From the NCBI GenBank assembly GCA_038870975.1, contig JAVZJD010000002.1, positions 64,001 to 128,000 on the forward strand: 64,000 nt of DNA, read 5' to 3'. How positions within the stretch are numbered: the stretch's first letter is position 1; every line of letters begins with the position of its first letter. Position numbers and translations under genes: made by a program. Shown one piece after another: positions 1-64,000 of this stretch. Source of the DNA: Candidatus Bathyarchaeia archaeon. Its GTDB lineage: Archaea; Thermoproteota; CALKCG01; B24. Under the pieces are notes generated by a model. It did not search any database, was not told where the DNA came from, and saw nothing but the letters and a program-made list of their open reading frames with translations.

Positions 1-311
1 AGCGTATAGGCTTTTCTTAGGATTCTCCAATTACCTCGTCATCGCCCCCTTCAGATAATTCTCAGAGCCGTTAAATCTTTCAACAAAGGGCTATTAAATG
101 CTACTCTTACAGCCGTCCATACTCTTCCAAAAGAATTATGATACTGTGTACTCACTATGAGCATCAACAGGTTAAAGCAGAGCCGTCTAAAACTTAGAAG
201 AGCCGTCGGTTTGGAGAGGATATTTAAGGTCCGATCATAAGACCGTGTTTAGAAGCTGTACTGGAAGAAGTAAAAAAGTATAATAACAGGGTTTCTGCAG
301 AAAGAAAAGAC

Positions 312-1538
312 GTGGATGTAATAAGTTTAAGATTTTCAGACATAAATGGAACTTTGAAGGAAGTCATAATTTCCGAAAAGCTTTTTGAAAAAGCAAACGT
401 CGAAGGTATATGGTTTGACGGTTCTTCGATAGAGGGCTTTGCAAGACGTTTTGAAAGCGATATGCGGCTTATCCCCGACACTTCTTCAAGCTACACGATT
501 AACGGTGTTAAATCATACTTCTGTGAAGTTTACAAGGCAGGTCAGCCGTTCGCTGGAGACCCCCGCATAGTCTTAAAAAGATTCTTACGCAAAGCCGAGG
601 AAAACTACAGGGTTAAACTAGTCGTGGCAGGTGAGCTTGAATTCTACCTTCTTAGAAATGGTGAAGCAATAGATACTGGAGGATACTTCGACGTATCTCC
701 GAGGGATAAAGCCAATCTTGTTAAAATTCGAATCGCTGAGAAGCTTACAGAAGCAGGGATAGAATGGAGTAGTGGACACCATGAGGTCGGGCCTGGTCAA
801 AACGAAATAGACATACTTCACGATTATGCTGTAAATACTGCTGATAAAATACTCTTGACGAAAAATATAATCAAACTCATATCTGAATCTGAGGGGCTGA
901 AGGCCGTTTTCATGCCTAAGCCATTCTATGGTATGCCTGGGAACGGCATGCATATACACTTAAGCCTCTGGAGTGGAAATGAAAACCTCTTCTACGATGA
1001 GAAGGGTCTCTATAGGCTTTCAGATTTCGCTATGAAGTTTATAGCTGGAATCTTTGAACATGCAGGAGCTATAACAGCCGTAGCAAATCCCACGATAAAC
1101 TCCTATAAGAGGCTTGGAGAATTTGAAGCACCTAAGTACGTTTACTGGGGTATGAAGAATAGAGATGCGTTAATAAGAGTTCCAGAATTCATCAGTAAGA
1201 ATTCAGCTAGGATAGAGTATAGAGCTTCAGACCCCTCTGCAAACCCCTACCTACTCTTCACAGCTCTGCTTGTAGCTGGTTTAGACGGCGTTGATAGGAA
1301 TCTGGAACCTCCAGAGCCCATTGAAACAGACATATATGAAAGTGGGCTATATAAGAGTCTGCCAACATTACCTTCAACACTGAAGGAATCTCTAGAAGCG
1401 CTTAGAAGAGACTCCGTTATACACAGTAGTTTAGGTGAGGCTGGTGAAAACCTCATAAACCTCAAATTGAAAGAATGGGAAGAGTACACCTGTAGGAAAA
1501 TAACAGATTGGGAAAGGGAGAAATACATCGACGTGTAG
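312..1538 (+). CDS. glnA: Glutamine synthetase type I (true start probably upstream, about 234-261)
   Basis: FDGSSIEGF, ELEFY, HHEVGPGQNEI, FMPKP, GNGMHIH, NSYKRL, IEYRASDPSANPY motifs. Confidence 0.93.
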   Translation: MDVISLRFSDINGTLKEVIISEKLFEKANVEGIWFDGSSIEGFARRFESDMRLIPDTSSSYTINGVKSYFCEVYKAGQPFAGDPRIVLKRFLRKAEENYRVKLVVAGELEFYLLRNGEAIDTGGYFDVSPRDKANLVKIRIAEKLTEAGIEWSSGHHEVGPGQNEIDILHDYAVNTADKILLTKNIIKLISESEGLKAVFMPKPFYGMPGNGMHIHLSLWSGNENLFYDEKGLYRLSDFAMKFIAGIFEHAGAITAVANPTINSYKRLGEFEAPKYVYWGMKNRDALIRVPEFISKNSARIEYRASDPSANPYLLFTALLVAGLDGVDRNLEPPEPIETDIYESGLYKSLPTLPSTLKESLEALRRDSVIHSSLGEAGENLINLKLKEWEEYTCRKITDWEREKYIDV

Positions 1539-1580
1539 GCTTCACAGTAATAGAGTTTAGATCAGTGTTACGTAGCTTCT

Positions 1581-2951
1581 TCACCTTTTGAGGAGAAGTA
1601 CAATAATGCCAATCGTAATAACTACCCCTACTAACAATAGGATGAGTTGAGAGTAATCTCTCCTCCAAACAGCATGTATCTCTCTATGCTCATCAACGTA
1701 TACTTCAATAGTCCTCTCATCAACTATTCTATCTTCGGGTTTAAGTCCTTCGAAGTGGTCGAATACGTTTAAAACTAGAAAGCCAGTTCTCAACTTGCTT
1801 AATTTCACGGTAGCGTATGTACCCTTATGGTACCATCCAGATCCTAAGGCATCACCATAATCGGTGATTACAGAGACGTAATACATATCCTCTTTCGGAA
1901 TCAATGCGTTTAAGAGTTCTTCTCTCCACCTCCCTCTTACAGGATCGTAAACTCCGAAACCAGCGCAGAATTCCCAGTAGCACCAGGCAATATTCCTCTT
2001 TTCAGCTTCTCTAGCTACGAAATAAGTCCATCTAATCCTAGAATTAATATCCGCTTTACTATACGCTCCGAATTCTCCGAGGAGGAGTGTGATATTACCA
2101 TGCTTTATAGACCATTGAACCGCTATATCTAATTCATCTCTAATCTGTTTCTTTTCAGCCTCAGTTCCAAGCCACCTCCTTCCAACAGGTGGAGAAGGAT
2201 TAACCCACTCAGCACCCTGATGTGTAAATTCAAAGGGTGTGTAGAAGTGGAATGTAACTATTATATTCTCATCGCCTTCAGGTATCTTCAGATCTCTAAG
2301 CCTATAAACGCTATTCCAATCCACCGGGCCTACTACGATCTTCCTCGTAGGGTTTGTCTCCCTTATGATTTTAATTGTATCCGTAAGGAGTTCATTCCAT
2401 ATTTCGCTAGTTAAAGCTCCACTGGGCTCATTGAGCAATTCAAAATACAGGTTTTCAGGATAATCCTCGTAGTGTTCAGCTATCTGCCTCCATAGGGCTA
2501 TGAAACGCTCTCTATGTTTTACAGGATCCTGCATAATCTCCTCATAGTGATGGATGTTTATTATAACTATTAGGCTCTGCTCTAAAGCCTTATTCACAAC
2601 GTGATCAACTCTTGCGAAGAAGCTTTCATCAATCTTATAGGGTGGATTTTGATCCGCGTGAGCTGACCATCTTATCGGAATTCTAACTGTGTCAAACCCC
2701 GCCTCTCTTATTATACTGAGGTACTCATCTCTTATGTAGACACCCCACTCTCCTTCTCTAGGGGCTTCCAATGCATTCCCGATGTTTATCCCCCTACGCA
2801 TATAAACTCCAGTCTGCTCTCCACTTTCAGCAAATGAATAGGTGCAACGATTAAATTCCAAAGATACAACATAAGAGACCAGTAGAATAAAAATTGCTAG
2901 GTGAATTCTACAATACTTCAAAATACCACCTCTACAGTCTCTATTTTCCAA
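1581..2951 (-). CDS. GH5 endoglucanase/mannanase (Thermotoga Cel5A-like), secreted, C-terminal membrane anchor
   Basis: GINIGNALEAP, RIPIRW, IHHYEE, LLNEP (acid/base), HFYTPFEFTHQGAEW, GEFG (nucleophile), WEFCAGFG; hydrophobic N- and C-termini. Confidence 0.93.
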   Translation of the reverse strand: MENRDCRGGILKYCRIHLAIFILLVSYVVSLEFNRCTYSFAESGEQTGVYMRRGINIGNALEAPREGEWGVYIRDEYLSIIREAGFDTVRIPIRWSAHADQNPPYKIDESFFARVDHVVNKALEQSLIVIINIHHYEEIMQDPVKHRERFIALWRQIAEHYEDYPENLYFELLNEPSGALTSEIWNELLTDTIKIIRETNPTRKIVVGPVDWNSVYRLRDLKIPEGDENIIVTFHFYTPFEFTHQGAEWVNPSPPVGRRWLGTEAEKKQIRDELDIAVQWSIKHGNITLLLGEFGAYSKADINSRIRWTYFVAREAEKRNIAWCYWEFCAGFGVYDPVRGRWREELLNALIPKEDMYYVSVITDYGDALGSGWYHKGTYATVKLSKLRTGFLVLNVFDHFEGLKPEDRIVDERTIEVYVDEHREIHAVWRRDYSQLILLLVGVVITIGIIVLLLKR

Positions 2952-3015
2952 CGAGTTTAATTAACCTTAAGGAGGTTTTCATAGCGGGTCTTTATATCTG
3001 CTAGGAAACTGGGCA

Positions 3016-4167
3016 TCATATCTTAGATTTAACACGTAACATAACGAATATCGCGGTTATTATCCATGAAATCGCCGAAGCTATTGCGAATGTTATTCTA
3101 GACTCATAGAGCATATACTCCTCTCTAGTCATTATCTGAAATCTCCGATGATCGGTTCTTGCTGTGGAAAACGGTCTAAATACTTCTTCAATCTCAACTC
3201 CACGGACCTCTATATAGGCCGGGTCGTTAACACCTAATCCTCTCTCCGCGGCCATTTTAAGCGTTGGAATAAGCCTCGGATTAAAGCCCATTATGAGTGC
3301 AGCTATCGAATCGGTAGCTACGGGGTCTTTTCCAATAATAATTAAACCCATATTTACAGGCGTTCCCTGTGTTGGACCCAACCCCTCCATAGCTACTATC
3401 CCATCTATTATCGTGAGGTTTATCGGTCTAATGGTAGCTAAATCCGTTATCGGCGCAGCCATATAGGTTCCTCCAAGCCTATTATCAGCCTCATGTAGCC
3501 TCCATTTTGGACTACCGTAAACCGACGACGGTGGAATCCCTATAAGGTTTTTCAAACCAAGTGTTACAACAGCATCACTATGAGTCTTTAAACATGCTAG
3601 TGAGATGAAGAAGTCGATTTCAAATAACCGCTTGTTTAAAGTTATGTTTTGAAGAGCTCTACCGTTAGGTACAGTTACGTTAACGAATTCTCCAACGTTT
3701 AAATCGACTAATTCGACTCCACTACTTAAGGCTACATCTAAGAGCCCTAGTATTCTAAGGTTTTCCAGCGTATTCCCTTCTCCGCTCCCCTCTGCTACTG
3801 CGATCTGAGAAGAACCCATAGACTTAAGTAGGTTTATTAAGGCTCTCAGAGTTTCCGGGTGGGTTGTCGCAGGTGGAGTGTGAGCTCCGACTACATTGGG
3901 TTTAATCATAATCTTATAACCGGGTTTTATATAGTCCTCTAAATTGAGGAGATGGAAAGCCTCACTTAAAGCTTCATATACGTTCGTCCTCTCAGCTTTA
4001 ACGACTGCTACAACGGCTTTACTCTCCCCTCTGAATTTGAGGTCTCTGAGGGCTTCATCGGGGTTTTTAGCCGTATATGCATATATAGTGAGAGCTGTAA
4101 ATATACAGGATATTGAAAGGAATATGATTATAAGCAGTCTACTAAAACCATACGGCATATCCTTCAA
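3016..4167 (-). CDS. DUF362-family protein with N- and C-terminal transmembrane helices
   Basis: IKPN, TTHP, VAEGSG, LKTH, TLGLKN, IIDGIVAMEGLGP, DPVATD motifs. Confidence 0.85.
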   Translation of the reverse strand: MKDMPYGFSRLLIIIFLSISCIFTALTIYAYTAKNPDEALRDLKFRGESKAVVAVVKAERTNVYEALSEAFHLLNLEDYIKPGYKIMIKPNVVGAHTPPATTHPETLRALINLLKSMGSSQIAVAEGSGEGNTLENLRILGLLDVALSSGVELVDLNVGEFVNVTVPNGRALQNITLNKRLFEIDFFISLACLKTHSDAVVTLGLKNLIGIPPSSVYGSPKWRLHEADNRLGGTYMAAPITDLATIRPINLTIIDGIVAMEGLGPTQGTPVNMGLIIIGKDPVATDSIAALIMGFNPRLIPTLKMAAERGLGVNDPAYIEVRGVEIEEVFRPFSTARTDHRRFQIMTREEYMLYESRITFAIASAISWIITAIFVMLRVKSKI

Positions 4168-4177
4168 AAAGTATAAT

Positions 4178-5323
4178 CTGCAACATCACTTTAAAGGTTT
4201 CGTAGCAATCTATACGGCGGGTTTTACTCAAACTTTCATAGCTACTCTCAATTACACTATGATGATTATTTGGCTGGGTTCTTCAAACGGAGGATTATGT
4301 CCTGCTCTATCGATGGGACGAGCCGTATATTATGCTTGGCTCCTCTTAATATCGTATGATGCTACCGAATTGGTATTCAAGCCGATTTTAAGTCTTATAT
4401 CAGATAGATTTGGATGGAGGATTGCAATAATCCTATCAACTACCTCTCAAATACTTTCATCGGCCGTTCTAATTGGAGGTGAATTCCAAAATCTTCTATC
4501 ATCAAGAATTCTCCAAGGGATAGCTTCTTCGATATCACCTACTCTCATGGTTTTAACATCCAATCTAACCGACGACGGTGAACGCTACGTAGGTGTTTAC
4601 ATGGGTTTTAGGGGTTTAGGCTATCTATTGGTACCGCTATTAACGGCTGTTATGAAAGATCCGAGTAGACATTTCATAGCAACCATCACATCTATTCTAG
4701 CATTTTTACAGATAGCTCCATTAACTGTAAAAGTAGATTTAAAGTTTAGAAAAATGGATGTGTTTGATCTCAATATAGCTTTCCAGAGGAATACGTATCT
4801 GTTGTTTCTACTGACTGTATTGGCGTCTGTACTCATGGGTGTTAGATTCACATTAATACCTATAACTATGATTAAACGGGGGTTTACAACGCAAATCGTT
4901 AGTATGATTTTAACCTTAGGCTTCTTAATATGTATTATAGGTCAAGCGTCATCGGGGGTTTTAATCGAAAGTAAACATCTAATACCTTTAGCCTCCTCAG
5001 GCTTCATACTATCTACAGTAGGATTGATATACATACTTTTCGCAGTAAACCTCCTCGAACTACTGATCATATCTCTAACGGTAACTCTAGGGTCTGGTTT
5101 AGCATTACTATCGACGAATACATTGCTTACAAGAGAAGCTCGGAAGACGAATATAACTTCCACCCTAGGCTTAAACGGATTAGCACAGAGTATGGGGGAG
5201 CTCATAGGGTTGATCGTTGTCGCCCGGTTCTCGGAGATTAACTTCGATATAGCGTTAATACTAATCGTAATGTTTACGCTAGCTGGATTTATCATCTCCC
5301 TCTTTTTAAGAGGGAAATACTAG
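4178..5323 (+). CDS. MFS transporter (start uncertain; ORF-track start 3944 overlaps the divergent gene)
   Basis: Many hydrophobic helices; motif A-like LISDRFGWR; SRILQG. Confidence 0.75.
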   Translation: MQHHFKGFVAIYTAGFTQTFIATLNYTMMIIWLGSSNGGLCPALSMGRAVYYAWLLLISYDATELVFKPILSLISDRFGWRIAIILSTTSQILSSAVLIGGEFQNLLSSRILQGIASSISPTLMVLTSNLTDDGERYVGVYMGFRGLGYLLVPLLTAVMKDPSRHFIATITSILAFLQIAPLTVKVDLKFRKMDVFDLNIAFQRNTYLLFLLTVLASVLMGVRFTLIPITMIKRGFTTQIVSMILTLGFLICIIGQASSGVLIESKHLIPLASSGFILSTVGLIYILFAVNLLELLIISLTVTLGSGLALLSTNTLLTREARKTNITSTLGLNGLAQSMGELIGLIVVARFSEINFDIALILIVMFTLAGFIISLFLRGKY

Positions 5324-5439
5324 GGCGTTCGCTAAAAGCCTCTAACAGAATTTAAAGGTAATCTCCGTTTACTGCGTTAAATAAAAATCTACCCGATTAT
5401 TCATCATAGCTTTGATGGATTAAAATTTATACCTCTATA

Positions 5440-7071
5440 TCAAGTTATTGGAAGTATAAATAGGGGGGATGTTGTTAGAGTTAACTCATATATGCCATCT
5501 TCACACTCGCAGAATTCCTTTAAACCATATAGCTTCACAACTTCGAGCTTCTTAGCTTGTATATTCAATCTAATCGTATGTTTACGTCCAGTAGTCCAGC
5601 ATACGTATTTTTCAACACCCTGCTTATTTTCAAAAACTAGAATATAGTCGTTTCCATCTTCGGTTTGAACCCTCCCTCTAAAGTAGAATCCATCAAGTTG
5701 CGATATGAGAGTATATATAGCGTAGTACGCTGGTTTGATAAAGTACATCGGTCTTCCGTAGACCGATTTAAGCCCTTCATAGTCTGCTATTACACCAAAA
5801 TTATGTTCAGAGTCTTGAATACTAATCCCATCATCTTTCCAGTCGTAGAATACGCTTATATTAACACCATTCATAATGTTTACTAGGAACATTCTAACCG
5901 CGTACTCTGCCTGAGTCGTAATAGAGACCCTATTACCGTATGAGCCGCTAGTACAATAGCCCCATTCACTTGAAATTATAGGTTTAGAAGGAAATCCGTA
6001 TAGGGATAGAATCTCCTTCAACCTAGCGTAGTCTAAACCAACAGTTTCAGGGTTTGTACTCCTGTATGGGTGGATGGAAACGGCATCTACAAACTCCAAC
6101 ATACCCGATTTAAAGGTTTCTTCTAAAAACTTTAAATCGAAGCCACTTATACCAGGGGCTACTAGTTTAACGCCACCTACTTCCTCAGCAACCAAATGGA
6201 CAGCCTTCAATAGTCGAATGTAATCCTCTGGGTTGGGCTTAGGTCTCCAAAATTGAGCCAGATTAGGCTCATTCCAAAGCTCCCATATGATATCTTCACC
6301 TTTAAACTCTCTAAAAGATTCCAATGTAAACCTTGAAAAAGCCCCTCTGCCAGTGTCAGTATATGGTGCTAAACCTTCATCGTAGTATTGATTTCCATAG
6401 TCGAGTATGAAGAGAACCGTTATGTTCCGTTCTCTTAAAGCATCCACAAGCTTCTTGTATTCTCTAAAATTGTAGACGCCTCTTTCTCTTTCCACTTCAC
6501 TCCATAGAAAATCCATTCTAATCAAGTTTATACCAGCATACTTCATCATATCTAAATCTAATTCCCTAGGGGTTATGAAGTGTATGTTCACTCCAAACTT
6601 GTAGATAGTTTCCGAAAACTCCCGTCTCTCAATAACGGCGAGCAACCAAGGGTAGCATTCAAAGTTGTACTTAGGGTTTTCCGAAACCCCGTTAAACGTC
6701 CTCCCATAAAAGTGGCACTCCAAGAGATAGAGCATCGGCTCTAGAAGACTAGTATTTAAAGCCACTGCATATACCCTACTCTCCATAGCTTTAACTTTTA
6801 AACTAGACACTCTAACAGGTCTAGATGGATCGTCCATAGGCTTCAGGTAGATTTCAAAGGTGCCATCGCCGAGTGTAGGATTAGAAACCTTAAAGTACAT
6901 TTTCGCTTCTTCACCCTTTATAAACCAATTCTTAGCAGTGGTATCTGTACCCACGTAGACCAATTCTACAGACGGTTTAACAACGGACAGAATACTCACC
7001 GTAACGATTAGAATAGAAGTTGCAAGTACTAGTATCTTTATCGTCCGCCTTTTAAGGTGGGATTTATCCAA
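5440..7071 (-). CDS. Clan GH-A glycoside hydrolase (GH39/GH5-like) with N-terminal membrane anchor and Ig-like domain
   Basis: IRMDFLWSEVE, WELWNEPN, SIHPY, SEWGY, HNFG motifs; N-terminal TM. Confidence 0.82.
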   Translation of the reverse strand: MDKSHLKRRTIKILVLATSILIVTVSILSVVKPSVELVYVGTDTTAKNWFIKGEEAKMYFKVSNPTLGDGTFEIYLKPMDDPSRPVRVSSLKVKAMESRVYAVALNTSLLEPMLYLLECHFYGRTFNGVSENPKYNFECYPWLLAVIERREFSETIYKFGVNIHFITPRELDLDMMKYAGINLIRMDFLWSEVERERGVYNFREYKKLVDALRERNITVLFILDYGNQYYDEGLAPYTDTGRGAFSRFTLESFREFKGEDIIWELWNEPNLAQFWRPKPNPEDYIRLLKAVHLVAEEVGGVKLVAPGISGFDLKFLEETFKSGMLEFVDAVSIHPYRSTNPETVGLDYARLKEILSLYGFPSKPIISSEWGYCTSGSYGNRVSITTQAEYAVRMFLVNIMNGVNISVFYDWKDDGISIQDSEHNFGVIADYEGLKSVYGRPMYFIKPAYYAIYTLISQLDGFYFRGRVQTEDGNDYILVFENKQGVEKYVCWTTGRKHTIRLNIQAKKLEVVKLYGLKEFCECEDGIYELTLTTSPLFILPIT

Positions 7072-7123
7072 GGAGGATATCCAATTAACATTCTATTTGG
7101 GCTCTTCAGATCGGTATAGAGAG

Positions 7124-8263
7124 TTAGTAGGATTGAATTTTCAACTCAACTCTATACTCTTCAATCTTATCTTCTCTCACTTTAACCCCTAAGCCAGGTT
7201 TATCGGGTACTTTCACTTTAGCACCTTCAAACTCTAAACCATCTACTAAGAGGCTTTCAAGGAACTGTGGACCGTTTATATCGATCGGCGCTACTATGGG
7301 TAGGGTACTGAATAGATGTACGGAAGCAGTAAAACCGACACCACTTTCAGTCATGCCGCTGGCGAACAAGTCTACACCTACAGCCTCGGCTAAAGCAGAT
7401 ATCTTAAGATTGCCCATAATCCCAGATTTAGCCAGCTTTAAAACGATTAAATCTAATGCGTTAGCAGATATCAGTTTAACCAGATCATAGTGGCTAAAAA
7501 TGGACTCATCTACGGCTACTGGTATAGGGCTTTTTGAAATAATACGTTTAAGCCCTTCATAATCCCATGTTGGAACAGGCTGTTCGAGACATATTATCCT
7601 ATTGCTCATATCCGCTATAAGGTCTAGAAGCCTCCTTATGGAGAAGCTCGTATAAGCCTGATTGGCATCAGCCCATATCGTTGCATCTGGAACGGCCTCG
7701 CTGACGACTTTAAGCCTCTTTGCGTCTTCAGCAGGGTCACCCATAATCTTAACCTTAAAACACCTATAGCCTTTTGAAGCCATTTCCCTAGCGTAATCGG
7801 CCATAGCCTCAGGAGCACCGCTCATCATAGCTGAAAGCTCGACGTAGTCCGTTATCTTTCCACCTAAAAGCCTATGAATCGGTTGACCCGTTATCTTACC
7901 CATTACGTCGAATAAAGCCGTTTCGACAGCCGATTTAACGAATGGCTGGCCTGAGCTTACAACTGGAGTTAACAGTTTATCGAGCTTCTTCAGGATTAGG
8001 TTCAAACTGAATGGGTCCATACCTTTCAAAGCTGGAGCAATGTACTTCACAAGAGACGTATACGCAGACTCTAGTGTTTCATACATCCAAGTATGCATTA
8101 GTCTAGCCTCACCCCAGCCAATAGTACCGTCTGAAGTTTCAATTTTAACGTACAAGTGTTCTCCAGGTATACCCGGTTTACCTACGACGCCTCTAGAGAG
8201 TATGAAAGGCCTAATATACGGTATTTTGAGCGGATATGCCTCAATGCTTTTTATCGTAGACAT
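7124..8263 (-). CDS. Enolase superfamily, muconate-lactonizing/dipeptide-epimerase subgroup
   Basis: GWGE, KVK, DAN, EQP, DES, LKLAK, PDKPGLG. Confidence 0.88.
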   Translation of the reverse strand: MSTIKSIEAYPLKIPYIRPFILSRGVVGKPGIPGEHLYVKIETSDGTIGWGEARLMHTWMYETLESAYTSLVKYIAPALKGMDPFSLNLILKKLDKLLTPVVSSGQPFVKSAVETALFDVMGKITGQPIHRLLGGKITDYVELSAMMSGAPEAMADYAREMASKGYRCFKVKIMGDPAEDAKRLKVVSEAVPDATIWADANQAYTSFSIRRLLDLIADMSNRIICLEQPVPTWDYEGLKRIISKSPIPVAVDESIFSHYDLVKLISANALDLIVLKLAKSGIMGNLKISALAEAVGVDLFASGMTESGVGFTASVHLFSTLPIVAPIDINGPQFLESLLVDGLEFEGAKVKVPDKPGLGVKVREDKIEEYRVELKIQSY

Positions 8264-8304
8264 GGGAACACGTTTTAAAATCAGACCGCCGACTATTTAA
8301 GCAT

Positions 8305-10065
8305 TCAATAGCTGCTTTGAATCAGAGGTCTAATATTCTCAGCATATATACTTGTAACTTCTGATAATATTAAGCCCTCTAAGTCTCTCACCGGGTCGTT
8401 GACTGGGTACACGTTTATATATGGAGCCTTAACCAGAGCCTTAACCTCCTCTGGGTAGTCCCAGTCCTTTATGTAGAATACCGATATTCTATGTCCCCTA
8501 TTTCCAAACGCTTTAAGGTCTTCCAAAGCCTCTTTGAAATTCTGCCATCCACCGTCCGTGATAACTACTACAAAGCACTGTTCTCTGGCAATGTTTAAAA
8601 GTTTGCCTATAGTCTTAGTAGGCATTATCGTCAATTCTCTAAACTTCGACGAGAGTACCAGCTCCTTAAAATCGTCATCTACACTCCAATCAGCCACTAC
8701 ATGGTTTGTTGAGAAATTTACAACGGCTGTATTCCCACCAGCCCATTTAGCACTTAAATACGCTATGAAGCCTGCAATGGAAACCTTATCCAATATATTG
8801 CTCATACTGTAGCTCGTATCCAGAACAACCAGCACAGACGGTATGATATTCGTATGCAACTCACCGCCTCTACCAGCAGCCCTCATGTGCCATTTAACCG
8901 TTGTAACCTCCGGTATCATAGGGCCTTCATCTAGACTCGCCTCTATGTCTAAAGACTCTATGTCATCTTCAACATACCACTCCTCAGGATAGCTCTGTAT
9001 AATCCACGTCGGCTTAACCTCCCCCCTTGAAGCCAAGTACGTTATTAGAATGTTTTCAGCCCTAGCTCTATACCAGAGTCTCCTCCACAAGAGGTCTTTA
9101 ATGTCTAAAGGCATTTTCTCGAGGAGTTTACCGATGGAAGTGGGCAGTGTAAACTTTCCATGTCCTCTTCCAGCAGCCGCTTTATAGGCTTTACCGGGTT
9201 CTTTAGACGTATAGATGTGTTCTGCCTCTTCAGATTTACGTAGCGCGTCTCTGATTTTATCAGAAATTTTTTTAACGTCTTCCTCTCCCATCCTCGGCTT
9301 TATCCAGACTTCGTAGAAGGTTTTAGCATCTCTCTCGTTTTCAATGTTACTTAAGACTTGACTTATTCTTTTCACGGAGTCTGGATAGGCATCTTCAATA
9401 AGCGGAATATATCTTAACCCTAGTCTATCATTAGAAGGCTTCTTCAAAGTCCGCTTATTCTCCTGCATCTCTGCTCTTAAGAGGACGGCTGATATTGCCT
9501 TAATCTTACTCACCCAAGACTTAGGAGGCTTTATAGAGTCTGCCAACAATCTGCCTAGTATCTCCACCTCATCGTCTACAGGCTTATAGATTAAATCTGG
9601 GTAAAACTCCCTGTAAACCGCAAAAATCAGCTGCTCTAAACCTACTGGTTTACATCTGCTAAGATTATCACGTAAGTGATACGGCGTCTCATCGTATCTA
9701 TTCTTAAGATATATGCAGTCTACTTGGAAGTCTGAAAACATCGCCACAGCCGTATAAGCCAACCTACTATCCCGAAGAATGCTATAAGCTATTTTCTGCA
9801 AATAGTAGGCTGTTTTAGCATCGTAAGGGCAGTAGTGCATATGGGCTAGTGTATGTCTTAAAAGCCACAACAGTAGACGATATGGGTCTTTAGATTTGCT
9901 TAAAAGAACAGGGTTTACATTTAACTCTCCGTTTAAAACTTTCACGGGAATGTTCAACTTATCATTCAGTTTGAACTGAAGAGGTGGGAAGAACAATTCA
10001 GATTTAACTTTGGCGAAGACTTCCTTCATCGTTGAAGGGTCTATTTGGACAGTTTTTACCTCCAT
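8305..10065 (-). CDS. VWA-domain protein with degenerate metallopeptidase-like N-terminus
   Basis: MIDAS DTSYS, VITDGG; HTLAH near N-terminus; overlaps AAA gene. Confidence 0.75.
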   Translation of the reverse strand: MEVKTVQIDPSTMKEVFAKVKSELFFPPLQFKLNDKLNIPVKVLNGELNVNPVLLSKSKDPYRLLLWLLRHTLAHMHYCPYDAKTAYYLQKIAYSILRDSRLAYTAVAMFSDFQVDCIYLKNRYDETPYHLRDNLSRCKPVGLEQLIFAVYREFYPDLIYKPVDDEVEILGRLLADSIKPPKSWVSKIKAISAVLLRAEMQENKRTLKKPSNDRLGLRYIPLIEDAYPDSVKRISQVLSNIENERDAKTFYEVWIKPRMGEEDVKKISDKIRDALRKSEEAEHIYTSKEPGKAYKAAAGRGHGKFTLPTSIGKLLEKMPLDIKDLLWRRLWYRARAENILITYLASRGEVKPTWIIQSYPEEWYVEDDIESLDIEASLDEGPMIPEVTTVKWHMRAAGRGGELHTNIIPSVLVVLDTSYSMSNILDKVSIAGFIAYLSAKWAGGNTAVVNFSTNHVVADWSVDDDFKELVLSSKFRELTIMPTKTIGKLLNIAREQCFVVVITDGGWQNFKEALEDLKAFGNRGHRISVFYIKDWDYPEEVKALVKAPYINVYPVNDPVRDLEGLILSEVTSIYAENIRPLIQSSY

Positions 10066-11258
10066 CTTAAATACACTCCTAAGGTATCTTCTTCTCTAAG
10101 TATACCCTCTTTAACCCAAGTCTTCTCAAGCTTCATAAGCTCCTCTGCGAAAATTGGATCTTCAACAGCTACTTCCCTTGCGTATGTATACAATCCCCTG
10201 TCGAAACCGTTCATAAGCTTACTGAGTATAAGCCACTGTCTCCTATTAACTCTCTCATCCATTTTCACTTTTTCACGCATCAGTAGTTCTCTTAAATCAT
10301 TTAGAAGACTTCTAGTTTTAACGAGGTTCATTCTATGTGGAAAAACCCATAAGCTAAGCGATAACGCATCTTCTGGACTGGCTTTACCTTCAAGCCAACT
10401 TTTAGCTTTAACGAGTTGCGTTAAGACTATGGTAGACCTTTCACTAGGCGGGTCTTTAATATTGCTACATACGTCTTTAAGGAAATGGCACCCCTCACAT
10501 AGTATGGGAGGCTTCACTTCGGAGTGCTCTCTACCTCTAACGCAAGCCTGGAAATCTCTAACAAGCATGTTGATAAGCCCCACGGTTTCGCTGTCGAGCT
10601 CTACCTCCTCTACCTCCCTTCTTATGCTTTGAAGCTCTTCAAACGTTAGAACCTGAGGCATAGATTCTACAAGCTCACCCTCATAGCTCTCCAAGAGAGA
10701 TTGAAGTTTAAACTTATCGCTTAAACTGAGAGAGCTCAAGTATACGCATATGTCGAATCTATCGTAGAACGGAGGTGGATGTATGAAAGTAGTTGGGTCT
10801 GCTGGATTCTCATTAGCGAGAAGGACGTAGTCTCCAACTTTAACCCGCTGTCCATACGCCCAAACTTCTCCGAATTGCATCATATGGTGGATGTTGGAGG
10901 TCGTATAAGGATTCAACCTATTGACTTCATCTATACCCTTACCTTTAGCCTGTACAAACGCAGCCCACAGGACTTTTTCAACACCTTCCTTCTCAAGCGA
11001 GGGTATGTGAAGTCTACCGACAACTTCTCCTCGTTTAACCTCTGAAGCGCCAGATATAACTACGTAGTCTTCTCCAGTTATCCCTCTGAGTATTAAAAGC
11101 ATGAGTGTAGACTTTCCAACACCTCTCTGAGCTCTTATAAGGGTTGAGCTTCTCCTATGGAGTTGGTTTAAAATAACGATGTCTACTACTTCTTCATTCC
11201 CTACGAACCTAGCTTTCACTTCTTCTTTAAGTTTTAAAACCGATTTTTTAAGGCTCAA
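10056..11258 (-). CDS. MoxR-like AAA+ ATPase (likely start TTG 11258, overlapping the upstream stop as TTGA)
   Basis: FVGNEE, Walker A RGVGKST, DEVNR, ANENP, DRFD, S-x-R sensor. Confidence 0.85.
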   Translation of the reverse strand: MSLKKSVLKLKEEVKARFVGNEEVVDIVILNQLHRRSSTLIRAQRGVGKSTLMLLILRGITGEDYVVISGASEVKRGEVVGRLHIPSLEKEGVEKVLWAAFVQAKGKGIDEVNRLNPYTTSNIHHMMQFGEVWAYGQRVKVGDYVLLANENPADPTTFIHPPPFYDRFDICVYLSSLSLSDKFKLQSLLESYEGELVESMPQVLTFEELQSIRREVEEVELDSETVGLINMLVRDFQACVRGREHSEVKPPILCEGCHFLKDVCSNIKDPPSERSTIVLTQLVKAKSWLEGKASPEDALSLSLWVFPHRMNLVKTRSLLNDLRELLMREKVKMDERVNRRQWLILSKLMNGFDRGLYTYAREVAVEDPIFAEELMKLEKTWVKEGILREEDTLGVYLRWR

Positions 11259-11617
11259 AACTGTATACCTCCAACACGACTCATAACAACGGTAACCACT
11301 AAGATCATTAGAAGAATTATGCAAATTGTCTTCCACATTCTATTAGATTTACGAAGCTTAAGAACTTTATAGTCTAAAAGCTTAATGTGCTCTCTAATAT
11401 TGTTAAGCTCTCTTGAGGTTAAGACAACCGGTTCTGATGCGACTTGGTCTAAAAATGGAGATTCAAGGTATCGAGGTAGCTTCTCAGCATCCTCTTCCTT
11501 AACATCCCTATAGTTCCAAGAGAGCTTAGACTTATCATATGAAACGGAGGCTTTCCTAGATTCTTCGTTGAGAAAGTCCTTAAAATAATCTTTGGTTTTT
11601 TTCATCTTTATTAACAT
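11255..11617 (-). CDS. Hypothetical protein with coiled coil and C-terminal TM helix
   Basis: 120-aa ORF, hydrophobic C-terminus, stop coupled to the AAA start. Confidence 0.7.
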   Translation of the reverse strand: MLIKMKKTKDYFKDFLNEESRKASVSYDKSKLSWNYRDVKEEDAEKLPRYLESPFLDQVASEPVVLTSRELNNIREHIKLLDYKVLKLRKSNRMWKTICIILLMILVVTVVMSRVGGIQF

Positions 11618-11711
11618 TTAACTATCCTTAAATCGTAGGTAAAAACCTTTCCCAAAAAATCAACATCTTAGTTTTAACTCTTAAATACAACGGTTCGATT
11701 AACTTAAACCG

Positions 11712-13058
11712 GTGTTCGCTGTGAAAAACACGGAAGAGTTGATGAAAGATGCTGAAAACCTTATAAAAGATTGGAAGAAAGACCACTACGCATTCGGATG
11801 TAACGTTTTAAACACAGTAGGGAAGTTCGCAGGAGAGTTCGGTAGAAAGACACTAATAGTTGGAAGTAGTTCCAGCTGGGCCCAAAAGCCGATGGAAGAT
11901 ATAGTTAAAAGCCTCGGAGAGAATGGTTTATCCTACGTAAAAGTCGCAGGTGCTAGACCAAACACCCCACGTGAAGATGTCTATAGAATAGCTCTTCAAA
12001 TCTCAATGTACAAGCCAGATGTTATAGTGGCCTTCGGTGGAGGAAGTACACTGGACGCGGTTAAAGCCTCCAATATTCTAGCAACTTTTGCACCGCATGA
12101 GGTGGAGAAGTTTCTAAACGTATCTTGGAGTGAGGCATGTACAATAGAACCATACTTTGGAACTGGAATTGTAAGTAAAATGAAGGAGGCAACAGGTAGG
12201 GATTTAACGCCATTGGTGGCTGTTCAAGCTGCTTCAAGCTCAGGCTCACATTTAACGAAATACTCAAACGTGACAGACCCAGTGGCTGGTCAGAAGAAAC
12301 TCATAGTAGATGAAGCAATAACACCTAAACGTGCAGTTTTCGACTATACTGTAACGCTTACAACTTCCGAAAGCCTCACGATTGATGGAGGGTTAGACGG
12401 CTTATCCCACCTATGGGAGGTTTTCATGGGTGCCTCTGGAAAGCCGTACTTTGAAAAAGCAAAGCGTCTTGTGGAAGTAGGTGTTAGACTCATAGTCAGA
12501 GGTTTTAAGAACCTAAAAGCCGACTGGATGAACCTTAACGCTCGAGTCGGATTAGGCCTCGGCACGGACTTGGGAGGCTATGCTATTATGATAGGGGGTA
12601 CAAGCGGTCCACACTTAGGAAGCTTCTCACTAGTTGATGTTTTAACACATGGAAGAGCGTGCGGCATTCTAAACATATACTACACAGTTTTCTTCTCACC
12701 GGTTATCCAAGAACAGCTTAAAACGCTTGCACTTATCTTAAAAGAAGAGAATTTCATAGAGGAAGACGCCTCTAGTTTTGAAGGCTTAAACCTAGGCATG
12801 GCTGTTGCTAAAGGTTTAACACGGCTCTTAACGTTTCTAAGAGTACCCACTTCGCTCGCAGATGCAGGAGCTAGTGAGAGCCACATAGTGAGAATGCTTA
12901 ATGCTGCTAAAGACCCGGCGCTTAGAATGAAGCTGTTAAACATGCCAATCCCCCTAAACCCAGAGAAGGGCGATGTGGAAAAATACATGAAGCCCCTTCT
13001 ACTCGCAGCCTTCAAAGGTAGAATAGAAGACGTTAAAATAATGGAAGAATACGCTTAA
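11712..13058 (+). CDS. Iron-containing alcohol dehydrogenase family
   Basis: PNTP, GGGSTLD, DGLSHLWE, PH...THGRAC metal ligands. Confidence 0.87.
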   Translation: MFAVKNTEELMKDAENLIKDWKKDHYAFGCNVLNTVGKFAGEFGRKTLIVGSSSSWAQKPMEDIVKSLGENGLSYVKVAGARPNTPREDVYRIALQISMYKPDVIVAFGGGSTLDAVKASNILATFAPHEVEKFLNVSWSEACTIEPYFGTGIVSKMKEATGRDLTPLVAVQAASSSGSHLTKYSNVTDPVAGQKKLIVDEAITPKRAVFDYTVTLTTSESLTIDGGLDGLSHLWEVFMGASGKPYFEKAKRLVEVGVRLIVRGFKNLKADWMNLNARVGLGLGTDLGGYAIMIGGTSGPHLGSFSLVDVLTHGRACGILNIYYTVFFSPVIQEQLKTLALILKEENFIEEDASSFEGLNLGMAVAKGLTRLLTFLRVPTSLADAGASESHIVRMLNAAKDPALRMKLLNMPIPLNPEKGDVEKYMKPLLLAAFKGRIEDVKIMEEYA

Positions 13059-14068
13059 ATCATTTTCACAGCCTTTAAGGGTTTTACGTTCAACACGTCT
13101 AAATTCACCAGGTAGGGTGGCATCTCACCCCTAAGCACCGAAACTATATTTAAAGCCGCTATTTCAGCCATTTTAGACCTAGCCTCTACCGTGGCACTGG
13201 CTATATGAGGCGCTAAAACGATATTTGAAAGCTTCAAAAGAGGATTATCTTCTTCAATAGGCTCTTTTTCGAATACGTCTAAAGCCGCTCCGGCAATCCA
13301 GCCTTCCCCAAGCGCTCTAGCGAGTGCACGCGTATCCACAACGGCGCCCCTCGCAGTATTTATGAGAAAAGCGCTCTTCTTCATCAATCTAAGTTCTCTC
13401 TCACTTATTAAATGATAGGTTTCCTTCGTCAGAGGCACGTGTATCGTTACAAAATCTGATTCACGTAGAAGCTCTTCAAGAGACTTATACTCTACGTTAA
13501 GCCTCTTCTCAACATCTAAAGGAGGACGTTGGACATCATAATACATTACCTTCATGTTGAATCCTTTAGCTCTCTCAGCAACAGCCATACCTATACGCCC
13601 CAAACCTATTATCCCCAGAGTTTTACCGTAGACTGAACAGCCTAGTAGAAGCATGGGGGACCAAGCTATCTTCCACCTACCGCTTCTAACGTAATTGTCA
13701 GCTTCAACAATCCTCCTAGCTGCTCCAAGAAGTAGAGCCCAAGTGAAATCCGCAACAGCATCCGTCAATACGCCAGGCGTATTCGTCACGTATATCCCTC
13801 TTCTAGTTGCTTCTTCAACATCTATGTGATCATAGCCTACACTATAGGTGCTAATTACACGTAGATCCAACGCTGCACTTATAACTTCACTATCAATAGA
13901 ATCTGTAAGCAGACATAGTAAGGCATGTTTATCCTTCACTCGGTTGATCAAATCTTCTTTAGATGGAGGTTCATCCCTCGGATTCACCTCTACTTCACAG
14001 TACTCTCTCAAGATATCTAAAGCAGGCGAAGGCAAAATTCGGGTTACAAATACTCTAGGTTTAACCAT
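13055..14068 (-). CDS. gyaR: Glyoxylate reductase / D-2-hydroxyacid dehydrogenase
   Basis: VGYDHID, TNTPGVL, GLGRIG, INTARG, LDVFEKEP, PHIAS. Confidence 0.85.
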   Translation of the reverse strand: MVKPRVFVTRILPSPALDILREYCEVEVNPRDEPPSKEDLINRVKDKHALLCLLTDSIDSEVISAALDLRVISTYSVGYDHIDVEEATRRGIYVTNTPGVLTDAVADFTWALLLGAARRIVEADNYVRSGRWKIAWSPMLLLGCSVYGKTLGIIGLGRIGMAVAERAKGFNMKVMYYDVQRPPLDVEKRLNVEYKSLEELLRESDFVTIHVPLTKETYHLISERELRLMKKSAFLINTARGAVVDTRALARALGEGWIAGAALDVFEKEPIEEDNPLLKLSNIVLAPHIASATVEARSKMAEIAALNIVSVLRGEMPPYLVNLDVLNVKPLKAVKMI

Positions 14069-14117
14069 AAAATCATCCCTTGAGCTTCAAAAAATATAAG
14101 GAAGGTTGCAGGTAAGT

Positions 14118-15620
14118 TTACTTCTTGGGTATACGCTCCCAGATTGGTGGTATCCTTCTCTCAGATTCGGGTCCAAGAACTATCGGCGTCACTCCAGCCA
14201 TCTCACAGAGATATATTAATGGGCGGACTACGTTTCCAGCGACACCTAATATATGATTACATGGAAATATTGACGTAAACTCCTCGAAGCTACAGTGTAA
14301 TTTAGCGTGTACATGAGGCCATGTTGGGTTTGTCTGCTCATTCAGAGCTTTGCGTTCTTCAGGTGGAAGCTCAACGGCCTCACCTAAGACTATCACCATG
14401 TAAAGCTTATCCTCCCATAAACCTAATCTTGCAAATGTTATTTCGCCTGGGGCAGCATCAAACTCTACAGAGGCTCCGCCAGCCTTGAAATAGTATTCTA
14501 AAGCTGGATGGAGAGTCACTTTATTCAAATTCTCCCTTGGATCCATGCTTCTGGAGGCGTACCAACTCGCATGGTTTCCAGAGTTGCAGAAGTCCCATAT
14601 ATCTCTATCCGGGTGGTACAGTCTAACGTCCATAAACAATACAGGTAGTCCACCACTAATGTACTTTAGAAGTTGCATAGTTACTGCTGCTAAAGAATCA
14701 GCTTCAGTAGCACAAACTGTGGTCTCTTTAAACCCGTTCCAATCGTATGGGTCGTTCATAAGCATTTCAGCCACATCTCCAATGCAAACGTACTCAGTTA
14801 ATTCTCGCTGTCCTTTCAACCCGCAGAAGTCGAAGCCTTTCTCCTTATTAACCATTCTCATGGCTAAGTAGAGCCTAATCTGAGTCTTTAAAGTTTCACG
14901 TGTAAGCATCTTACCATCATACTTTATACGGTCTCCCAGAAGCTCTTCAAACCACTTCAGCCCCTTTTCAACCTCCTTCTCATCAACCTCCTCCATCTTT
15001 TTCACTAAAAGCAACTGGTCTATTTGACGTGCTGTTACTCCAAAAGTCTTTATTATCGGAACTAAGTGGAAGTATCCGGTCTCCATTCCCATCGAATGTC
15101 CACCGTACATTCCGTAGACCTCATTCTGAATAACAGTGTATGCTTGCGCGGCTCGGACCCAGTCTATAACCTTAGCCCTAGTCTCAGGGTCTTCTATGTC
15201 GCCTATTATACGGTGTGTTCTAAGACCTACTTGACGTAGAGCTCCATCCGTCGCTAGAAGTCCAACGTTCCCAGGGAACTTACCACTATTGTTTGAAAGA
15301 CATAGTATAGGCTTATCTCTACCGACTGTATTTATAAAAGGCCATACGAAGAATGGGAAATTCCACACGTAGAAACATAAAATCACCTGCTTACAATTTG
15401 CCCTAGCAATTTCTTCGCCCACTTTCTGCGCCGACCTCACAGATCTTATAAGCTCAGAGCCTACAACCACTTCAGGCGAAGACCCATCTATGTTTTTAAC
15501 GCCTCTCTTTATGACGTCAGCCCACTTGTATAGGATATCCATACACTCCGAGTAGTACTGACGGTGTACATGCTCTCTCTCGTCGACAAACATCACCATA
15601 CCTATGGGTGTAGTACGCAT
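14118..15620 (-). CDS. L-fucose/D-arabinose isomerase family protein
   Basis: GGHSMGM, KGQREL, CATEAD, FMDVR, CNSG, PTWPH, CNH. Confidence 0.85.
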   Translation of the reverse strand: MRTTPIGMVMFVDEREHVHRQYYSECMDILYKWADVIKRGVKNIDGSSPEVVVGSELIRSVRSAQKVGEEIARANCKQVILCFYVWNFPFFVWPFINTVGRDKPILCLSNNSGKFPGNVGLLATDGALRQVGLRTHRIIGDIEDPETRAKVIDWVRAAQAYTVIQNEVYGMYGGHSMGMETGYFHLVPIIKTFGVTARQIDQLLLVKKMEEVDEKEVEKGLKWFEELLGDRIKYDGKMLTRETLKTQIRLYLAMRMVNKEKGFDFCGLKGQRELTEYVCIGDVAEMLMNDPYDWNGFKETTVCATEADSLAAVTMQLLKYISGGLPVLFMDVRLYHPDRDIWDFCNSGNHASWYASRSMDPRENLNKVTLHPALEYYFKAGGASVEFDAAPGEITFARLGLWEDKLYMVIVLGEAVELPPEERKALNEQTNPTWPHVHAKLHCSFEEFTSIFPCNHILGVAGNVVRPLIYLCEMAGVTPIVLGPESERRIPPIWERIPKK

Positions 15621-15673
15621 AATACCACAATTCTAAATTGAAGATGGAGAGTTAAAAAGCATTACGTTTAAAA

Positions 15674-16546
15674 CTACGTCCCAATGTGTACGTTTTCAGC
15701 AATCTTTTTTAACGTCGCTAAAGCTGAGAGAGAAGCTAGAAAACTTGTCTTCGGGTTTTCCGGTGTAGGCTTATTCTCTGTTACACAGCATAGTCTGCCA
15801 AATTCTCCCTCAACGACTACTTCGTGTACGTTTCCCGAAATCCGTGGATCTGCGATTATTTTAACTTTGACTTTTTCAGGCCCTATGGAGGCTAAGCTTA
15901 GAGTAGCAGCTACGTTTATCGAAGATGGGAACAGTTTACAGGCTTCTACAGCTGGTCCCTCATACAATACTAGTGGCTCCTCTAGATCGGTTAAATTCAA
16001 TCCCTTAGACTTAACGTAGGGATTGTCTATGAAAACTCTAGGAGGCTTCCTAGAGGTAAGAGTGACGGAACTGATTCCACCAATTCCAGCTGCTTTAACG
16101 GCATCTAAGCCAGCTATAGCACCTGAGGGTATTAAAACCTCGACTTTTCTACGTGAAGCAGCCTCCCTAAGCCTCTCATAAAGCTCTAAATCAGCTAGAG
16201 CACCTACGCTCATAATCATGAGGTTTTTTCCAGCTTCAATTATAGGTAAACCGTATTCTCTCACGGCTTCTTGACTGGCGGCTTCAACGACAAGCTCTAC
16301 ATCTCCCTCCAAAATCTCCGATATGTCCAGTGCAATCTTAGGCTTATGTTTTAAAGAATCTACCAGCTTCCTAGCCTTCTCAATATCCTTATCATATAAT
16401 ATTTTAAGCTTCAAACCATCTAATAGACTGCTGTCGAGTGCTTTAGCCACATAGCTCCCTATGGCTCCACAACCTATAATTGCGACACCTATAGATCTAG
16501 ATGAGGCATCTACCGTATACCTGCCACCTGTCTTAGACATCAACAA
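15674..16546 (-). CDS. nadX: L-aspartate dehydrogenase
   Basis: GCGAIG, VEAAS, SGAIAGLD, RKPP, FPSSINVAA, NVHE, NPKTS. Confidence 0.92.
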   Translation of the reverse strand: MLMSKTGGRYTVDASSRSIGVAIIGCGAIGSYVAKALDSSLLDGLKLKILYDKDIEKARKLVDSLKHKPKIALDISEILEGDVELVVEAASQEAVREYGLPIIEAGKNLMIMSVGALADLELYERLREAASRRKVEVLIPSGAIAGLDAVKAAGIGGISSVTLTSRKPPRVFIDNPYVKSKGLNLTDLEEPLVLYEGPAVEACKLFPSSINVAATLSLASIGPEKVKVKIIADPRISGNVHEVVVEGEFGRLCCVTENKPTPENPKTSFLASLSALATLKKIAENVHIGT

Positions 16547-16610
16547 GGCTTAATTTAACTTTTCCGCTTAAATACATCTTTAAATCACCAGAAGTCTTAC
16601 TAGACTAACG

Positions 16611-17510
16611 GTGGACTGTTTGACTATACATTTGACCATTGAACAACTCCTACGGTTTTTAGAGGAGGATTTAGGCTTTGGAGATATCACGTCTGAGCTT
16701 CTAATACCGAAGGATTTGAAAGCTAAAGGTGTGATCGTTGCAAAGGAGAATGGGGTTGTAGCAGGCGTTGAAGAGGCCGAAATGCTGTTTAAACACTTCG
16801 GTGTAGATGTGAAGATTAACCGTAGAGATGGAGATGCCGTTAATCCTGGAGATGTAATATTAGAGGTTGAAGGAAAGGCGCGGAGCATACTCATGGTTGA
16901 ACGTACAGTTTTAAACATAATGATGCGTATGAGTGGCATAGCGACTGAAACTAGAAACCTCGTAGAGAAGGTCAGAAGAGCCGGTTTAAACGTTAGAATC
17001 GCGGCTACACGTAAAACAGCCCCAGGTTTAAGAGCCCTCGATAAGAAGGCCGTTATACTTGGAGGAGGCGAGCCACATAGGCTCCGATTAGATGATGCTG
17101 TTCTCATTAAAGACAACCACATAACCCTCGTAGGTTCTGTTAGAGAAGCCGTTCAACGGGCCAGAGAAAACATAAGCTTCATAAAAAAGGTCGAGGTTGA
17201 AGCCAAAACGGTAAGCGAAGCCTTAGAAGCCTCTGAAAGTGGAGCAGACATATTGATGCTCGACAATATGAAGCCTGAGCAGATTCGAGAGGTCATCCAA
17301 CGTTTGAAAGATAAGGGCTTATACGGCAGGGTTCTACTAGAAGCATCTGGTGGTATAAACCCAACAAATATACTGGAGTATGCATCTACGGGGGTTCACG
17401 TGATTTCACTCGGATATTTAACGCATTCAGCTAAAGCACTGGATATGAGTCTTGAAATAACTGCGAAATACGTAGAAACCAACAATTGCAAATCAGAAAA
17501 CAATAAATAA
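16611..17510 (+). CDS. nadC: Quinolinate phosphoribosyltransferase
   Basis: GDITS, ERTVLN, TRKTAPG, HRLRLDD, IKDNH, LDN, EASGGI. Confidence 0.95.
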   Translation: MDCLTIHLTIEQLLRFLEEDLGFGDITSELLIPKDLKAKGVIVAKENGVVAGVEEAEMLFKHFGVDVKINRRDGDAVNPGDVILEVEGKARSILMVERTVLNIMMRMSGIATETRNLVEKVRRAGLNVRIAATRKTAPGLRALDKKAVILGGGEPHRLRLDDAVLIKDNHITLVGSVREAVQRARENISFIKKVEVEAKTVSEALEASESGADILMLDNMKPEQIREVIQRLKDKGLYGRVLLEASGGINPTNILEYASTGVHVISLGYLTHSAKALDMSLEITAKYVETNNCKSENNK

Positions 17511-17535
17511 AGGAAATGCTTTCTTCAAATTTTGA

Positions 17536-17609
17536 GGGCCCGTAGCTCAGCCAGGTAGAGCGACAGGCTCATAACCTGTTGGTCGGGGGTTCGAATCCCT
17601 CCGGGCCCA
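17536..17609 (+). tRNA. tRNA-Ile2 (anticodon CAU, agmatidine-modified type)
   Basis: Cloverleaf with GGGCCCG/CGGGCCC acceptor, CAT at 17570-17572, GGTTCGAATCC T-arm; this acceptor is typical of archaeal Ile2, not Met. Confidence 0.88.
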
Positions 17610-17615
17610 CCCCCT

Positions 17616-18683
17616 TTAAGGAGGTTTTAGAAGGCTCCAGAATTCCTTTGGAAGCCTAATATCATATCTCCCTGGTTTTTCAACTGGTAGTTCACCACTC
17701 TTTATCATCGCAAACAGTGGGTTTTCTAGTGTTTGAAGAGGCATACGTATGAGACTTCTTGAGCGACTAGATTCGTATATTGCCATCATTATCTCCATAT
17801 CTATCCTAGATTGGTAGCCGCTACTCCTATGCATACTGACTTTACCTTCAACCCAGTCTATCAGCTGTGAAAACTCTGTTGTTTTATCTTCTAAAGGCTT
17901 AAGTTTGTCCCACCCTTCTGATGATAAAACTTTAGCCTCTTCATCTGTTGCGACGAGTAAACCTTCTGTGCACTCTAATATCACGTGAAACCACTCTAAT
18001 TTATGCGTAATAGGAGTATCCACTTCGATCAGGAGTTTCACTCCGTCTTTAAAGGAGACTAGGCCTACGCATCGGTCTTCTATCGGTATACCCCTTTCAT
18101 ACCTATCCGTTTTCCGTTCAATCTGCCCTATAACCCACTCAGGCTCAGGGTCTCCAAGCCAAAATCTAACTGTGTTTACCAGGTGAGAACCGTTGTTTAA
18201 AAGCCCATCTTCTCTCCTCCCATGTGCCAATATAGGCCTACCAAGTATCCCCTTTGAAAGAAACTCCTTAACGGATAAATGGACTGGGTGAAATCTACGC
18301 TGATGCCTAACCGCCAATTTAACACCATACTTATCACAGGCTTCAACCATCATATTGGCTTCGCTTAGGCTCACAGCCATAGGCTTTTCACATAAAACAC
18401 CTTTAACATCGGATTCGGCGGCTTTAACGGTTATCTCAGCGTGTGTTTGAGCCCACGTACAAACGCTCACAAAATCTAAATCCTCATTTTTAAACATCTC
18501 CACATAGTCTCTGTAAAACCTTCTTATGCCGAATTTACCTGCTAAAGTCTCTGCCCTAGCCAAATCTATATCTGCAACTGCAACTACTTCAGCAGAACCT
18601 GTGCTAAGCCAGCCTTGAATATGGCTCGAAGCAATACCCCCGCATCCTACAATTCCAACTGTGTATTTAGCCACTGCCGTCAC
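17616..18683 (-). CDS. Gfo/Idh/MocA oxidoreductase
   Basis: GCGGIA, CEKPMA, RRFHP, NGSH. Confidence 0.9.
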   Translation of the reverse strand: MTAVAKYTVGIVGCGGIASSHIQGWLSTGSAEVVAVADIDLARAETLAGKFGIRRFYRDYVEMFKNEDLDFVSVCTWAQTHAEITVKAAESDVKGVLCEKPMAVSLSEANMMVEACDKYGVKLAVRHQRRFHPVHLSVKEFLSKGILGRPILAHGRREDGLLNNGSHLVNTVRFWLGDPEPEWVIGQIERKTDRYERGIPIEDRCVGLVSFKDGVKLLIEVDTPITHKLEWFHVILECTEGLLVATDEEAKVLSSEGWDKLKPLEDKTTEFSQLIDWVEGKVSMHRSSGYQSRIDMEIMMAIYESSRSRSLIRMPLQTLENPLFAMIKSGELPVEKPGRYDIRLPKEFWSLLKPP

Positions 18684-18753
18684 CTAGACTTGAAGAACGT
18701 AAAGTGTCTATATAAAGGTCTTTTTTAGGATAAAATAAGAGGAAGATTTACCT

Positions 18754-19551
18754 TTACAGAAACCGCTGAAGAAGCCGCTCTACATTCCTATGTAGAATAT
18801 TATGGCGTTCTTCATCAGTTATCCTAGAGAAGATCACACAACCTATTCCATAGTGTGGGTCAAACCAAGGCAAATCTGTGCCGAACAGTATCTTCTCAGA
18901 CCCAGCTCCTTTAACCATCCATTCTATTACGCCGTTCACAGCGTAAGCTGCGGTTAACTCTAGGTAGACGTTTGGATAGTCCCGTGCCACTTGGATAGCC
19001 TTCTCCCACTCTCCATAGCCTGAATGCCCCATTAGAAATATGACGTTCGGATATTTGACGGCTATTTTCTCGACGAGCGCTGGGGAATCGTAGGGGCTAT
19101 AACCCCAGGTGTGAAGTAGCACTATCAATCTATTTTCATCAGCATATTTTAAAGCGTTTTCATACCTCGGACTAGTTATAGGATGCTTATGGTAATCTGA
19201 CAGAAATTTAAATCCAACAAACCCCTCGAGCTCTGAGAACCTTCTTATCTCATTAGGTATTTCTTCTGGGTAATTTGGATTTATAACCCAGTATGCTCTA
19301 AATCTATCTGGATACTTTCTCACAACATCAACCATTTTGATATTCTCTCTACTGTCTATCAGAGCCGCATGAGAACTTGAGATGGCTATTTTCACGCCGC
19401 ATCTATCCATAGTACGTATCATATCTTCAGGTGAAGGATTTGGAAAGTATATACCTTGGTATGGTCCTAGGTGCGTATGCACATCTATCACGGGGCAAGA
19501 CCTGCTCTTCCCCTCATCCATAAACTCTCTAACTATTTGAGAAGATATCAT
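18754..19551 (-). CDS. Amidohydrolase 2 family
   Basis: DVHTH, LLHT, GHSG, FGTD. Confidence 0.88.
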   Translation of the reverse strand: MISSQIVREFMDEGKSRSCPVIDVHTHLGPYQGIYFPNPSPEDMIRTMDRCGVKIAISSSHAALIDSRENIKMVDVVRKYPDRFRAYWVINPNYPEEIPNEIRRFSELEGFVGFKFLSDYHKHPITSPRYENALKYADENRLIVLLHTWGYSPYDSPALVEKIAVKYPNVIFLMGHSGYGEWEKAIQVARDYPNVYLELTAAYAVNGVIEWMVKGAGSEKILFGTDLPWFDPHYGIGCVIFSRITDEERHNILHRNVERLLQRFL

Positions 19552-20348
19552 ATCCTCACCCTCCTGAGTATACGTCTAATGTTACCCGAGGCTATCATCC
19601 CCCTCTCTTTGCTCGTTATATCTGCTTGAGCCAACATTAGAATAGGTCCACCTGGGTTCCACCAAGGATAGCCCGTGCCAAATAAGAGTCTTTCTGCACC
19701 GTATTTTGCACAGAAGTCGCTTATACCACCATCCAATTCATACCTTGAAATGTCTAAGTACAGATTCTCATACTTCTCAATTAACGGTCTGAAAAACCTA
19801 TCCTGACCCCAACTTCCGTGCTCTGTTACTACGAGTGTTAAATCCGGAGCATCAGACAGTATCTGCTCGATTAAATACCAGCCAGATATTCCCCCGCAGG
19901 ATTCGTTAATTGAGATGAATAGTGGAATATTCCCCTCGATCATAAAGTCGTAGAGTGATCCCAAGGCCGTTCTAGTCATTAGAAACTTATGCTCTGAAGG
20001 AAATGCTCTAAAAGCCTTTATTCTGTTGAGCTTCATCTTTTCAAGTAAATCTTCGAAAGACCCCATCTCTCCAGTTTGCGGTGGGAGTATTGCAAAAACC
20101 CCATAAAGCCTACCAATACCTTTAATTTCACTTGCGAGTATTTCATTTCCTACAACGGGTGAATCATCACGTTGTCTTGAATGGAAGACTAAGGCTTCTT
20201 TAATACCGTAGAAATCCATCTCCTCCAATAGTTCTTTAGCGCTTTCAGCATACCTAATCGGTCTAATCATAGGTCTACCGAAACACGCATTACAATCGAA
20301 AAACTCCAATCGAGTCAACCCTCGTCTGTCCATTATATGTATCGACAT
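19548..20348 (-). CDS. Amidohydrolase-like paralog lacking metal ligands
   Basis: Same fold motifs (NLYLDIS, LLFGTG), but DCNAC replaces DxHxH and FGTG replaces FGTD. Confidence 0.78.
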   Translation of the reverse strand: MSIHIMDRRGLTRLEFFDCNACFGRPMIRPIRYAESAKELLEEMDFYGIKEALVFHSRQRDDSPVVGNEILASEIKGIGRLYGVFAILPPQTGEMGSFEDLLEKMKLNRIKAFRAFPSEHKFLMTRTALGSLYDFMIEGNIPLFISINESCGGISGWYLIEQILSDAPDLTLVVTEHGSWGQDRFFRPLIEKYENLYLDISRYELDGGISDFCAKYGAERLLFGTGYPWWNPGGPILMLAQADITSKERGMIASGNIRRILRRVRI

Positions 20349-20397
20349 TTAAAACTTTTCACCTTAGAATGTTTAAAACGTAGAACAATCATCGAGA

Positions 20398-21216
20398 TTA
20401 GGGTTTTCTACCTTTAACAAGATATGCCGACGTGAACAACGCTATGGCTACTATTGCTATTGCACCGCTAGTAGGGATATTAAAGTAGAGTGAGAAAGCT
20501 ACCCCTCCGAGTCCTGATGTGAGGGCTATTAATAGAGATAGTATAAACATGGTTTCTACAGAACGTGTTAGAAACCTCGAAGTAGCGGCTGGAACCACTA
20601 GGAGTACGACGGATAGTAGGACACCGATGGTTTTAGCGACTACAGCAACAGTTACAGCTGAAACAGCGAAAAGTAGTAAATCGTATAATCCTACTCTAAG
20701 TCCGAAGGCTTCGGAGGTTTCAGAGTCGAAGCAGATATATAGAAATTCCCTGTAGAATAGAATGGTGACTATAATTGCCACGGTTGAAGCAACGGCTAGG
20801 CTGAGTACTTCTAAGTTTGAGAGTAATAGAAGGTCGCTTACTAAGTAACCGTCTACAAGCATCTTCTTATCTATTGGTAGATAGCTCCTTACGACCGCGT
20901 ATACCGTTACGCTTAAAGCTAATGTAAAACTCAACATAACGCCTAAAGCCTGAGGGCCACTTCTCCCAGCGCGTGATATGAAGATAGAAGTCATTACACA
21001 GAATAGTATTACGAATAGGAATGGATCTAAAACACCGGGGAGAATAATCTGAATTAAAACGCCTATTGCCGCACCGCCTAAAGCTGCGTGTGAAACTTCA
21101 GGCGTTATATACAGGGCCCCCCTTAGGAGCATTAAAGTTGAAACTATAGCTGAGAACGATGCGAATACTACTCCTAAAATCGCCTTCAAAATAAACGGCT
21201 CAAGCATGTCTATCAC
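20398..21216 (-). CDS. znuB: Mn/Zn ABC transporter permease
   Basis: VSHAALGG, CFD..S..FG, IGVLL, VPAA; polytopic membrane protein. Confidence 0.88.
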   Translation of the reverse strand: MIDMLEPFILKAILGVVFASFSAIVSTLMLLRGALYITPEVSHAALGGAAIGVLIQIILPGVLDPFLFVILFCVMTSIFISRAGRSGPQALGVMLSFTLALSVTVYAVVRSYLPIDKKMLVDGYLVSDLLLLSNLEVLSLAVASTVAIIVTILFYREFLYICFDSETSEAFGLRVGLYDLLLFAVSAVTVAVVAKTIGVLLSVVLLVVPAATSRFLTRSVETMFILSLLIALTSGLGGVAFSLYFNIPTSGAIAIVAIALFTSAYLVKGRKP

Positions 21217-21964
21217 CTAGAATCACCATACGTTTACCCTCCCTCTCTACAGTTTTAACACACGGATAAGTGTTCTTCAAAATATCCTCGTTTAAAACGT
21301 TACTCGGCTCTCCGTAAACGCATACAGTCCTATTTAAAACGAGAATTTTATCCGCTAACTCCACTATAGGGTCGAATTCGTGCTCTACGATGACTATACT
21401 CCTCCCATTTTCTTTAAGAGATTTAAAAATGTTGAGCAGTTTCTCTTGACTTTCAACATCCAATCCTGCAAATACTTCATCTAGAAATAGAATCTGCGGG
21501 TTGGATGCTAATGCTCTAGATATTAAAACCCTCCTCTGTTGTCCTCCACTGAGCTCATTGAACGGGACATCCCAGTAGTCATACATGCCCATGTATTCTA
21601 AAGCCTCCTTAGCTTTTTCAAAATCCTCTCTGGAGACAACCCTTGGAAAACGCTTCTTAAGCAGTATCCCCATTAAGACGACTTCACCGACTTTCAAAGG
21701 GACTTCATAAGATATCCTATCCTTCTGAGGAACATAACCAGAAAGCATCCTCAACTTCAAACCATCTGTGAGAGTATTTAAACCTAAAATTTCTACAGAG
21801 CCTTTAAGCGGTTTAATAATTCCGAGCATCAATTTTATCAAGGTTGTTTTACCAGCACCATTCGGCCCGACGATCATTAAAACCGACGGCTTCTCGACTT
21901 CAAAACTTACACTATCCAATACTATACGTTCTCCAAGTTTAACCGTAACGTCTTTCAGAGATAT
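21200..21964 (-). CDS. znuC: Mn/Zn ABC transporter ATPase (conserved N-terminus extends 15 codons upstream of TTG 21919)
   Basis: GPNGAGKT, YVPQ, LSGGQ, LDE, VEH; upstream in-frame ISLKDVTVKLGERIVL. Confidence 0.88.
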   Translation of the reverse strand: MSLKDVTVKLGERIVLDSVSFEVEKPSVLMIVGPNGAGKTTLIKLMLGIIKPLKGSVEILGLNTLTDGLKLRMLSGYVPQKDRISYEVPLKVGEVVLMGILLKKRFPRVVSREDFEKAKEALEYMGMYDYWDVPFNELSGGQQRRVLISRALASNPQILFLDEVFAGLDVESQEKLLNIFKSLKENGRSIVIVEHEFDPIVELADKILVLNRTVCVYGEPSNVLNEDILKNTYPCVKTVEREGKRMVILGDRHA

Positions 21965-22992
21965 TACTGGGCCGTTCGTCTTCTCACACTCCGAATCAAT
22001 ATGATGGTTTCAATCACCACCACGAATAACGCTAGAATCGCCGTCAGAAAGTAGATGTTAAATCCGCTTGAAGACGACCTCCGGTTTGTTAGAAGAGCAT
22101 TGTAAACTTGCCCAGCGTTGTAGTACATGACGGAATCGTATTGATCTAAACCGTTGGATGAAATAGTTAAGACATACGCAATTGAACAGCCAGTTTCCTC
22201 AGATAACTCCCTGAGGGCGTTTTGAACACTGCTCATCGAGAGGGCGACATCCGAGACCAATATACAAGCGTATTCTCCGGATTTAAACCCATCATACACC
22301 TTCATTAGAGTCTCAGGTTTTATAGTCTCTTCTTCACCCTTCAAGACTATACTGACCTGTAAGCCCATGGCCTCTGCAATGTATTGTTCACTGTAAAAGC
22401 CTACTACAACTTTCTTATTGAGTTGTCCGTACTTCTCCGAAAGCTTCGCAAGAGCATCTTTAAGTTTTAAAATTCTTTTCTCAAATAGAATATAGTTCTG
22501 CGTAAACTCTTCGGAGTATTCAGGTTTGATTGTTGAAAGTTTATCTTTCAATGCTTCAGCTATCACTATAGCATTATCTGGCAGAAGCCAGAACCCGTGG
22601 ATATTCTTCTCACCTTCAATATCAAGTATCCTAATCCCATTCAACTCTAACAGGTTTATAGATGTTAGACTTGGTTGAATACTTCTCTCTTCTGAAACCC
22701 TCTCAACAAGCTTCTTCTCCCAATCCATATGTCCAGTTATGACGATTAAATCGGAATTTAAGACTTCCCGAATAATACTGGACGTTAGAGTAAAACTGTG
22801 GGGTTCTACTTCTCCCGATGCTATCGAATAGATTTCACCTTTATCCCCTAATATTGGCGAGATAATAGTCTTTAAAATATCCAACGTAACAGCTACCCTG
22901 ATCTTCGCATCCCGCTGAGCTAAACACGAAGACAGGTTTAAACCCACCAGAGCAACAGCTATAGCTACGATTGGTACTTCCTTACGCAACAC
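21964..22992 (-). CDS. znuA: Mn/Zn ABC substrate-binding protein with C-terminal TM anchor
   Basis: Signal peptide, EPHSF, NIHGFWL, C-terminal hydrophobic helix. Confidence 0.85.
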   Translation of the reverse strand: MLRKEVPIVAIAVALVGLNLSSCLAQRDAKIRVAVTLDILKTIISPILGDKGEIYSIASGEVEPHSFTLTSSIIREVLNSDLIVITGHMDWEKKLVERVSEERSIQPSLTSINLLELNGIRILDIEGEKNIHGFWLLPDNAIVIAEALKDKLSTIKPEYSEEFTQNYILFEKRILKLKDALAKLSEKYGQLNKKVVVGFYSEQYIAEAMGLQVSIVLKGEEETIKPETLMKVYDGFKSGEYACILVSDVALSMSSVQNALRELSEETGCSIAYVLTISSNGLDQYDSVMYYNAGQVYNALLTNRRSSSSGFNIYFLTAILALFVVVIETIILIRSVRRRTAQ

Positions 22993-23426
22993 TCATCCCC
23001 TCTAGGGATACGCTCATTATGAGGACATTTTTCAGGATGTCCCATGATACTACACATAGAATCGACAACCTCTTCTGAAAGATACAGCTCGATTCTACGC
23101 GCACACTTACATGCGTCTTTTAAGCTTATTGAGAGGAACCTGTAAGCATAAGTTTCGAAAACCCTGTGGTTCCTAAGGATTCTATCGACCTCTCTAACAC
23201 CAGCCTCCGAAAGACTAACACCTTTCCAAGGCCTCCTCTTAAGCATACCTTTACCGTAGAGCTTCTTAAGAGTCTCACTGGCAGTTGCACATGAAACCCC
23301 CACAGCTTCAGCTACTTCAAGGGTTCCAACACTCTCTCTACCAGAGAGTAATCTAAAAATAGTCTTGAGGTATTCCGCTTCTTTCTCGGTTAAAGTCTTT
23401 GATCGACTTCTCCTAGATTTAGGCAC
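22965..23426 (-). CDS. DtxR/MntR family metal-dependent regulator
   Basis: EYLKTI, HTH, RNHRVFE, GHPEKCPH; first gene of the metal ABC operon. Confidence 0.9.
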   Translation of the reverse strand: MPKSRRSRSKTLTEKEAEYLKTIFRLLSGRESVGTLEVAEAVGVSCATASETLKKLYGKGMLKRRPWKGVSLSEAGVREVDRILRNHRVFETYAYRFLSISLKDACKCARRIELYLSEEVVDSMCSIMGHPEKCPHNERIPRGDECCVRKYQS

Positions 23427-23452
23427 AACCTAATTTAGGTTTAACCTAAATT
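23419..23452. promoter_or_regulatory. Tandem DtxR-type operators TTAGG-N5-CCTAA
   Basis: Boxes at 23419-23433 and 23435-23449; perfect AATTTAGGTT-T-AACCTAAATT at 23432-23452; cover the start codon and promoter of the DtxR gene. Confidence 0.85.
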
Positions 23453-23599
23453 TAAACATATCTTAGAAACCCCTCACTAGAAGACCCCTAGGATATTGGA
23501 CTTTAAAATGAAAATGGGAAAATGAATTTAAATCCATGATAAGTTGAATCGTAGAAGAAGCATCGGTCTAACTTCAACATCCTCCTTCAAAACCCTCTA

Positions 23600-24547
23600 C
23601 TATAGGTATAAGTCAAACCAAGTCTTTGCCAGTACGAGGAAGTTAGGAGTGTATGCGTGAGTCTGACCGTGGAATTCAATAATAGCCCTAGTACTTGGTA
23701 GCTTCTCATACAGTGAGAATATTAGATCATATGGACATATATCGTCCCGTTCTCCTGCTGTCAGAAGTACTGGATGTCTCATCCTAGGCGCATGGGCTAT
23801 CGTATCTACAAAGCCTAAAGTGTGGAAGCACTTTTTAAACCCATCTGCATCCTTCGGTAGACGTGCAAACACCATATCGTATGCTATTGAACGCTTCTCC
23901 TTCAAAAATTCTCTTGGAAAATTCGTTAGAAATGGTACATCTGCAGCAACGGCTCCTACAATACCCTCATCTGAAAGAATACTACCGAGTATTAACGAAG
24001 CTCCACCGCCTTGGCTAGTCCCATAAAAGCCAATCTTCCTATCGACTTCATTCTGTTTCTGAAGCCAACGTAAGGCTATTATAGCGTCTTGAAACCACAA
24101 ACGATATCCATACTTCTTCGGGTTTTCAAGGTTAAGATAGATGACTCTAGCTAAACCATCGGCTTCTCTCCACTCTCTATTTCCAAAGCCCTCAGGGCCA
24201 CAATACCCCCTCGGGTTGATGTGGAGAACATGGTATCCATTATGCACTAGACTCGGATGTACCGATACTTCAGTTCCATAGCCGGGTAAATGTATCAGAG
24301 CCTTACGGACACCAGGCCTTGGACACTTCTGCCATAGACACCAGAAGGGCTTCCCATCTAAACCCATAAATTTAAGCCAGACTCCGCCTCCAATATGGTA
24401 GTCACAGGGGTTTGGATAAACCCTCTGAGTTTGATCTATTACTTCTTCAGGTTTAATGGATTCAGGGATTTCACAGACGGCCTCTCTCCAGTAGTCTTCA
24501 ACTTCATCAAGTGAAGGATAAAAACTCAACAATTCCTGCAAATCCAT
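23600..24547 (-). CDS. CE7-like acetyl xylan esterase / cephalosporin-C deacetylase
   Basis: PGYG, GTSQGG nucleophile elbow, DVPFL, DDICP, TH catalytic triad. Confidence 0.85.
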   Translation of the reverse strand: MDLQELLSFYPSLDEVEDYWREAVCEIPESIKPEEVIDQTQRVYPNPCDYHIGGGVWLKFMGLDGKPFWCLWQKCPRPGVRKALIHLPGYGTEVSVHPSLVHNGYHVLHINPRGYCGPEGFGNREWREADGLARVIYLNLENPKKYGYRLWFQDAIIALRWLQKQNEVDRKIGFYGTSQGGGASLILGSILSDEGIVGAVAADVPFLTNFPREFLKEKRSIAYDMVFARLPKDADGFKKCFHTLGFVDTIAHAPRMRHPVLLTAGERDDICPYDLIFSLYEKLPSTRAIIEFHGQTHAYTPNFLVLAKTWFDLYL

Positions 24548-24811
24548 ATACTACATATGAACTGAGAAGTTCCTTTTCTAATTTACGGTCTAACACGATT
24601 CTACTTACCTATGAAATCGGGCTAAAACATAATACATACAGCTGGAGGCTTCACATGGGATGGGAAGAAGATACTCACATGGAATAAGGTAGTCTGGATT
24701 CTACTCGTCTTAGCGACAACAGCTTTAATAGTATTGGATGTAATATTCTAGTGGAAGAATGCCTACAATAGAATCGACTAGACGGCTTAGGAAGTAGCTA
24801 TCGGAAGTACT

Positions 24812-25015
24812 CTATGGAATTTTTACGTGTTTGAATTTCTCGCTGGCTTGTTCTCCACTCACGCCCCAGTTCTCCTTTGGAATTTCATGTACTATTACTT
24901 CAACAGCTTCTGAAGGTATACCCAGCTCAGTGAAGACTTTAGTTATTCCCGCTATAGTCTTCTTCTTAGCTTCGTTGGAGAAACCGCTCCAAACATACAC
25001 GTGTACAACAGGCAT
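24812..25015 (-). CDS. 4-oxalocrotonate tautomerase family
   Basis: N-terminal Pro (MPVV), AVEVIVHEIPKENWGVSG. Confidence 0.9.
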   Translation of the reverse strand: MPVVHVYVWSGFSNEAKKKTIAGITKVFTELGIPSEAVEVIVHEIPKENWGVSGEQASEKFKHVKIP

Positions 25016-25192
25016 AATTTAACCTCGGTCTTTCAATCTTAAAACTCTTATGCAACATGTAAAACGTTTAGAATGGAATTGATCTGGCAGCCGGAATTTA
25101 ATTTGAAACCAGAGAGTCAGTAGATGTATTGAAATACGATAACATTTTAAAACATCCTTTCCTCTTCTACCATCTTAAAAGCTTGTGAAGCT

Positions 25193-25792
25193 ATGGGTCT
25201 CCAGAGGAGTAAAGTAGTAGTTTTACTTTCGTCTTAATATTCTATCCCATTGGGGTCTATTTACACCCGTTAATGCCTGAGGAAATGGTTAGTGAAGTCG
25301 ATGGGTGTCTTCCTAAATTCTGGCCTCTTTTCATACTTCCATTTATTTTCACCGGAATCGCTCTACTGTTTATAGCAATACCTAAAGGATAATATTGAGA
25401 GTTTTAGGAGATACTACGATGGATTCACGGTCATATTCTCCCTATTCTTCTCCATATACTCAGAAGTTATCCTATGGAATTTAGGAATCCAAATAAGTCC
25501 TTTGATACCAATCCCAATAGGTATTGGACTCTTACTCTTCTATACTGGTATCCTATGTGAAAATGCTAAGAAGAATTGGTTTATTGGGATAAGAACGCAT
25601 TGGACTTTAAGTAGCGATAGAGTATGGGAGACAACGCATAAACTTGGCGGTAAACTATTCAAAACCACTGGTGTAATAGGTATTCTAGGAGTTTTCATCT
25701 GAGAATATGCGTTAATTCTAATCCTTGCTTCAACACTATCGGTTTCAGTTTATACAATCATCTACTCATACTTTGACATTAGAGAGAGCTAA
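25193..25792 (+). pseudogene. SdpI/DUF1648 immunity-family membrane protein, frameshifted
   Basis: Fragments in shifting frames: GVYLHPLMPEEM, LFILP, NWFIGIRTHWTLSSDRVWETTHKLGGKLF; stops and frameshifts. Confidence 0.82.
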
Positions 25793-26058
25793 AGCAGAAG
25801 ACCAAGTAACATATCAGTCGGCTTTACTATTCTCTTTTCTCTACGTGAAGAGAAAACTCAAATTCACCAGTAAAATTTCCTAGAGACCGTATGAGACTTT
25901 TAGATTTAAGTTTCCTATAGAACTAGCTAGAAAGGTTATAGCGGAAATCCTATTGTCAAAATGAGATTTCGATCGAAGATAACTGATAGCGATTAGCCTA
26001 CATAAAAAGCCGTATAAAGCTACCTAATACGTGTTGTAAATAAGCAAACTATTCCATT

Positions 26059-27039
26059 CTAAACTTTATTGAACTCTTCTAGTAGCCACTTTTTAAACTC
26101 CTCGAATGAGCTGAATATCTTCGAGGTATTCGGTCTCATCCAGACGCTGGAGTAATCGACCTCCTGCCCCCACCAGTACCTACTGTGAAGATATCTAGCT
26201 TCATCTACTGGAATAAACTTTATCTTATCCCCCTCAACCGTTATGGGATCCCAATCGACTATAGCCACTAGGTCGCCGCCACCACCCAGTAGGACGCAGC
26301 CGTGTCCTCCCCCCACCGTCGTCGATAGGTAGGCTACTGGGAGCCTCCTACCGGTTATATCGGAATAGATGTAATATAAAGCGGTTAAAACGACGGCGTA
26401 GCTCCAGCAGAGACCTCTACGCTGTCTGAAGCTCAGTACAACCGACCACTCATAAATCTTTATAAACGGTCCATTTGAATAAAAGAGATGCTCCGCTAAA
26501 TCGAAATAACTATCACCCACCTCAGTTGTAAAATAATTACCTCCACCTATGTTGATGGATAGTAGTGGTATTAATGGAGTTGACGCCTCTTCATCTATGG
26601 TGAAGGCATCTCTCCAAGCCCTATATATCCTGTAGAGGTCTGACTTAAAGTCCTCTTCAGTTCCATCCCACCCTCCAGTAGCGTCCATCACAAATTCAAC
26701 CATCTCTCTATCGTAGGCGAAGTAGTATTTCTCCGCAAACTCCTCCTTCTCCATCAGCGTGAAGTTTCCGAGAACTACGAGTTTACCGTTCAAATACATC
26801 AACGCTGCCTCCAGCTCTCTATTCGCCTCAAGAACTCTATGATAGCTCGCGTTAAGCGCTTCAACAGTTGTCTCCAATTCCTTCAGCCGACCGTATAGAG
26901 TTTCATGTAGTATCTCCAACTGCTGAAGCTCCATCCTAAGCTGTCTATTCTCAGAGAGCAGAACGTAAGACGTATACACACTGAAGATTGTAAGTCCAGC
27001 CAACAATAGTACTAGCCCTTTCCATACCCTAGGGCTCAC
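26059..27039 (-). CDS. Membrane-anchored coiled-coil protein with transglutaminase-like domain
   Basis: N-terminal TM, heptad stalk, Cys-His-Asp order in RGLCWSYA / GHGCV / IVD. Confidence 0.7.
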   Translation of the reverse strand: MSPRVWKGLVLLLAGLTIFSVYTSYVLLSENRQLRMELQQLEILHETLYGRLKELETTVEALNASYHRVLEANRELEAALMYLNGKLVVLGNFTLMEKEEFAEKYYFAYDREMVEFVMDATGGWDGTEEDFKSDLYRIYRAWRDAFTIDEEASTPLIPLLSINIGGGNYFTTEVGDSYFDLAEHLFYSNGPFIKIYEWSVVLSFRQRRGLCWSYAVVLTALYYIYSDITGRRLPVAYLSTTVGGGHGCVLLGGGGDLVAIVDWDPITVEGDKIKFIPVDEARYLHSRYWWGQEVDYSSVWMRPNTSKIFSSFEEFKKWLLEEFNKV

Positions 27040-27499
27040 AATAGAAGCACCTCATAAACTATGAATACACCTGCGCATATAAGCCTTACATACAAACCAT
27101 ACGAAGCTTCATCAAACTCAATTTTAGACGAAACACATACGCTAGATGGCGTCAATTTACATAATATCGATACACAACATGAACCATGTGGAGAACTAGA
27201 GAAGATGTCCAGGTTTTTCTTTCAGTTCCTTAAAATCGTCTATCCCAAGGCTCTTTAAGAGTTTATCAGCCATAGTGTTCCAGTCGCTCTGGCTATAATC
27301 GATAAATAAGACTGCATGGTATTCCTCATTATAGGAAGATTCGTAAGCGACTTCAATGACGGTAGTTTCTTAAACATATATGCCGGGGATCCATATAGCC
27401 TTCTTTGTCAACCTTACTAAAGTCAGCGTTTATGAAGGCTACGTCGATGAGCGCATCAAAAAGTCCTCAACAGCTGAATATAAAGGTTTTCTGTCTTCA

Positions 27500-27541
27500 A
27501 GATGAGTTGGCTCACCAGCAAGGATATCAGCCAACTCATCT
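27500..27541. repeat. Perfect 13-bp inverted repeat (hairpin, 16-nt loop)
   Basis: AGATGAGTTGGCT (27500-27512) / AGCCAACTCATCT (27529-27541). Confidence 0.8.
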
Positions 27542-27991
27542 CTACTCTTTACAATATTAAATTTGATTTTAATATTAAAAAGCTGAGAGAAGAACAGAAG
27601 AAGACAGAGAAAGAAGAGAGATGGGTTAGTGGGGTTGGGGCATTTACAGGCTCTTTGGCGTAGATTCTAACTGAGCATTTACCCTCAGGGTGCTCTATGA
27701 TGTTATATGTGGCGAGCTTCTTCCTTCTAAAAAATCTGTAAGCACTCCATGGAGACGTCGCTTACACTCACCATAAGTGCCCTTAATGAAACTTTGAAGC
27801 GACTAAAAATACCTATCAATAGGATTGAGTGTTGGTGCAGGGTTAGATTCAATTAAAAATGTGGCAAAAACCCGTGTGAGTTCAAACCGAAAAGAAAAAT
27901 AAAAAAACCAATGCAAAAACAAAGCAAGAATCAAGCCCATTTCTCACTCAAAAACAGCCTAAAAATAAGCCCAAAATGAGCAAAACTATGA

Positions 27992-28098
27992 TGCGGGGGG
28001 TGGGATTTGAACCCACGAAGGGCTACCCCACAGCGGCTCTGAGGATAATATTTTTCCTCCTCAGCGCTGCGCCTTAGGCCATGCTTGGCTACCCCCGC
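27992..28098 (-). tRNA. tRNA-Leu(GAG) with 22-nt intron at 37/38 (28037-28058)
   Basis: GCGGGGG/CCCCCGC acceptor, long variable arm, GGTTCAAATCC; BHB with CTGA/TCAG central helix, 3-nt bulges and GGA/TCC outer helix. Confidence 0.93.
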
Positions 28099-28194
28099 TC
28101 CATTAATTATAAATGGCTCTTCCTCTTTTTAAATTTAGCTCCATTTTAATTCCTTAAACTTATATATCTGCGGTTTGATTCTTAAAGGGTATAT

Positions 28195-28767
28195 ATGGAG
28201 TTCGATTTAACCCCTCTTCTAACGTCTTTTACGCTAGTTTTCCTAGCTGAGCTTGGGGATAAAACTCAAATATGTACGATTATGCTGTCTTCAAGGTCTT
28301 CAGCAGTCTCAGTTTTCTCTGGTGCTATGACTGCCTTCTTCGTAGTTGATGGTTTAAGCGCATTATTGGGCGGTGAGCTACTTCGCCTCCTGCCTAGAAG
28401 TATAGTCGGTTTAGCCGCTGGTTTAATCTTTATACTGTTCGGTTTACTCTCTCTTCTCCGTAAAGAGGGGGAGGAGGTTTTCGATAAAGCCGAAACATCG
28501 TTCTTTAAAACCTTCTCCTTTGTTTCGCTTATGGAGCTTGGAGATAAAACCCAAATGGCTTCAATACTCTTAGCAGCTCAATTTGAAAATCCACTTATGG
28601 TTCTAACAGGTATTATGTTAGCCTTCAGCCTTATAACTGGCATCGGCGTTTTACTCGGCAGTAGAATCTTAAGGCTTGTAAAGGGTAGTTACTTGAAAAT
28701 AGGCACGTCTATAGTATTCATACTGTTCGGCTTTATCTTAATTTTAGAATCGCTATCAGCATTTTGA
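28195..28767 (+). CDS. TMEM165/GDT1 (UPF0016) Ca/Mn transporter
   Basis: Two ELGDKTQ motifs. Confidence 0.93.
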   Translation: MEFDLTPLLTSFTLVFLAELGDKTQICTIMLSSRSSAVSVFSGAMTAFFVVDGLSALLGGELLRLLPRSIVGLAAGLIFILFGLLSLLRKEGEEVFDKAETSFFKTFSFVSLMELGDKTQMASILLAAQFENPLMVLTGIMLAFSLITGIGVLLGSRILRLVKGSYLKIGTSIVFILFGFILILESLSAF

Positions 28768-28822
28768 GTTTAAACATTAATATTGAAGCTACGTTTTATT
28801 CAAAATATCATGGTGACTAGGA

Positions 28823-29923
28823 GTGAGAGTTAAATTCCGCCATTCCCTCATAGACCCTAAAACTATTGGAACATGCAACTCCATATGTTTAGTAGGGGAT
28901 ATTAACGGCGATGGTTTCGTAGACGTTGTAATAGGCAATTTCACTGAATCTCCATCTGAAGAAGGCTACTTAGTCTGGTATGAGTATCCGGGATGGAAGA
29001 GACATATAGTGGCTAGAGCGAATTTAGAGGCGGGTGGGGTGTTAGTTGATGTTAATCATGATGAATGTGTAGATATTGTAGCTGGTCAACCGTACTATGG
29101 GCGTGAATTATACTGGTTTGAGAATCCCCCGGATCCTACGGACAACTGGATTAGACGTGTAATAGATAATAGTTTTCAGAAGTACCATGATCAAGCCGTT
29201 GGAGATGTGGATGGTGATGGTGAAGATGAAATACTCGTCGCCTCGCAGATTAGCAGGGTTCTAGTCTACTACGATATTCCTCCTGATCCAACAGTTTCAC
29301 CTTGGCCGGAGGAATACAGGCATCTAATATGCGATGATATTTGCGTTGAAGGTCTTGCAATAGCTGATTTAGATGATGACGGTTTAAATGAAGTTGTTGC
29401 CGGACCCAACGTATTTAAACCTCAGCCAGGTTTGAAAGGCAAGTGGTCTAGGAGAATACTGAGGGAATTCCACGCTAGAACCTACGGTGGGATAGTATTC
29501 TCTGAGACTAGAGTTCAAGTTGCCGATATAAATGAAGACGGTATCTTAGATATCGTTATGAGTGAAGCTGAAAGCGACATCGGTAGACTGGCTTGGTTTG
29601 AAGGTCCAGACTACAAGATACACATTTTAAATGAAAGCCTTTTCCACCCACACAGTCTAGCTGTAGCAGACTTCGACGGAGATAGCCATATAGACATATT
29701 CGTAGGTGAAATGCACCTTGGAAGAAATCCAAATCCAAGGCTTCTAGTGTATTTAAATGACGGTGGAGGCTTCTTCAGGGAATGCTTCGTAGTAGACGAA
29801 GGCACTGGTACTCATGAGGCTAAGGTGGCGGATGTAGGGAATACTGGTAAACCTTCTATAGTTGGTAAGCCCTTTAAACCTAAAACTCAAGTAGACCTAT
29901 GGGAGAACATCACAGGTCTATAG
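28823..29923 (+). CDS. FG-GAP/VCBS repeat beta-propeller protein, no signal peptide
   Basis: Repeated GDxNGDGxxD motifs, WYE/WFEN strands. Confidence 0.85.
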   Translation: MRVKFRHSLIDPKTIGTCNSICLVGDINGDGFVDVVIGNFTESPSEEGYLVWYEYPGWKRHIVARANLEAGGVLVDVNHDECVDIVAGQPYYGRELYWFENPPDPTDNWIRRVIDNSFQKYHDQAVGDVDGDGEDEILVASQISRVLVYYDIPPDPTVSPWPEEYRHLICDDICVEGLAIADLDDDGLNEVVAGPNVFKPQPGLKGKWSRRILREFHARTYGGIVFSETRVQVADINEDGILDIVMSEAESDIGRLAWFEGPDYKIHILNESLFHPHSLAVADFDGDSHIDIFVGEMHLGRNPNPRLLVYLNDGGGFFRECFVVDEGTGTHEAKVADVGNTGKPSIVGKPFKPKTQVDLWENITGL

Positions 29924-30117
29924 GTCTACCAAGGTTGTTGTTCAGGCTTCAATTTGACGACTCTTTCAGTAGCTGACATTAACAGGAAGGCGTTACACCA
30001 GCCAGCAGTATACGTGCTTAGATGTCGAGACTAATTTCAAACCAGCAAATGGAGGAGTCTTTATAAAAAACCATTGGTTGTCTATTGAAACGGTCTTTTT
30101 GCAGTTTAAATAGAGTA

Positions 30118-30498
30118 TTAGCTTTTTAACCACCTGTAGACCGTCTTTAAAGGTATGTTAAACTCCTCTGAAATCCGCCTCACATCGTATCCTTTATCTT
30201 TAAGCTCTTGAACCAGTTTTCTGTATTTCCTTCTCTCAGCTTTGCTAAACCTAGATTTATTTTTAAAGACCACCCTACCGTCATTGCCGAATAATGATAA
30301 TGCAAGGGTAAAAGCCTTAATGTAATTACTCTCCCTATTCACATAGCCGATTAGCTCAACACGATAGCCTTCTGCTATGTAGCTTCGCAACTGGTTTAAA
30401 ACATACTCTATGGAGTTCAGGTTTACATTTGAAGCAAACCTAACCTCTACTAGCCTATTCTCAGGTTTAACTTCAACTGAATACTTAACGTTGGACAT
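30118..30498 (-). CDS. Small regulator with C-terminal HTH
   Basis: KGYDVRRISEEFNIPLKTVYRWL HTH; SD-like GTGGTG and BRE/TATA upstream. Confidence 0.8.
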   Translation of the reverse strand: MSNVKYSVEVKPENRLVEVRFASNVNLNSIEYVLNQLRSYIAEGYRVELIGYVNRESNYIKAFTLALSLFGNDGRVVFKNKSRFSKAERRKYRKLVQELKDKGYDVRRISEEFNIPLKTVYRWLKS

Positions 30499-30549
30499 TC
30501 TTCAGACACCACTGTTGAATAAACTAACCCTAAAACCTCGCAGGTTCTC

Positions 30550-30636
30550 TTATAAACTTTTCTCATTTTTAATATTTCTTATAATGAGAAAAGTTTATAA
30601 ACCCCTTCTCATATTGTAGAAAATTGAAAATGAGAA
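30550..30636. promoter_or_regulatory. Mirror-image divergent BRE/TATA promoters with two TTCTCAT-N17-ATGAGAA operators
   Basis: 18-bp perfect inverted repeat 30550-30567 / 30583-30600; half-site pairs 30560/30584 and 30606/30630. Confidence 0.8.
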
Positions 30637-30655
30637 TAGAAAGAGGTGGTGGAGA

Positions 30656-30730
30656 ATGATTTGGAGGGCAATCAAAGTGTCGATGACTAGACATATAATA
30701 ACTGACCGAGGTCCTCCAATGAGGTTATAA
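30656..30730 (+). CDS. 24-aa micropeptide MIWRAIKVSMTRHIITDRGPPMRL
   Basis: BRE+TATA (GAGAAAAGTTTATAAA), SD GAGGTGGTGG, ATG...TAA, followed by a T7 tract. Confidence 0.65.
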   Translation: MIWRAIKVSMTRHIITDRGPPMRL

Positions 30731-30734
30731 CTGC

Positions 30735-30741
30735 TTTTTTT
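30735..30741 (+). terminator. Oligo-T terminator after the micropeptide
   Basis: TTTTTTT 4 nt after TAA. Confidence 0.5.
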
Positions 30742-30761
30742 GGGGAAATCGTTTAAACTCT

Positions 30762-31757
30762 TCATATCCCTCTTATCTTCTTGACGGCTTCAACCATAGC
30801 CTTCCAAGCACTTCCAGGGTCTTCACATGAGAGTTCAGACCCTTCTTCTGCTCTAAAACTCCAAGTAGCTATGGCATCTGCTCCAAGCTCTACTGCTTTA
30901 ATAACACTCTTGTAAACGTCTAACTCGCGTCCTTTTGGAATCTTTATAAGCTCCACCCATATTTGGCTCTTCAAATTGGCCTTTCTAGACACCTCTAAAG
31001 CCCTGTTAACCCACTCTGTAAACCATTCAAAGGATCTATTGCCCCAAATCCAATATGGATCTGTTGAAAATACGTCTAGATTTTTAAGGTTTAAAACAGG
31101 GTTCCAAGAGTATATTCCGTGCATACCTGTATGTTCAGGCATAAGGCACAGTATGTTTAAAAGCCTTCTATCAAGCTTTTTGACTTCAAATGTAAGTTCA
31201 TTTAAAAGGTTGAACAATGAATTCTGCCTAAACTTTTTAACATCATCGGTTAAACTGCCAGGCATATCATACCCATACTCTTCGTGGAAAGTTCTTCTGC
31301 AAATCGAGCATCTACAAGTCCAAACCTCAGGCCAACCCTTGGGCACTACTAGGGAAGGCTCATCCCAGAATATGCCGTCAGGTTTGAGTCTATTGACTAT
31401 TTCTCTGACGCTATTCTTAAGCCAAGCCCTGTATTCTGGATTGTTTGGGCATCCCCTGATTGGGTAAATATGCCCGTTGCTATCTACTTCACACCAATCA
31501 GGGTTACTCGGCACCGCTATGCTAAAATGTCCTGGTACGAAAAACCCGAAACCATGTACATCCACAAACACTTTCAAACCGATGCGGTGCGCTCTATCGA
31601 CTACTGTCTTTTTAGCGTTGACCATGCTAGGCCACTCATACTCGTTAACACAAAGCGTTATTGAGGTAAAACCAGCCTCATAAATCTCCTTTAAATCATC
31701 CTCAACATGGCTGGGATAAGGGCATCCATAGTAGGCTACACTAACATCCCAAACCAA
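30762..31757 (-). CDS. Putative TIM-barrel glycoside hydrolase (GH42/GHL10-like) with Cys cluster
   Basis: AGFTSI, AHRIGLKV, CPNNP, DGIFWDEP, CRCSIC, TDPYW. Confidence 0.65.
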   Translation of the reverse strand: MVWDVSVAYYGCPYPSHVEDDLKEIYEAGFTSITLCVNEYEWPSMVNAKKTVVDRAHRIGLKVFVDVHGFGFFVPGHFSIAVPSNPDWCEVDSNGHIYPIRGCPNNPEYRAWLKNSVREIVNRLKPDGIFWDEPSLVVPKGWPEVWTCRCSICRRTFHEEYGYDMPGSLTDDVKKFRQNSLFNLLNELTFEVKKLDRRLLNILCLMPEHTGMHGIYSWNPVLNLKNLDVFSTDPYWIWGNRSFEWFTEWVNRALEVSRKANLKSQIWVELIKIPKGRELDVYKSVIKAVELGADAIATWSFRAEEGSELSCEDPGSAWKAMVEAVKKIRGI

Positions 31758-32083
31758 AATTTCACACCCCTTACAATAGTTACAGGTTCAAGCTTTAAAA
31801 CAATTCTTACACACGTCTACTAGACAGTATTCCACTATTAAGACTACTAGCCACTAAAGACCCGTCGGTATTGACCTATTCGTTAAAAAGCCTCTACTTC
31901 GTAGAAGGACTTGGGAATTCTCCATAATGATACAATGGAAAAATTACTCGACTTAAATTTAAATAGGGTACAGTATTCTAAACGTCTCCATTTTATGGAA
32001 ATGGGTCGTTCGAACTTTTAAAGTTGAAACTCCAAGTATCAGAGAATACTGAACATTTTGAAACATGGAAAAATTAAGGGCTA

Positions 32084-32845
32084 TTATAGCCCCATCTTCC
32101 TCAGATTCTCTAAGCATCGTCTTACACATTCTAAGGGCTTATATGCGTAGCTTTCCTGTTCCACTATGTACCACTGTGTTCCGCCGACTTTTTCACATAA
32201 TTGGAAGAACTCCCTCCACTTCATATCGCCTTCACCTATTAGAGCTAGTGGATTTCTCGAAGAATACTCTTTAATGTGCACCGTGAGGGCGCGTTTAGGA
32301 TAACGTTTAATTATCTCAAGTATGCCATCCGCGCTAACTCCGCCATGCATAGCATTACCAGTGTCCAATTGCATTACAACTTCAGGTACTGTAGAACTGA
32401 AGAATATATCCCATGGGATTTCACCATTCATAGGTTCGAACTCGATATGGTGGTTATGGTAGCCTATATACATCCCCTCAGGCTTCAGTTTCCCGGCTAT
32501 CTCGTTGAAAAGCTTAGCCGTTTTAAGCCAAGCCTCCTTAGAACTTCTCATGTCGTCAGGTATCCAAGGCACTATGAGGAATCGGTTTCCAAGCGTCTTA
32601 TTGAATTCGATAGTCTGCTTCAACTTCTCGCCGAGTAGAGTATCTATACCTATGTGGGTTCCTGCAACCTTCAAACCTAAATCTTTAAGCATATCTCTCA
32701 GTTCTCCAGCGCTCCTACCATAGTAGCCCGCAAATTCTACACCTTCATAGCCCATACTCGCTACTTCTTCCAACGTTTTACGTAAATCACGAGCACAATC
32801 ATCACGGACAGAATATAATTGTAAAGCTATCGGTATCTTCCCCAT
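32084..32845 (-). CDS. Sugar phosphate isomerase/epimerase (xylose isomerase-like TIM barrel)
   Basis: LQLYSVR, GVEFAG, YHNH, LDTG, HIKE, IVEQE. Confidence 0.9.
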   Translation of the reverse strand: MGKIPIALQLYSVRDDCARDLRKTLEEVASMGYEGVEFAGYYGRSAGELRDMLKDLGLKVAGTHIGIDTLLGEKLKQTIEFNKTLGNRFLIVPWIPDDMRSSKEAWLKTAKLFNEIAGKLKPEGMYIGYHNHHIEFEPMNGEIPWDIFFSSTVPEVVMQLDTGNAMHGGVSADGILEIIKRYPKRALTVHIKEYSSRNPLALIGEGDMKWREFFQLCEKVGGTQWYIVEQESYAYKPLECVRRCLENLRKMGL

Positions 32846-32970
32846 ATGGATACACCACTCCTATATCTCCTCAGTAGCCTTTAAACTTTTCCAAGTAAAC
32901 CTATTCAGTATAGTGTGAAAGGTCGAATTCTATAAAAGCATTTAAGCGTGTTAAAACAGATATTCTACGG

Positions 32971-35232
32971 ATGTTTAACTTGAAGATTCCAAACTTTAAA
33001 TGCGAATTCAAAACAGTAGCCGTTACAGCGGCAATAATACTGCTGATAGCCTTCAGTGTAGTAGGATACTTATACTACAGTGGCTTCTTCGCCTTGGAGA
33101 AAAAGAAGAACATGGTCGGAATAATATCTATAAGCGGTGCCATCCTACTATCTGAGCAAGTGGACACTTACGATAAAATCATAGGCCATGCTCTAAAAAA
33201 CAGCAGTATTAAAGCCGTAGTGTTACGAATAGACTCTCCAGGCGGCTACGCTGACCTAATAGAGGAAATATACTTGGATATTCTGGAGTTGAAGAAGGTT
33301 AAACCCGTAGTAGCCTCGGTGACAATGGCTCTTTCGGGAGGCTACTACATAGCAGTCGCCGCAGACTACATATATGCTGCTCCAACATCCTTCGTCGGAA
33401 ACATAGGGGTTATAGGTGTCATGCCTCCAACGTTAATCCCATCAGAAATCGTCATTGAAACGGGTGTATATAAGGCTACGGGCTTCTCTAAGCTTCTCTT
33501 TCCGTTCAACCTAAGCCATGCGTTAGATAACTTCGCCTCAGCTGTTGAAACAGGTAGAGGAAATAGGCTGAAAATCTCTCCAGTGGAGCTTAGAAGAGGA
33601 ACAATATACTTGGGAAGTGAAGCCGTAAAACTCGGATTAATAGATGAAATAGGCGCCCTTCAAAAAGCCATAAGCAAAGCCGCTGAAGAAGCTGGACTTG
33701 TAGAATATGATGTTATTGATTTAAACGAAGCCTTTAAAGAAGTTGCTTATTCCTGGGGCTCGCTAAGCTCTAATTTAACTTTAAACTGGAGAAACCTAAC
33801 GGTTGAAGTGCTCAACAGTCTTCAACCGCCTCCGTCAATATGGTACTTGTACCTACCATCTGAATCAAGCTTCACCGTACTGTCAAATGTGGAGTCTACA
33901 ACTGTAGGAACTAGTGTTTTTAACGAGCATGGAAAAGGGCTCGTATTAATAGATAAATCGCACGGAAATAAAGTATCAACTTGGGATTTAGACATACTGA
34001 TAGCTGAACTGACAAGTAGAAATATAACTGTACAGTTTTCCTCCAATTGGAGCAATCTAGCATCCATGTTAGGTAATGCATCATGCCTAATCATAGCATC
34101 TCCAACTATAGTATACTCCCCTGAAGAATGCAACATCGTTGAAGATTTCGTAGGTAGAGGTGGTATTCTATTACTCTTCTTCGACCCCGCGTACGAATAC
34201 TTAAGCATGTTTGAACTGTTCGACCCTATAAACTCCATAGCGACTAGATTCGGCTTCTTCTTCGCCAAGGGATACTTGTACAACGAGATTAATTACTACG
34301 GTTTCTACCGCAACATATATGTAAACCGTTTCAAGGATAGTAATGTGACGAGAGACTTAAAATCTCTAGTGTTCTTTACAGCTACACACATATATCCGTC
34401 GAATAGAGGGGTTGCCTGGTCTTCAGAAAACACCTATTCTTCAACGGCAGAGAAGACAGGTGAATACGCGGTTATAGCGATTGTTAAGATGAACGGCACC
34501 GTGTTAGCATTTAGCGATCAAACGTTTCTTACAGAGCCATACTGTTATGTTGAAGATAACTACAAGCTCATCCTAAATATAGTCGACCTTATACTGAAGG
34601 CTGAAGTGAAGCCTACCGTTAAAGAAGTTGTTGAAAAGGCTGTTGAAGAAATAGCTGAGCCCGAGTTGCCAGTTGGAACCGTCAAAGAATTCATAGAGCG
34701 GATTGACGGTGAAGAACATGTAGTTAAATGGGTGAAGTTGAGTGAAGTCGAGGTTTTAGTTGAAAAACCAGGTGAAACAACACACTACTACTATGATGAG
34801 AAAGGGTCGTTAATCAGAGTGGAATCTGATGGAATTGAGATAGTCTATGATACACCTATAGCAGCTCCACCATATCCACTTACCAGAGGAAAAACTTGGA
34901 TTCGTGAAAGTAACTACACTATGTATCTTAACGGTGGTAAAGCATATGGGAAAATTAACGCAAGCTATAAAGTCGAAGATTTCCAATACGTAGAGGCGAA
35001 GAATGGGGAGACGTACTTCTGCGCAAAAATCCATTATACCGTTGTAGATGAGTTTAAAATCGGGGAGAGCTACATATCAATGGTATCCGAGGGATTTTTA
35101 TGGGTTTCACGGGAAGCTGGAGAAGTCAAGGAAGAGTATACAGTCACTTACTTCGTTAATAGTTCCCCTCTAAGCAGAACAAATGTAACACTAATACTTA
35201 AGAGTATTCAGAAAGGCGGTAAAAGTTTCTAG
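32971..35232 (+). CDS. S49 (SppA) peptidase fused to a GldG/DUF4350-like domain and a C-terminal beta domain
   Basis: TM anchor; LRIDSPGG, ALSGGYY, GNIGV, YK, GLIDEIG; then IDKSHGN, FVGRGG, DNYKL. Confidence 0.8.
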   Translation: MFNLKIPNFKCEFKTVAVTAAIILLIAFSVVGYLYYSGFFALEKKKNMVGIISISGAILLSEQVDTYDKIIGHALKNSSIKAVVLRIDSPGGYADLIEEIYLDILELKKVKPVVASVTMALSGGYYIAVAADYIYAAPTSFVGNIGVIGVMPPTLIPSEIVIETGVYKATGFSKLLFPFNLSHALDNFASAVETGRGNRLKISPVELRRGTIYLGSEAVKLGLIDEIGALQKAISKAAEEAGLVEYDVIDLNEAFKEVAYSWGSLSSNLTLNWRNLTVEVLNSLQPPPSIWYLYLPSESSFTVLSNVESTTVGTSVFNEHGKGLVLIDKSHGNKVSTWDLDILIAELTSRNITVQFSSNWSNLASMLGNASCLIIASPTIVYSPEECNIVEDFVGRGGILLLFFDPAYEYLSMFELFDPINSIATRFGFFFAKGYLYNEINYYGFYRNIYVNRFKDSNVTRDLKSLVFFTATHIYPSNRGVAWSSENTYSSTAEKTGEYAVIAIVKMNGTVLAFSDQTFLTEPYCYVEDNYKLILNIVDLILKAEVKPTVKEVVEKAVEEIAEPELPVGTVKEFIERIDGEEHVVKWVKLSEVEVLVEKPGETTHYYYDEKGSLIRVESDGIEIVYDTPIAAPPYPLTRGKTWIRESNYTMYLNGGKAYGKINASYKVEDFQYVEAKNGETYFCAKIHYTVVDEFKIGESYISMVSEGFLWVSREAGEVKEEYTVTYFVNSSPLSRTNVTLILKSIQKGGKSF

Positions 35233-35253
35233 TAATCCTGGGGTCTGGCTTCC

Positions 35254-36099
35254 ATGATCGTGGATTTCCACACCCATATTGGAGGTGTTAAATCATACCA
35301 TAGAAACCTGAAGGGTTTGATCTTCATAACGGAGAACGACCTTTTAAGCTATATGGCTGAGTTTAACATACAACGAGCCGTATTACTGCCTGCATTAGGA
35401 TTCGACGTTGAACTGGGCGAGTACATTCAGTCTCCTGAGAATGTGCTTAGAATCTGCAGATTCCATCAAGAGTTAATACCATTCTGCTGTGTAGATTTAG
35501 CGGAGCCTAGGAAGTCAAACGTCATAGAAGAGTATGTTTCTAGAGGGGCTAGAGGATATGGTGAGCATAAGGTAAAACTCCCGATAGATCACAAGTCTTC
35601 CCTGGAGATTTATGAAATCTGTGGAAAACTCAAAATACCAGTTTTAATACATGTTGACGATTCTCACAATTACATGTTCGAAGAGGCATTTCAGAGGATA
35701 GCTTACGAATACAATGAGACGGTTTTCATAATGCACGGACCTGGATGGTGGCGTCATATATCGGCGGAACCGTCGAGAGAAACATATCCAACAGGTCCTG
35801 TGAAACCTGGCGGACTGGTGGATAGAATTCTAAGCGAATTTGAAAACGTATACGCAGATATTTCAGCTACATCTGGATTTAACGCTTTACAGAGGGATAG
35901 AAACTATGCTAGAGAGTTTCTTGAAAAACATAGGTCAAAGGTCATTTTCGGAACGGATTTCCCATGTATCGACCCACATGGGTGGCAATTTGGAGCTGAT
36001 GGGCTTCACCTAAACCTACTTAAATCGCTAGGGTTAAACGATAAGACTTTCGAAGCCATAGTGTTTAAGAATGCTGAAAGACTGTTAAATATACCCTGA
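35254..36099 (+). CDS. Amidohydrolase 2 family
   Basis: DFHTH, GEHK, LIH, MHGPG, YADISA, FGTD. Confidence 0.87.
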   Translation: MIVDFHTHIGGVKSYHRNLKGLIFITENDLLSYMAEFNIQRAVLLPALGFDVELGEYIQSPENVLRICRFHQELIPFCCVDLAEPRKSNVIEEYVSRGARGYGEHKVKLPIDHKSSLEIYEICGKLKIPVLIHVDDSHNYMFEEAFQRIAYEYNETVFIMHGPGWWRHISAEPSRETYPTGPVKPGGLVDRILSEFENVYADISATSGFNALQRDRNYAREFLEKHRSKVIFGTDFPCIDPHGWQFGADGLHLNLLKSLGLNDKTFEAIVFKNAERLLNIP

Positions 36100-36148
36100 C
36101 AACGGCTAAGGGTAAATGTTTATATTAATTCTACGTTAAACGATTCTG

Positions 36149-38380
36149 ATGAATTTTAAGATTGAAAAACAAACTGATAGACGGAGTCGAACCACCATTT
36201 TCCCATTTAGTACTCACTTCTACCGTGAACCTTCAAGACCCTTGGATGAGCTTCTACGCGATATGCGTATTATCAAACGCCTAGGGTTTAACACGGTTAA
36301 GCTTCAAGAGTCTTGGTGTATAGATGAGAAGAGAGAAGGTGAAGTAGATTTAAGCAGAGTGGAAGCTTTAATTGAAGAGGCTGAGAAGCTTGGGCTTTAC
36401 ATATACTTCGGCGTAACTATGGAGCAGGCTCCAGCTTGGCTTTGGCGTAAATACTCAGACTGTAGAATGGTATATAGCACTGGGGAGAAGCATGAAGACC
36501 CTACGCAGTACCTACTACCCGGTGACGGCAAACCCGGCTTCTGCTGGGACCACCCTGGCGCTAGAGAATCAGCCTTAAAATTTATAGCTGAAGTAGCCAG
36601 ACGGCTTGGAAAGTATGACAATATACTGGTCTGGAACGTTTGGCAGGAGGTGGGATTCTGGCCTATGCGTAACATACCCGGTAGTCTAGGCTTCTGCTAC
36701 TGTCCGTATACGCTGGCTGAATTTAGGAAGTGGCTTATGGAGAAGTACGGAGATTTAAACGAACTAAATAAAGCTTGGCGTACAGGCTACGGCGAGTGGG
36801 AGGAGGTGGAACCTCCGCGTATATTCGCCGCAGTACCGTCTTGGATAGATTGGAGATACTTCATGGACGACGTTTACTTATCGAAAGTCATAAGGTGGAA
36901 GGCTGAAGCATTTAGAAGAAACGACCCCAAGCATAGACCAGTTATGTGCCACGTAGCTTCTCCAACTATAGGGAGTGGAAGCACTTGGCGCTATGCAGCT
37001 GAGGTTGAAGAGTTTGGGAGCTCGTGTTATCCGGCTTGGTCTCCATTCCACGCTTGGGATTATGGCTGTCCGCAGCGTGGGGAATCCGTACCATATGAGC
37101 TAGCGGTTGTTCAAGAGGTTGAAAACATAGCAATGGTTTACGACTACGTGAGAAGCAGTTTAAAGCCTAGTGGAGTACTATGGGCCGCCGAGTTTCAGGG
37201 AGGGCCAATAGCAACATACTTACACCTCGGTAGAACACCATCGCCAGAGGATATTCGGAGATGGGTTTTAACAGCACTGTCCTCAGGTGTTCAGGCTCTA
37301 TCCTTCTGGAATCATAGGGCTGAAATGTTCTGGCTTGAAGCCTACGGCTTTGGACTGCTAGACTCTCAAGGGGAATCTACACCTAGGGCTGAAGAAGCAG
37401 GTCAACTAGCTAAAGCCTTGAATAAACATCCAGAATTATTCCGTCTGAGCAGGGTGGAGCAATCGCAGGTCGCTATAATTGTAGATGAAGACCTGTGGCA
37501 TTTTACGCAGGCTACTGGAGACGCCTCAATGCATCTCTCATTTACAATACGTGGAATATATAAAATGCTGTGGGAATCAGCTGTATGGGTGGATTTTGTA
37601 GAGGCGAGTTTAGCTTCTTTTGAAGAGCTTGAAAAGTATAAGGCTATAATATTCCCATTTCCATTATCCATGAGCGAAGAAGTCTTCCGAAAACTTGAAA
37701 AATACGTATCCTCAGGCGGTATATTAATCTCAGAACCCTGTCCAGGACGATATGACAGATTTGGGTTCGCAAGAGCGGATGAATTAATCGAAGGTGCTGA
37801 GGAGCTTTTCGGCGTTGAGCATGAGTCGCTTCAACTGTGCCATGAACCCGTTAAACCACCCAGGTGGACACCAGTAGAGAGAAGCTATGGTGAAATAAGG
37901 TCATCTACTAGATTTGAAGGTACTGGACTCTTTAAAGGCTGTAGTGTACTCGCTAATCTTTATGTAGAGACTTTCAAGTGTAAAACGGCTAAGCCTATTC
38001 TGACATGTGATGATAAGATTGCAGGTACTGTTAATTGTTATGGTGATGGTAGGGCTTACTTAATTGGAACATTAATAGGACATGGATATGCAGCATTCAA
38101 AGACCAGTCTACTAGAGACTTCCTAGTCCACCTATTGAAGTTGGAGAATATTCTACCTGAGATGTGCAATGGACTAGCTATACGTAGACGCACTTACAAA
38201 GATGACGAAATACGCTTTCTCATAAATATGACCTCCAAACCTCACATAGGCATTTTGGAAGAAGAGACAGAATTCTCTAAGGTTGAAGATCTACTTGGGG
38301 ATCCTGTGGAAAGAGGGTCTGGAAAGATAAAAGTTGAAGTAAAACCATTCTCTGTAAGGTGTGTAATATTCGAACGTTGA
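36149..38380 (+). CDS. GH42 beta-galactosidase-like
   Basis: GFNTVKL, APAWL, WNVWQE, CYCP, LNKAW, AEFQGG, trimerisation domain. Confidence 0.85.
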   Translation: MNFKIEKQTDRRSRTTIFPFSTHFYREPSRPLDELLRDMRIIKRLGFNTVKLQESWCIDEKREGEVDLSRVEALIEEAEKLGLYIYFGVTMEQAPAWLWRKYSDCRMVYSTGEKHEDPTQYLLPGDGKPGFCWDHPGARESALKFIAEVARRLGKYDNILVWNVWQEVGFWPMRNIPGSLGFCYCPYTLAEFRKWLMEKYGDLNELNKAWRTGYGEWEEVEPPRIFAAVPSWIDWRYFMDDVYLSKVIRWKAEAFRRNDPKHRPVMCHVASPTIGSGSTWRYAAEVEEFGSSCYPAWSPFHAWDYGCPQRGESVPYELAVVQEVENIAMVYDYVRSSLKPSGVLWAAEFQGGPIATYLHLGRTPSPEDIRRWVLTALSSGVQALSFWNHRAEMFWLEAYGFGLLDSQGESTPRAEEAGQLAKALNKHPELFRLSRVEQSQVAIIVDEDLWHFTQATGDASMHLSFTIRGIYKMLWESAVWVDFVEASLASFEELEKYKAIIFPFPLSMSEEVFRKLEKYVSSGGILISEPCPGRYDRFGFARADELIEGAEELFGVEHESLQLCHEPVKPPRWTPVERSYGEIRSSTRFEGTGLFKGCSVLANLYVETFKCKTAKPILTCDDKIAGTVNCYGDGRAYLIGTLIGHGYAAFKDQSTRDFLVHLLKLENILPEMCNGLAIRRRTYKDDEIRFLINMTSKPHIGILEEETEFSKVEDLLGDPVERGSGKIKVEVKPFSVRCVIFER

Positions 38381-38471
38381 TACGAAATTACAGCTCTCTA
38401 TTTAAACAATGTTTTAGTGTTATTCCTCCGTGTACTTTTATTTAAATGACTCCTCTAGGACACACCAGCCA

Positions 38472-39101
38472 TTATGCTAAAGCATTTACCTTGCGTTTGC
38501 GTCTTCCTCGTTTACGCTTGGGCAGTCCAAGCCTATTTCTAAGCGAGATCACTGTATTCAGAGGTATTTGGAGTTTATTGGAAATCTCCTTGTATGTGAG
38601 GTTTTCAAAGTATAGTTTTTTGAATTCTTCAACGTCTACGTTCACAGGGTCTGGACGTTTAAGACCTATCTTCCTACAGTGATATTTTACGGATTCAAAC
38701 GATATTTTAAGTTTCTCAGCTATCTCTCTGTATGTAAGACCCTCAAGTCTAAGCTTCTTAATGGTCTCTGGGTCAGCTGAACTAGGTCTGCCTCTACTCT
38801 TCATATTAAGACCGAGTTTTCTAGCCCAGCTTGAAACCGTGTGCCTATGTATGCCTAGCGATTTAGCTATTTCAACTGTTGAATGGTCTACCCACATGGC
38901 TTTTATAAGTGCAATCTGTTCACTGCTGAGCTTCTTATACCTACAGTACTGTGTATGCGGTGGGAGTCCAAGCTGAACCCTCCTACGTCTAACAGTAGAC
39001 TGGTAAACGTTCAGAATTCTAGCAATAGCATGGTCGCTTAAGCCTTCATTGTAAAGTCTTATTAGCTCTTCGTCTGTAAACTTCCTAGGAAACACGTTCA
39101 A
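38472..39101 (-). CDS. Protein with four tandem HTH units
   Basis: Repeats like GLSDHAIARIL..RRRVQLGL, EIAKSLGI..RKLGL, GLTYREIAEKL..RKIGL, LTYKEISNKL..RNRLGL. Confidence 0.8.
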   Translation of the reverse strand: MNVFPRKFTDEELIRLYNEGLSDHAIARILNVYQSTVRRRRVQLGLPPHTQYCRYKKLSSEQIALIKAMWVDHSTVEIAKSLGIHRHTVSSWARKLGLNMKSRGRPSSADPETIKKLRLEGLTYREIAEKLKISFESVKYHCRKIGLKRPDPVNVDVEEFKKLYFENLTYKEISNKLQIPLNTVISLRNRLGLPKRKRGRRKRKVNALA

Positions 39102-39251
39102 ATTGAAAATACGACTGTAGATTTAAATGTTTCTCATATGAGATGAGTACGTTAAGGATAGGACTCGTACATAGATATTGAAGAAACCGTTGGAGACCCC
39201 TCCTAATGCTAGAGCGACCTAGATTCCTTCATAGGCTGAGAAATAATCCTG

Positions 39252-40406
39252 CTAATTTAACAACCTATTCACTCTATATTTTCTACTCATCTTCAAGAAT
39301 TCCCTAAAGTTTTCTATGCTCATTTCATACGGTATATCTCCTTCAGAGCTCAGTATGAATCCTCCGCCTGGACTACCTGTTCTAAGTCTGTCGAGTATGT
39401 GTTCTTTAAGTTCCTCTAGACTCATAAGCCCTATGTGTTTGCTTAAGCCTCCCTGAAGGCATAGCTTATCTCCATAATTCTCCTTCAACCTCTTCAGATC
39501 CATGTTGTCAGAGGGGCCGATTGGGTTTAAAACATCCAAGTGGGCGTTTACTAGTAGTGGTACTATAGCGTTTATGTTTCCATGGCTGTGCATATTTACG
39601 AAGGCTCCATACTTGTGTGCCAATTCTATGGCTTTCCTATGCCATGGATATATCAGTTCTTCGTAGAGCTTAGGCTGTATGAACATACCTTTATTGTATC
39701 CTAAATCTTCAACCCAGCCTATCATTAAAGCTCCCCGCTCTAAGAGGTTCTTTTCAGCTTTAAGGTTGAATTCCCCTATTTTAGCCAAGAGCCTCCTGTA
39801 GAATTCACGTCTAATGTAGATGTCTTTGAGCGTCACTTCTAAGGGGCCTCTAAGGAAATACCAAACACCTGAGAAGAAGCCGTTTATACTGCACATTGGG
39901 AAGAAGCCTCTATCTACAACGTATCTTATTTTCTTCTCAAGACCCTCATACCTCTCAGAGTCGTCTGGGTCTGGGAGCTCAAGCTCCTCTAGATCATCCT
40001 CACATTCAACGGGATACTTTACATACTCTCTAGCCCAAATCCTCCTAGCAGTACCCATACGCCATAAAGCCCCAGTCTCCCACTCTACAGTATAGGTTTC
40101 ATCACTGGATTCAACAACCCTTTTAACTCTAAAACCTCCACCGCCAACGCCTACGATGAAATTATCCATAAAATCAGCCTCTCTAAGTACTCTATCTAAG
40201 CTTGAGTATTCCACAGCTACTAATCCATAGGCAGTTTTCTCAGCTTCTCCCGCCATTCTAACGCCTTCTTCAATAATTGGTGAGAATTTAGCCCTAGCTA
40301 TTTCATTCGTAAAATCAATGATCTGAGGTGTTACAGGCGGCTCTTCATGCAACACCGTAGCAAGTACGCATTCAAACCTATTGACCAAACTCAAGCCCCC
40401 GTTCAT
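39252..40406 (-). CDS. URO-D/MtaA (uroporphyrinogen decarboxylase superfamily) protein
   Basis: LPDPDD, EDLG, MHSHGN, DVLNP, MDLKRLKE.YG, GGGFILS. Confidence 0.83.
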   Translation of the reverse strand: MNGGLSLVNRFECVLATVLHEEPPVTPQIIDFTNEIARAKFSPIIEEGVRMAGEAEKTAYGLVAVEYSSLDRVLREADFMDNFIVGVGGGGFRVKRVVESSDETYTVEWETGALWRMGTARRIWAREYVKYPVECEDDLEELELPDPDDSERYEGLEKKIRYVVDRGFFPMCSINGFFSGVWYFLRGPLEVTLKDIYIRREFYRRLLAKIGEFNLKAEKNLLERGALMIGWVEDLGYNKGMFIQPKLYEELIYPWHRKAIELAHKYGAFVNMHSHGNINAIVPLLVNAHLDVLNPIGPSDNMDLKRLKENYGDKLCLQGGLSKHIGLMSLEELKEHILDRLRTGSPGGGFILSSEGDIPYEMSIENFREFLKMSRKYRVNRLLN

Positions 40407-40453
40407 ATACGTCTATTAAAGCTTGATTAAAAGTTCTACTGGAGATTTTAAAT

Positions 40454-40851
40454 TCACGGTTCTACTCTTCTTATTTCGCTAACTGAATCGAAGCCTCTAT
40501 TGAAACTTACCAAAGTGCTTATCTTATTTTCTAAAGCTACTGACACATGAATAGCATCCCTAGGTCGAAGTTTATACTTCTCCATTATTTCTTGTGCTTT
40601 AAAAATCGTCGTCTTTTTATTCTGAGAAACTTTAAGTTTGGAAAACTGAGAAGTCTCCCTCTAATATTGAAAACTCTACTCAGAAAATTCTTCTAACGAC
40701 CTAGGTAACTTCATCCCATGTAAGTGTGGAAGTATAGGCGTCAATCTTTCCAAATGCTACTTTTAAGAGGAAATCCCTATCTTAGCCTCAGCCACGAAGA
40801 TTCATCGTAAATAACCGGATATAGGAAGATGTTTGAATCAGTGTAGAACAA
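40454..40851 (-). pseudogene. vapC: VapC PIN toxin, disrupted
   Basis: FYTDSNIFLY...KYKLRPRDAIHVSVALENKISTLVSFNRGFD, with internal stops and frameshifts. Confidence 0.8.
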
Positions 40852-41080
40852 ACCGTTCCTCAACCTCTTCTTCGATTAACTTCTTCAGGTCTATTTCCTT
40901 TTTCAATTTCCCGCTAGTAGTCTTCAACAAATTTAGATGGATTTTCCCTGGGTCTAATCAATACACCTTCTCTTATAAACTCCATTACAACTTCACCTCT
41001 TGGCCAATACCTAAGAAGTCTCTAACGACCTTTGGAATTACTACCTGTCCCTTGCTTCCAAGCTTCCGCTTAATCGACAT
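40838..41080 (-). pseudogene. AbrB/MazE-type antitoxin, frameshifted
   Basis: MSIKRKLGSKGQVVIPKVVRDFLGI then frameshift; overlaps the PIN start. Confidence 0.8.
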
Positions 41081-41154
41081 TCTAACCACTAAATATGTTC
41101 AACTTTTAATTTAAACCCTATCCCATAGTTTATGCTATGGACGGAAAAATTGGT

Positions 41155-44100
41155 CTATCGAGTGGAGTGGCTGACGTAGACTACTAATTCTACTGGTCTC
41201 TCTACCGTGCCAATATTTACTAAACCTTCTTCCCTACTGTAGTCAGTCCACTCTCTGCCGTCTAACTCCACTTTTTCGATAGGATGTCTAAAGTATACCT
41301 GTATTGATTTCGGCGTTTTCCTCGTAGGTGGGTTTAGCTTCATCCTTATGAAGCCATCTGAGGGTTTTGATTCAACTTCGAAAGATAGTGGTCCGAAGTA
41401 GGTAGCGGCGTCTCTTACAGATATTTGCTTACCGTCTTCAAGCCACTTACGTGGGACAGCCGGCATTAAGATGAGAGTATCCCCCTTCTCGTAGATCAAC
41501 ATAAGCCTTAAACATTGGCAAGCTATGGATTCATCTGAAGTCTTAAAGTGGTCTCCAGCCCAATCAGCCATCGTCGGTAGTGGATGTTCAGTCAGCATTA
41601 GCACATCCGGGTAGAATGCTACGGCGAAGGAGTTGAAGAAAGCCCTCAAAAACCTCTTCACATCCATCCTCAAGAGGTATGGGATTTGAAAGCCGTAGAG
41701 ATTAGGCTGCATTGAGAAGCCGCCTCTGCTGAACCAGTGTCGGTCGAGGTCTGGAACAGTATAGCCATATTTATCTGAAATATACCGGTTGTCTTCATAG
41801 TCTTTCAATATCCACTCCGCCGTCTTAGAGTTTGGATCCACTAGACTACATATTATCAGATGCATAGCTCCCTCCAACGTTTCACGTATCCACCCGGAGT
41901 CTCGACCACGTCTTTCAGGTCTTGAAGGTATGTGTGGAATCCAAGTTCCATCTCTGAGTTTAACCACGGGGCTTCTGATCATAGCCTCCATTACCCCGTT
42001 CAGTATGTCTCTTCCGTATGCTTCAGCTTCACGTTTAAGCCTAGATGCTTCAGGATGGTCTATCTCACTTAAGACTTCCGCTGCGGATTTTAAACCCCTA
42101 TATGCATGAGCATTTGTTGCAATCCAACACCAGAACTCAGTCACATCTTCAAGAGAGCCTGGAGGTAGAAATCCGTACTCGATAACTCGCTTTCCATTGG
42201 CATCAGTCTTCATCGTAGCTTTGCGTTCTTCTATTATCCAGTTGCAGGCTTCAACCAGGTTGGAAGCTACTCTTTTAAGCCACTCCTTATCTCCAGTGTA
42301 TCTGTAGTGTTCTGCAAAAGCCCATAAAACCCAACCGTGATGCTGACCATACTCTCCACATTCATATCCCCCGGCGCCGTAGAAGACGCCTTTGGAAGTA
42401 GAGTATCTACCAGCCATGACGGCAGTACCCTGGTAATGCGTAAAGACTTCAAGCCTCCGCTCGGCTTCGTCATGTAAACCTCTTCTATCCAATTCACTTA
42501 TTACCATAGCGCTTTCATTTGCAAAAACCCCGTAGTTGAAAGAGCTTACCCTGCACATGTATCTTTGAGAATTGGGCTCCTTATCATCCGTTATGTAGAC
42601 GTGGCTTAAATAAGCCTTGTAGAAGTCGTTCAACCACCTATCTGGAACGTGGATCTGCATACCTCTACCGAGCAAACTCCTCCAGTATTTGACAATCTTC
42701 GCTTTCTCCGCTTCATAGTCTAAGCTTTTCAACTTCTCAAATTCGAAGCTTTCAAGTAGCGTAATAGATGGAATCTTCACGTAAATATTGTGAGATTCAC
42801 CCGGGTTTATGTCAACTGTGTATAGAAGACTACCATCTAGACTTTTAACGTCTCCACGCCCCCTCAAATCAAGCATGTATCTAAGTCTCCGACTCGGAGC
42901 CTTCTCTGGATACAGAGCGTAGATAAACCCATCTTCGTAAATCAGTTGCTCTTCTACCCCTTTAACATCACGCCAGTAACTTTTACACGTCGATGTAAAC
43001 TTCAAGCTTAAGCTTTTACGTGATAAGGCTTGAGATGTAAACGTCAGCCTCACCATGCATACGATTGGGTCGTCTCCATCTATAAACTCCTCCCCCTTAA
43101 GGTCGTCGAGAGCGTCCTTAAATAGGAGAGTAGCGAAAACCTCCTGTTCATAAACTATGCCGTCTTCAACCCATTTTGCACGTACAATCGGTAGAAAACC
43201 CTCCTCCAAAGTCCTCTCTTCAGGCTCGGAGTCTGGAAGTCCAAAGCCATACGCTACGGTATCGCCTTCCCATAGAAACCTATCGGAGTATCTACCTTTC
43301 ACTCTAACGTTCCAAAGCTTTGGAATGAACACTACGCCTTTAGTATCTACTCCAAACTTCTGCCTACGCCCCTTACATCCGACTATGAAGTGTATACTCT
43401 TCTTCTTTTTAGGCATCTCCCTCCAAGCTCTCTCAAGCGTCTGCTCAGGCATCTTCCCGATTAAATCGTATATCGATGCTAAACCCTTCTCGGAAAGCTC
43501 ACGCTTATAGGCTTCAAGTTTAAGCTTCTTAGACGTCTTTGAGATAAGGACGTCATAGTCTCCTATGAATATCGCCTCCTCTCTTTCCAAGTCTCTCATT
43601 GAGAAGGAGAAGCTGAACGCTTTAGACCTAACTGTAACAATCGTCTCGTCGAAGCTATCCGCTTTATTACTATGCGTATACCAGATTCTAGCTTCAACCC
43701 CACCTGTCTCATCGCGTTCAACCTTCGACCTCCAAGAATTCTCTGATACAACCTCAACCCTACTATTGGACAGGGGCTTCAGACCCGCTAACTCGCCATT
43801 AAATACTTCAATAAAGCCATCCCAAGTCCTTTCACAATCGCCTCCACAACCCCACTCAATAGAGACATCCATAATCTTCCAAGTGGAATCCGTGTATACT
43901 TCAAAACTTTCAACTTCAGGTAAGTCCTTAGAAGATACTAGTCTAATTTTCAAAGTCCTACGGTATTCGACATCGTAATCTTTAACCTCTGGAAACTCTA
44001 CGCTGACGGGTTTAAATTTAAACGTCCAAACAAGCCCATTGGCATCTAGGTAAAATTCAGCATCCCTCCATTGGCCATTATAGAAGTCGTCTATAGGACT

Positions 44101-44337
44101 CCAGCCTGAGAATCCAGCACCAACAGCCTCCCTAAACCTAGGCCAATGACACTGCCAATACTGAAGTCTAACATCTTCCCCTTTTAAATCACTAGGTGGA
44201 GATTTAAAACGTACAACTACAGCATAAACGTCCCTAGGGTCACTCCATAAAACACCAAGCTCCCTAGGTTTAACCCAAGACTCACCGTACCTCGCAACAT
44301 TCACATAAGCATTCTTCCTAGGAATGGAGTAAGACAT
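41155..44337 (-). CDS. Large (alpha/alpha)6-barrel glycoside hydrolase-like protein
   Basis: GWVLWAFAEHYRYTGDKEWL, GFLPPG.LED, TNAHAYRGL, LMPAVPRKWL, ATYFGPLS C-terminus. Confidence 0.72.
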   Translation of the reverse strand: MSYSIPRKNAYVNVARYGESWVKPRELGVLWSDPRDVYAVVVRFKSPPSDLKGEDVRLQYWQCHWPRFREAVGAGFSGWSPIDDFYNGQWRDAEFYLDANGLVWTFKFKPVSVEFPEVKDYDVEYRRTLKIRLVSSKDLPEVESFEVYTDSTWKIMDVSIEWGCGGDCERTWDGFIEVFNGELAGLKPLSNSRVEVVSENSWRSKVERDETGGVEARIWYTHSNKADSFDETIVTVRSKAFSFSFSMRDLEREEAIFIGDYDVLISKTSKKLKLEAYKRELSEKGLASIYDLIGKMPEQTLERAWREMPKKKKSIHFIVGCKGRRQKFGVDTKGVVFIPKLWNVRVKGRYSDRFLWEGDTVAYGFGLPDSEPEERTLEEGFLPIVRAKWVEDGIVYEQEVFATLLFKDALDDLKGEEFIDGDDPIVCMVRLTFTSQALSRKSLSLKFTSTCKSYWRDVKGVEEQLIYEDGFIYALYPEKAPSRRLRYMLDLRGRGDVKSLDGSLLYTVDINPGESHNIYVKIPSITLLESFEFEKLKSLDYEAEKAKIVKYWRSLLGRGMQIHVPDRWLNDFYKAYLSHVYITDDKEPNSQRYMCRVSSFNYGVFANESAMVISELDRRGLHDEAERRLEVFTHYQGTAVMAGRYSTSKGVFYGAGGYECGEYGQHHGWVLWAFAEHYRYTGDKEWLKRVASNLVEACNWIIEERKATMKTDANGKRVIEYGFLPPGSLEDVTEFWCWIATNAHAYRGLKSAAEVLSEIDHPEASRLKREAEAYGRDILNGVMEAMIRSPVVKLRDGTWIPHIPSRPERRGRDSGWIRETLEGAMHLIICSLVDPNSKTAEWILKDYEDNRYISDKYGYTVPDLDRHWFSRGGFSMQPNLYGFQIPYLLRMDVKRFLRAFFNSFAVAFYPDVLMLTEHPLPTMADWAGDHFKTSDESIACQCLRLMLIYEKGDTLILMPAVPRKWLEDGKQISVRDAATYFGPLSFEVESKPSDGFIRMKLNPPTRKTPKSIQVYFRHPIEKVELDGREWTDYSREEGLVNIGTVERPVELVVYVSHSTR

Positions 44338-44517
44338 GTCAAACTACAATCTTACTTACTATTTCAATAGATAAAAGCCTTGTAGGAGCGTCTAACATTG
44401 AACTCTATCTTCACTTCACCGTGAATTAAGCCAATTTTGATAATGGAAAGAGAAAATACTATGATAAACCTCAAAATGCGATTCGATTCCTTCTTAACGA
44501 CGTGTTTTTTATGGTAT

Positions 44518-47058
44518 CTAAAGTTTGAGTTTCAACGTTTTTATTTCGTTATGTGAAACTAGTATTTTAGATAAGCTTTCAATTTTACGTATTTCCCTTT
44601 CAAGTATATCCGTCTCATATATTTCTCTCGGCTTATAAGGAATTGATACTTCAGCATCGACGTTATTCCCATGTGTCTCGTAAAACCTGATTACTATTGC
44701 ATTTCCACAGTCTTCCGCTTTTTTAAGAGCTGTTACCACTATGTTTTCCGGTTTAGCTTCGAGGAATGAGAAGCTTCTAGGTAGGTTTCCAACGTGTCTG
44801 TCTTCAAATCTGCTAATCAGCGGATAGTTGAACTCGTATGCTTTCCTCACTGTTTGAGACTCCCTCCAGTCTCCTCTATGTGGATATAGTGCGAAGCTGA
44901 ACCTATGCATACCCTGATCGGCTATATTCTCCTCACGTAGGAATGCTTCTTCAGATCCACCCCATCTAGGAGGATACCTTGGACTTCTGAGTAGAGACAT
45001 TCTAACTGCGTCGCCAGCCTGATCATAGCCATATTTAGAGTCGTTCAGTATGGATAAGCCAAATTTCCCATCTTCAGAAGTATAATCCACCCATTTTTGA
45101 CATGGGGCTTCATACTTAGCTCTCTCGTAGAGTGTTGCATCTGGAGATAGAGGGCTTCTACGCTTGATGTAGCCATACGGTATTTCACAAGTCGTATAAT
45201 CGCTGTGGAAGTTGAATGGCACAGTTAACTTAGCCATTCTATGAGCCGCATGCCAGTCGACTTCAAAGTCCATGCGTATCGTCGGTAGGCCGGAGTACAA
45301 TCTAATGTACACGTTGAATGTTGAGTCCTTTCTACCGTCCTGTTTAAACCTATACTTAACCAGTACAGTAGCTCTTACAGGGCCTCTCTCTAAGACTTTG
45401 ACTTCTTCAGCCTCCCTAAGATCGACGTACTTTACACCGCCTGGTTGAGTGTATATGTAGACTTCCCAAGCGTCGAAAATAGCGGCGTCGAAATCGTAGA
45501 AGAGTGTTCTTCTACCTGGATATGGATAGTCTTCGAAAACCTGAATCCTAACACCTCCACCGCCTATGAGGTTTAACCCGAGCTCTTTATCGTAGAGCTC
45601 CTCTATTACGCCGGTCTTCTCTCCGATGGATAATTTAACCTTGGAGTTTTCAAGGATTATCTTCCCATCCAGCCTGAATACTCTAACGTCTGTTTGATAG
45701 TTCCTCCAGGCGTCTACGGGTTTAAGCCTATACACTGTGTATCCTAGCGACGGGGCTTCAGCTATGATGAGCATCTTCTTCCCATCATCTACCAGTTGTA
45801 GTGGAATACTTACACCAGCTGGGTCTAATACTTCAAAAGGCTTTTCAACGTCGGCTAATTCGACTTCTACTACGTCTCTCCTACCCCAGGACAGTGGGTT
45901 GAATATGAGCAACGGTTGCCCCTCTAATTGCGTATCCACTTTAGAGGTTATGGTTTTTAAAGCCTTATCGAGAGCTTTCGATGAGAATTCTAGAAGCTCT
46001 TTAAAATCTCTCTCACAATCTCCATATATCTCCCGTATACCGGAGCCGGATATAGTATCGTGGAATTGATGCAACATTATCTTCTTCCAAAACTCTCGCA
46101 ACTCATCTTTCGGATATTCTCCACCCACGATGCTTGCGATTAGTGAAAACCTTTCAACTTCATCGATTAAAACCTCAGACCTTCTATTGATCTGTTTAAA
46201 CCTAGATTGTGTAGTGTAAACTCCCCTGTGGTATTGAAGGTACAATTCATCGGAGACGACTGGAATATTAGCCTTACCCGAATACTGTTCAAGCGTTCTA
46301 AAGTAGTCGATAGCCCTAGTACTACATACTTTAGCCGGTAGATTCGTACTTTCAACCCACTTAGACAATGTTTCCAAGTCGCTCTTCCTAGGCCCTCCAC
46401 CGTGATCTCCAACACCGTACAGTATCAGCAGGTCTTCAATACCGTGAAGGTACTTAAGCATCATAATTTGACGGTTGAACCGTCCAATGTTCTCATCCCT
46501 AATCTCTTCACTATAGCTTCCCAAGGTTTGATGTGAAAGTATCCTCGTTCCATCCGGCGACTCCCAGAAGAATACGTTAAATGGATAGTAGACCATATCG
46601 TTCCAAGACAACTTCTGAGTTAAAAAGTACTTTATACCAGATTTAGCCATTATCTGAGGTAGAGTCCAAGCAAACCCGAAGCTATCGGGTAACCAGCCGA
46701 CTTCAACATAAGATCCAAACCTCTCCTTAAAATACCTCTGCCCATAGAGGAACTGCCTTGCTAGAGACTCGCCTGAAGGCATGTTAGCGTCAAATTCAAC
46801 CCATGAGCCGCCTACAACCTCCCAACGGCCTTCTTCAATCCTCCTCTTGATTTCTCCGAAGATTTCGGGGTAGAGCTTCTCCATAATCTCATAATAACAT
46901 GCACTGCTCTGGCAGAATGTAAACATCGGATATTCTCTCATAAAGTTTAACACAGAATTAAATGTCTCCCTACAGACTTCCAACGTCTCTTTAAATGTCC
47001 AAAGCCATTCAGCGTCTATATGAGCATGTCCAATTAAATGCCACCTAGCCATAATCAT
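44518..47058 (-). CDS. GH38 alpha-mannosidase
   Basis: HAHIDAEWLW, WLPDSFG, GVGDHGGGP, HRGVYT, HQFHD. Confidence 0.95.
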   Translation of the reverse strand: MIMARWHLIGHAHIDAEWLWTFKETLEVCRETFNSVLNFMREYPMFTFCQSSACYYEIMEKLYPEIFGEIKRRIEEGRWEVVGGSWVEFDANMPSGESLARQFLYGQRYFKERFGSYVEVGWLPDSFGFAWTLPQIMAKSGIKYFLTQKLSWNDMVYYPFNVFFWESPDGTRILSHQTLGSYSEEIRDENIGRFNRQIMMLKYLHGIEDLLILYGVGDHGGGPRKSDLETLSKWVESTNLPAKVCSTRAIDYFRTLEQYSGKANIPVVSDELYLQYHRGVYTTQSRFKQINRRSEVLIDEVERFSLIASIVGGEYPKDELREFWKKIMLHQFHDTISGSGIREIYGDCERDFKELLEFSSKALDKALKTITSKVDTQLEGQPLLIFNPLSWGRRDVVEVELADVEKPFEVLDPAGVSIPLQLVDDGKKMLIIAEAPSLGYTVYRLKPVDAWRNYQTDVRVFRLDGKIILENSKVKLSIGEKTGVIEELYDKELGLNLIGGGGVRIQVFEDYPYPGRRTLFYDFDAAIFDAWEVYIYTQPGGVKYVDLREAEEVKVLERGPVRATVLVKYRFKQDGRKDSTFNVYIRLYSGLPTIRMDFEVDWHAAHRMAKLTVPFNFHSDYTTCEIPYGYIKRRSPLSPDATLYERAKYEAPCQKWVDYTSEDGKFGLSILNDSKYGYDQAGDAVRMSLLRSPRYPPRWGGSEEAFLREENIADQGMHRFSFALYPHRGDWRESQTVRKAYEFNYPLISRFEDRHVGNLPRSFSFLEAKPENIVVTALKKAEDCGNAIVIRFYETHGNNVDAEVSIPYKPREIYETDILEREIRKIESLSKILVSHNEIKTLKLKL

Positions 47059-47295
47059 TCACCGAAATACATCAATTATGTCTACACTATCCATATAAAA
47101 GCTTATTTTTCAGAGAAGCCGCACTGTATTCTCCAAGAGTTTTAACCACCTATTCAGAATCTTTTATTTTCTTACTGTAGATACACATTAAATTTGTGGG
47201 GCAATTAGTGTGATAATCGAAATGGGAGAAAACTTACCATTGTATGTTTTTAGGACTCAATGTTAACTTAACCCTACATGGGCTATTTACAATGT

Positions 47296-47721
47296 CTAAC
47301 CTTTAACGCTGGTCCTAATCTTGTGTTCTCCTCTAAACCTCCAGAGACCGATTCTAGGTGATAGTATCTCTATTTCAAGCTCCTCTATAACAGCATCCGA
47401 TAAAAGTATCTCCTGCTCATACGTTGAGATTATAGCATTGCAACGGATAGTCTTTGACAACCTATCTACTTCAACGACGTTTAAATCCAAAGCACTGGGG
47501 ATAAAATAGCTTAAAACTTCTCCACCAGGAGTATCTAGAGTCTCTAAAACGGCGTCGACTGGTGGTGGCCATAACTCTAAAGTCTCAGCTACTTTACATG
47601 GCAGATGTATATCTAAGCTTTCTGTAGTAAAGCCTGTGTTAAGTAGAGCTGGAGCTGTTAGTACGACATCCTTCACCACGTTTTTTATCCTCACATTCAC
47701 TCTCACTGGCAACGGCTCCAC
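47296..47721 (-). CDS. Retropepsin-like (clan AA) protein with Asn at the catalytic Asp position
   Basis: ALLNTGF in place of ALxDTG; ILLSD..IEELEI. Confidence 0.65.
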   Translation of the reverse strand: MEPLPVRVNVRIKNVVKDVVLTAPALLNTGFTTESLDIHLPCKVAETLELWPPPVDAVLETLDTPGGEVLSYFIPSALDLNVVEVDRLSKTIRCNAIISTYEQEILLSDAVIEELEIEILSPRIGLWRFRGEHKIRTSVKG

Positions 47722-47939
47722 CCTTCATAGGAACTATTCGCCCTAACTTAATACCTCTCTTCATTCTACCGAGCCTCTTCTTAGGCTTAAGCACAACGGG
47801 GCTCGTCATAAAACCGTCATATAACCTATTGAGTGATTCAACTAATTAAGTTTTGACCTTAAAACTCTCTAATATTTAGAGAAACTCAGATGTATGGATT
47901 ACTGCAGGTAGATATGTTTAAACCGCTTTAGGCAATACT

Positions 47940-49013
47940 GTGGTGGTGGGGTTTTTGAACGTTGAAGGGAGGCTTTATTCAAAGACTACGGGTTTTATGA
48001 AATCCTTCCATGGTGTTAGAAGAAACAGGGTGGACGATATATTCGATAGAAGGCTTTACATAGTATCAGAGCAAGGTATTCTCGTGGAAAACTATCTGAG
48101 GAAGCACCCTAAAATGGCGTTTAACCCTGGAGTACTACTGGAGGATAAAACATTGACTGTCTTTCCGAGGCTTATCTTTGACTACTACACGTATACATCT
48201 AGTATCGGGCTTTTCAAGCTAAACGTAGACGATTTAATAAATGGGGAGGTAGACCTCCCTGTTCACGCGAACATCATACTATGGCCTAAAATGTTATGGG
48301 AGTTTAGAGGCTGTGAAGATGCACGTACATTTAAAAGGGAAGATGGCTGTTTGATACTGCTGTATACTGGCTATGGGTATTTACATGAAAACGGTAGACT
48401 TAATACGACGATAGTTCAAGCATACGGCAGATTTGATGACTATTACAATTGCACTATGAGAAACTTCTTTAAAATCGGAACACTTGAAGGTGATGTCTTC
48501 CTGCCCAAGGCGAATAAAGACTCGGCATTCATAGACATGGAGGCAGATGAAGCAGTTATGTTGACTAGACCGCTTGTGGGAGACGTTGAAATCTGCTGGA
48601 GGTGTAGAGCAAACATACGGGAGGCAGTAATCTACGAGGAAACTATGGAGCCTGTACTACCCTTCGAAGATTGGGAGTGGAAGGTAGGCTGGTCGACGAA
48701 CGTTGTTAAAATATCTTCAAACGAGTATTTAATTGGATGGCATGGCATCCATAAGGAAGACTACTCGTATAGGAGTGGGTTGGCGTTGGTTGATCGAGAG
48801 GGGGAGTTGCTGGCTGTAAGCGACTACATACTGGCTCCAAAGGGTTTAAATGAAGAGTATGGCGATAGACCACTGGTAATATTTGGAAACGGTTTAGCGA
48901 TTTACGGGGAAATCCTCATATGGGTTGGAGGTGTAAGCGATTACGCAATAGGTTTCTTCACAACTGAGCTCGATAGAGCATTAGAATCGTTAAAATGGAT
49001 AAAGAGGAGTTAG
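47940..49013 (+). CDS. GH130-family mannoside phosphorylase/glycosidase (start may be ATG 47997)
   Basis: AFNPG, GCEDAR, YTGY, NKDSA, KVGWS, WHG, VIFGNG, GVSD. Confidence 0.85.
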   Translation: MVVGFLNVEGRLYSKTTGFMKSFHGVRRNRVDDIFDRRLYIVSEQGILVENYLRKHPKMAFNPGVLLEDKTLTVFPRLIFDYYTYTSSIGLFKLNVDDLINGEVDLPVHANIILWPKMLWEFRGCEDARTFKREDGCLILLYTGYGYLHENGRLNTTIVQAYGRFDDYYNCTMRNFFKIGTLEGDVFLPKANKDSAFIDMEADEAVMLTRPLVGDVEICWRCRANIREAVIYEETMEPVLPFEDWEWKVGWSTNVVKISSNEYLIGWHGIHKEDYSYRSGLALVDREGELLAVSDYILAPKGLNEEYGDRPLVIFGNGLAIYGEILIWVGGVSDYAIGFFTTELDRALESLKWIKRS

Positions 49014-49065
49014 CATCTACTATCTACCTATTTAAAAGTTGCATAGTGTTTGGCGGAGGGGAATT

Positions 49066-50715
49066 TTAGCCTACGGATTCAAGCTCGTTTATAAGCTTTA
49101 ATCTTATGGAGAGGAGCTCCCTAGAAGTTCTAACGTATTCTGTGATGCTTCTAACCGCTAGGTTGCATAGTCCAACGGCTTCATTTAATCCCCTCTTCTC
49201 TGCGAGTAGTTTTAGCATTTCGTAGTCTTCAACACCGTCTCTTAAAGCTTCAAACCTTATCGAGTCTAGAGGACCTGACTTACCCGGGTAAACTATGAAA
49301 GCGTCTCCTGGGGGCAGTGGAAACGGATGGTGGGGTTCATTTTCAACGTCTTCAAAGGGCTTCTCAGTCCAATAGTTGTAGCCCCAGTGTAGATATCCTT
49401 CAAGCCCATACTTGAAGTTTATCCAGTGAAGTATTCTAACTTTTACGAGGGAGTAATCTATAAGTCTATTGGGGTATCTTCCAGTTGGAGCTAAGCATGT
49501 GTAAAACCAAACTTCATTACCCTTCTTTTTACGCTCTTCGTAGAAGCTCATGTTTCTATCGTAGTCGTCTAGTAGTGGGACGACTACGTTGATGTAATCT
49601 ACAAGCTGTTTACAGGTTGAGGCTTCTATCGTCCTTATCCTGGGGGCGTATTTTCTAACTAGGCTTACAATAAGCTTATAGCTTTCAGCATTACGGTCTA
49701 TAGGCTCATCTGCTATGTGTTGAAGGTAGTTATCCAATAGCCCTATGTCCTCTAGGTGGTTTTGAAGAGCTGGCATAAACTGAGATATGAATTTCTCAAA
49801 AATTGGGTTCGATACTTTAACAGGCTCCTGCACGTATGCAAGACTACCATCCCTATTCAATACGCGGTAGGATGCTGAGAGGAATTCTGGAACAGTCCAC
49901 CATCCTTCAACCGTTCTAGGGGGTCTACCCGCTAAATAGCCGCCTTCTACGATTCCTATAACGCCCGCCTCTTTGAATAGGTTAATCCAGCGGTCTAGAA
50001 GTTGGAAGTCAAATTCTAGTCCGTCATCACCTTTATAGATTCGAGTCAACTCTAGAATCGGAGTTATTATACTGCTCTGTCTGTGTTCAGCCATATTCTT
50101 TGCGTATGCTTTCAGTAGGCTCCAGTGCTCTTCACTCCAAAGCCTCACGTTGTAGAACTTACTTATATTGTATGGGCTTAGAAAGTTTGAGAGCTTTAGC
50201 GTCCTCCTATCTGGAAGGGTAATATCATGTACTTTTAAATCGATCTTCACAACCTCTTCGTGGAATCCCTTAAGCAACATTTCGCCGTGGTAGTTTCCAG
50301 GGGGAACATCCTTAGGTACGTGTACCGTCAGCCAAATCGGTTGATTTTCACCCATCCTGAGTTTAACGGCCTCTTCTTCGAGTAGTGGGTCTGGAAACAG
50401 GTCTGGGGCTTTACGGACGAGTTCTTCAGGAGGCGTATTAGGAGTATTACGCTTCACAGGTACATATCCTACAAACCTTGAATAGACTTTCGTTATCACG
50501 TACTCGTTAGACTCATGTCTAAGACTAGTAACATATACTCTGAACGTATCAACATCTTCAAATGGTCTTACTACGATTTGAGCCGCCTCATACTCGTTGC
50601 GAACAGCATCTATAGAGACCACTCTAGCGGCATCTTCAGGTTTAGCAGAGTCTTTGAAGACCTTGGTGAGAGAATCTTGAACCCACACGTCGAAGGAATC
50701 CATAACTCTACACAA
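49066..50715 (-). CDS. DUF4091 / GH123-like glycoside hydrolase
   Basis: RNEYEAAQ, PDPL, IADEP, WFYTC, GYLHWGYN, GDAFIVYPG, SIRFEALRDGVEDYE. Confidence 0.85.
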   Translation of the reverse strand: MCRVMDSFDVWVQDSLTKVFKDSAKPEDAARVVSIDAVRNEYEAAQIVVRPFEDVDTFRVYVTSLRHESNEYVITKVYSRFVGYVPVKRNTPNTPPEELVRKAPDLFPDPLLEEEAVKLRMGENQPIWLTVHVPKDVPPGNYHGEMLLKGFHEEVVKIDLKVHDITLPDRRTLKLSNFLSPYNISKFYNVRLWSEEHWSLLKAYAKNMAEHRQSSIITPILELTRIYKGDDGLEFDFQLLDRWINLFKEAGVIGIVEGGYLAGRPPRTVEGWWTVPEFLSASYRVLNRDGSLAYVQEPVKVSNPIFEKFISQFMPALQNHLEDIGLLDNYLQHIADEPIDRNAESYKLIVSLVRKYAPRIRTIEASTCKQLVDYINVVVPLLDDYDRNMSFYEERKKKGNEVWFYTCLAPTGRYPNRLIDYSLVKVRILHWINFKYGLEGYLHWGYNYWTEKPFEDVENEPHHPFPLPPGDAFIVYPGKSGPLDSIRFEALRDGVEDYEMLKLLAEKRGLNEAVGLCNLAVRSITEYVRTSRELLSIRLKLINELESVG

Positions 50716-50779
50716 TATCTATTAGATAGTGGATTAGCTTAAATACGTAATCCTGCCTCTTTAGGTTTAGCCGACGGCG

Positions 50780-51943
50780 CTACCTGTTTCCTCTAATCGT
50801 TTCAATCATCGCGGTTATATTCTCCCTAGGCGTACCGGGGACTATGTAGTTTGAAACACCTACTATTATCCCCCTACTCCTCTTCGCCTCTCTTAGACAT
50901 GAGAGTGTTTCAAAGACTACTTCTTCCACCGTTCCAAAGTGTAGAGTATATGAGCTTATATTTCCAATAAGCACGAGCTGTGGAAAACGCTCCCTAAGCC
51001 TACGTAGATCCATTCCAGCCCTCCGATCTATCTCATAGTAGCCGTCAACCCCCGACCTACTGAAGAGGTCGTCAGCCACAGGCCACAGATTTCCATCACT
51101 GCCGAAAAGGTAGTAAATACCATGTTTATGGCACTCTTCAGTAACCATCTGTAGCCTAGGTAGTACGAGCTCGCGGAAAAGCCTAGGGGAGTAGCAGACA
51201 CCCCTATTTGAGGCAAAATCTCCTCCGCCGAAGAGCAATTTTACCCCGGCTTTAGCAAAACACCTTATCTGTCTTATGGCAACTTTTACTTGCATGTCCA
51301 AATATTGAGCAGCTAGGTTTGGTCTCGACACCATAGCCATAAGCCACACCGGGTCCTCAGTAAGACCTATACCTATGTTTCCTCCGTTTACTCGAATAGC
51401 ATATTCCCTACCGTATTTTTCCATCAAATAGCTTATTTCATTGAAGTCCTCCAGCTTAGGATTGTAATTCTCAAGCCACTCCTCCATTTCAGACAAGTAC
51501 TTTTCGATTTGCTTAAAACGGATGCTTATGGGAAGCCTATGCTTGGGAGGATATTCTTCGACTATATTGAATAGTTCAGAGCTTGGTGTGAAACGTCTAA
51601 TATGCCACTCCCCCTCAGGATTGCCGTATAGGAAAGTATATTCGTCTATCTTTCTCGTAGGCTTCAATGGTAGCCTCCAGTAGTGGAAACGTATTATGTC
51701 TTGGTCTGTTGCTTTGGCTACTTCAAAAGCGTCTTCAATCGACCTTTTTAAGAATTCTCGATGCGCCTCTTCACCATCCCATAATGCTTTAGACTCTCTC
51801 CACTGCTGTATTCCACCTCCAACGTAGGCTTCACGCCCTAGGATTTTTGAAGCAGCATCCCCAGAGAAACCTATGTGATGTATTGGTACCTTATCGGTAG
51901 GCTCATGTTCAAACGTTGCTAGGATTCTCTCCCTAGGCGTCAT
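50780..51943 (-). CDS. URO-D/MtaA superfamily protein
   Basis: MTPRERI...DKVP, GDFA, SDGN, GMDL, GNI, TPRENI. Confidence 0.83.
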   Translation of the reverse strand: MTPRERILATFEHEPTDKVPIHHIGFSGDAASKILGREAYVGGGIQQWRESKALWDGEEAHREFLKRSIEDAFEVAKATDQDIIRFHYWRLPLKPTRKIDEYTFLYGNPEGEWHIRRFTPSSELFNIVEEYPPKHRLPISIRFKQIEKYLSEMEEWLENYNPKLEDFNEISYLMEKYGREYAIRVNGGNIGIGLTEDPVWLMAMVSRPNLAAQYLDMQVKVAIRQIRCFAKAGVKLLFGGGDFASNRGVCYSPRLFRELVLPRLQMVTEECHKHGIYYLFGSDGNLWPVADDLFSRSGVDGYYEIDRRAGMDLRRLRERFPQLVLIGNISSYTLHFGTVEEVVFETLSCLREAKRSRGIIVGVSNYIVPGTPRENITAMIETIRGNR

Positions 51944-51995
51944 ATGCTTCCCCGCGCTACTGTAGGCAGCTGATACTTTAACTTCGCTATTCAGT

Positions 51996-53033
51996 TTAAG
52001 CTAGGAACCGTAGTTTTTCATATTCCACTACGTTTAACGGCTTTTCACCTGAGAAGAACCTCTTAAAATCTTCTACTATCGTACCGAAGAGCATACTCTT
52101 CCTCTCATCGGAAGGACCTGCTATATGCGGCGTGAGGAAGACGCTGTCAAGCTCGTACAGAGGGCTACTCGACGGTAAGGGTTCCTCCTCAAACCTATCT
52201 AAGGCTGCTCCAGCTATCCACTTCTCCTTTAAAGCTTTAGCTAAAGCGTTTTCATCGATTAGAGGACCAGCGGTGTTTATTAGGAAGGCCGTTGGCTTCA
52301 TAATTCTAAGCTGCTTCTCACCCAGCATACGATGTGTTTCAGGTGTTGAAGCGGCATGTAGACTCACTATGTCTGAAGACGATAGTAGCCCTTCTAGGCT
52401 GGATCTTTCAACCCCATACTTCTCTAAATCTTCATCTGAAACATAGGGGTCGTATACGAGTATTCTCACGTTGAAGGGTTTAAGAAGTTTAACGAGTTCA
52501 CGGGCTACAGCTCCAAAACCTATTAAACCCACCGTTCTACCTCTAAGGTCGTAGGTTTTACGCTTAGCCTCCAGCCTCCAGTTTTTCGTACGCATGGCAT
52601 CAATGTAGTATGGTATGGCTCTAAGGCAATTAAGCATCATTGCAAGTGTAAACTCAGCCACGGATAATGCTATCGTGGAAGCCGCGTTTACGACAACAAT
52701 CCCCCTTCTGAAAACCTCCTCAGTTACATACGGTTTTACACTTCCAGCGGCATGTCCTATTATCTTAAGCCTATCAGCGTTCGCTAAAACCCTCTCCGTG
52801 AACCTTGGAGAACCCCAACAGGTTATACATCCATCCACACTTTTCACGAGCTCGACAAGCTCATCTTCGGTCAAATTCCTATCATAAGGGTTGAATAAGA
52901 CGTCGGCAAAGCCCTTAAGCTTCAGCTCATCTTCAACTCTGGAAACCTGTTTGTACAAGCTCCGCGGTATTGTGACGAGTACTTTAACACTTTTATCGGA
53001 TGAGCTTGACATACTCATATGAAATATGTCCAT
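51996..53033 (-). CDS. D-2-hydroxyacid dehydrogenase family
   Basis: HAAGSVK, SVAE, GFGAVA, YDP, LDRFEEEP, TPHIAG. Confidence 0.87.
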   Translation of the reverse strand: MDIFHMSMSSSSDKSVKVLVTIPRSLYKQVSRVEDELKLKGFADVLFNPYDRNLTEDELVELVKSVDGCITCWGSPRFTERVLANADRLKIIGHAAGSVKPYVTEEVFRRGIVVVNAASTIALSVAEFTLAMMLNCLRAIPYYIDAMRTKNWRLEAKRKTYDLRGRTVGLIGFGAVARELVKLLKPFNVRILVYDPYVSDEDLEKYGVERSSLEGLLSSSDIVSLHAASTPETHRMLGEKQLRIMKPTAFLINTAGPLIDENALAKALKEKWIAGAALDRFEEEPLPSSSPLYELDSVFLTPHIAGPSDERKSMLFGTIVEDFKRFFSGEKPLNVVEYEKLRFLA

Positions 53034-53132
53034 TAATCATCCTCTTAAAACTATTCAACGTAAGCTCTACCAGTAGACGATGTTGATCATGGTTTTCTAA
53101 ATACAGTGGAACAGTCTATTCCAATATTATTG

Positions 53133-53474
53133 CTAAACGGATAGTCCTCTTGTAGGCGGTGGTTTTGCCTCATCCGGTGTGATGATTCTTCCGAAAACTT
53201 TCTCATATTCTGATACGTGTTGAGTCAGCCACTTGGCAAGGCTTTTAGCTTGAACAGGGTCTATAATCAATCTACATTGAAGTACCCGACGTACACGGAT
53301 CTTAGAGGGCTCTGGTCTAAGCGTTGCTAATGCATCTTCTGAAATCATTTCTTCACTGTATATGATAGCTTCGAAGAACCCGGGTCTATGTCCACCAATC
53401 ACTCCATTTACAATGATAGTGCGGTAGTTCGGGTCCTTCACAATTTCAACCTTTTGCTCCTCCTGCTCAGACAT
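53133..53474 (-). CDS. Hypothetical protein (DUF3467-like)
   Basis: 113-aa ORF; YRTIIVNGVIGG...RLIIDP.QAKSLAKWL pattern. Confidence 0.55.
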   Translation of the reverse strand: MSEQEEQKVEIVKDPNYRTIIVNGVIGGHRPGFFEAIIYSEEMISEDALATLRPEPSKIRVRRVLQCRLIIDPVQAKSLAKWLTQHVSEYEKVFGRIITPDEAKPPPTRGLSV

Positions 53475-53633
53475 TTAGGGTCGTTAAATCATTGCGCTAT
53501 ATTTGTTTAAATTGTTAACTGTCATCTGATAACCGCGTGAAACTGTTGCTCTATTTTCCATGCTATAAAACTTTGAAATAAACCGCTTTAAAATTAGTCG
53601 AAAAGCTTATTAGCTAGTTTCCTAATTAACTAA

Positions 53634-54299
53634 TTGAAGGTGACTAAAATGTCTAGGAATAAGATCAGAGAATATGCTGGTTTAAGTAGGTATGGGATGT
53701 GGGGATCCGGTGAGTTTGGAGATATCCCCGGAAGACCTAATCCTTATACGGTGTTATCTGATGAAACGAGGCTTGCTATAACTGTGCTACTTTGTTTAAA
53801 GGGACCGTTGACGGCTAAGCAGATAGCCGATGAATTAGAGCTGGCTCAGAGTACTGTTTTAGACCATATCAATAAGTTAAAGGAAGCAATGGTAATTAAA
53901 GAAGTTGAAGTTTCAGAGAAGAAGTATAAACGTGAAAAATACTATGATATAGACATAGTGCCATATTTTACAGACGAAAGAGAAGAGATCTATAAGAGGA
54001 TAAGTAAGTATGCTGATATACTTAAGCAAACAACGTTAATAGTTTTCGAGAAGTGTCTAAATGAAATATCTGAGTTTCTTGATACTACTCTAATGGCAAA
54101 GCATGGAATGACGATTGAGAAAGACGAAGTGAAGTTTCTTATCTTCTCTGAACTTATGAGAATCGTGCAAGATTACTTCTCTGAGAAAGGTGTCTTCAAG
54201 GATTCGCTTCAAACCGTCAAAAGATACTACCTTTACATACCACTTCAAAGAGTAAATATTCGAAGAGATGAGAAAGCTCTAAGAGATAAGCCGCAGTAA
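53634..54299 (+). CDS. ArsR-like winged-HTH transcription regulator
   Basis: LSDETRLAI...LTAKQIADELELAQSTVLDHINKL...KYY. Confidence 0.82.
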   Translation: MKVTKMSRNKIREYAGLSRYGMWGSGEFGDIPGRPNPYTVLSDETRLAITVLLCLKGPLTAKQIADELELAQSTVLDHINKLKEAMVIKEVEVSEKKYKREKYYDIDIVPYFTDEREEIYKRISKYADILKQTTLIVFEKCLNEISEFLDTTLMAKHGMTIEKDEVKFLIFSELMRIVQDYFSEKGVFKDSLQTVKRYYLYIPLQRVNIRRDEKALRDKPQ

Positions 54300-54544
54300 T
54301 CTTCAATAGAGCTAGTATGCTGGATAGAAACGGTCTTCACAAGTCAAAAGTATCGGGGTAAGGGTTTTGCCACGTCTGTAGTTTCAAAAACCGTGGAGAA
54401 CGCCTTTAAACGTTACAACGTAGAATATGTAGGGTTAGGAGTACGTAGCGACAATACTTCTGCAAAACGTGTCTATGAAAAGATAGGTTTAAGAAGCATA
54501 GGGATAGATGCTGGCTGAACATGAACTTAGAATTTATCCCATGA
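54300..54544 (+). pseudogene. GNAT acetyltransferase C-terminal fragment
   Basis: VFTSQKYRGKGFAT...LGVRSDNTSAKRVYEKIG then frameshift; no start codon. Confidence 0.78.
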
Positions 54545-54657
54545 CCTGAATTTCTTCTACGGAGGGTTTTCAACCGTAGCTACTCTTCAATGTTTGCCGA
54601 TAGATTTACACACCTTTAATAATTAGATATAAATACGTGGTAAATTCATAAAGACAG

Positions 54658-55962
54658 ATGAATATGTCAATGACATATGTTGGCGATGATGTTACTAAAG
54701 TACGCGTAAGTAAATGGATGGCTAAGTTGGGGTGGCTTCAAATCCCTAAGGAGATTAGACGTGAGTCTGGTCTTGTAAAGGTGAGAATTGGTGGGGATGT
54801 TTACGAGGGTAGGCTTGACAACCGTGGGAGGCTTTTCTGTAAACGGTTTAAGGGTTTTCTAAGAGAGGGCTTAATCGTCGAAGTAAAACTCCATGAAGAG
54901 GGTTATGATGTTTCCCCAGCTTCAGAGCAGGCTGTTCAAGAAACTCAAGCATCCAAGGAATCGGCAGTCGTTGAACAGATTAAAGTTGAGGAGAAACACT
55001 ATTTGAAATGTCCGTCCTGTTACAAGGTTTTATATTTGACAGACTCTGAGTTCAATAAGCATCTTGACGAGTGTAAGAGAGAGAAATACGAAAATGCTAA
55101 GGAGTTGTTGGAGAAGCTTAAGACTGAGAAGGGCTTTAGAGAAGGTTCTAAGATTTTCTTAAGAGAGCATGGAGAGCTTGTAGAGGTTTCAGAGCAGGAA
55201 GCCATTGAGTACATTATACGTGAGAATAACATACATCGTTTGGTTATTGAAAATCCGCCGTTTCCAGTGCTTAAGATGGAAATCGACGCCAAACTCTTCA
55301 TGGATTTTCTAAAGCTTGTAAATGAGTTTGGCGATGAAGTTGCCTTCAAAGCAACGTATAGTGGTTTAAGCGTTAGAATGATGAATCCATCTCACGTAAT
55401 GCTCATCGATGCAACGATACCTATACAGATTATGGATAAGTATGAGTTGACGGATGAGTTTAACATCGCCTTAAATATTGAAGAGGTGTTGAAAAGCTTT
55501 AAACCTAGGAAGGGGGACAAGTTGACGCTTACCGCTGGTAGATTGGAACGCGTCAAAATATCATGTGGTAACGTAGCCAGGAAGTTTGAGCAACCTGACA
55601 TCCAATTGGATGAATTGCCTCCGTTAAAAGTGGATTTTGCAGCGTCCTTCACGGCGCCTGCAAATGAAATCTACAGGATAATGTCGAGTCTTGCCGATGA
55701 ATACACCATAAAGATATCCGTCGACGATTCCGTGTGGTTTAAGGGGAGAAACGGTGAAGGAGTATTAGATTCCCGGGGGTTGCTGGATAAAAGTGGTCGT
55801 GCTGAAGGTAGTTATAGTATAAGCTACCTCCTAGACGTATTCAAGCATATTAGAAACGTAGCTAGAATAGTTAAAGTAGAGTTTGCGGAGAATAAACCTA
55901 TGCGTATAACCGCTATGGAACCCGTTAATGTAACAGTTTACATAGCTCCATACGTTGAATGA
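54658..55962 (+). CDS. PCNA sliding-clamp fusion: N-terminal beta domain + CCHC zinc finger + PCNA (aa about 204-434)
   Basis: DEVAF...GLSVRMMNPSHVMLID, LNIEEV, LPPLKVDF, SYSISYL, EFAENKPMRI, YIAP; CPSC-x13-H-x3-C. Confidence 0.85.
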   Translation: MNMSMTYVGDDVTKVRVSKWMAKLGWLQIPKEIRRESGLVKVRIGGDVYEGRLDNRGRLFCKRFKGFLREGLIVEVKLHEEGYDVSPASEQAVQETQASKESAVVEQIKVEEKHYLKCPSCYKVLYLTDSEFNKHLDECKREKYENAKELLEKLKTEKGFREGSKIFLREHGELVEVSEQEAIEYIIRENNIHRLVIENPPFPVLKMEIDAKLFMDFLKLVNEFGDEVAFKATYSGLSVRMMNPSHVMLIDATIPIQIMDKYELTDEFNIALNIEEVLKSFKPRKGDKLTLTAGRLERVKISCGNVARKFEQPDIQLDELPPLKVDFAASFTAPANEIYRIMSSLADEYTIKISVDDSVWFKGRNGEGVLDSRGLLDKSGRAEGSYSISYLLDVFKHIRNVARIVKVEFAENKPMRITAMEPVNVTVYIAPYVE

Positions 55963-55966
55963 CTTT

Positions 55967-58591
55967 CTACTCTACGATTTTAGATACCCCATTTATCTTA
56001 TCCACTTGATAAAGTGTGTCTGCTACTTCCTCCAGCTCTCTATCGTGTGTAATTATCACCATTTGAGGCACTACCGCCCCCTCTCTGAAGAAGCTTTTAA
56101 CAACTTCCACAAGCTCCCTCCTCCTCTCCTCATCTAAATGTATCGTAGGCTCATCCATTATGATCGTTGAAAGCATTCCTGCAAGAGCTTTAGCTATAGC
56201 CAATCTTAAAGCTATTGCGATGGCAACCTTCTCACCGCCGCTGAGTAATGAGAGAGGCGTAGTTTCACCACCTCTCATAACGGTAACCTCTAAATCCTCA
56301 TCGACTGCTATCCCTGTTACGTCGAGGTTGAAACGTTCAACGTATCTAGTTGCGAGTTCAGATATGTAGGGGGTAAGCCTCTGCCTCAGCATCCTCTGAA
56401 CACCGTCTTTTGAAAATGCTCCTCTAATCTTCTCTAGTTTGGATTTAAAGTCTTCGATTTTATCGCATTTAGCTTTAAGATAAGATATTTCACTCTCAAG
56501 CCGTTTAATCTCAACCTCAAAACTAGCCCGTTTTCTCTCCTCATCATTGAGTTGTGTCTCTAAGTTTTCAAGCTTCGCTCTGCATTTTACCAGCTCCTTC
56601 TGGAGAGAATCGAATACTCTCTTAACTTCTTCATGCCTCTTAGAATCATAACCCAAGTTGTTAATAGACTCTTCAAGCCTCTTCCCCTCCTCTTCAAGCT
56701 TGAGCTTCCTACTGACGTTTTCCTCGAAGATCTTGGCTTTCTCCTCGTATTTATCGGCTATCGGTTTAAGCCTATCAAACCTCTCCTTCTTGCTTCGAAG
56801 AGCCTTTAGCTCCCCCTCAGGGTCCCTCGGTTTATAGCCGAGGCCTCTAATAAGCTCATCAGCTTCTCTTTGAATTTGAACTAAAGCCTCCTCCACCTTG
56901 GAAAGCCTTTCTCCAATTTCTCCACGCAGTTTATCAATCTTCCTAAGGATAATGTTTACTTCACGGGTCTTCTCCGCTAAGCTCCTTCTACCTGTTTCCA
57001 ATTCTCTAGATAGCTTCTCAATGTTATCTACGTCTGCAGACAGTTTGAGTAGGGCATCTATACTTCTCCTAATATCTTCTCTTAAGATTTCCAGTTTCCT
57101 CCTCTCCTCTACAGCGTAAGTACGTCTACTCTTTAAAGAATCCAATTCTTCGAGTATTTCCCGTTTAGCCTGCTCCCTATGCTGAGGGGTCAATCTAGTC
57201 CTACAGAGGGGGCATATGTCAAACTTATCTAGACTATTGAAGTCTTGAGTTAACTTATTGATTCTACCATCGATCCAACCGATTTCACCATCTTTCTCTT
57301 TAATAGACTCTTCAATCTTCCTATTTTTCTCCTCAAATTCCGCCAGCTTTTCATTTAATACCTGCTTAGACGGCTTAGGTAGAAGTCTTTCAGCTTTCTT
57401 CAATAGATTAGATAACTCATCCTCTTTCGCTTTCAATTCTGTAGCTAAATTTTCAACATCTGAAACGGCTTTAGCCGCTCTACTATTTAGAGCTATAGGG
57501 TCATCTGGCAGATCAACACTCGCTAAATCTGTTCCAGTTTTAGATGCGTAGTTGAATTCCGTGATTTTTCTAAGGCTTTCTTTTATCCAGCCTTCAGCTT
57601 CATCCATCAGTATCAATTTATCCCTTAGGTCGCCTTCTTCTCTACCATACTCCTGGAGGTCTCTAACGACTTTTACATAGCCCTCTAAAAGGTTAATATT
57701 TCCAATTTCAGGTTCTAGTTTTTCAACCTCCTCTCTAGCTTTCTTACATTCTTCGAGTTCTTTTACGATTTCTACAAGTCTTTCCTCTACATTACTTAAA
57801 TCTCGGTGAACAATATCGTACTCCTTCTTCAGGTTGTTGTAGATCTGCTCTTTCTCATCTAAGGATTGTTTTTCCCCGCTGATTAATTCGTATTCTTTCT
57901 CGAGTTTTTCAACTCCCTCCTTTAAAACACCTATCTCTCTCTTCAACTCTTCCACGGTTTTAACGCACTCGTCGTAGTTACGCTTCTTCTCCTCCAACCG
58001 CGCGCTCCTATCACGAACCTCTTTCTCAATGTCGCTCTTCAACTTCTCCACATGGTTGATTATTTCACGCATATTTTCCCATGCTCTTTCAAAAGCATCG
58101 ATACCGATCATCCTACCTATTAGTTTCTTCCTTTCAGCCGGCATGGCTTCAACAAGGCTTGTAATTTCACCCTGACGGATGAATATCGAGTTTAACAGCG
58201 TCTTACTATCCAGTTCAAGCAACTTTAAAACCTCCTGTCTTACTTGTTTTGCTGAACGGGCGATATAGCCTAAATCGCTTCTTCTAAGCGAGGCATCTAC
58301 GCGTCCACCCCTCGTCCTAGTCCACTGCACTAAGTACTCTCTATTGTCGGCTTCAAAGACAAGGGCGATCTCAGCTTCATTCGCTCCTCTTCTTATCAAG
58401 TCGTCAACGTTCTCCCCCCTGGTTTTTACGTCTTTTTCAAATCCGAGAAATGCGTGTATCACAGCATCCATGATTGCCGTTTTTCCAGCTCCATTAGGTC
58501 CCACTATGGCAGTTACACCTAGGGGAAAGTCTAACTCAGTGTTTTCATGGGATAGGAAATTTTTCAGTTTGAGCCTTTTTAATACGATCAT
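55967..58591 (-). CDS. rad50: Rad50 DNA double-strand break repair ATPase
   Basis: NFLSH, GPNGAGKT, IRQGEI, CPLC hook, LSGGE, DEPT, ITH; coiled coils. Confidence 0.95.
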   Translation of the reverse strand: MIVLKRLKLKNFLSHENTELDFPLGVTAIVGPNGAGKTAIMDAVIHAFLGFEKDVKTRGENVDDLIRRGANEAEIALVFEADNREYLVQWTRTRGGRVDASLRRSDLGYIARSAKQVRQEVLKLLELDSKTLLNSIFIRQGEITSLVEAMPAERKKLIGRMIGIDAFERAWENMREIINHVEKLKSDIEKEVRDRSARLEEKKRNYDECVKTVEELKREIGVLKEGVEKLEKEYELISGEKQSLDEKEQIYNNLKKEYDIVHRDLSNVEERLVEIVKELEECKKAREEVEKLEPEIGNINLLEGYVKVVRDLQEYGREEGDLRDKLILMDEAEGWIKESLRKITEFNYASKTGTDLASVDLPDDPIALNSRAAKAVSDVENLATELKAKEDELSNLLKKAERLLPKPSKQVLNEKLAEFEEKNRKIEESIKEKDGEIGWIDGRINKLTQDFNSLDKFDICPLCRTRLTPQHREQAKREILEELDSLKSRRTYAVEERRKLEILREDIRRSIDALLKLSADVDNIEKLSRELETGRRSLAEKTREVNIILRKIDKLRGEIGERLSKVEEALVQIQREADELIRGLGYKPRDPEGELKALRSKKERFDRLKPIADKYEEKAKIFEENVSRKLKLEEEGKRLEESINNLGYDSKRHEEVKRVFDSLQKELVKCRAKLENLETQLNDEERKRASFEVEIKRLESEISYLKAKCDKIEDFKSKLEKIRGAFSKDGVQRMLRQRLTPYISELATRYVERFNLDVTGIAVDEDLEVTVMRGGETTPLSLLSGGEKVAIAIALRLAIAKALAGMLSTIIMDEPTIHLDEERRRELVEVVKSFFREGAVVPQMVIITHDRELEEVADTLYQVDKINGVSKIVE

Positions 58592-59742
58592 GCTTCCACA
58601 CCCTCTATGGATTCTTCAACTATTTTCTTAGCTTGGTCTACTTCATCTTTCGATAAATACTCGTAGAGTTTCCACGCCAGATCCACGTACTTACCATCGT
58701 CTAACTTCTGAGCGTGTAAATATTCGCCTATAAGCCTCCTCCTTAAATCTGTGGTGTCTTCTTCGTGAAGTCTTACCATTTGTACTTGCTGAACGGTTGT
58801 TAAGTCTTTAAAGAATACATTGTACTTCAACGTTCTATTTTTAAGTAGAGCATTGAGGCTGTTTAGAATCTGCCTAGTGTTTATATTTCTACCGCTCACG
58901 TATATGTGAAGTATGGGCATCTTCCCCCGAGCCAGATTTAAGTACTTAAACAGGGATTCTTGAAGGCTCTCCCTGGCTAAATCCAACTCGACTTCATACT
59001 GAGGTCTAACATCGAGGTCTATCTTATGTACCCTCGGGTCTTCTCCATCAAAATCTACTATGTAGAATCCTCTTCCGTCTTTAACCCACGATTTTACCTC
59101 ATCCCTCCTCATAATCTCTATCGCACCTGCGTATGCAAAGTATCCCTTCTCAAACTTCGCCAAAGCCCTTGAATGTATGTGTCCGAAGGCATAGTAGGAT
59201 GCTTTCTTAGGTAGATCGGCCTCTTTAAGCTCATATGCTCCTTCGAAGGGTAGGTATTTATCCACTCCCTGATGTGCTACGAGTATCCTCTTAGAGTAGC
59301 TGTCAGCCACTTGGTCGAATTTCTGGAGCTCCGTTTTAAGCAGTTCTACGCTTCTCCCACGGAGATTAGAAATCCCTGCGATTAATACTCCATCTACTTC
59401 TAACCACTCTAATTCCCCTACTCCTAAAACTTTAACTTCTTCAAATAGACTGTGCGGAGGTAGTCCACGCCTCTTTGGGAAATCATGGTCTCCGAGAACC
59501 GTTATGAGCTTCACTCTACCCTGGAGCTTCCTTAAATTCTCCTTGAAGTTTTTTAAAGCTTTTATCGGAGGAGTGGGGGAGTCGAAGAGGTCTCCAGAGT
59601 GTATGAGAACGTCAACACGCTCCTCAAGAATTCTCTCAACTACCTCGTTAAACACGTCGTATATGTCGTTTTCCCTTTCATCTAAGTTGTACTGTCTTCT
59701 TCCAAGATGTGTATCTGATACATGTGCAATCCTCAAAATCAA
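58588..59742 (-). CDS. mre11: Mre11 nuclease
   Basis: SDTHLG, GDLFD, GDHD, AHQ, GHIH, YAG. Confidence 0.95.
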   Translation of the reverse strand: MILRIAHVSDTHLGRRQYNLDERENDIYDVFNEVVERILEERVDVLIHSGDLFDSPTPPIKALKNFKENLRKLQGRVKLITVLGDHDFPKRRGLPPHSLFEEVKVLGVGELEWLEVDGVLIAGISNLRGRSVELLKTELQKFDQVADSYSKRILVAHQGVDKYLPFEGAYELKEADLPKKASYYAFGHIHSRALAKFEKGYFAYAGAIEIMRRDEVKSWVKDGRGFYIVDFDGEDPRVHKIDLDVRPQYEVELDLARESLQESLFKYLNLARGKMPILHIYVSGRNINTRQILNSLNALLKNRTLKYNVFFKDLTTVQQVQMVRLHEEDTTDLRRRLIGEYLHAQKLDDGKYVDLAWKLYEYLSKDEVDQAKKIVEESIEGVEA

Positions 59743-61331
59743 ACACCCTCAACGATACTTTTTATCAGCCTCCTCTCCCTATTCACTTTTTCAACTAGGG
59801 AGGTACTTTCATTTTCAGCCTCCTTAACAGCCATCTTAAGCCTACCGATTATATCGATGTCGGCACCACCTTCCACTGTTTCTCTAGTTCTAACCCTCAC
59901 CATGACAGGTGCCTTAGTGACTTCACCCACTACGATGGCCTCTCCTACGTTGAGCCCTGGGAGGTCTTTCAAAAGGTCTTCACTCATCCTTTCGGAGCTT
60001 TTTCTAACTGCGTCTTGATCTTCCGGATTTGTCATCCTGAGAATTATCTGACTGTTGCATTGGCTTAAAACGTCGGGGTCTATCTTATGCGGTCTTTGAG
60101 TGATCACCGTTAGAAAGAGGCCAAACTTCCTACCTTCAGCTGCGACCTTCTTTATGACGTTCTTCGATAAGGTCTTCTCTCTGTTGGGTATGAATCTATG
60201 TGCTTCCTCGATGAAGAGGAAAACTGGGTAGCTGTACTTTTGAGCTCTTACCACTTCGAAAGCATCGTTGAGGATTCTAAACGCCATGTAATCTGCGACT
60301 TCATCATCAAGGCCTGAAAGGTCAACCACCGATATATGTTGAGGCTTAAGCAGTCTATAGATGTCAGTAGTAACATCTCCGAAAACTCTTATCCTCTGTA
60401 GTCTTCTCACGTACTTTAAAGCGGCTAGAGAATGTTGATCTCCAGCCTTCTCAAGCCTATTTATGAGGTCGTCTAGTCTATAGTCTCCCTCTTCCTTGAG
60501 TTTGCCGAGCACTTTCCCGATGGCGTTAACTATATTGGTCCACGACTCGCTTATTCCGCAAACCGTTGTAATTTCATCTATTGATAGGTCTGAAAACTTT
60601 ACCTCATAAGTCTCTACTCTACCTATCTGCTCCTCACCATACCTTCCTATGCTTTCACGCGTTCTAAACACTGTGATTCTACTGGAGAATATTCCCCCTG
60701 CTCTCTTACGGGATATGAATACGTAATCTGCATGTGGATCTAAGACTATAATCGTCGCACCTTTTTTAAGCAGCTCTTCAAGTAAAACACCAGCTGCGTA
60801 GCTTTTACCAGCTCCAGTCTGTGCAAGTATGGCTAAATGTCTTCTAAAGCCCCTTATTGAGATGCTTACAGGGACATCGGACCTAGTTATCAAGTAGCCT
60901 ATATGTAGTCCTTCCTCAGGCGGGTAAGAGTAGAATTCGCTTAAAAGGTTTGAAGGGGCTCTATATACTACATTACCTGGGTGAATCGCCCTCCTAGGCT
61001 GTAAAACCTCTCCTTTCAATGCAAACCCGAGGACTCTCGCTTTAGCTATAAGCCTCCTATCTACGAGTTGAGCTTTTATCAGCCTCTCAGCAGCCTCAAG
61101 ATTGGGTTTGTTTTCAAGGTCTAAGGCTAAGCTTAACGACGTTATCTCGTATATTTGCGCTATTATCGGAACTTCGAATTCAAACCCATCGACAACCTCC
61201 CTAGATTTTACAACTACGTACTCCCATCTAGGTGGATGTTTATCCTCATCCGCTATGAAGTAGAATTGGGATGGACTTGCCTCTCCAATCACATAGCCTA
61301 AACGCTCCAACTGCTCATGGGAATCTGACAC
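59739..61331 (-). CDS. herA: HerA bipolar helicase/translocase
   Basis: HAS barrel, HLAILAQTGAGKS, DPH, EEAHRF, EGRKFG, TQRP, LSQCN. Confidence 0.94.
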   Translation of the reverse strand: MSDSHEQLERLGYVIGEASPSQFYFIADEDKHPPRWEYVVVKSREVVDGFEFEVPIIAQIYEITSLSLALDLENKPNLEAAERLIKAQLVDRRLIAKARVLGFALKGEVLQPRRAIHPGNVVYRAPSNLLSEFYSYPPEEGLHIGYLITRSDVPVSISIRGFRRHLAILAQTGAGKSYAAGVLLEELLKKGATIIVLDPHADYVFISRKRAGGIFSSRITVFRTRESIGRYGEEQIGRVETYEVKFSDLSIDEITTVCGISESWTNIVNAIGKVLGKLKEEGDYRLDDLINRLEKAGDQHSLAALKYVRRLQRIRVFGDVTTDIYRLLKPQHISVVDLSGLDDEVADYMAFRILNDAFEVVRAQKYSYPVFLFIEEAHRFIPNREKTLSKNVIKKVAAEGRKFGLFLTVITQRPHKIDPDVLSQCNSQIILRMTNPEDQDAVRKSSERMSEDLLKDLPGLNVGEAIVVGEVTKAPVMVRVRTRETVEGGADIDIIGRLKMAVKEAENESTSLVEKVNRERRLIKSIVEGV

Positions 61332-62598
61332 GTCTATACCCCCTTGGAGTAGCAGTTCTACCGACTATTTCTTCAAACTTGGGGAGGTATATACGTTCGA
61401 AAGTCTTTCTTCCGAGCTTTACTCTTCTGTGGACGGCTGTCAACCATATGTTGTAGTCTTCTAAGCCACCGTAACCTGCTGATATTAACCTCAAAACGTC
61501 GTCTATATCTACGTCAACAGCTTCGCTAAAATCGACTTCAGAGGTATTCTTCTCTATTCCAAAAACCCATGCTGGAGCATCCACCCTCATGGGCGTGTCA
61601 AAAATTGACGGAAGAACGTAGAATGAAACAACCGCTGGTAGTTTCGGTAGTTGTTCAATAACGTGCGACGCCCATTTGATGAAATCAGCATCCTCCGAAG
61701 ATATTGGATGGGTCAACTGTAGGTATTTCACAGGGTCTGTATCGATTAATCTATAGGCTTTTCTAGCCCCAGAGGGAGGGCTTAAAATTAAAGGCATACT
61801 GTGTCCAGGTTTTCTAGCATAGCTCATTATAATTAGGAAATCCGGCTTGAGAGTGGCATACTCTATTATAAACTCTCTAATGGGCATAGGAATTCTACCC
61901 AATATGCTACTAAGCCTCTTCCTATCTAAAGCCATGCTTAGATATTTTTCAACTTCCAATACGTTTAAATTAAACTCCTCAGCCAGTCTAAAGATTATAC
62001 TCCTCATTAAAAACTCTCTGAGGAATGAAGATCTACTCTCCTTACTCAACCCAATTATAGGGGCTCTTCTTTCTTTCGCAGTTTGGAAAAGTTTGATCAG
62101 TGTTTCAAAGTACTTTACCATGAAATCCCTACTGTACGCTGAGTCTACTTCGAGAGGGATGTGTGCTAAACGCCCATAGATGGAGCCATCTATGAGAATA
62201 TAGCCTTCAAAACCCTCTTTAAGCGCTTCTAAAACGACTCTATGCTCCAACCACTCCATCATTTTACCAACAACCGCTCTGTAATTTTCATCGGAGCTGT
62301 AGTCGAAACCCGTATGTACACTTCTGAATTTGACATTGGTATTCGACAGAGCGAGAGCTCTTACGACGTAGAAAATGCCGCCGTTAGACATAACGGTGTA
62401 CTGTAGGCTACCGTCTACTGCAAGAACTCTAAATTCATCGGATGAAGATTTTGGGAGTTCTTTAAACCTCCAATATTTTTCAAACTCCCCTCTAAGGTGA
62501 ATTGCGAGAGTGGATGAAGTTGGTTTAGAATAAGCTTCATCTATCCACACTTTCTTAACCGCAAGGTCCTGCATGTATAAGTCGAGGAATTCAGGCAC
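61315..62598 (-). CDS. nurA: NurA 5'-3' nuclease
   Basis: LAVDGS, LE, LIDGS, GLSKES, AVHRRVK; operon context. Confidence 0.9.
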   Translation of the reverse strand: MPEFLDLYMQDLAVKKVWIDEAYSKPTSSTLAIHLRGEFEKYWRFKELPKSSSDEFRVLAVDGSLQYTVMSNGGIFYVVRALALSNTNVKFRSVHTGFDYSSDENYRAVVGKMMEWLEHRVVLEALKEGFEGYILIDGSIYGRLAHIPLEVDSAYSRDFMVKYFETLIKLFQTAKERRAPIIGLSKESRSSFLREFLMRSIIFRLAEEFNLNVLEVEKYLSMALDRKRLSSILGRIPMPIREFIIEYATLKPDFLIIMSYARKPGHSMPLILSPPSGARKAYRLIDTDPVKYLQLTHPISSEDADFIKWASHVIEQLPKLPAVVSFYVLPSIFDTPMRVDAPAWVFGIEKNTSEVDFSEAVDVDIDDVLRLISAGYGGLEDYNIWLTAVHRRVKLGRKTFERIYLPKFEEIVGRTATPRGYRRVRFP

Positions 62599-62770
62599 AC
62601 CAGTTCACTGAGACTATTGTATTTTCAGGAGGCTATAAACTGTTATAACTGCTGAGAAGCTACTGTGTACACTTGTTAATAGCGGAATAATCATGGTATG
62701 TGTAAACTTACCCCATTCTAAGTGTTTCATTTAAAGTTTAGAGGTTTTACTTCAGCATTTAAGCATACGA

Positions 62771-63058
62771 CTACTTATGGATTCTTCCAATAATTCTCTC
62801 CACCTGCTCCGTTAACGAATTGAGTAAACGTATAGCTTCATCTACTCTTTTGATTTCTTCGGGTTTAGGTGGCTTTTCTATACCGCAGAAATACCTCCAG
62901 TATAAGTATTGAGCCAACGTTATTCTCCTCCTGAAAAGTCTATGAAGCATTATGTCGACGGTTCCCATGTACTTCCTACCTATGAAGCTTCCGGCAAACG
63001 CCATTCCAAGGAGATACCCGATTATAACAAACCCTATATTCTGCAATAACTCGATCAT
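62771..63058 (-). CDS. Hypothetical small membrane protein
   Basis: N-terminal TM, SD-like GAGG upstream. Confidence 0.6.
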   Translation of the reverse strand: MIELLQNIGFVIIGYLLGMAFAGSFIGRKYMGTVDIMLHRLFRRRITLAQYLYWRYFCGIEKPPKPEEIKRVDEAIRLLNSLTEQVERIIGRIHK

Positions 63059-63198
63059 ATCGCCTCAAATTTCAATCTAACACTGTCTCTTAGTTAAACG
63101 TTTACTGAGACATTGAAAATATGAAGAGGAACTAGGACCTATTCTTTAGATGGAATGTCATATTCTGTTTGGAAGCACTTATGATTGGATTGAGAGCT

Positions 63199-63430
63199 TC
63201 AGCTTTTAGGTAGAGCTTCTAGGCTTAAATATCCGCTAAATCTAACCTTGTAAAGATGATGAATTACATCCTTCCAGTCAATATTATCTAATCCAGGGGG
63301 AAGTCTATTGTTTTCAGCTATGTGTACGTGTCCTATACTGCGACCTGCTCTAAGTATGGCGTTGCATATACTTCTCTATTCTATGTTTATGTGGAATGTA
63401 TCCAGTAGGAGTTTGACGGTTAAATTAGGT
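63199..63430 (-). pseudogene. D-tagatose 3-epimerase-like sugar epimerase C-terminal fragment
   Basis: VKLLLDTFHINIE*RS...GHVHIAENNRLPPG...IDW...GYLSLE; in-frame TAG at 63376-63378. Confidence 0.8.
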
Positions 63431-63447
63431 ATCGAGGGTCGTCAAGA

Positions 63448-63670
63448 ATGCTGAACTATGGGGAGCGCTTTAGGAGGTACATGTCTTTCAAAGACGTGGA
63501 TAGACCTCCGTTTTATGAGTTTTTGGGTTTCTGGACGGAGACCATGAATAGATGAAGGGCGAAGGGCTTCCATCTGGGGTTGACGTTTACGATTACTTTG
63601 ACTTCGATAAACGTGAGACGGTCCCTATAGATTATAGGCCGATACCGAGGTTTGTACCCAAGACTTTAAA
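63448..63670 (+). pseudogene. URO-D superfamily N-terminal fragment
   Basis: MLNYGERFRRYMSFKDVDRPP...GFWTET.NR then frameshift into EGLP...YFDFD; truncated. Confidence 0.7.
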
Positions 63671-64000
63671 TGGGGTAAACTCTGTCTATCGGGCGTCGAT
63701 AAGACGGCATCCAGTTTTAGTAAAACCACTTCTCTATGCTCAAGCAGACTTATTAGCCACTTTCATCCAGGGATTCCATCGGAGACGGAAAGCTTCATTG
63801 GAAAAAGGATCAGTCATCATCTAATTTTACGTTATCTCTACCTATGCATCGCTCCTCTTAAATTAGACGCTTTTGCCGCATACACATTTAAGATATTCTT
63901 TAAGAGGCCATCATCAGTAATCCTTGCTTGAACTCAGCCATAAAGAATACCCGTAGACTTCAGACAACTAGCATTTAAAAATATTTAAAAAGTTAGAATC

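Follow-up and report, generated by a model that had tools for sequence, protein, structure and literature searches.

In Pseudomonas aeruginosa, the 'proline-codon toxin' CreT consists of a Shine-Dalgarno (SD) site and a mini-ORF with the codons CCT CCG, which is transcriptionally silenced and blocks translation and growth when expressed (bioRxiv 10.64898/2026.06.02.729485); CreT mini-ORF toxins are also described in haloarchaea (PMC8501985). Two proline codons are likewise central to the bacterial arrest peptides of the RAPP/RGPP type. In particular, both RGPP and RPPP are arrest-permissive in ApdP in B. subtilis (PMC12992588), whereas ApdA and ApdP do not stall rabbit ribosomes, which has been ascribed to how nucleotide 2504 is positioned (PMC10951233). 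RGPP is the most avoided tetrapeptide in many bacterial phyla and does not occur in E. coli or B. subtilis, and replacement of its Arg by Cys abolishes bacterial arrest. In the literature, we found neither an archaeal nascent-peptide arrest sequence nor a mention of the DRGPP motif. Finally, short peptides serve in Rgg/SHP and Rap/Phr signalling, which combines a peptide with a conserved C-terminal core, a TPR-type receptor and a regulon.

The locus considered here lies in the window, i.e. the whole stretch of 64,000 nt that was analysed, which belongs to a genome of 1.85 Mb in 2 contigs, archaeal as judged from its rRNA. A gene for a 126-aa helix-turn-helix (HTH) protein and a 24-aa micropeptide gene are set head-to-head across an intergenic region of 157 bp. 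All parts of the peptide unit named in the preliminary description (BRE/TATA, SD, 24-aa ORF, T7 run), as well as the HTH gene, were confirmed at their positions. The features in window coordinates are as follows.

30118..30498, minus strand: HTH regulator gene, a 126-aa ORF with Pfam HTH_23 over residues 88-125
30549..30564, minus strand: predicted promoter of the HTH gene (TATA 30556-30549, BRE 30564-30557)
30560..30590, no strand: putative operator 1, TTCTCA-N19-TGAGAA, kept in homologues; predicted binding site of the HTH protein
30586..30601, plus strand: BRE and TATA box of the peptide gene; transcript start predicted near 30620 from the usual archaeal spacing
30606..30636, no strand: putative operator 2, TTCTCA-N19-TGAGAA, lying across the predicted transcription start of the peptide gene
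30630..30659, plus strand: 9-codon uORF whose TGA overlaps the peptide ATG; its own ATG belongs to the operator half-site; not conserved
30643..30652, plus strand: SD site, complementary to the 16S 3' end of the same genome
30656..30730, plus strand: 24-aa micropeptide ORF, divergent from the HTH gene
30698..30718, plus strand: conserved ITDRGPP core, with invariant prolines and CCT nearly always as the codon of the first one
30735..30741, plus strand: T7 run, by sequence a probable archaeal terminator

The HTH promoter is the mirror image of the peptide promoter, the two forming an 18-bp perfect inverted repeat (30550-30567 and 30583-30600). Rfam and ARAGORN gave no match at the locus, and long terminal repeats were not found around it. 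Four metatranscriptome runs, three of them sampled to 3-5%, yielded three raw reads and two contigs over 29600-31400, of which none fell on the cassette. Elsewhere in the window, a 107-nt tRNA-like gene (27992-28098, minus strand; Rfam 45 bits, ARAGORN negative) probably contains an intron or a long variable arm. As judged by eye from N-termini, the region 54658-62598 seems to encode an SMC/Rad50-like ATPase (55967-58591), an Mre11-like nuclease (58588-59742) and HerA/NurA-like neighbours, and may be the DNA repair operon commonly found in archaea.

For the HTH family, about 100 loci were gathered, 35-74% identical, copies of the window aside, and the motif was counted in the 76 distinct homologous loci for which 300 nt or more of upstream sequence was available. 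Each of the 76 has a divergent short frame with the motif: DRGPP in 70, DRPPP in three, which represent the most distant clade of the family, and DCGPP, KCGPP and SRGPP in one each, the variants other than DRGPP having joined the search only after being seen. Only Gly or Pro is found between Arg/Cys and the two prolines. An SD site with 6-8 of 8 base matches precedes the peptide start in 56 of 62 loci, and the start is situated 16-17 residues before the motif Asp in 60 of 75. The tail after the prolines ranges from 0 to 57 aa and is not conserved, five peptides terminating exactly at DRGPP, and N-terminal parts as short as 8-9 aa occur among the homologues. A T-rich tract follows the prolines within 60 nt in 52 of 62 homologues. 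At L048 and L080/L082 the SD site is intact and the expected ATG is replaced by ATT or ATC, which may reflect either non-canonical initiation or early decay.

Mapping of substitutions on the HTH tree revealed many changes in third codon positions of the motif (T 15, D 9, R 15, G 22, second P 14) and few in its amino acids (T 3, D 2, R 2, G 1, second P 0); the codon of the motif Arg alternates between AGA and CGN. Given free third positions and near-frozen first and second ones, ITDRGPP is under purifying selection at the protein level. The first Pro codon obeys a further constraint: it is CCT in 63 of 66 loci, compared to about 39% in the host background, is retained even in the distant RPPP clade, and its third position changed only twice on the tree, versus 14-22 times at the other four-fold sites. 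The second Pro codon is CCA or CCG in 62 of 66 loci. A back-translated ITDRGPP pattern had matches in 15 of 401 genomes, and a reversed control gave one; 14 of the 15 adjoin an HTH gene, and the fifteenth (G151), where the motif lies in no ORF of at least 20 aa, was taken as a chance match. Pfam and NCBIfam contain no family for the peptides, and in none of the annotated loci inspected had gene callers recognised the gene. The micropeptide gene is real and coding. The preliminary description had tied it to the HTH gene and had asked for conservation near HTH homologues; our homologue search and codon-position analysis bear this out, by co-occurrence in all 76 loci and by amino-acid-level selection on the RGPP motif.

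The layout between the two genes is the same everywhere: reverse TATA, TTCTCA, 19-20 bp, TGMGAA, TATA, TTCTCA, 19-20 bp, TGAGAA, SD, ATG. The spacers of the two operators vary together (19/19 in 40 loci, 20/20 in 17) and track the HTH tree, and the gap between the palindromes varies from 13 to 18, in keeping with a single rigid protein dimer that recognises two sites. Palindrome 1 overlaps both BREs, and palindrome 2 lies over the point where the peptide transcript is predicted to begin; this geometry favours repression over activation, both the binding and the sign of control being predictions from sequence. A weight matrix applied to the source genome scored the operators at 39 and 30 bits, and nothing else exceeded 11. 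Of ten further genomes, nine matched the strict palindrome pattern, always solely within the cassette, and one (G379) gave no match. Since no palindromes were detected outside the cassette in the ten genomes with matches (the source genome and these nine), the regulator has no visible target beyond it, and the peptide gene appears to be its sole output.

The HTH family is patchily distributed, in 18 of 401 genomes of the phylum (13 genera) and in 1 of 76 genomes of one class, and its named homologues come from Bathyarchaeia, Methanomethylicia, Ca. Terraquivivens and Ca. Culexmicrobium. The two genes are conserved together across archaea of hot habitats in several classes of uncultured thermophiles; viral contigs yielded no relative of the HTH protein. 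An independent HMM search with the peptide in the 401 genomes recovered the same 18 genomes and one remnant (G196), where a single deletion took the two promoters, the SD site and the larger part of the HTH gene, and the motif reads DCGPP. All five congeners of the source genome retain remnants at the same site behind a glycoside hydrolase gene: the peptide is deleted and the HTH gene broken in G001, the HTH gene is gone and the peptide frameshifted in G002, the HTH gene is gone, DRGPP has become NRIPP and no SD site is left in G005, and only traces persist in G003 and G004. Damaged peptide genes adjoin an intact HTH gene at four loci (L031, L053, L058, L080), and an intact peptide gene beside a lost or damaged HTH gene was not found, an asymmetry biased by the location of most loci via the HTH gene and drawn from kin that are not independent. 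The loss pattern fits a toxin and its silencer, but also an effector useless without its activator; loss of the peptide after loss of the HTH gene is no less expected under an HTH activator, a point against a repressor model.

Under our preferred interpretation, to which we assign somewhat less than an even chance, the mini-ORF is silenced by the repressor and, once translated, would stall ribosomes at Pro-Pro, serving as a toxin or growth brake. The HTH protein would bind both palindromes and limit its own promoter via operator 1 only, whereas the peptide promoter would be shut from both sides, by operator 1 over the BRE and by operator 2 over the start site. Inactivation of the repressor, by a signal at its N-terminal domain, by proteolysis, or by a stop of protein synthesis in stress or infection, would release a ~120-nt mRNA with a strong SD site. 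Ribosomes would load efficiently and stall at the Gly-Pro-Pro codons, aided by the preceding tunnel segment. The stall would tie up ribosomes, tRNA-Pro and possibly aIF5A, and translation would drop, making the peptide a bacteriostatic toxin or dormancy brake in trans rather than an attenuator. Slightly less probable is the boldest form of this proposal: the first archaeal ribosome-arrest peptide would trap ribosomes in trans, as a toxin or dormancy switch, and its stand-alone cassette would have a transcription factor of a new family as the sole antitoxin.

Several observations speak for the proposed stall. A free tail and a mostly fixed distance from start to motif fit what is expected if translation ends at the two prolines, and the confinement of palindromes to the cassette suggests the peptide gene as the only output of the regulator. 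The natural RGPP and RPPP variants fit the set permissive in ApdP (PMC12992588). CreT may serve as a precedent, the cassette having CCT followed by CCA or CCG. The peptide HMM singles out the 18 genomes with the HTH gene and one dead remnant, and the destruction of motif, SD site or frame in congeners that lack the HTH gene shows joint decay, damaged peptides being found beside an intact HTH gene as well. In the DRPPP clade (L109:1995-2125, L110:1250-1375, L129:1690-1830), a near-perfect hairpin of about 20 bp covers the SD site and start codon; it has z of -3.8 to -5.6 and compensatory changes, its sequence differs among the three loci, and it reads as if a second lock on the peptide were needed. 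The twin palindromes and the closed, loss-prone circuit, which the preliminary description does not mention, favour a repressed effector or toxin over a sensor for a downstream gene.

Other observations weigh against it. In five archaeal ORF sets (G000, G379, G087, G017, G026; 1.07 million residues) RGPP was seen 9 times with 8.5 expected; as the motif is not depleted there, unlike in bacteria, an intrinsic RGPP arrest of the bacterial type cannot be assumed. Besides the inertness of ApdA and ApdP on rabbit ribosomes, the host ribosome itself is to be considered. In E. coli numbering, the host 23S rRNAs combine a bacterial-type C2055 with C2504. The source genome (23S near 501304-502152, minus strand, of G000:C1) has U at both 2062 and 2503, together with G2499 and C2504; G077 also has U2062, and G087 and G379 keep A at 2062 and 2503. 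A2062 and A2503 are a pair important for tunnel sensing. On these grounds, any stall would need the ITD context and a high ribosome load, not RGPP alone. In two lineages, possibly decaying copies, the motif Arg has changed to Cys, the substitution that is incompatible with arrest in bacteria. As a separate observation, KGPP looks avoided in the same five archaea (1 seen versus 8.8-9.8 expected; Poisson p about 0.001, for one of 12 motifs and post hoc), and may be a translation-impeding motif in archaea.

The alternative that survives best, although we consider it unlikely, is that the released peptide is a trans effector, acting on the ribosome, RNA polymerase, a protease or a transporter via an amphipathic helix and DRGPP, switched by the HTH protein under stress and never stalling on its own mRNA. 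The peptides are usually basic (median net charge +2), and hydrophobic residues at -9, -6 and -2 have a helix-like spacing, which fits a partner-docking helix and counts against the stall. A closed regulatory circuit and the absence of RGPP avoidance in archaea also agree with a free effector, and small archaeal translation inhibitors such as Sri do exist (PMC13454478). However, the tolerance of tails up to 57 aa and of N-terminal parts of 8-9 aa argues against it, and the constraint on the first Pro codon (2 versus 14-22 changes) is left unexplained by a free peptide.

A less probable role, that of a ligand, involves the regulator itself. The AlphaFold model of the 126-aa protein (pLDDT 88) has two domains, the first of four strands and two helices, followed by a long helix and the HTH. 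The N-terminal alpha/beta domain of about 80 aa has no assigned family, and Pfam, NCBIfam and PADLOC matched the regulator only with generic HTH models. An HMM search of 1.8 billion proteins gave about six clusters that match over the N-terminal domain or the full length, all others matching the HTH only; by these matches the regulator family is small, archaea-only and undescribed. Fold searches with the whole model gave no clear match for the N-terminal domain. The best Foldseek hit of this domain was weak (RsbV, STAS, E 0.0035), and VIA-align likewise detected weak likeness to STAS (Z 4.9) and to the Rpb5 N-terminal domain (Z 6.5, rmsd 2.8, 73 aligned). The resemblance of the regulator to DUF1699 (atlas, 0.76) is weak as well, and DUF1699 was not found in the source genome. 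The N-terminal domain is likely a sensor or dimerisation module.

The peptide could bind this domain as co-repressor, as anti-repressor or, after export, as a pheromone, much like the peptides of Rgg/SHP or Rap/Phr, which we regard as improbable. The divergent arrangement of regulator and short peptide, the weakly STAS-like domain and the five peptides ending at DRGPP are in line with this, the likeness of the last to Phr pentapeptides being a lead only; peptide types and operator spacing track the HTH tree, though this is expected from linkage alone. Nevertheless, with no regulon found the switch would have no output, hydropathy revealed no signal sequence, membrane segment or other hydrophobic signal region in the peptides (median best 9-mer 1.0), and no exporter or protease recurs among the neighbours. 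A complex prediction for one regulator dimer with its 31-aa peptide (L103) scored 0.00, which weighs neither for nor against binding.

Less probable still, indeed very unlikely, is the RNA as the main agent, either an anti-SD small RNA or a structured RNA, with CCUCC of the Pro codons pairing with SD sequences. CCUCC pairs with its own SD site in 26 of 68 folds, the transcript in the window folds with z -2.9, and CCT at the first Pro is fixed even in the distant RPPP clade. Selection on T-D-R-G at the protein level, including switches between AGA and CGN, argues against this, as does folding no stronger overall than that of synonymous recodings (median rank 0.41). A general RNA structure hiding the SD site was rejected as unsupported beyond the synonymous controls, save in the RPPP clade, and no conserved 3' hairpin follows the peptide ORF. 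In the DRPPP clade (L109:1995-2125, L110:1250-1375, L129:1690-1830), a near-perfect hairpin of about 20 bp covers the SD site and start codon; it has z of -3.8 to -5.6 and compensatory changes, its sequence differs among the three loci, and it reads as if a second lock on the peptide were needed.

A classical leader or monitoring peptide regulating a downstream gene in cis, with uORF coupling, is scarcely tenable and is largely refuted by gene context: its C-terminal RGPP is as in ApdA/ApdP-type peptides and a co-oriented gene follows in some loci, but the direction of the downstream gene is random (of the representative loci, 18 have it co-oriented and 20 convergent), each Pfam family is found at most twice among 59 neighbours, a T tract follows the ORF, and the uORF is not conserved. 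Since neighbours are random in both identity and direction, cis attenuation is excluded, in agreement with the preliminary description, which had seen none of the classical kind. The 9-codon uORF that it had reported is present in the sequence with its ATGA overlap, but the translational coupling suggested by that overlap was rejected: at this position, the frames in 72 loci take any phase and length and often start with GTG, TTG or CTG, and a true ATG with ATGA overlap occurs in 5. On this evidence the uORF is a by-product of the operator half-site.

Core cas genes were absent among the 59 nearest neighbours, which included two weak matches to the Csa3 model, and no CRISPR-type repeat was found in the cassette region. 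As to individual surroundings, the cassette seems by eye from N-termini to lie between divergent pyrB- and pyrI-like genes at three loci (L068, L069, L072), and it adjoins a tRNA-like sequence at two (L034, L039). Congeners of the source genome (L252, L254, L255, L256) have a ybjQ (UPF0145) gene between an FG-GAP gene and the cassette site, and a weakly matching trace of ybjQ is found at 29940-30117 of the window, which suggests that the source lineage lost ybjQ and kept the cassette.

The above analysis points to a real, conserved and undescribed two-gene cassette, for which a function is predicted. For a single 24-aa candidate, nature supplies dozens of versions, some of them resembling loss-of-function alleles, for assay in any archaeal extract. 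This makes it possible to ask whether an RxPP nascent chain can stall archaeal ribosomes with aIF5A and a variable peptidyl transferase centre, and whether mini-ORF translation traps serve archaea as toxins or dormancy switches under a protein repressor. Even without stalling, it would represent a conserved small-protein family with its own regulator and putative operator in several classes of thermophilic archaea.

Compared with known systems, the cassette shares with CreT a stand-alone short transcript (predicted here), a strong SD site, two Pro codons (CCT, then CCG or CCA) near the stop, promoter silencing (predicted here) and the absence of a downstream gene, and like CreTA it combines a strong SD site with a mini-ORF containing consecutive slow or rare codons. 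It differs in the silencer, a predicted protein dimer site instead of a CRISPR guide, in lacking cas neighbours or a cas locus, a crRNA-like antitoxin and a conserved 3' GC hairpin, and in its ORF of 21-25 codons, which is longer than known CreT ORFs and under selection on I-T-D-R-G; its toxicity is a prediction. With the RAPP/RGPP arrest peptides (ApdA, ApdP, CruR, SecM-like; PMC12992588, PMC10951233) the micropeptide has in common R-[G/P]-P-P near the C-terminus, conserved at the protein level, a variable N-terminal part and a free tail. It differs from them in being archaeal and 24 aa long, without the signal or membrane segment of typical force-sensing members and without a co-oriented regulated gene, and its motif is not depleted in host proteomes.

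Similarly, RacR and the divergent YdaS/YdaT toxins (PMC5700377) present an HTH regulator head-to-head with a gene thought to be kept off, and the loss pattern of the cassette fits an obligatory repressor; however, the cassette is not in a prophage (no viral loci were found), its effector is a micropeptide, and the sequences are unrelated. Rgg/SHP and Rap/Phr also pair a regulator with a divergent gene for a peptide of 20-25 aa whose C-terminal core is conserved, whereas the cassette has a 126-aa alpha/beta plus HTH protein instead of a TPR receptor, and neither a signal region nor a regulon. Unlike in type II toxin-antitoxin systems, the two genes are divergent in all loci and do not form one operon; the palindromes at their own promoter are conserved and cassette-specific, with protein binding predicted. 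Because the cassette departs from each of the compared families in a defining trait, it is placed in none of them. By analogy, its mode of action would come closest to that of CreT and of RacR with the divergent YdaS/YdaT toxins, while bearing the arrest motif of the RAPP peptides.
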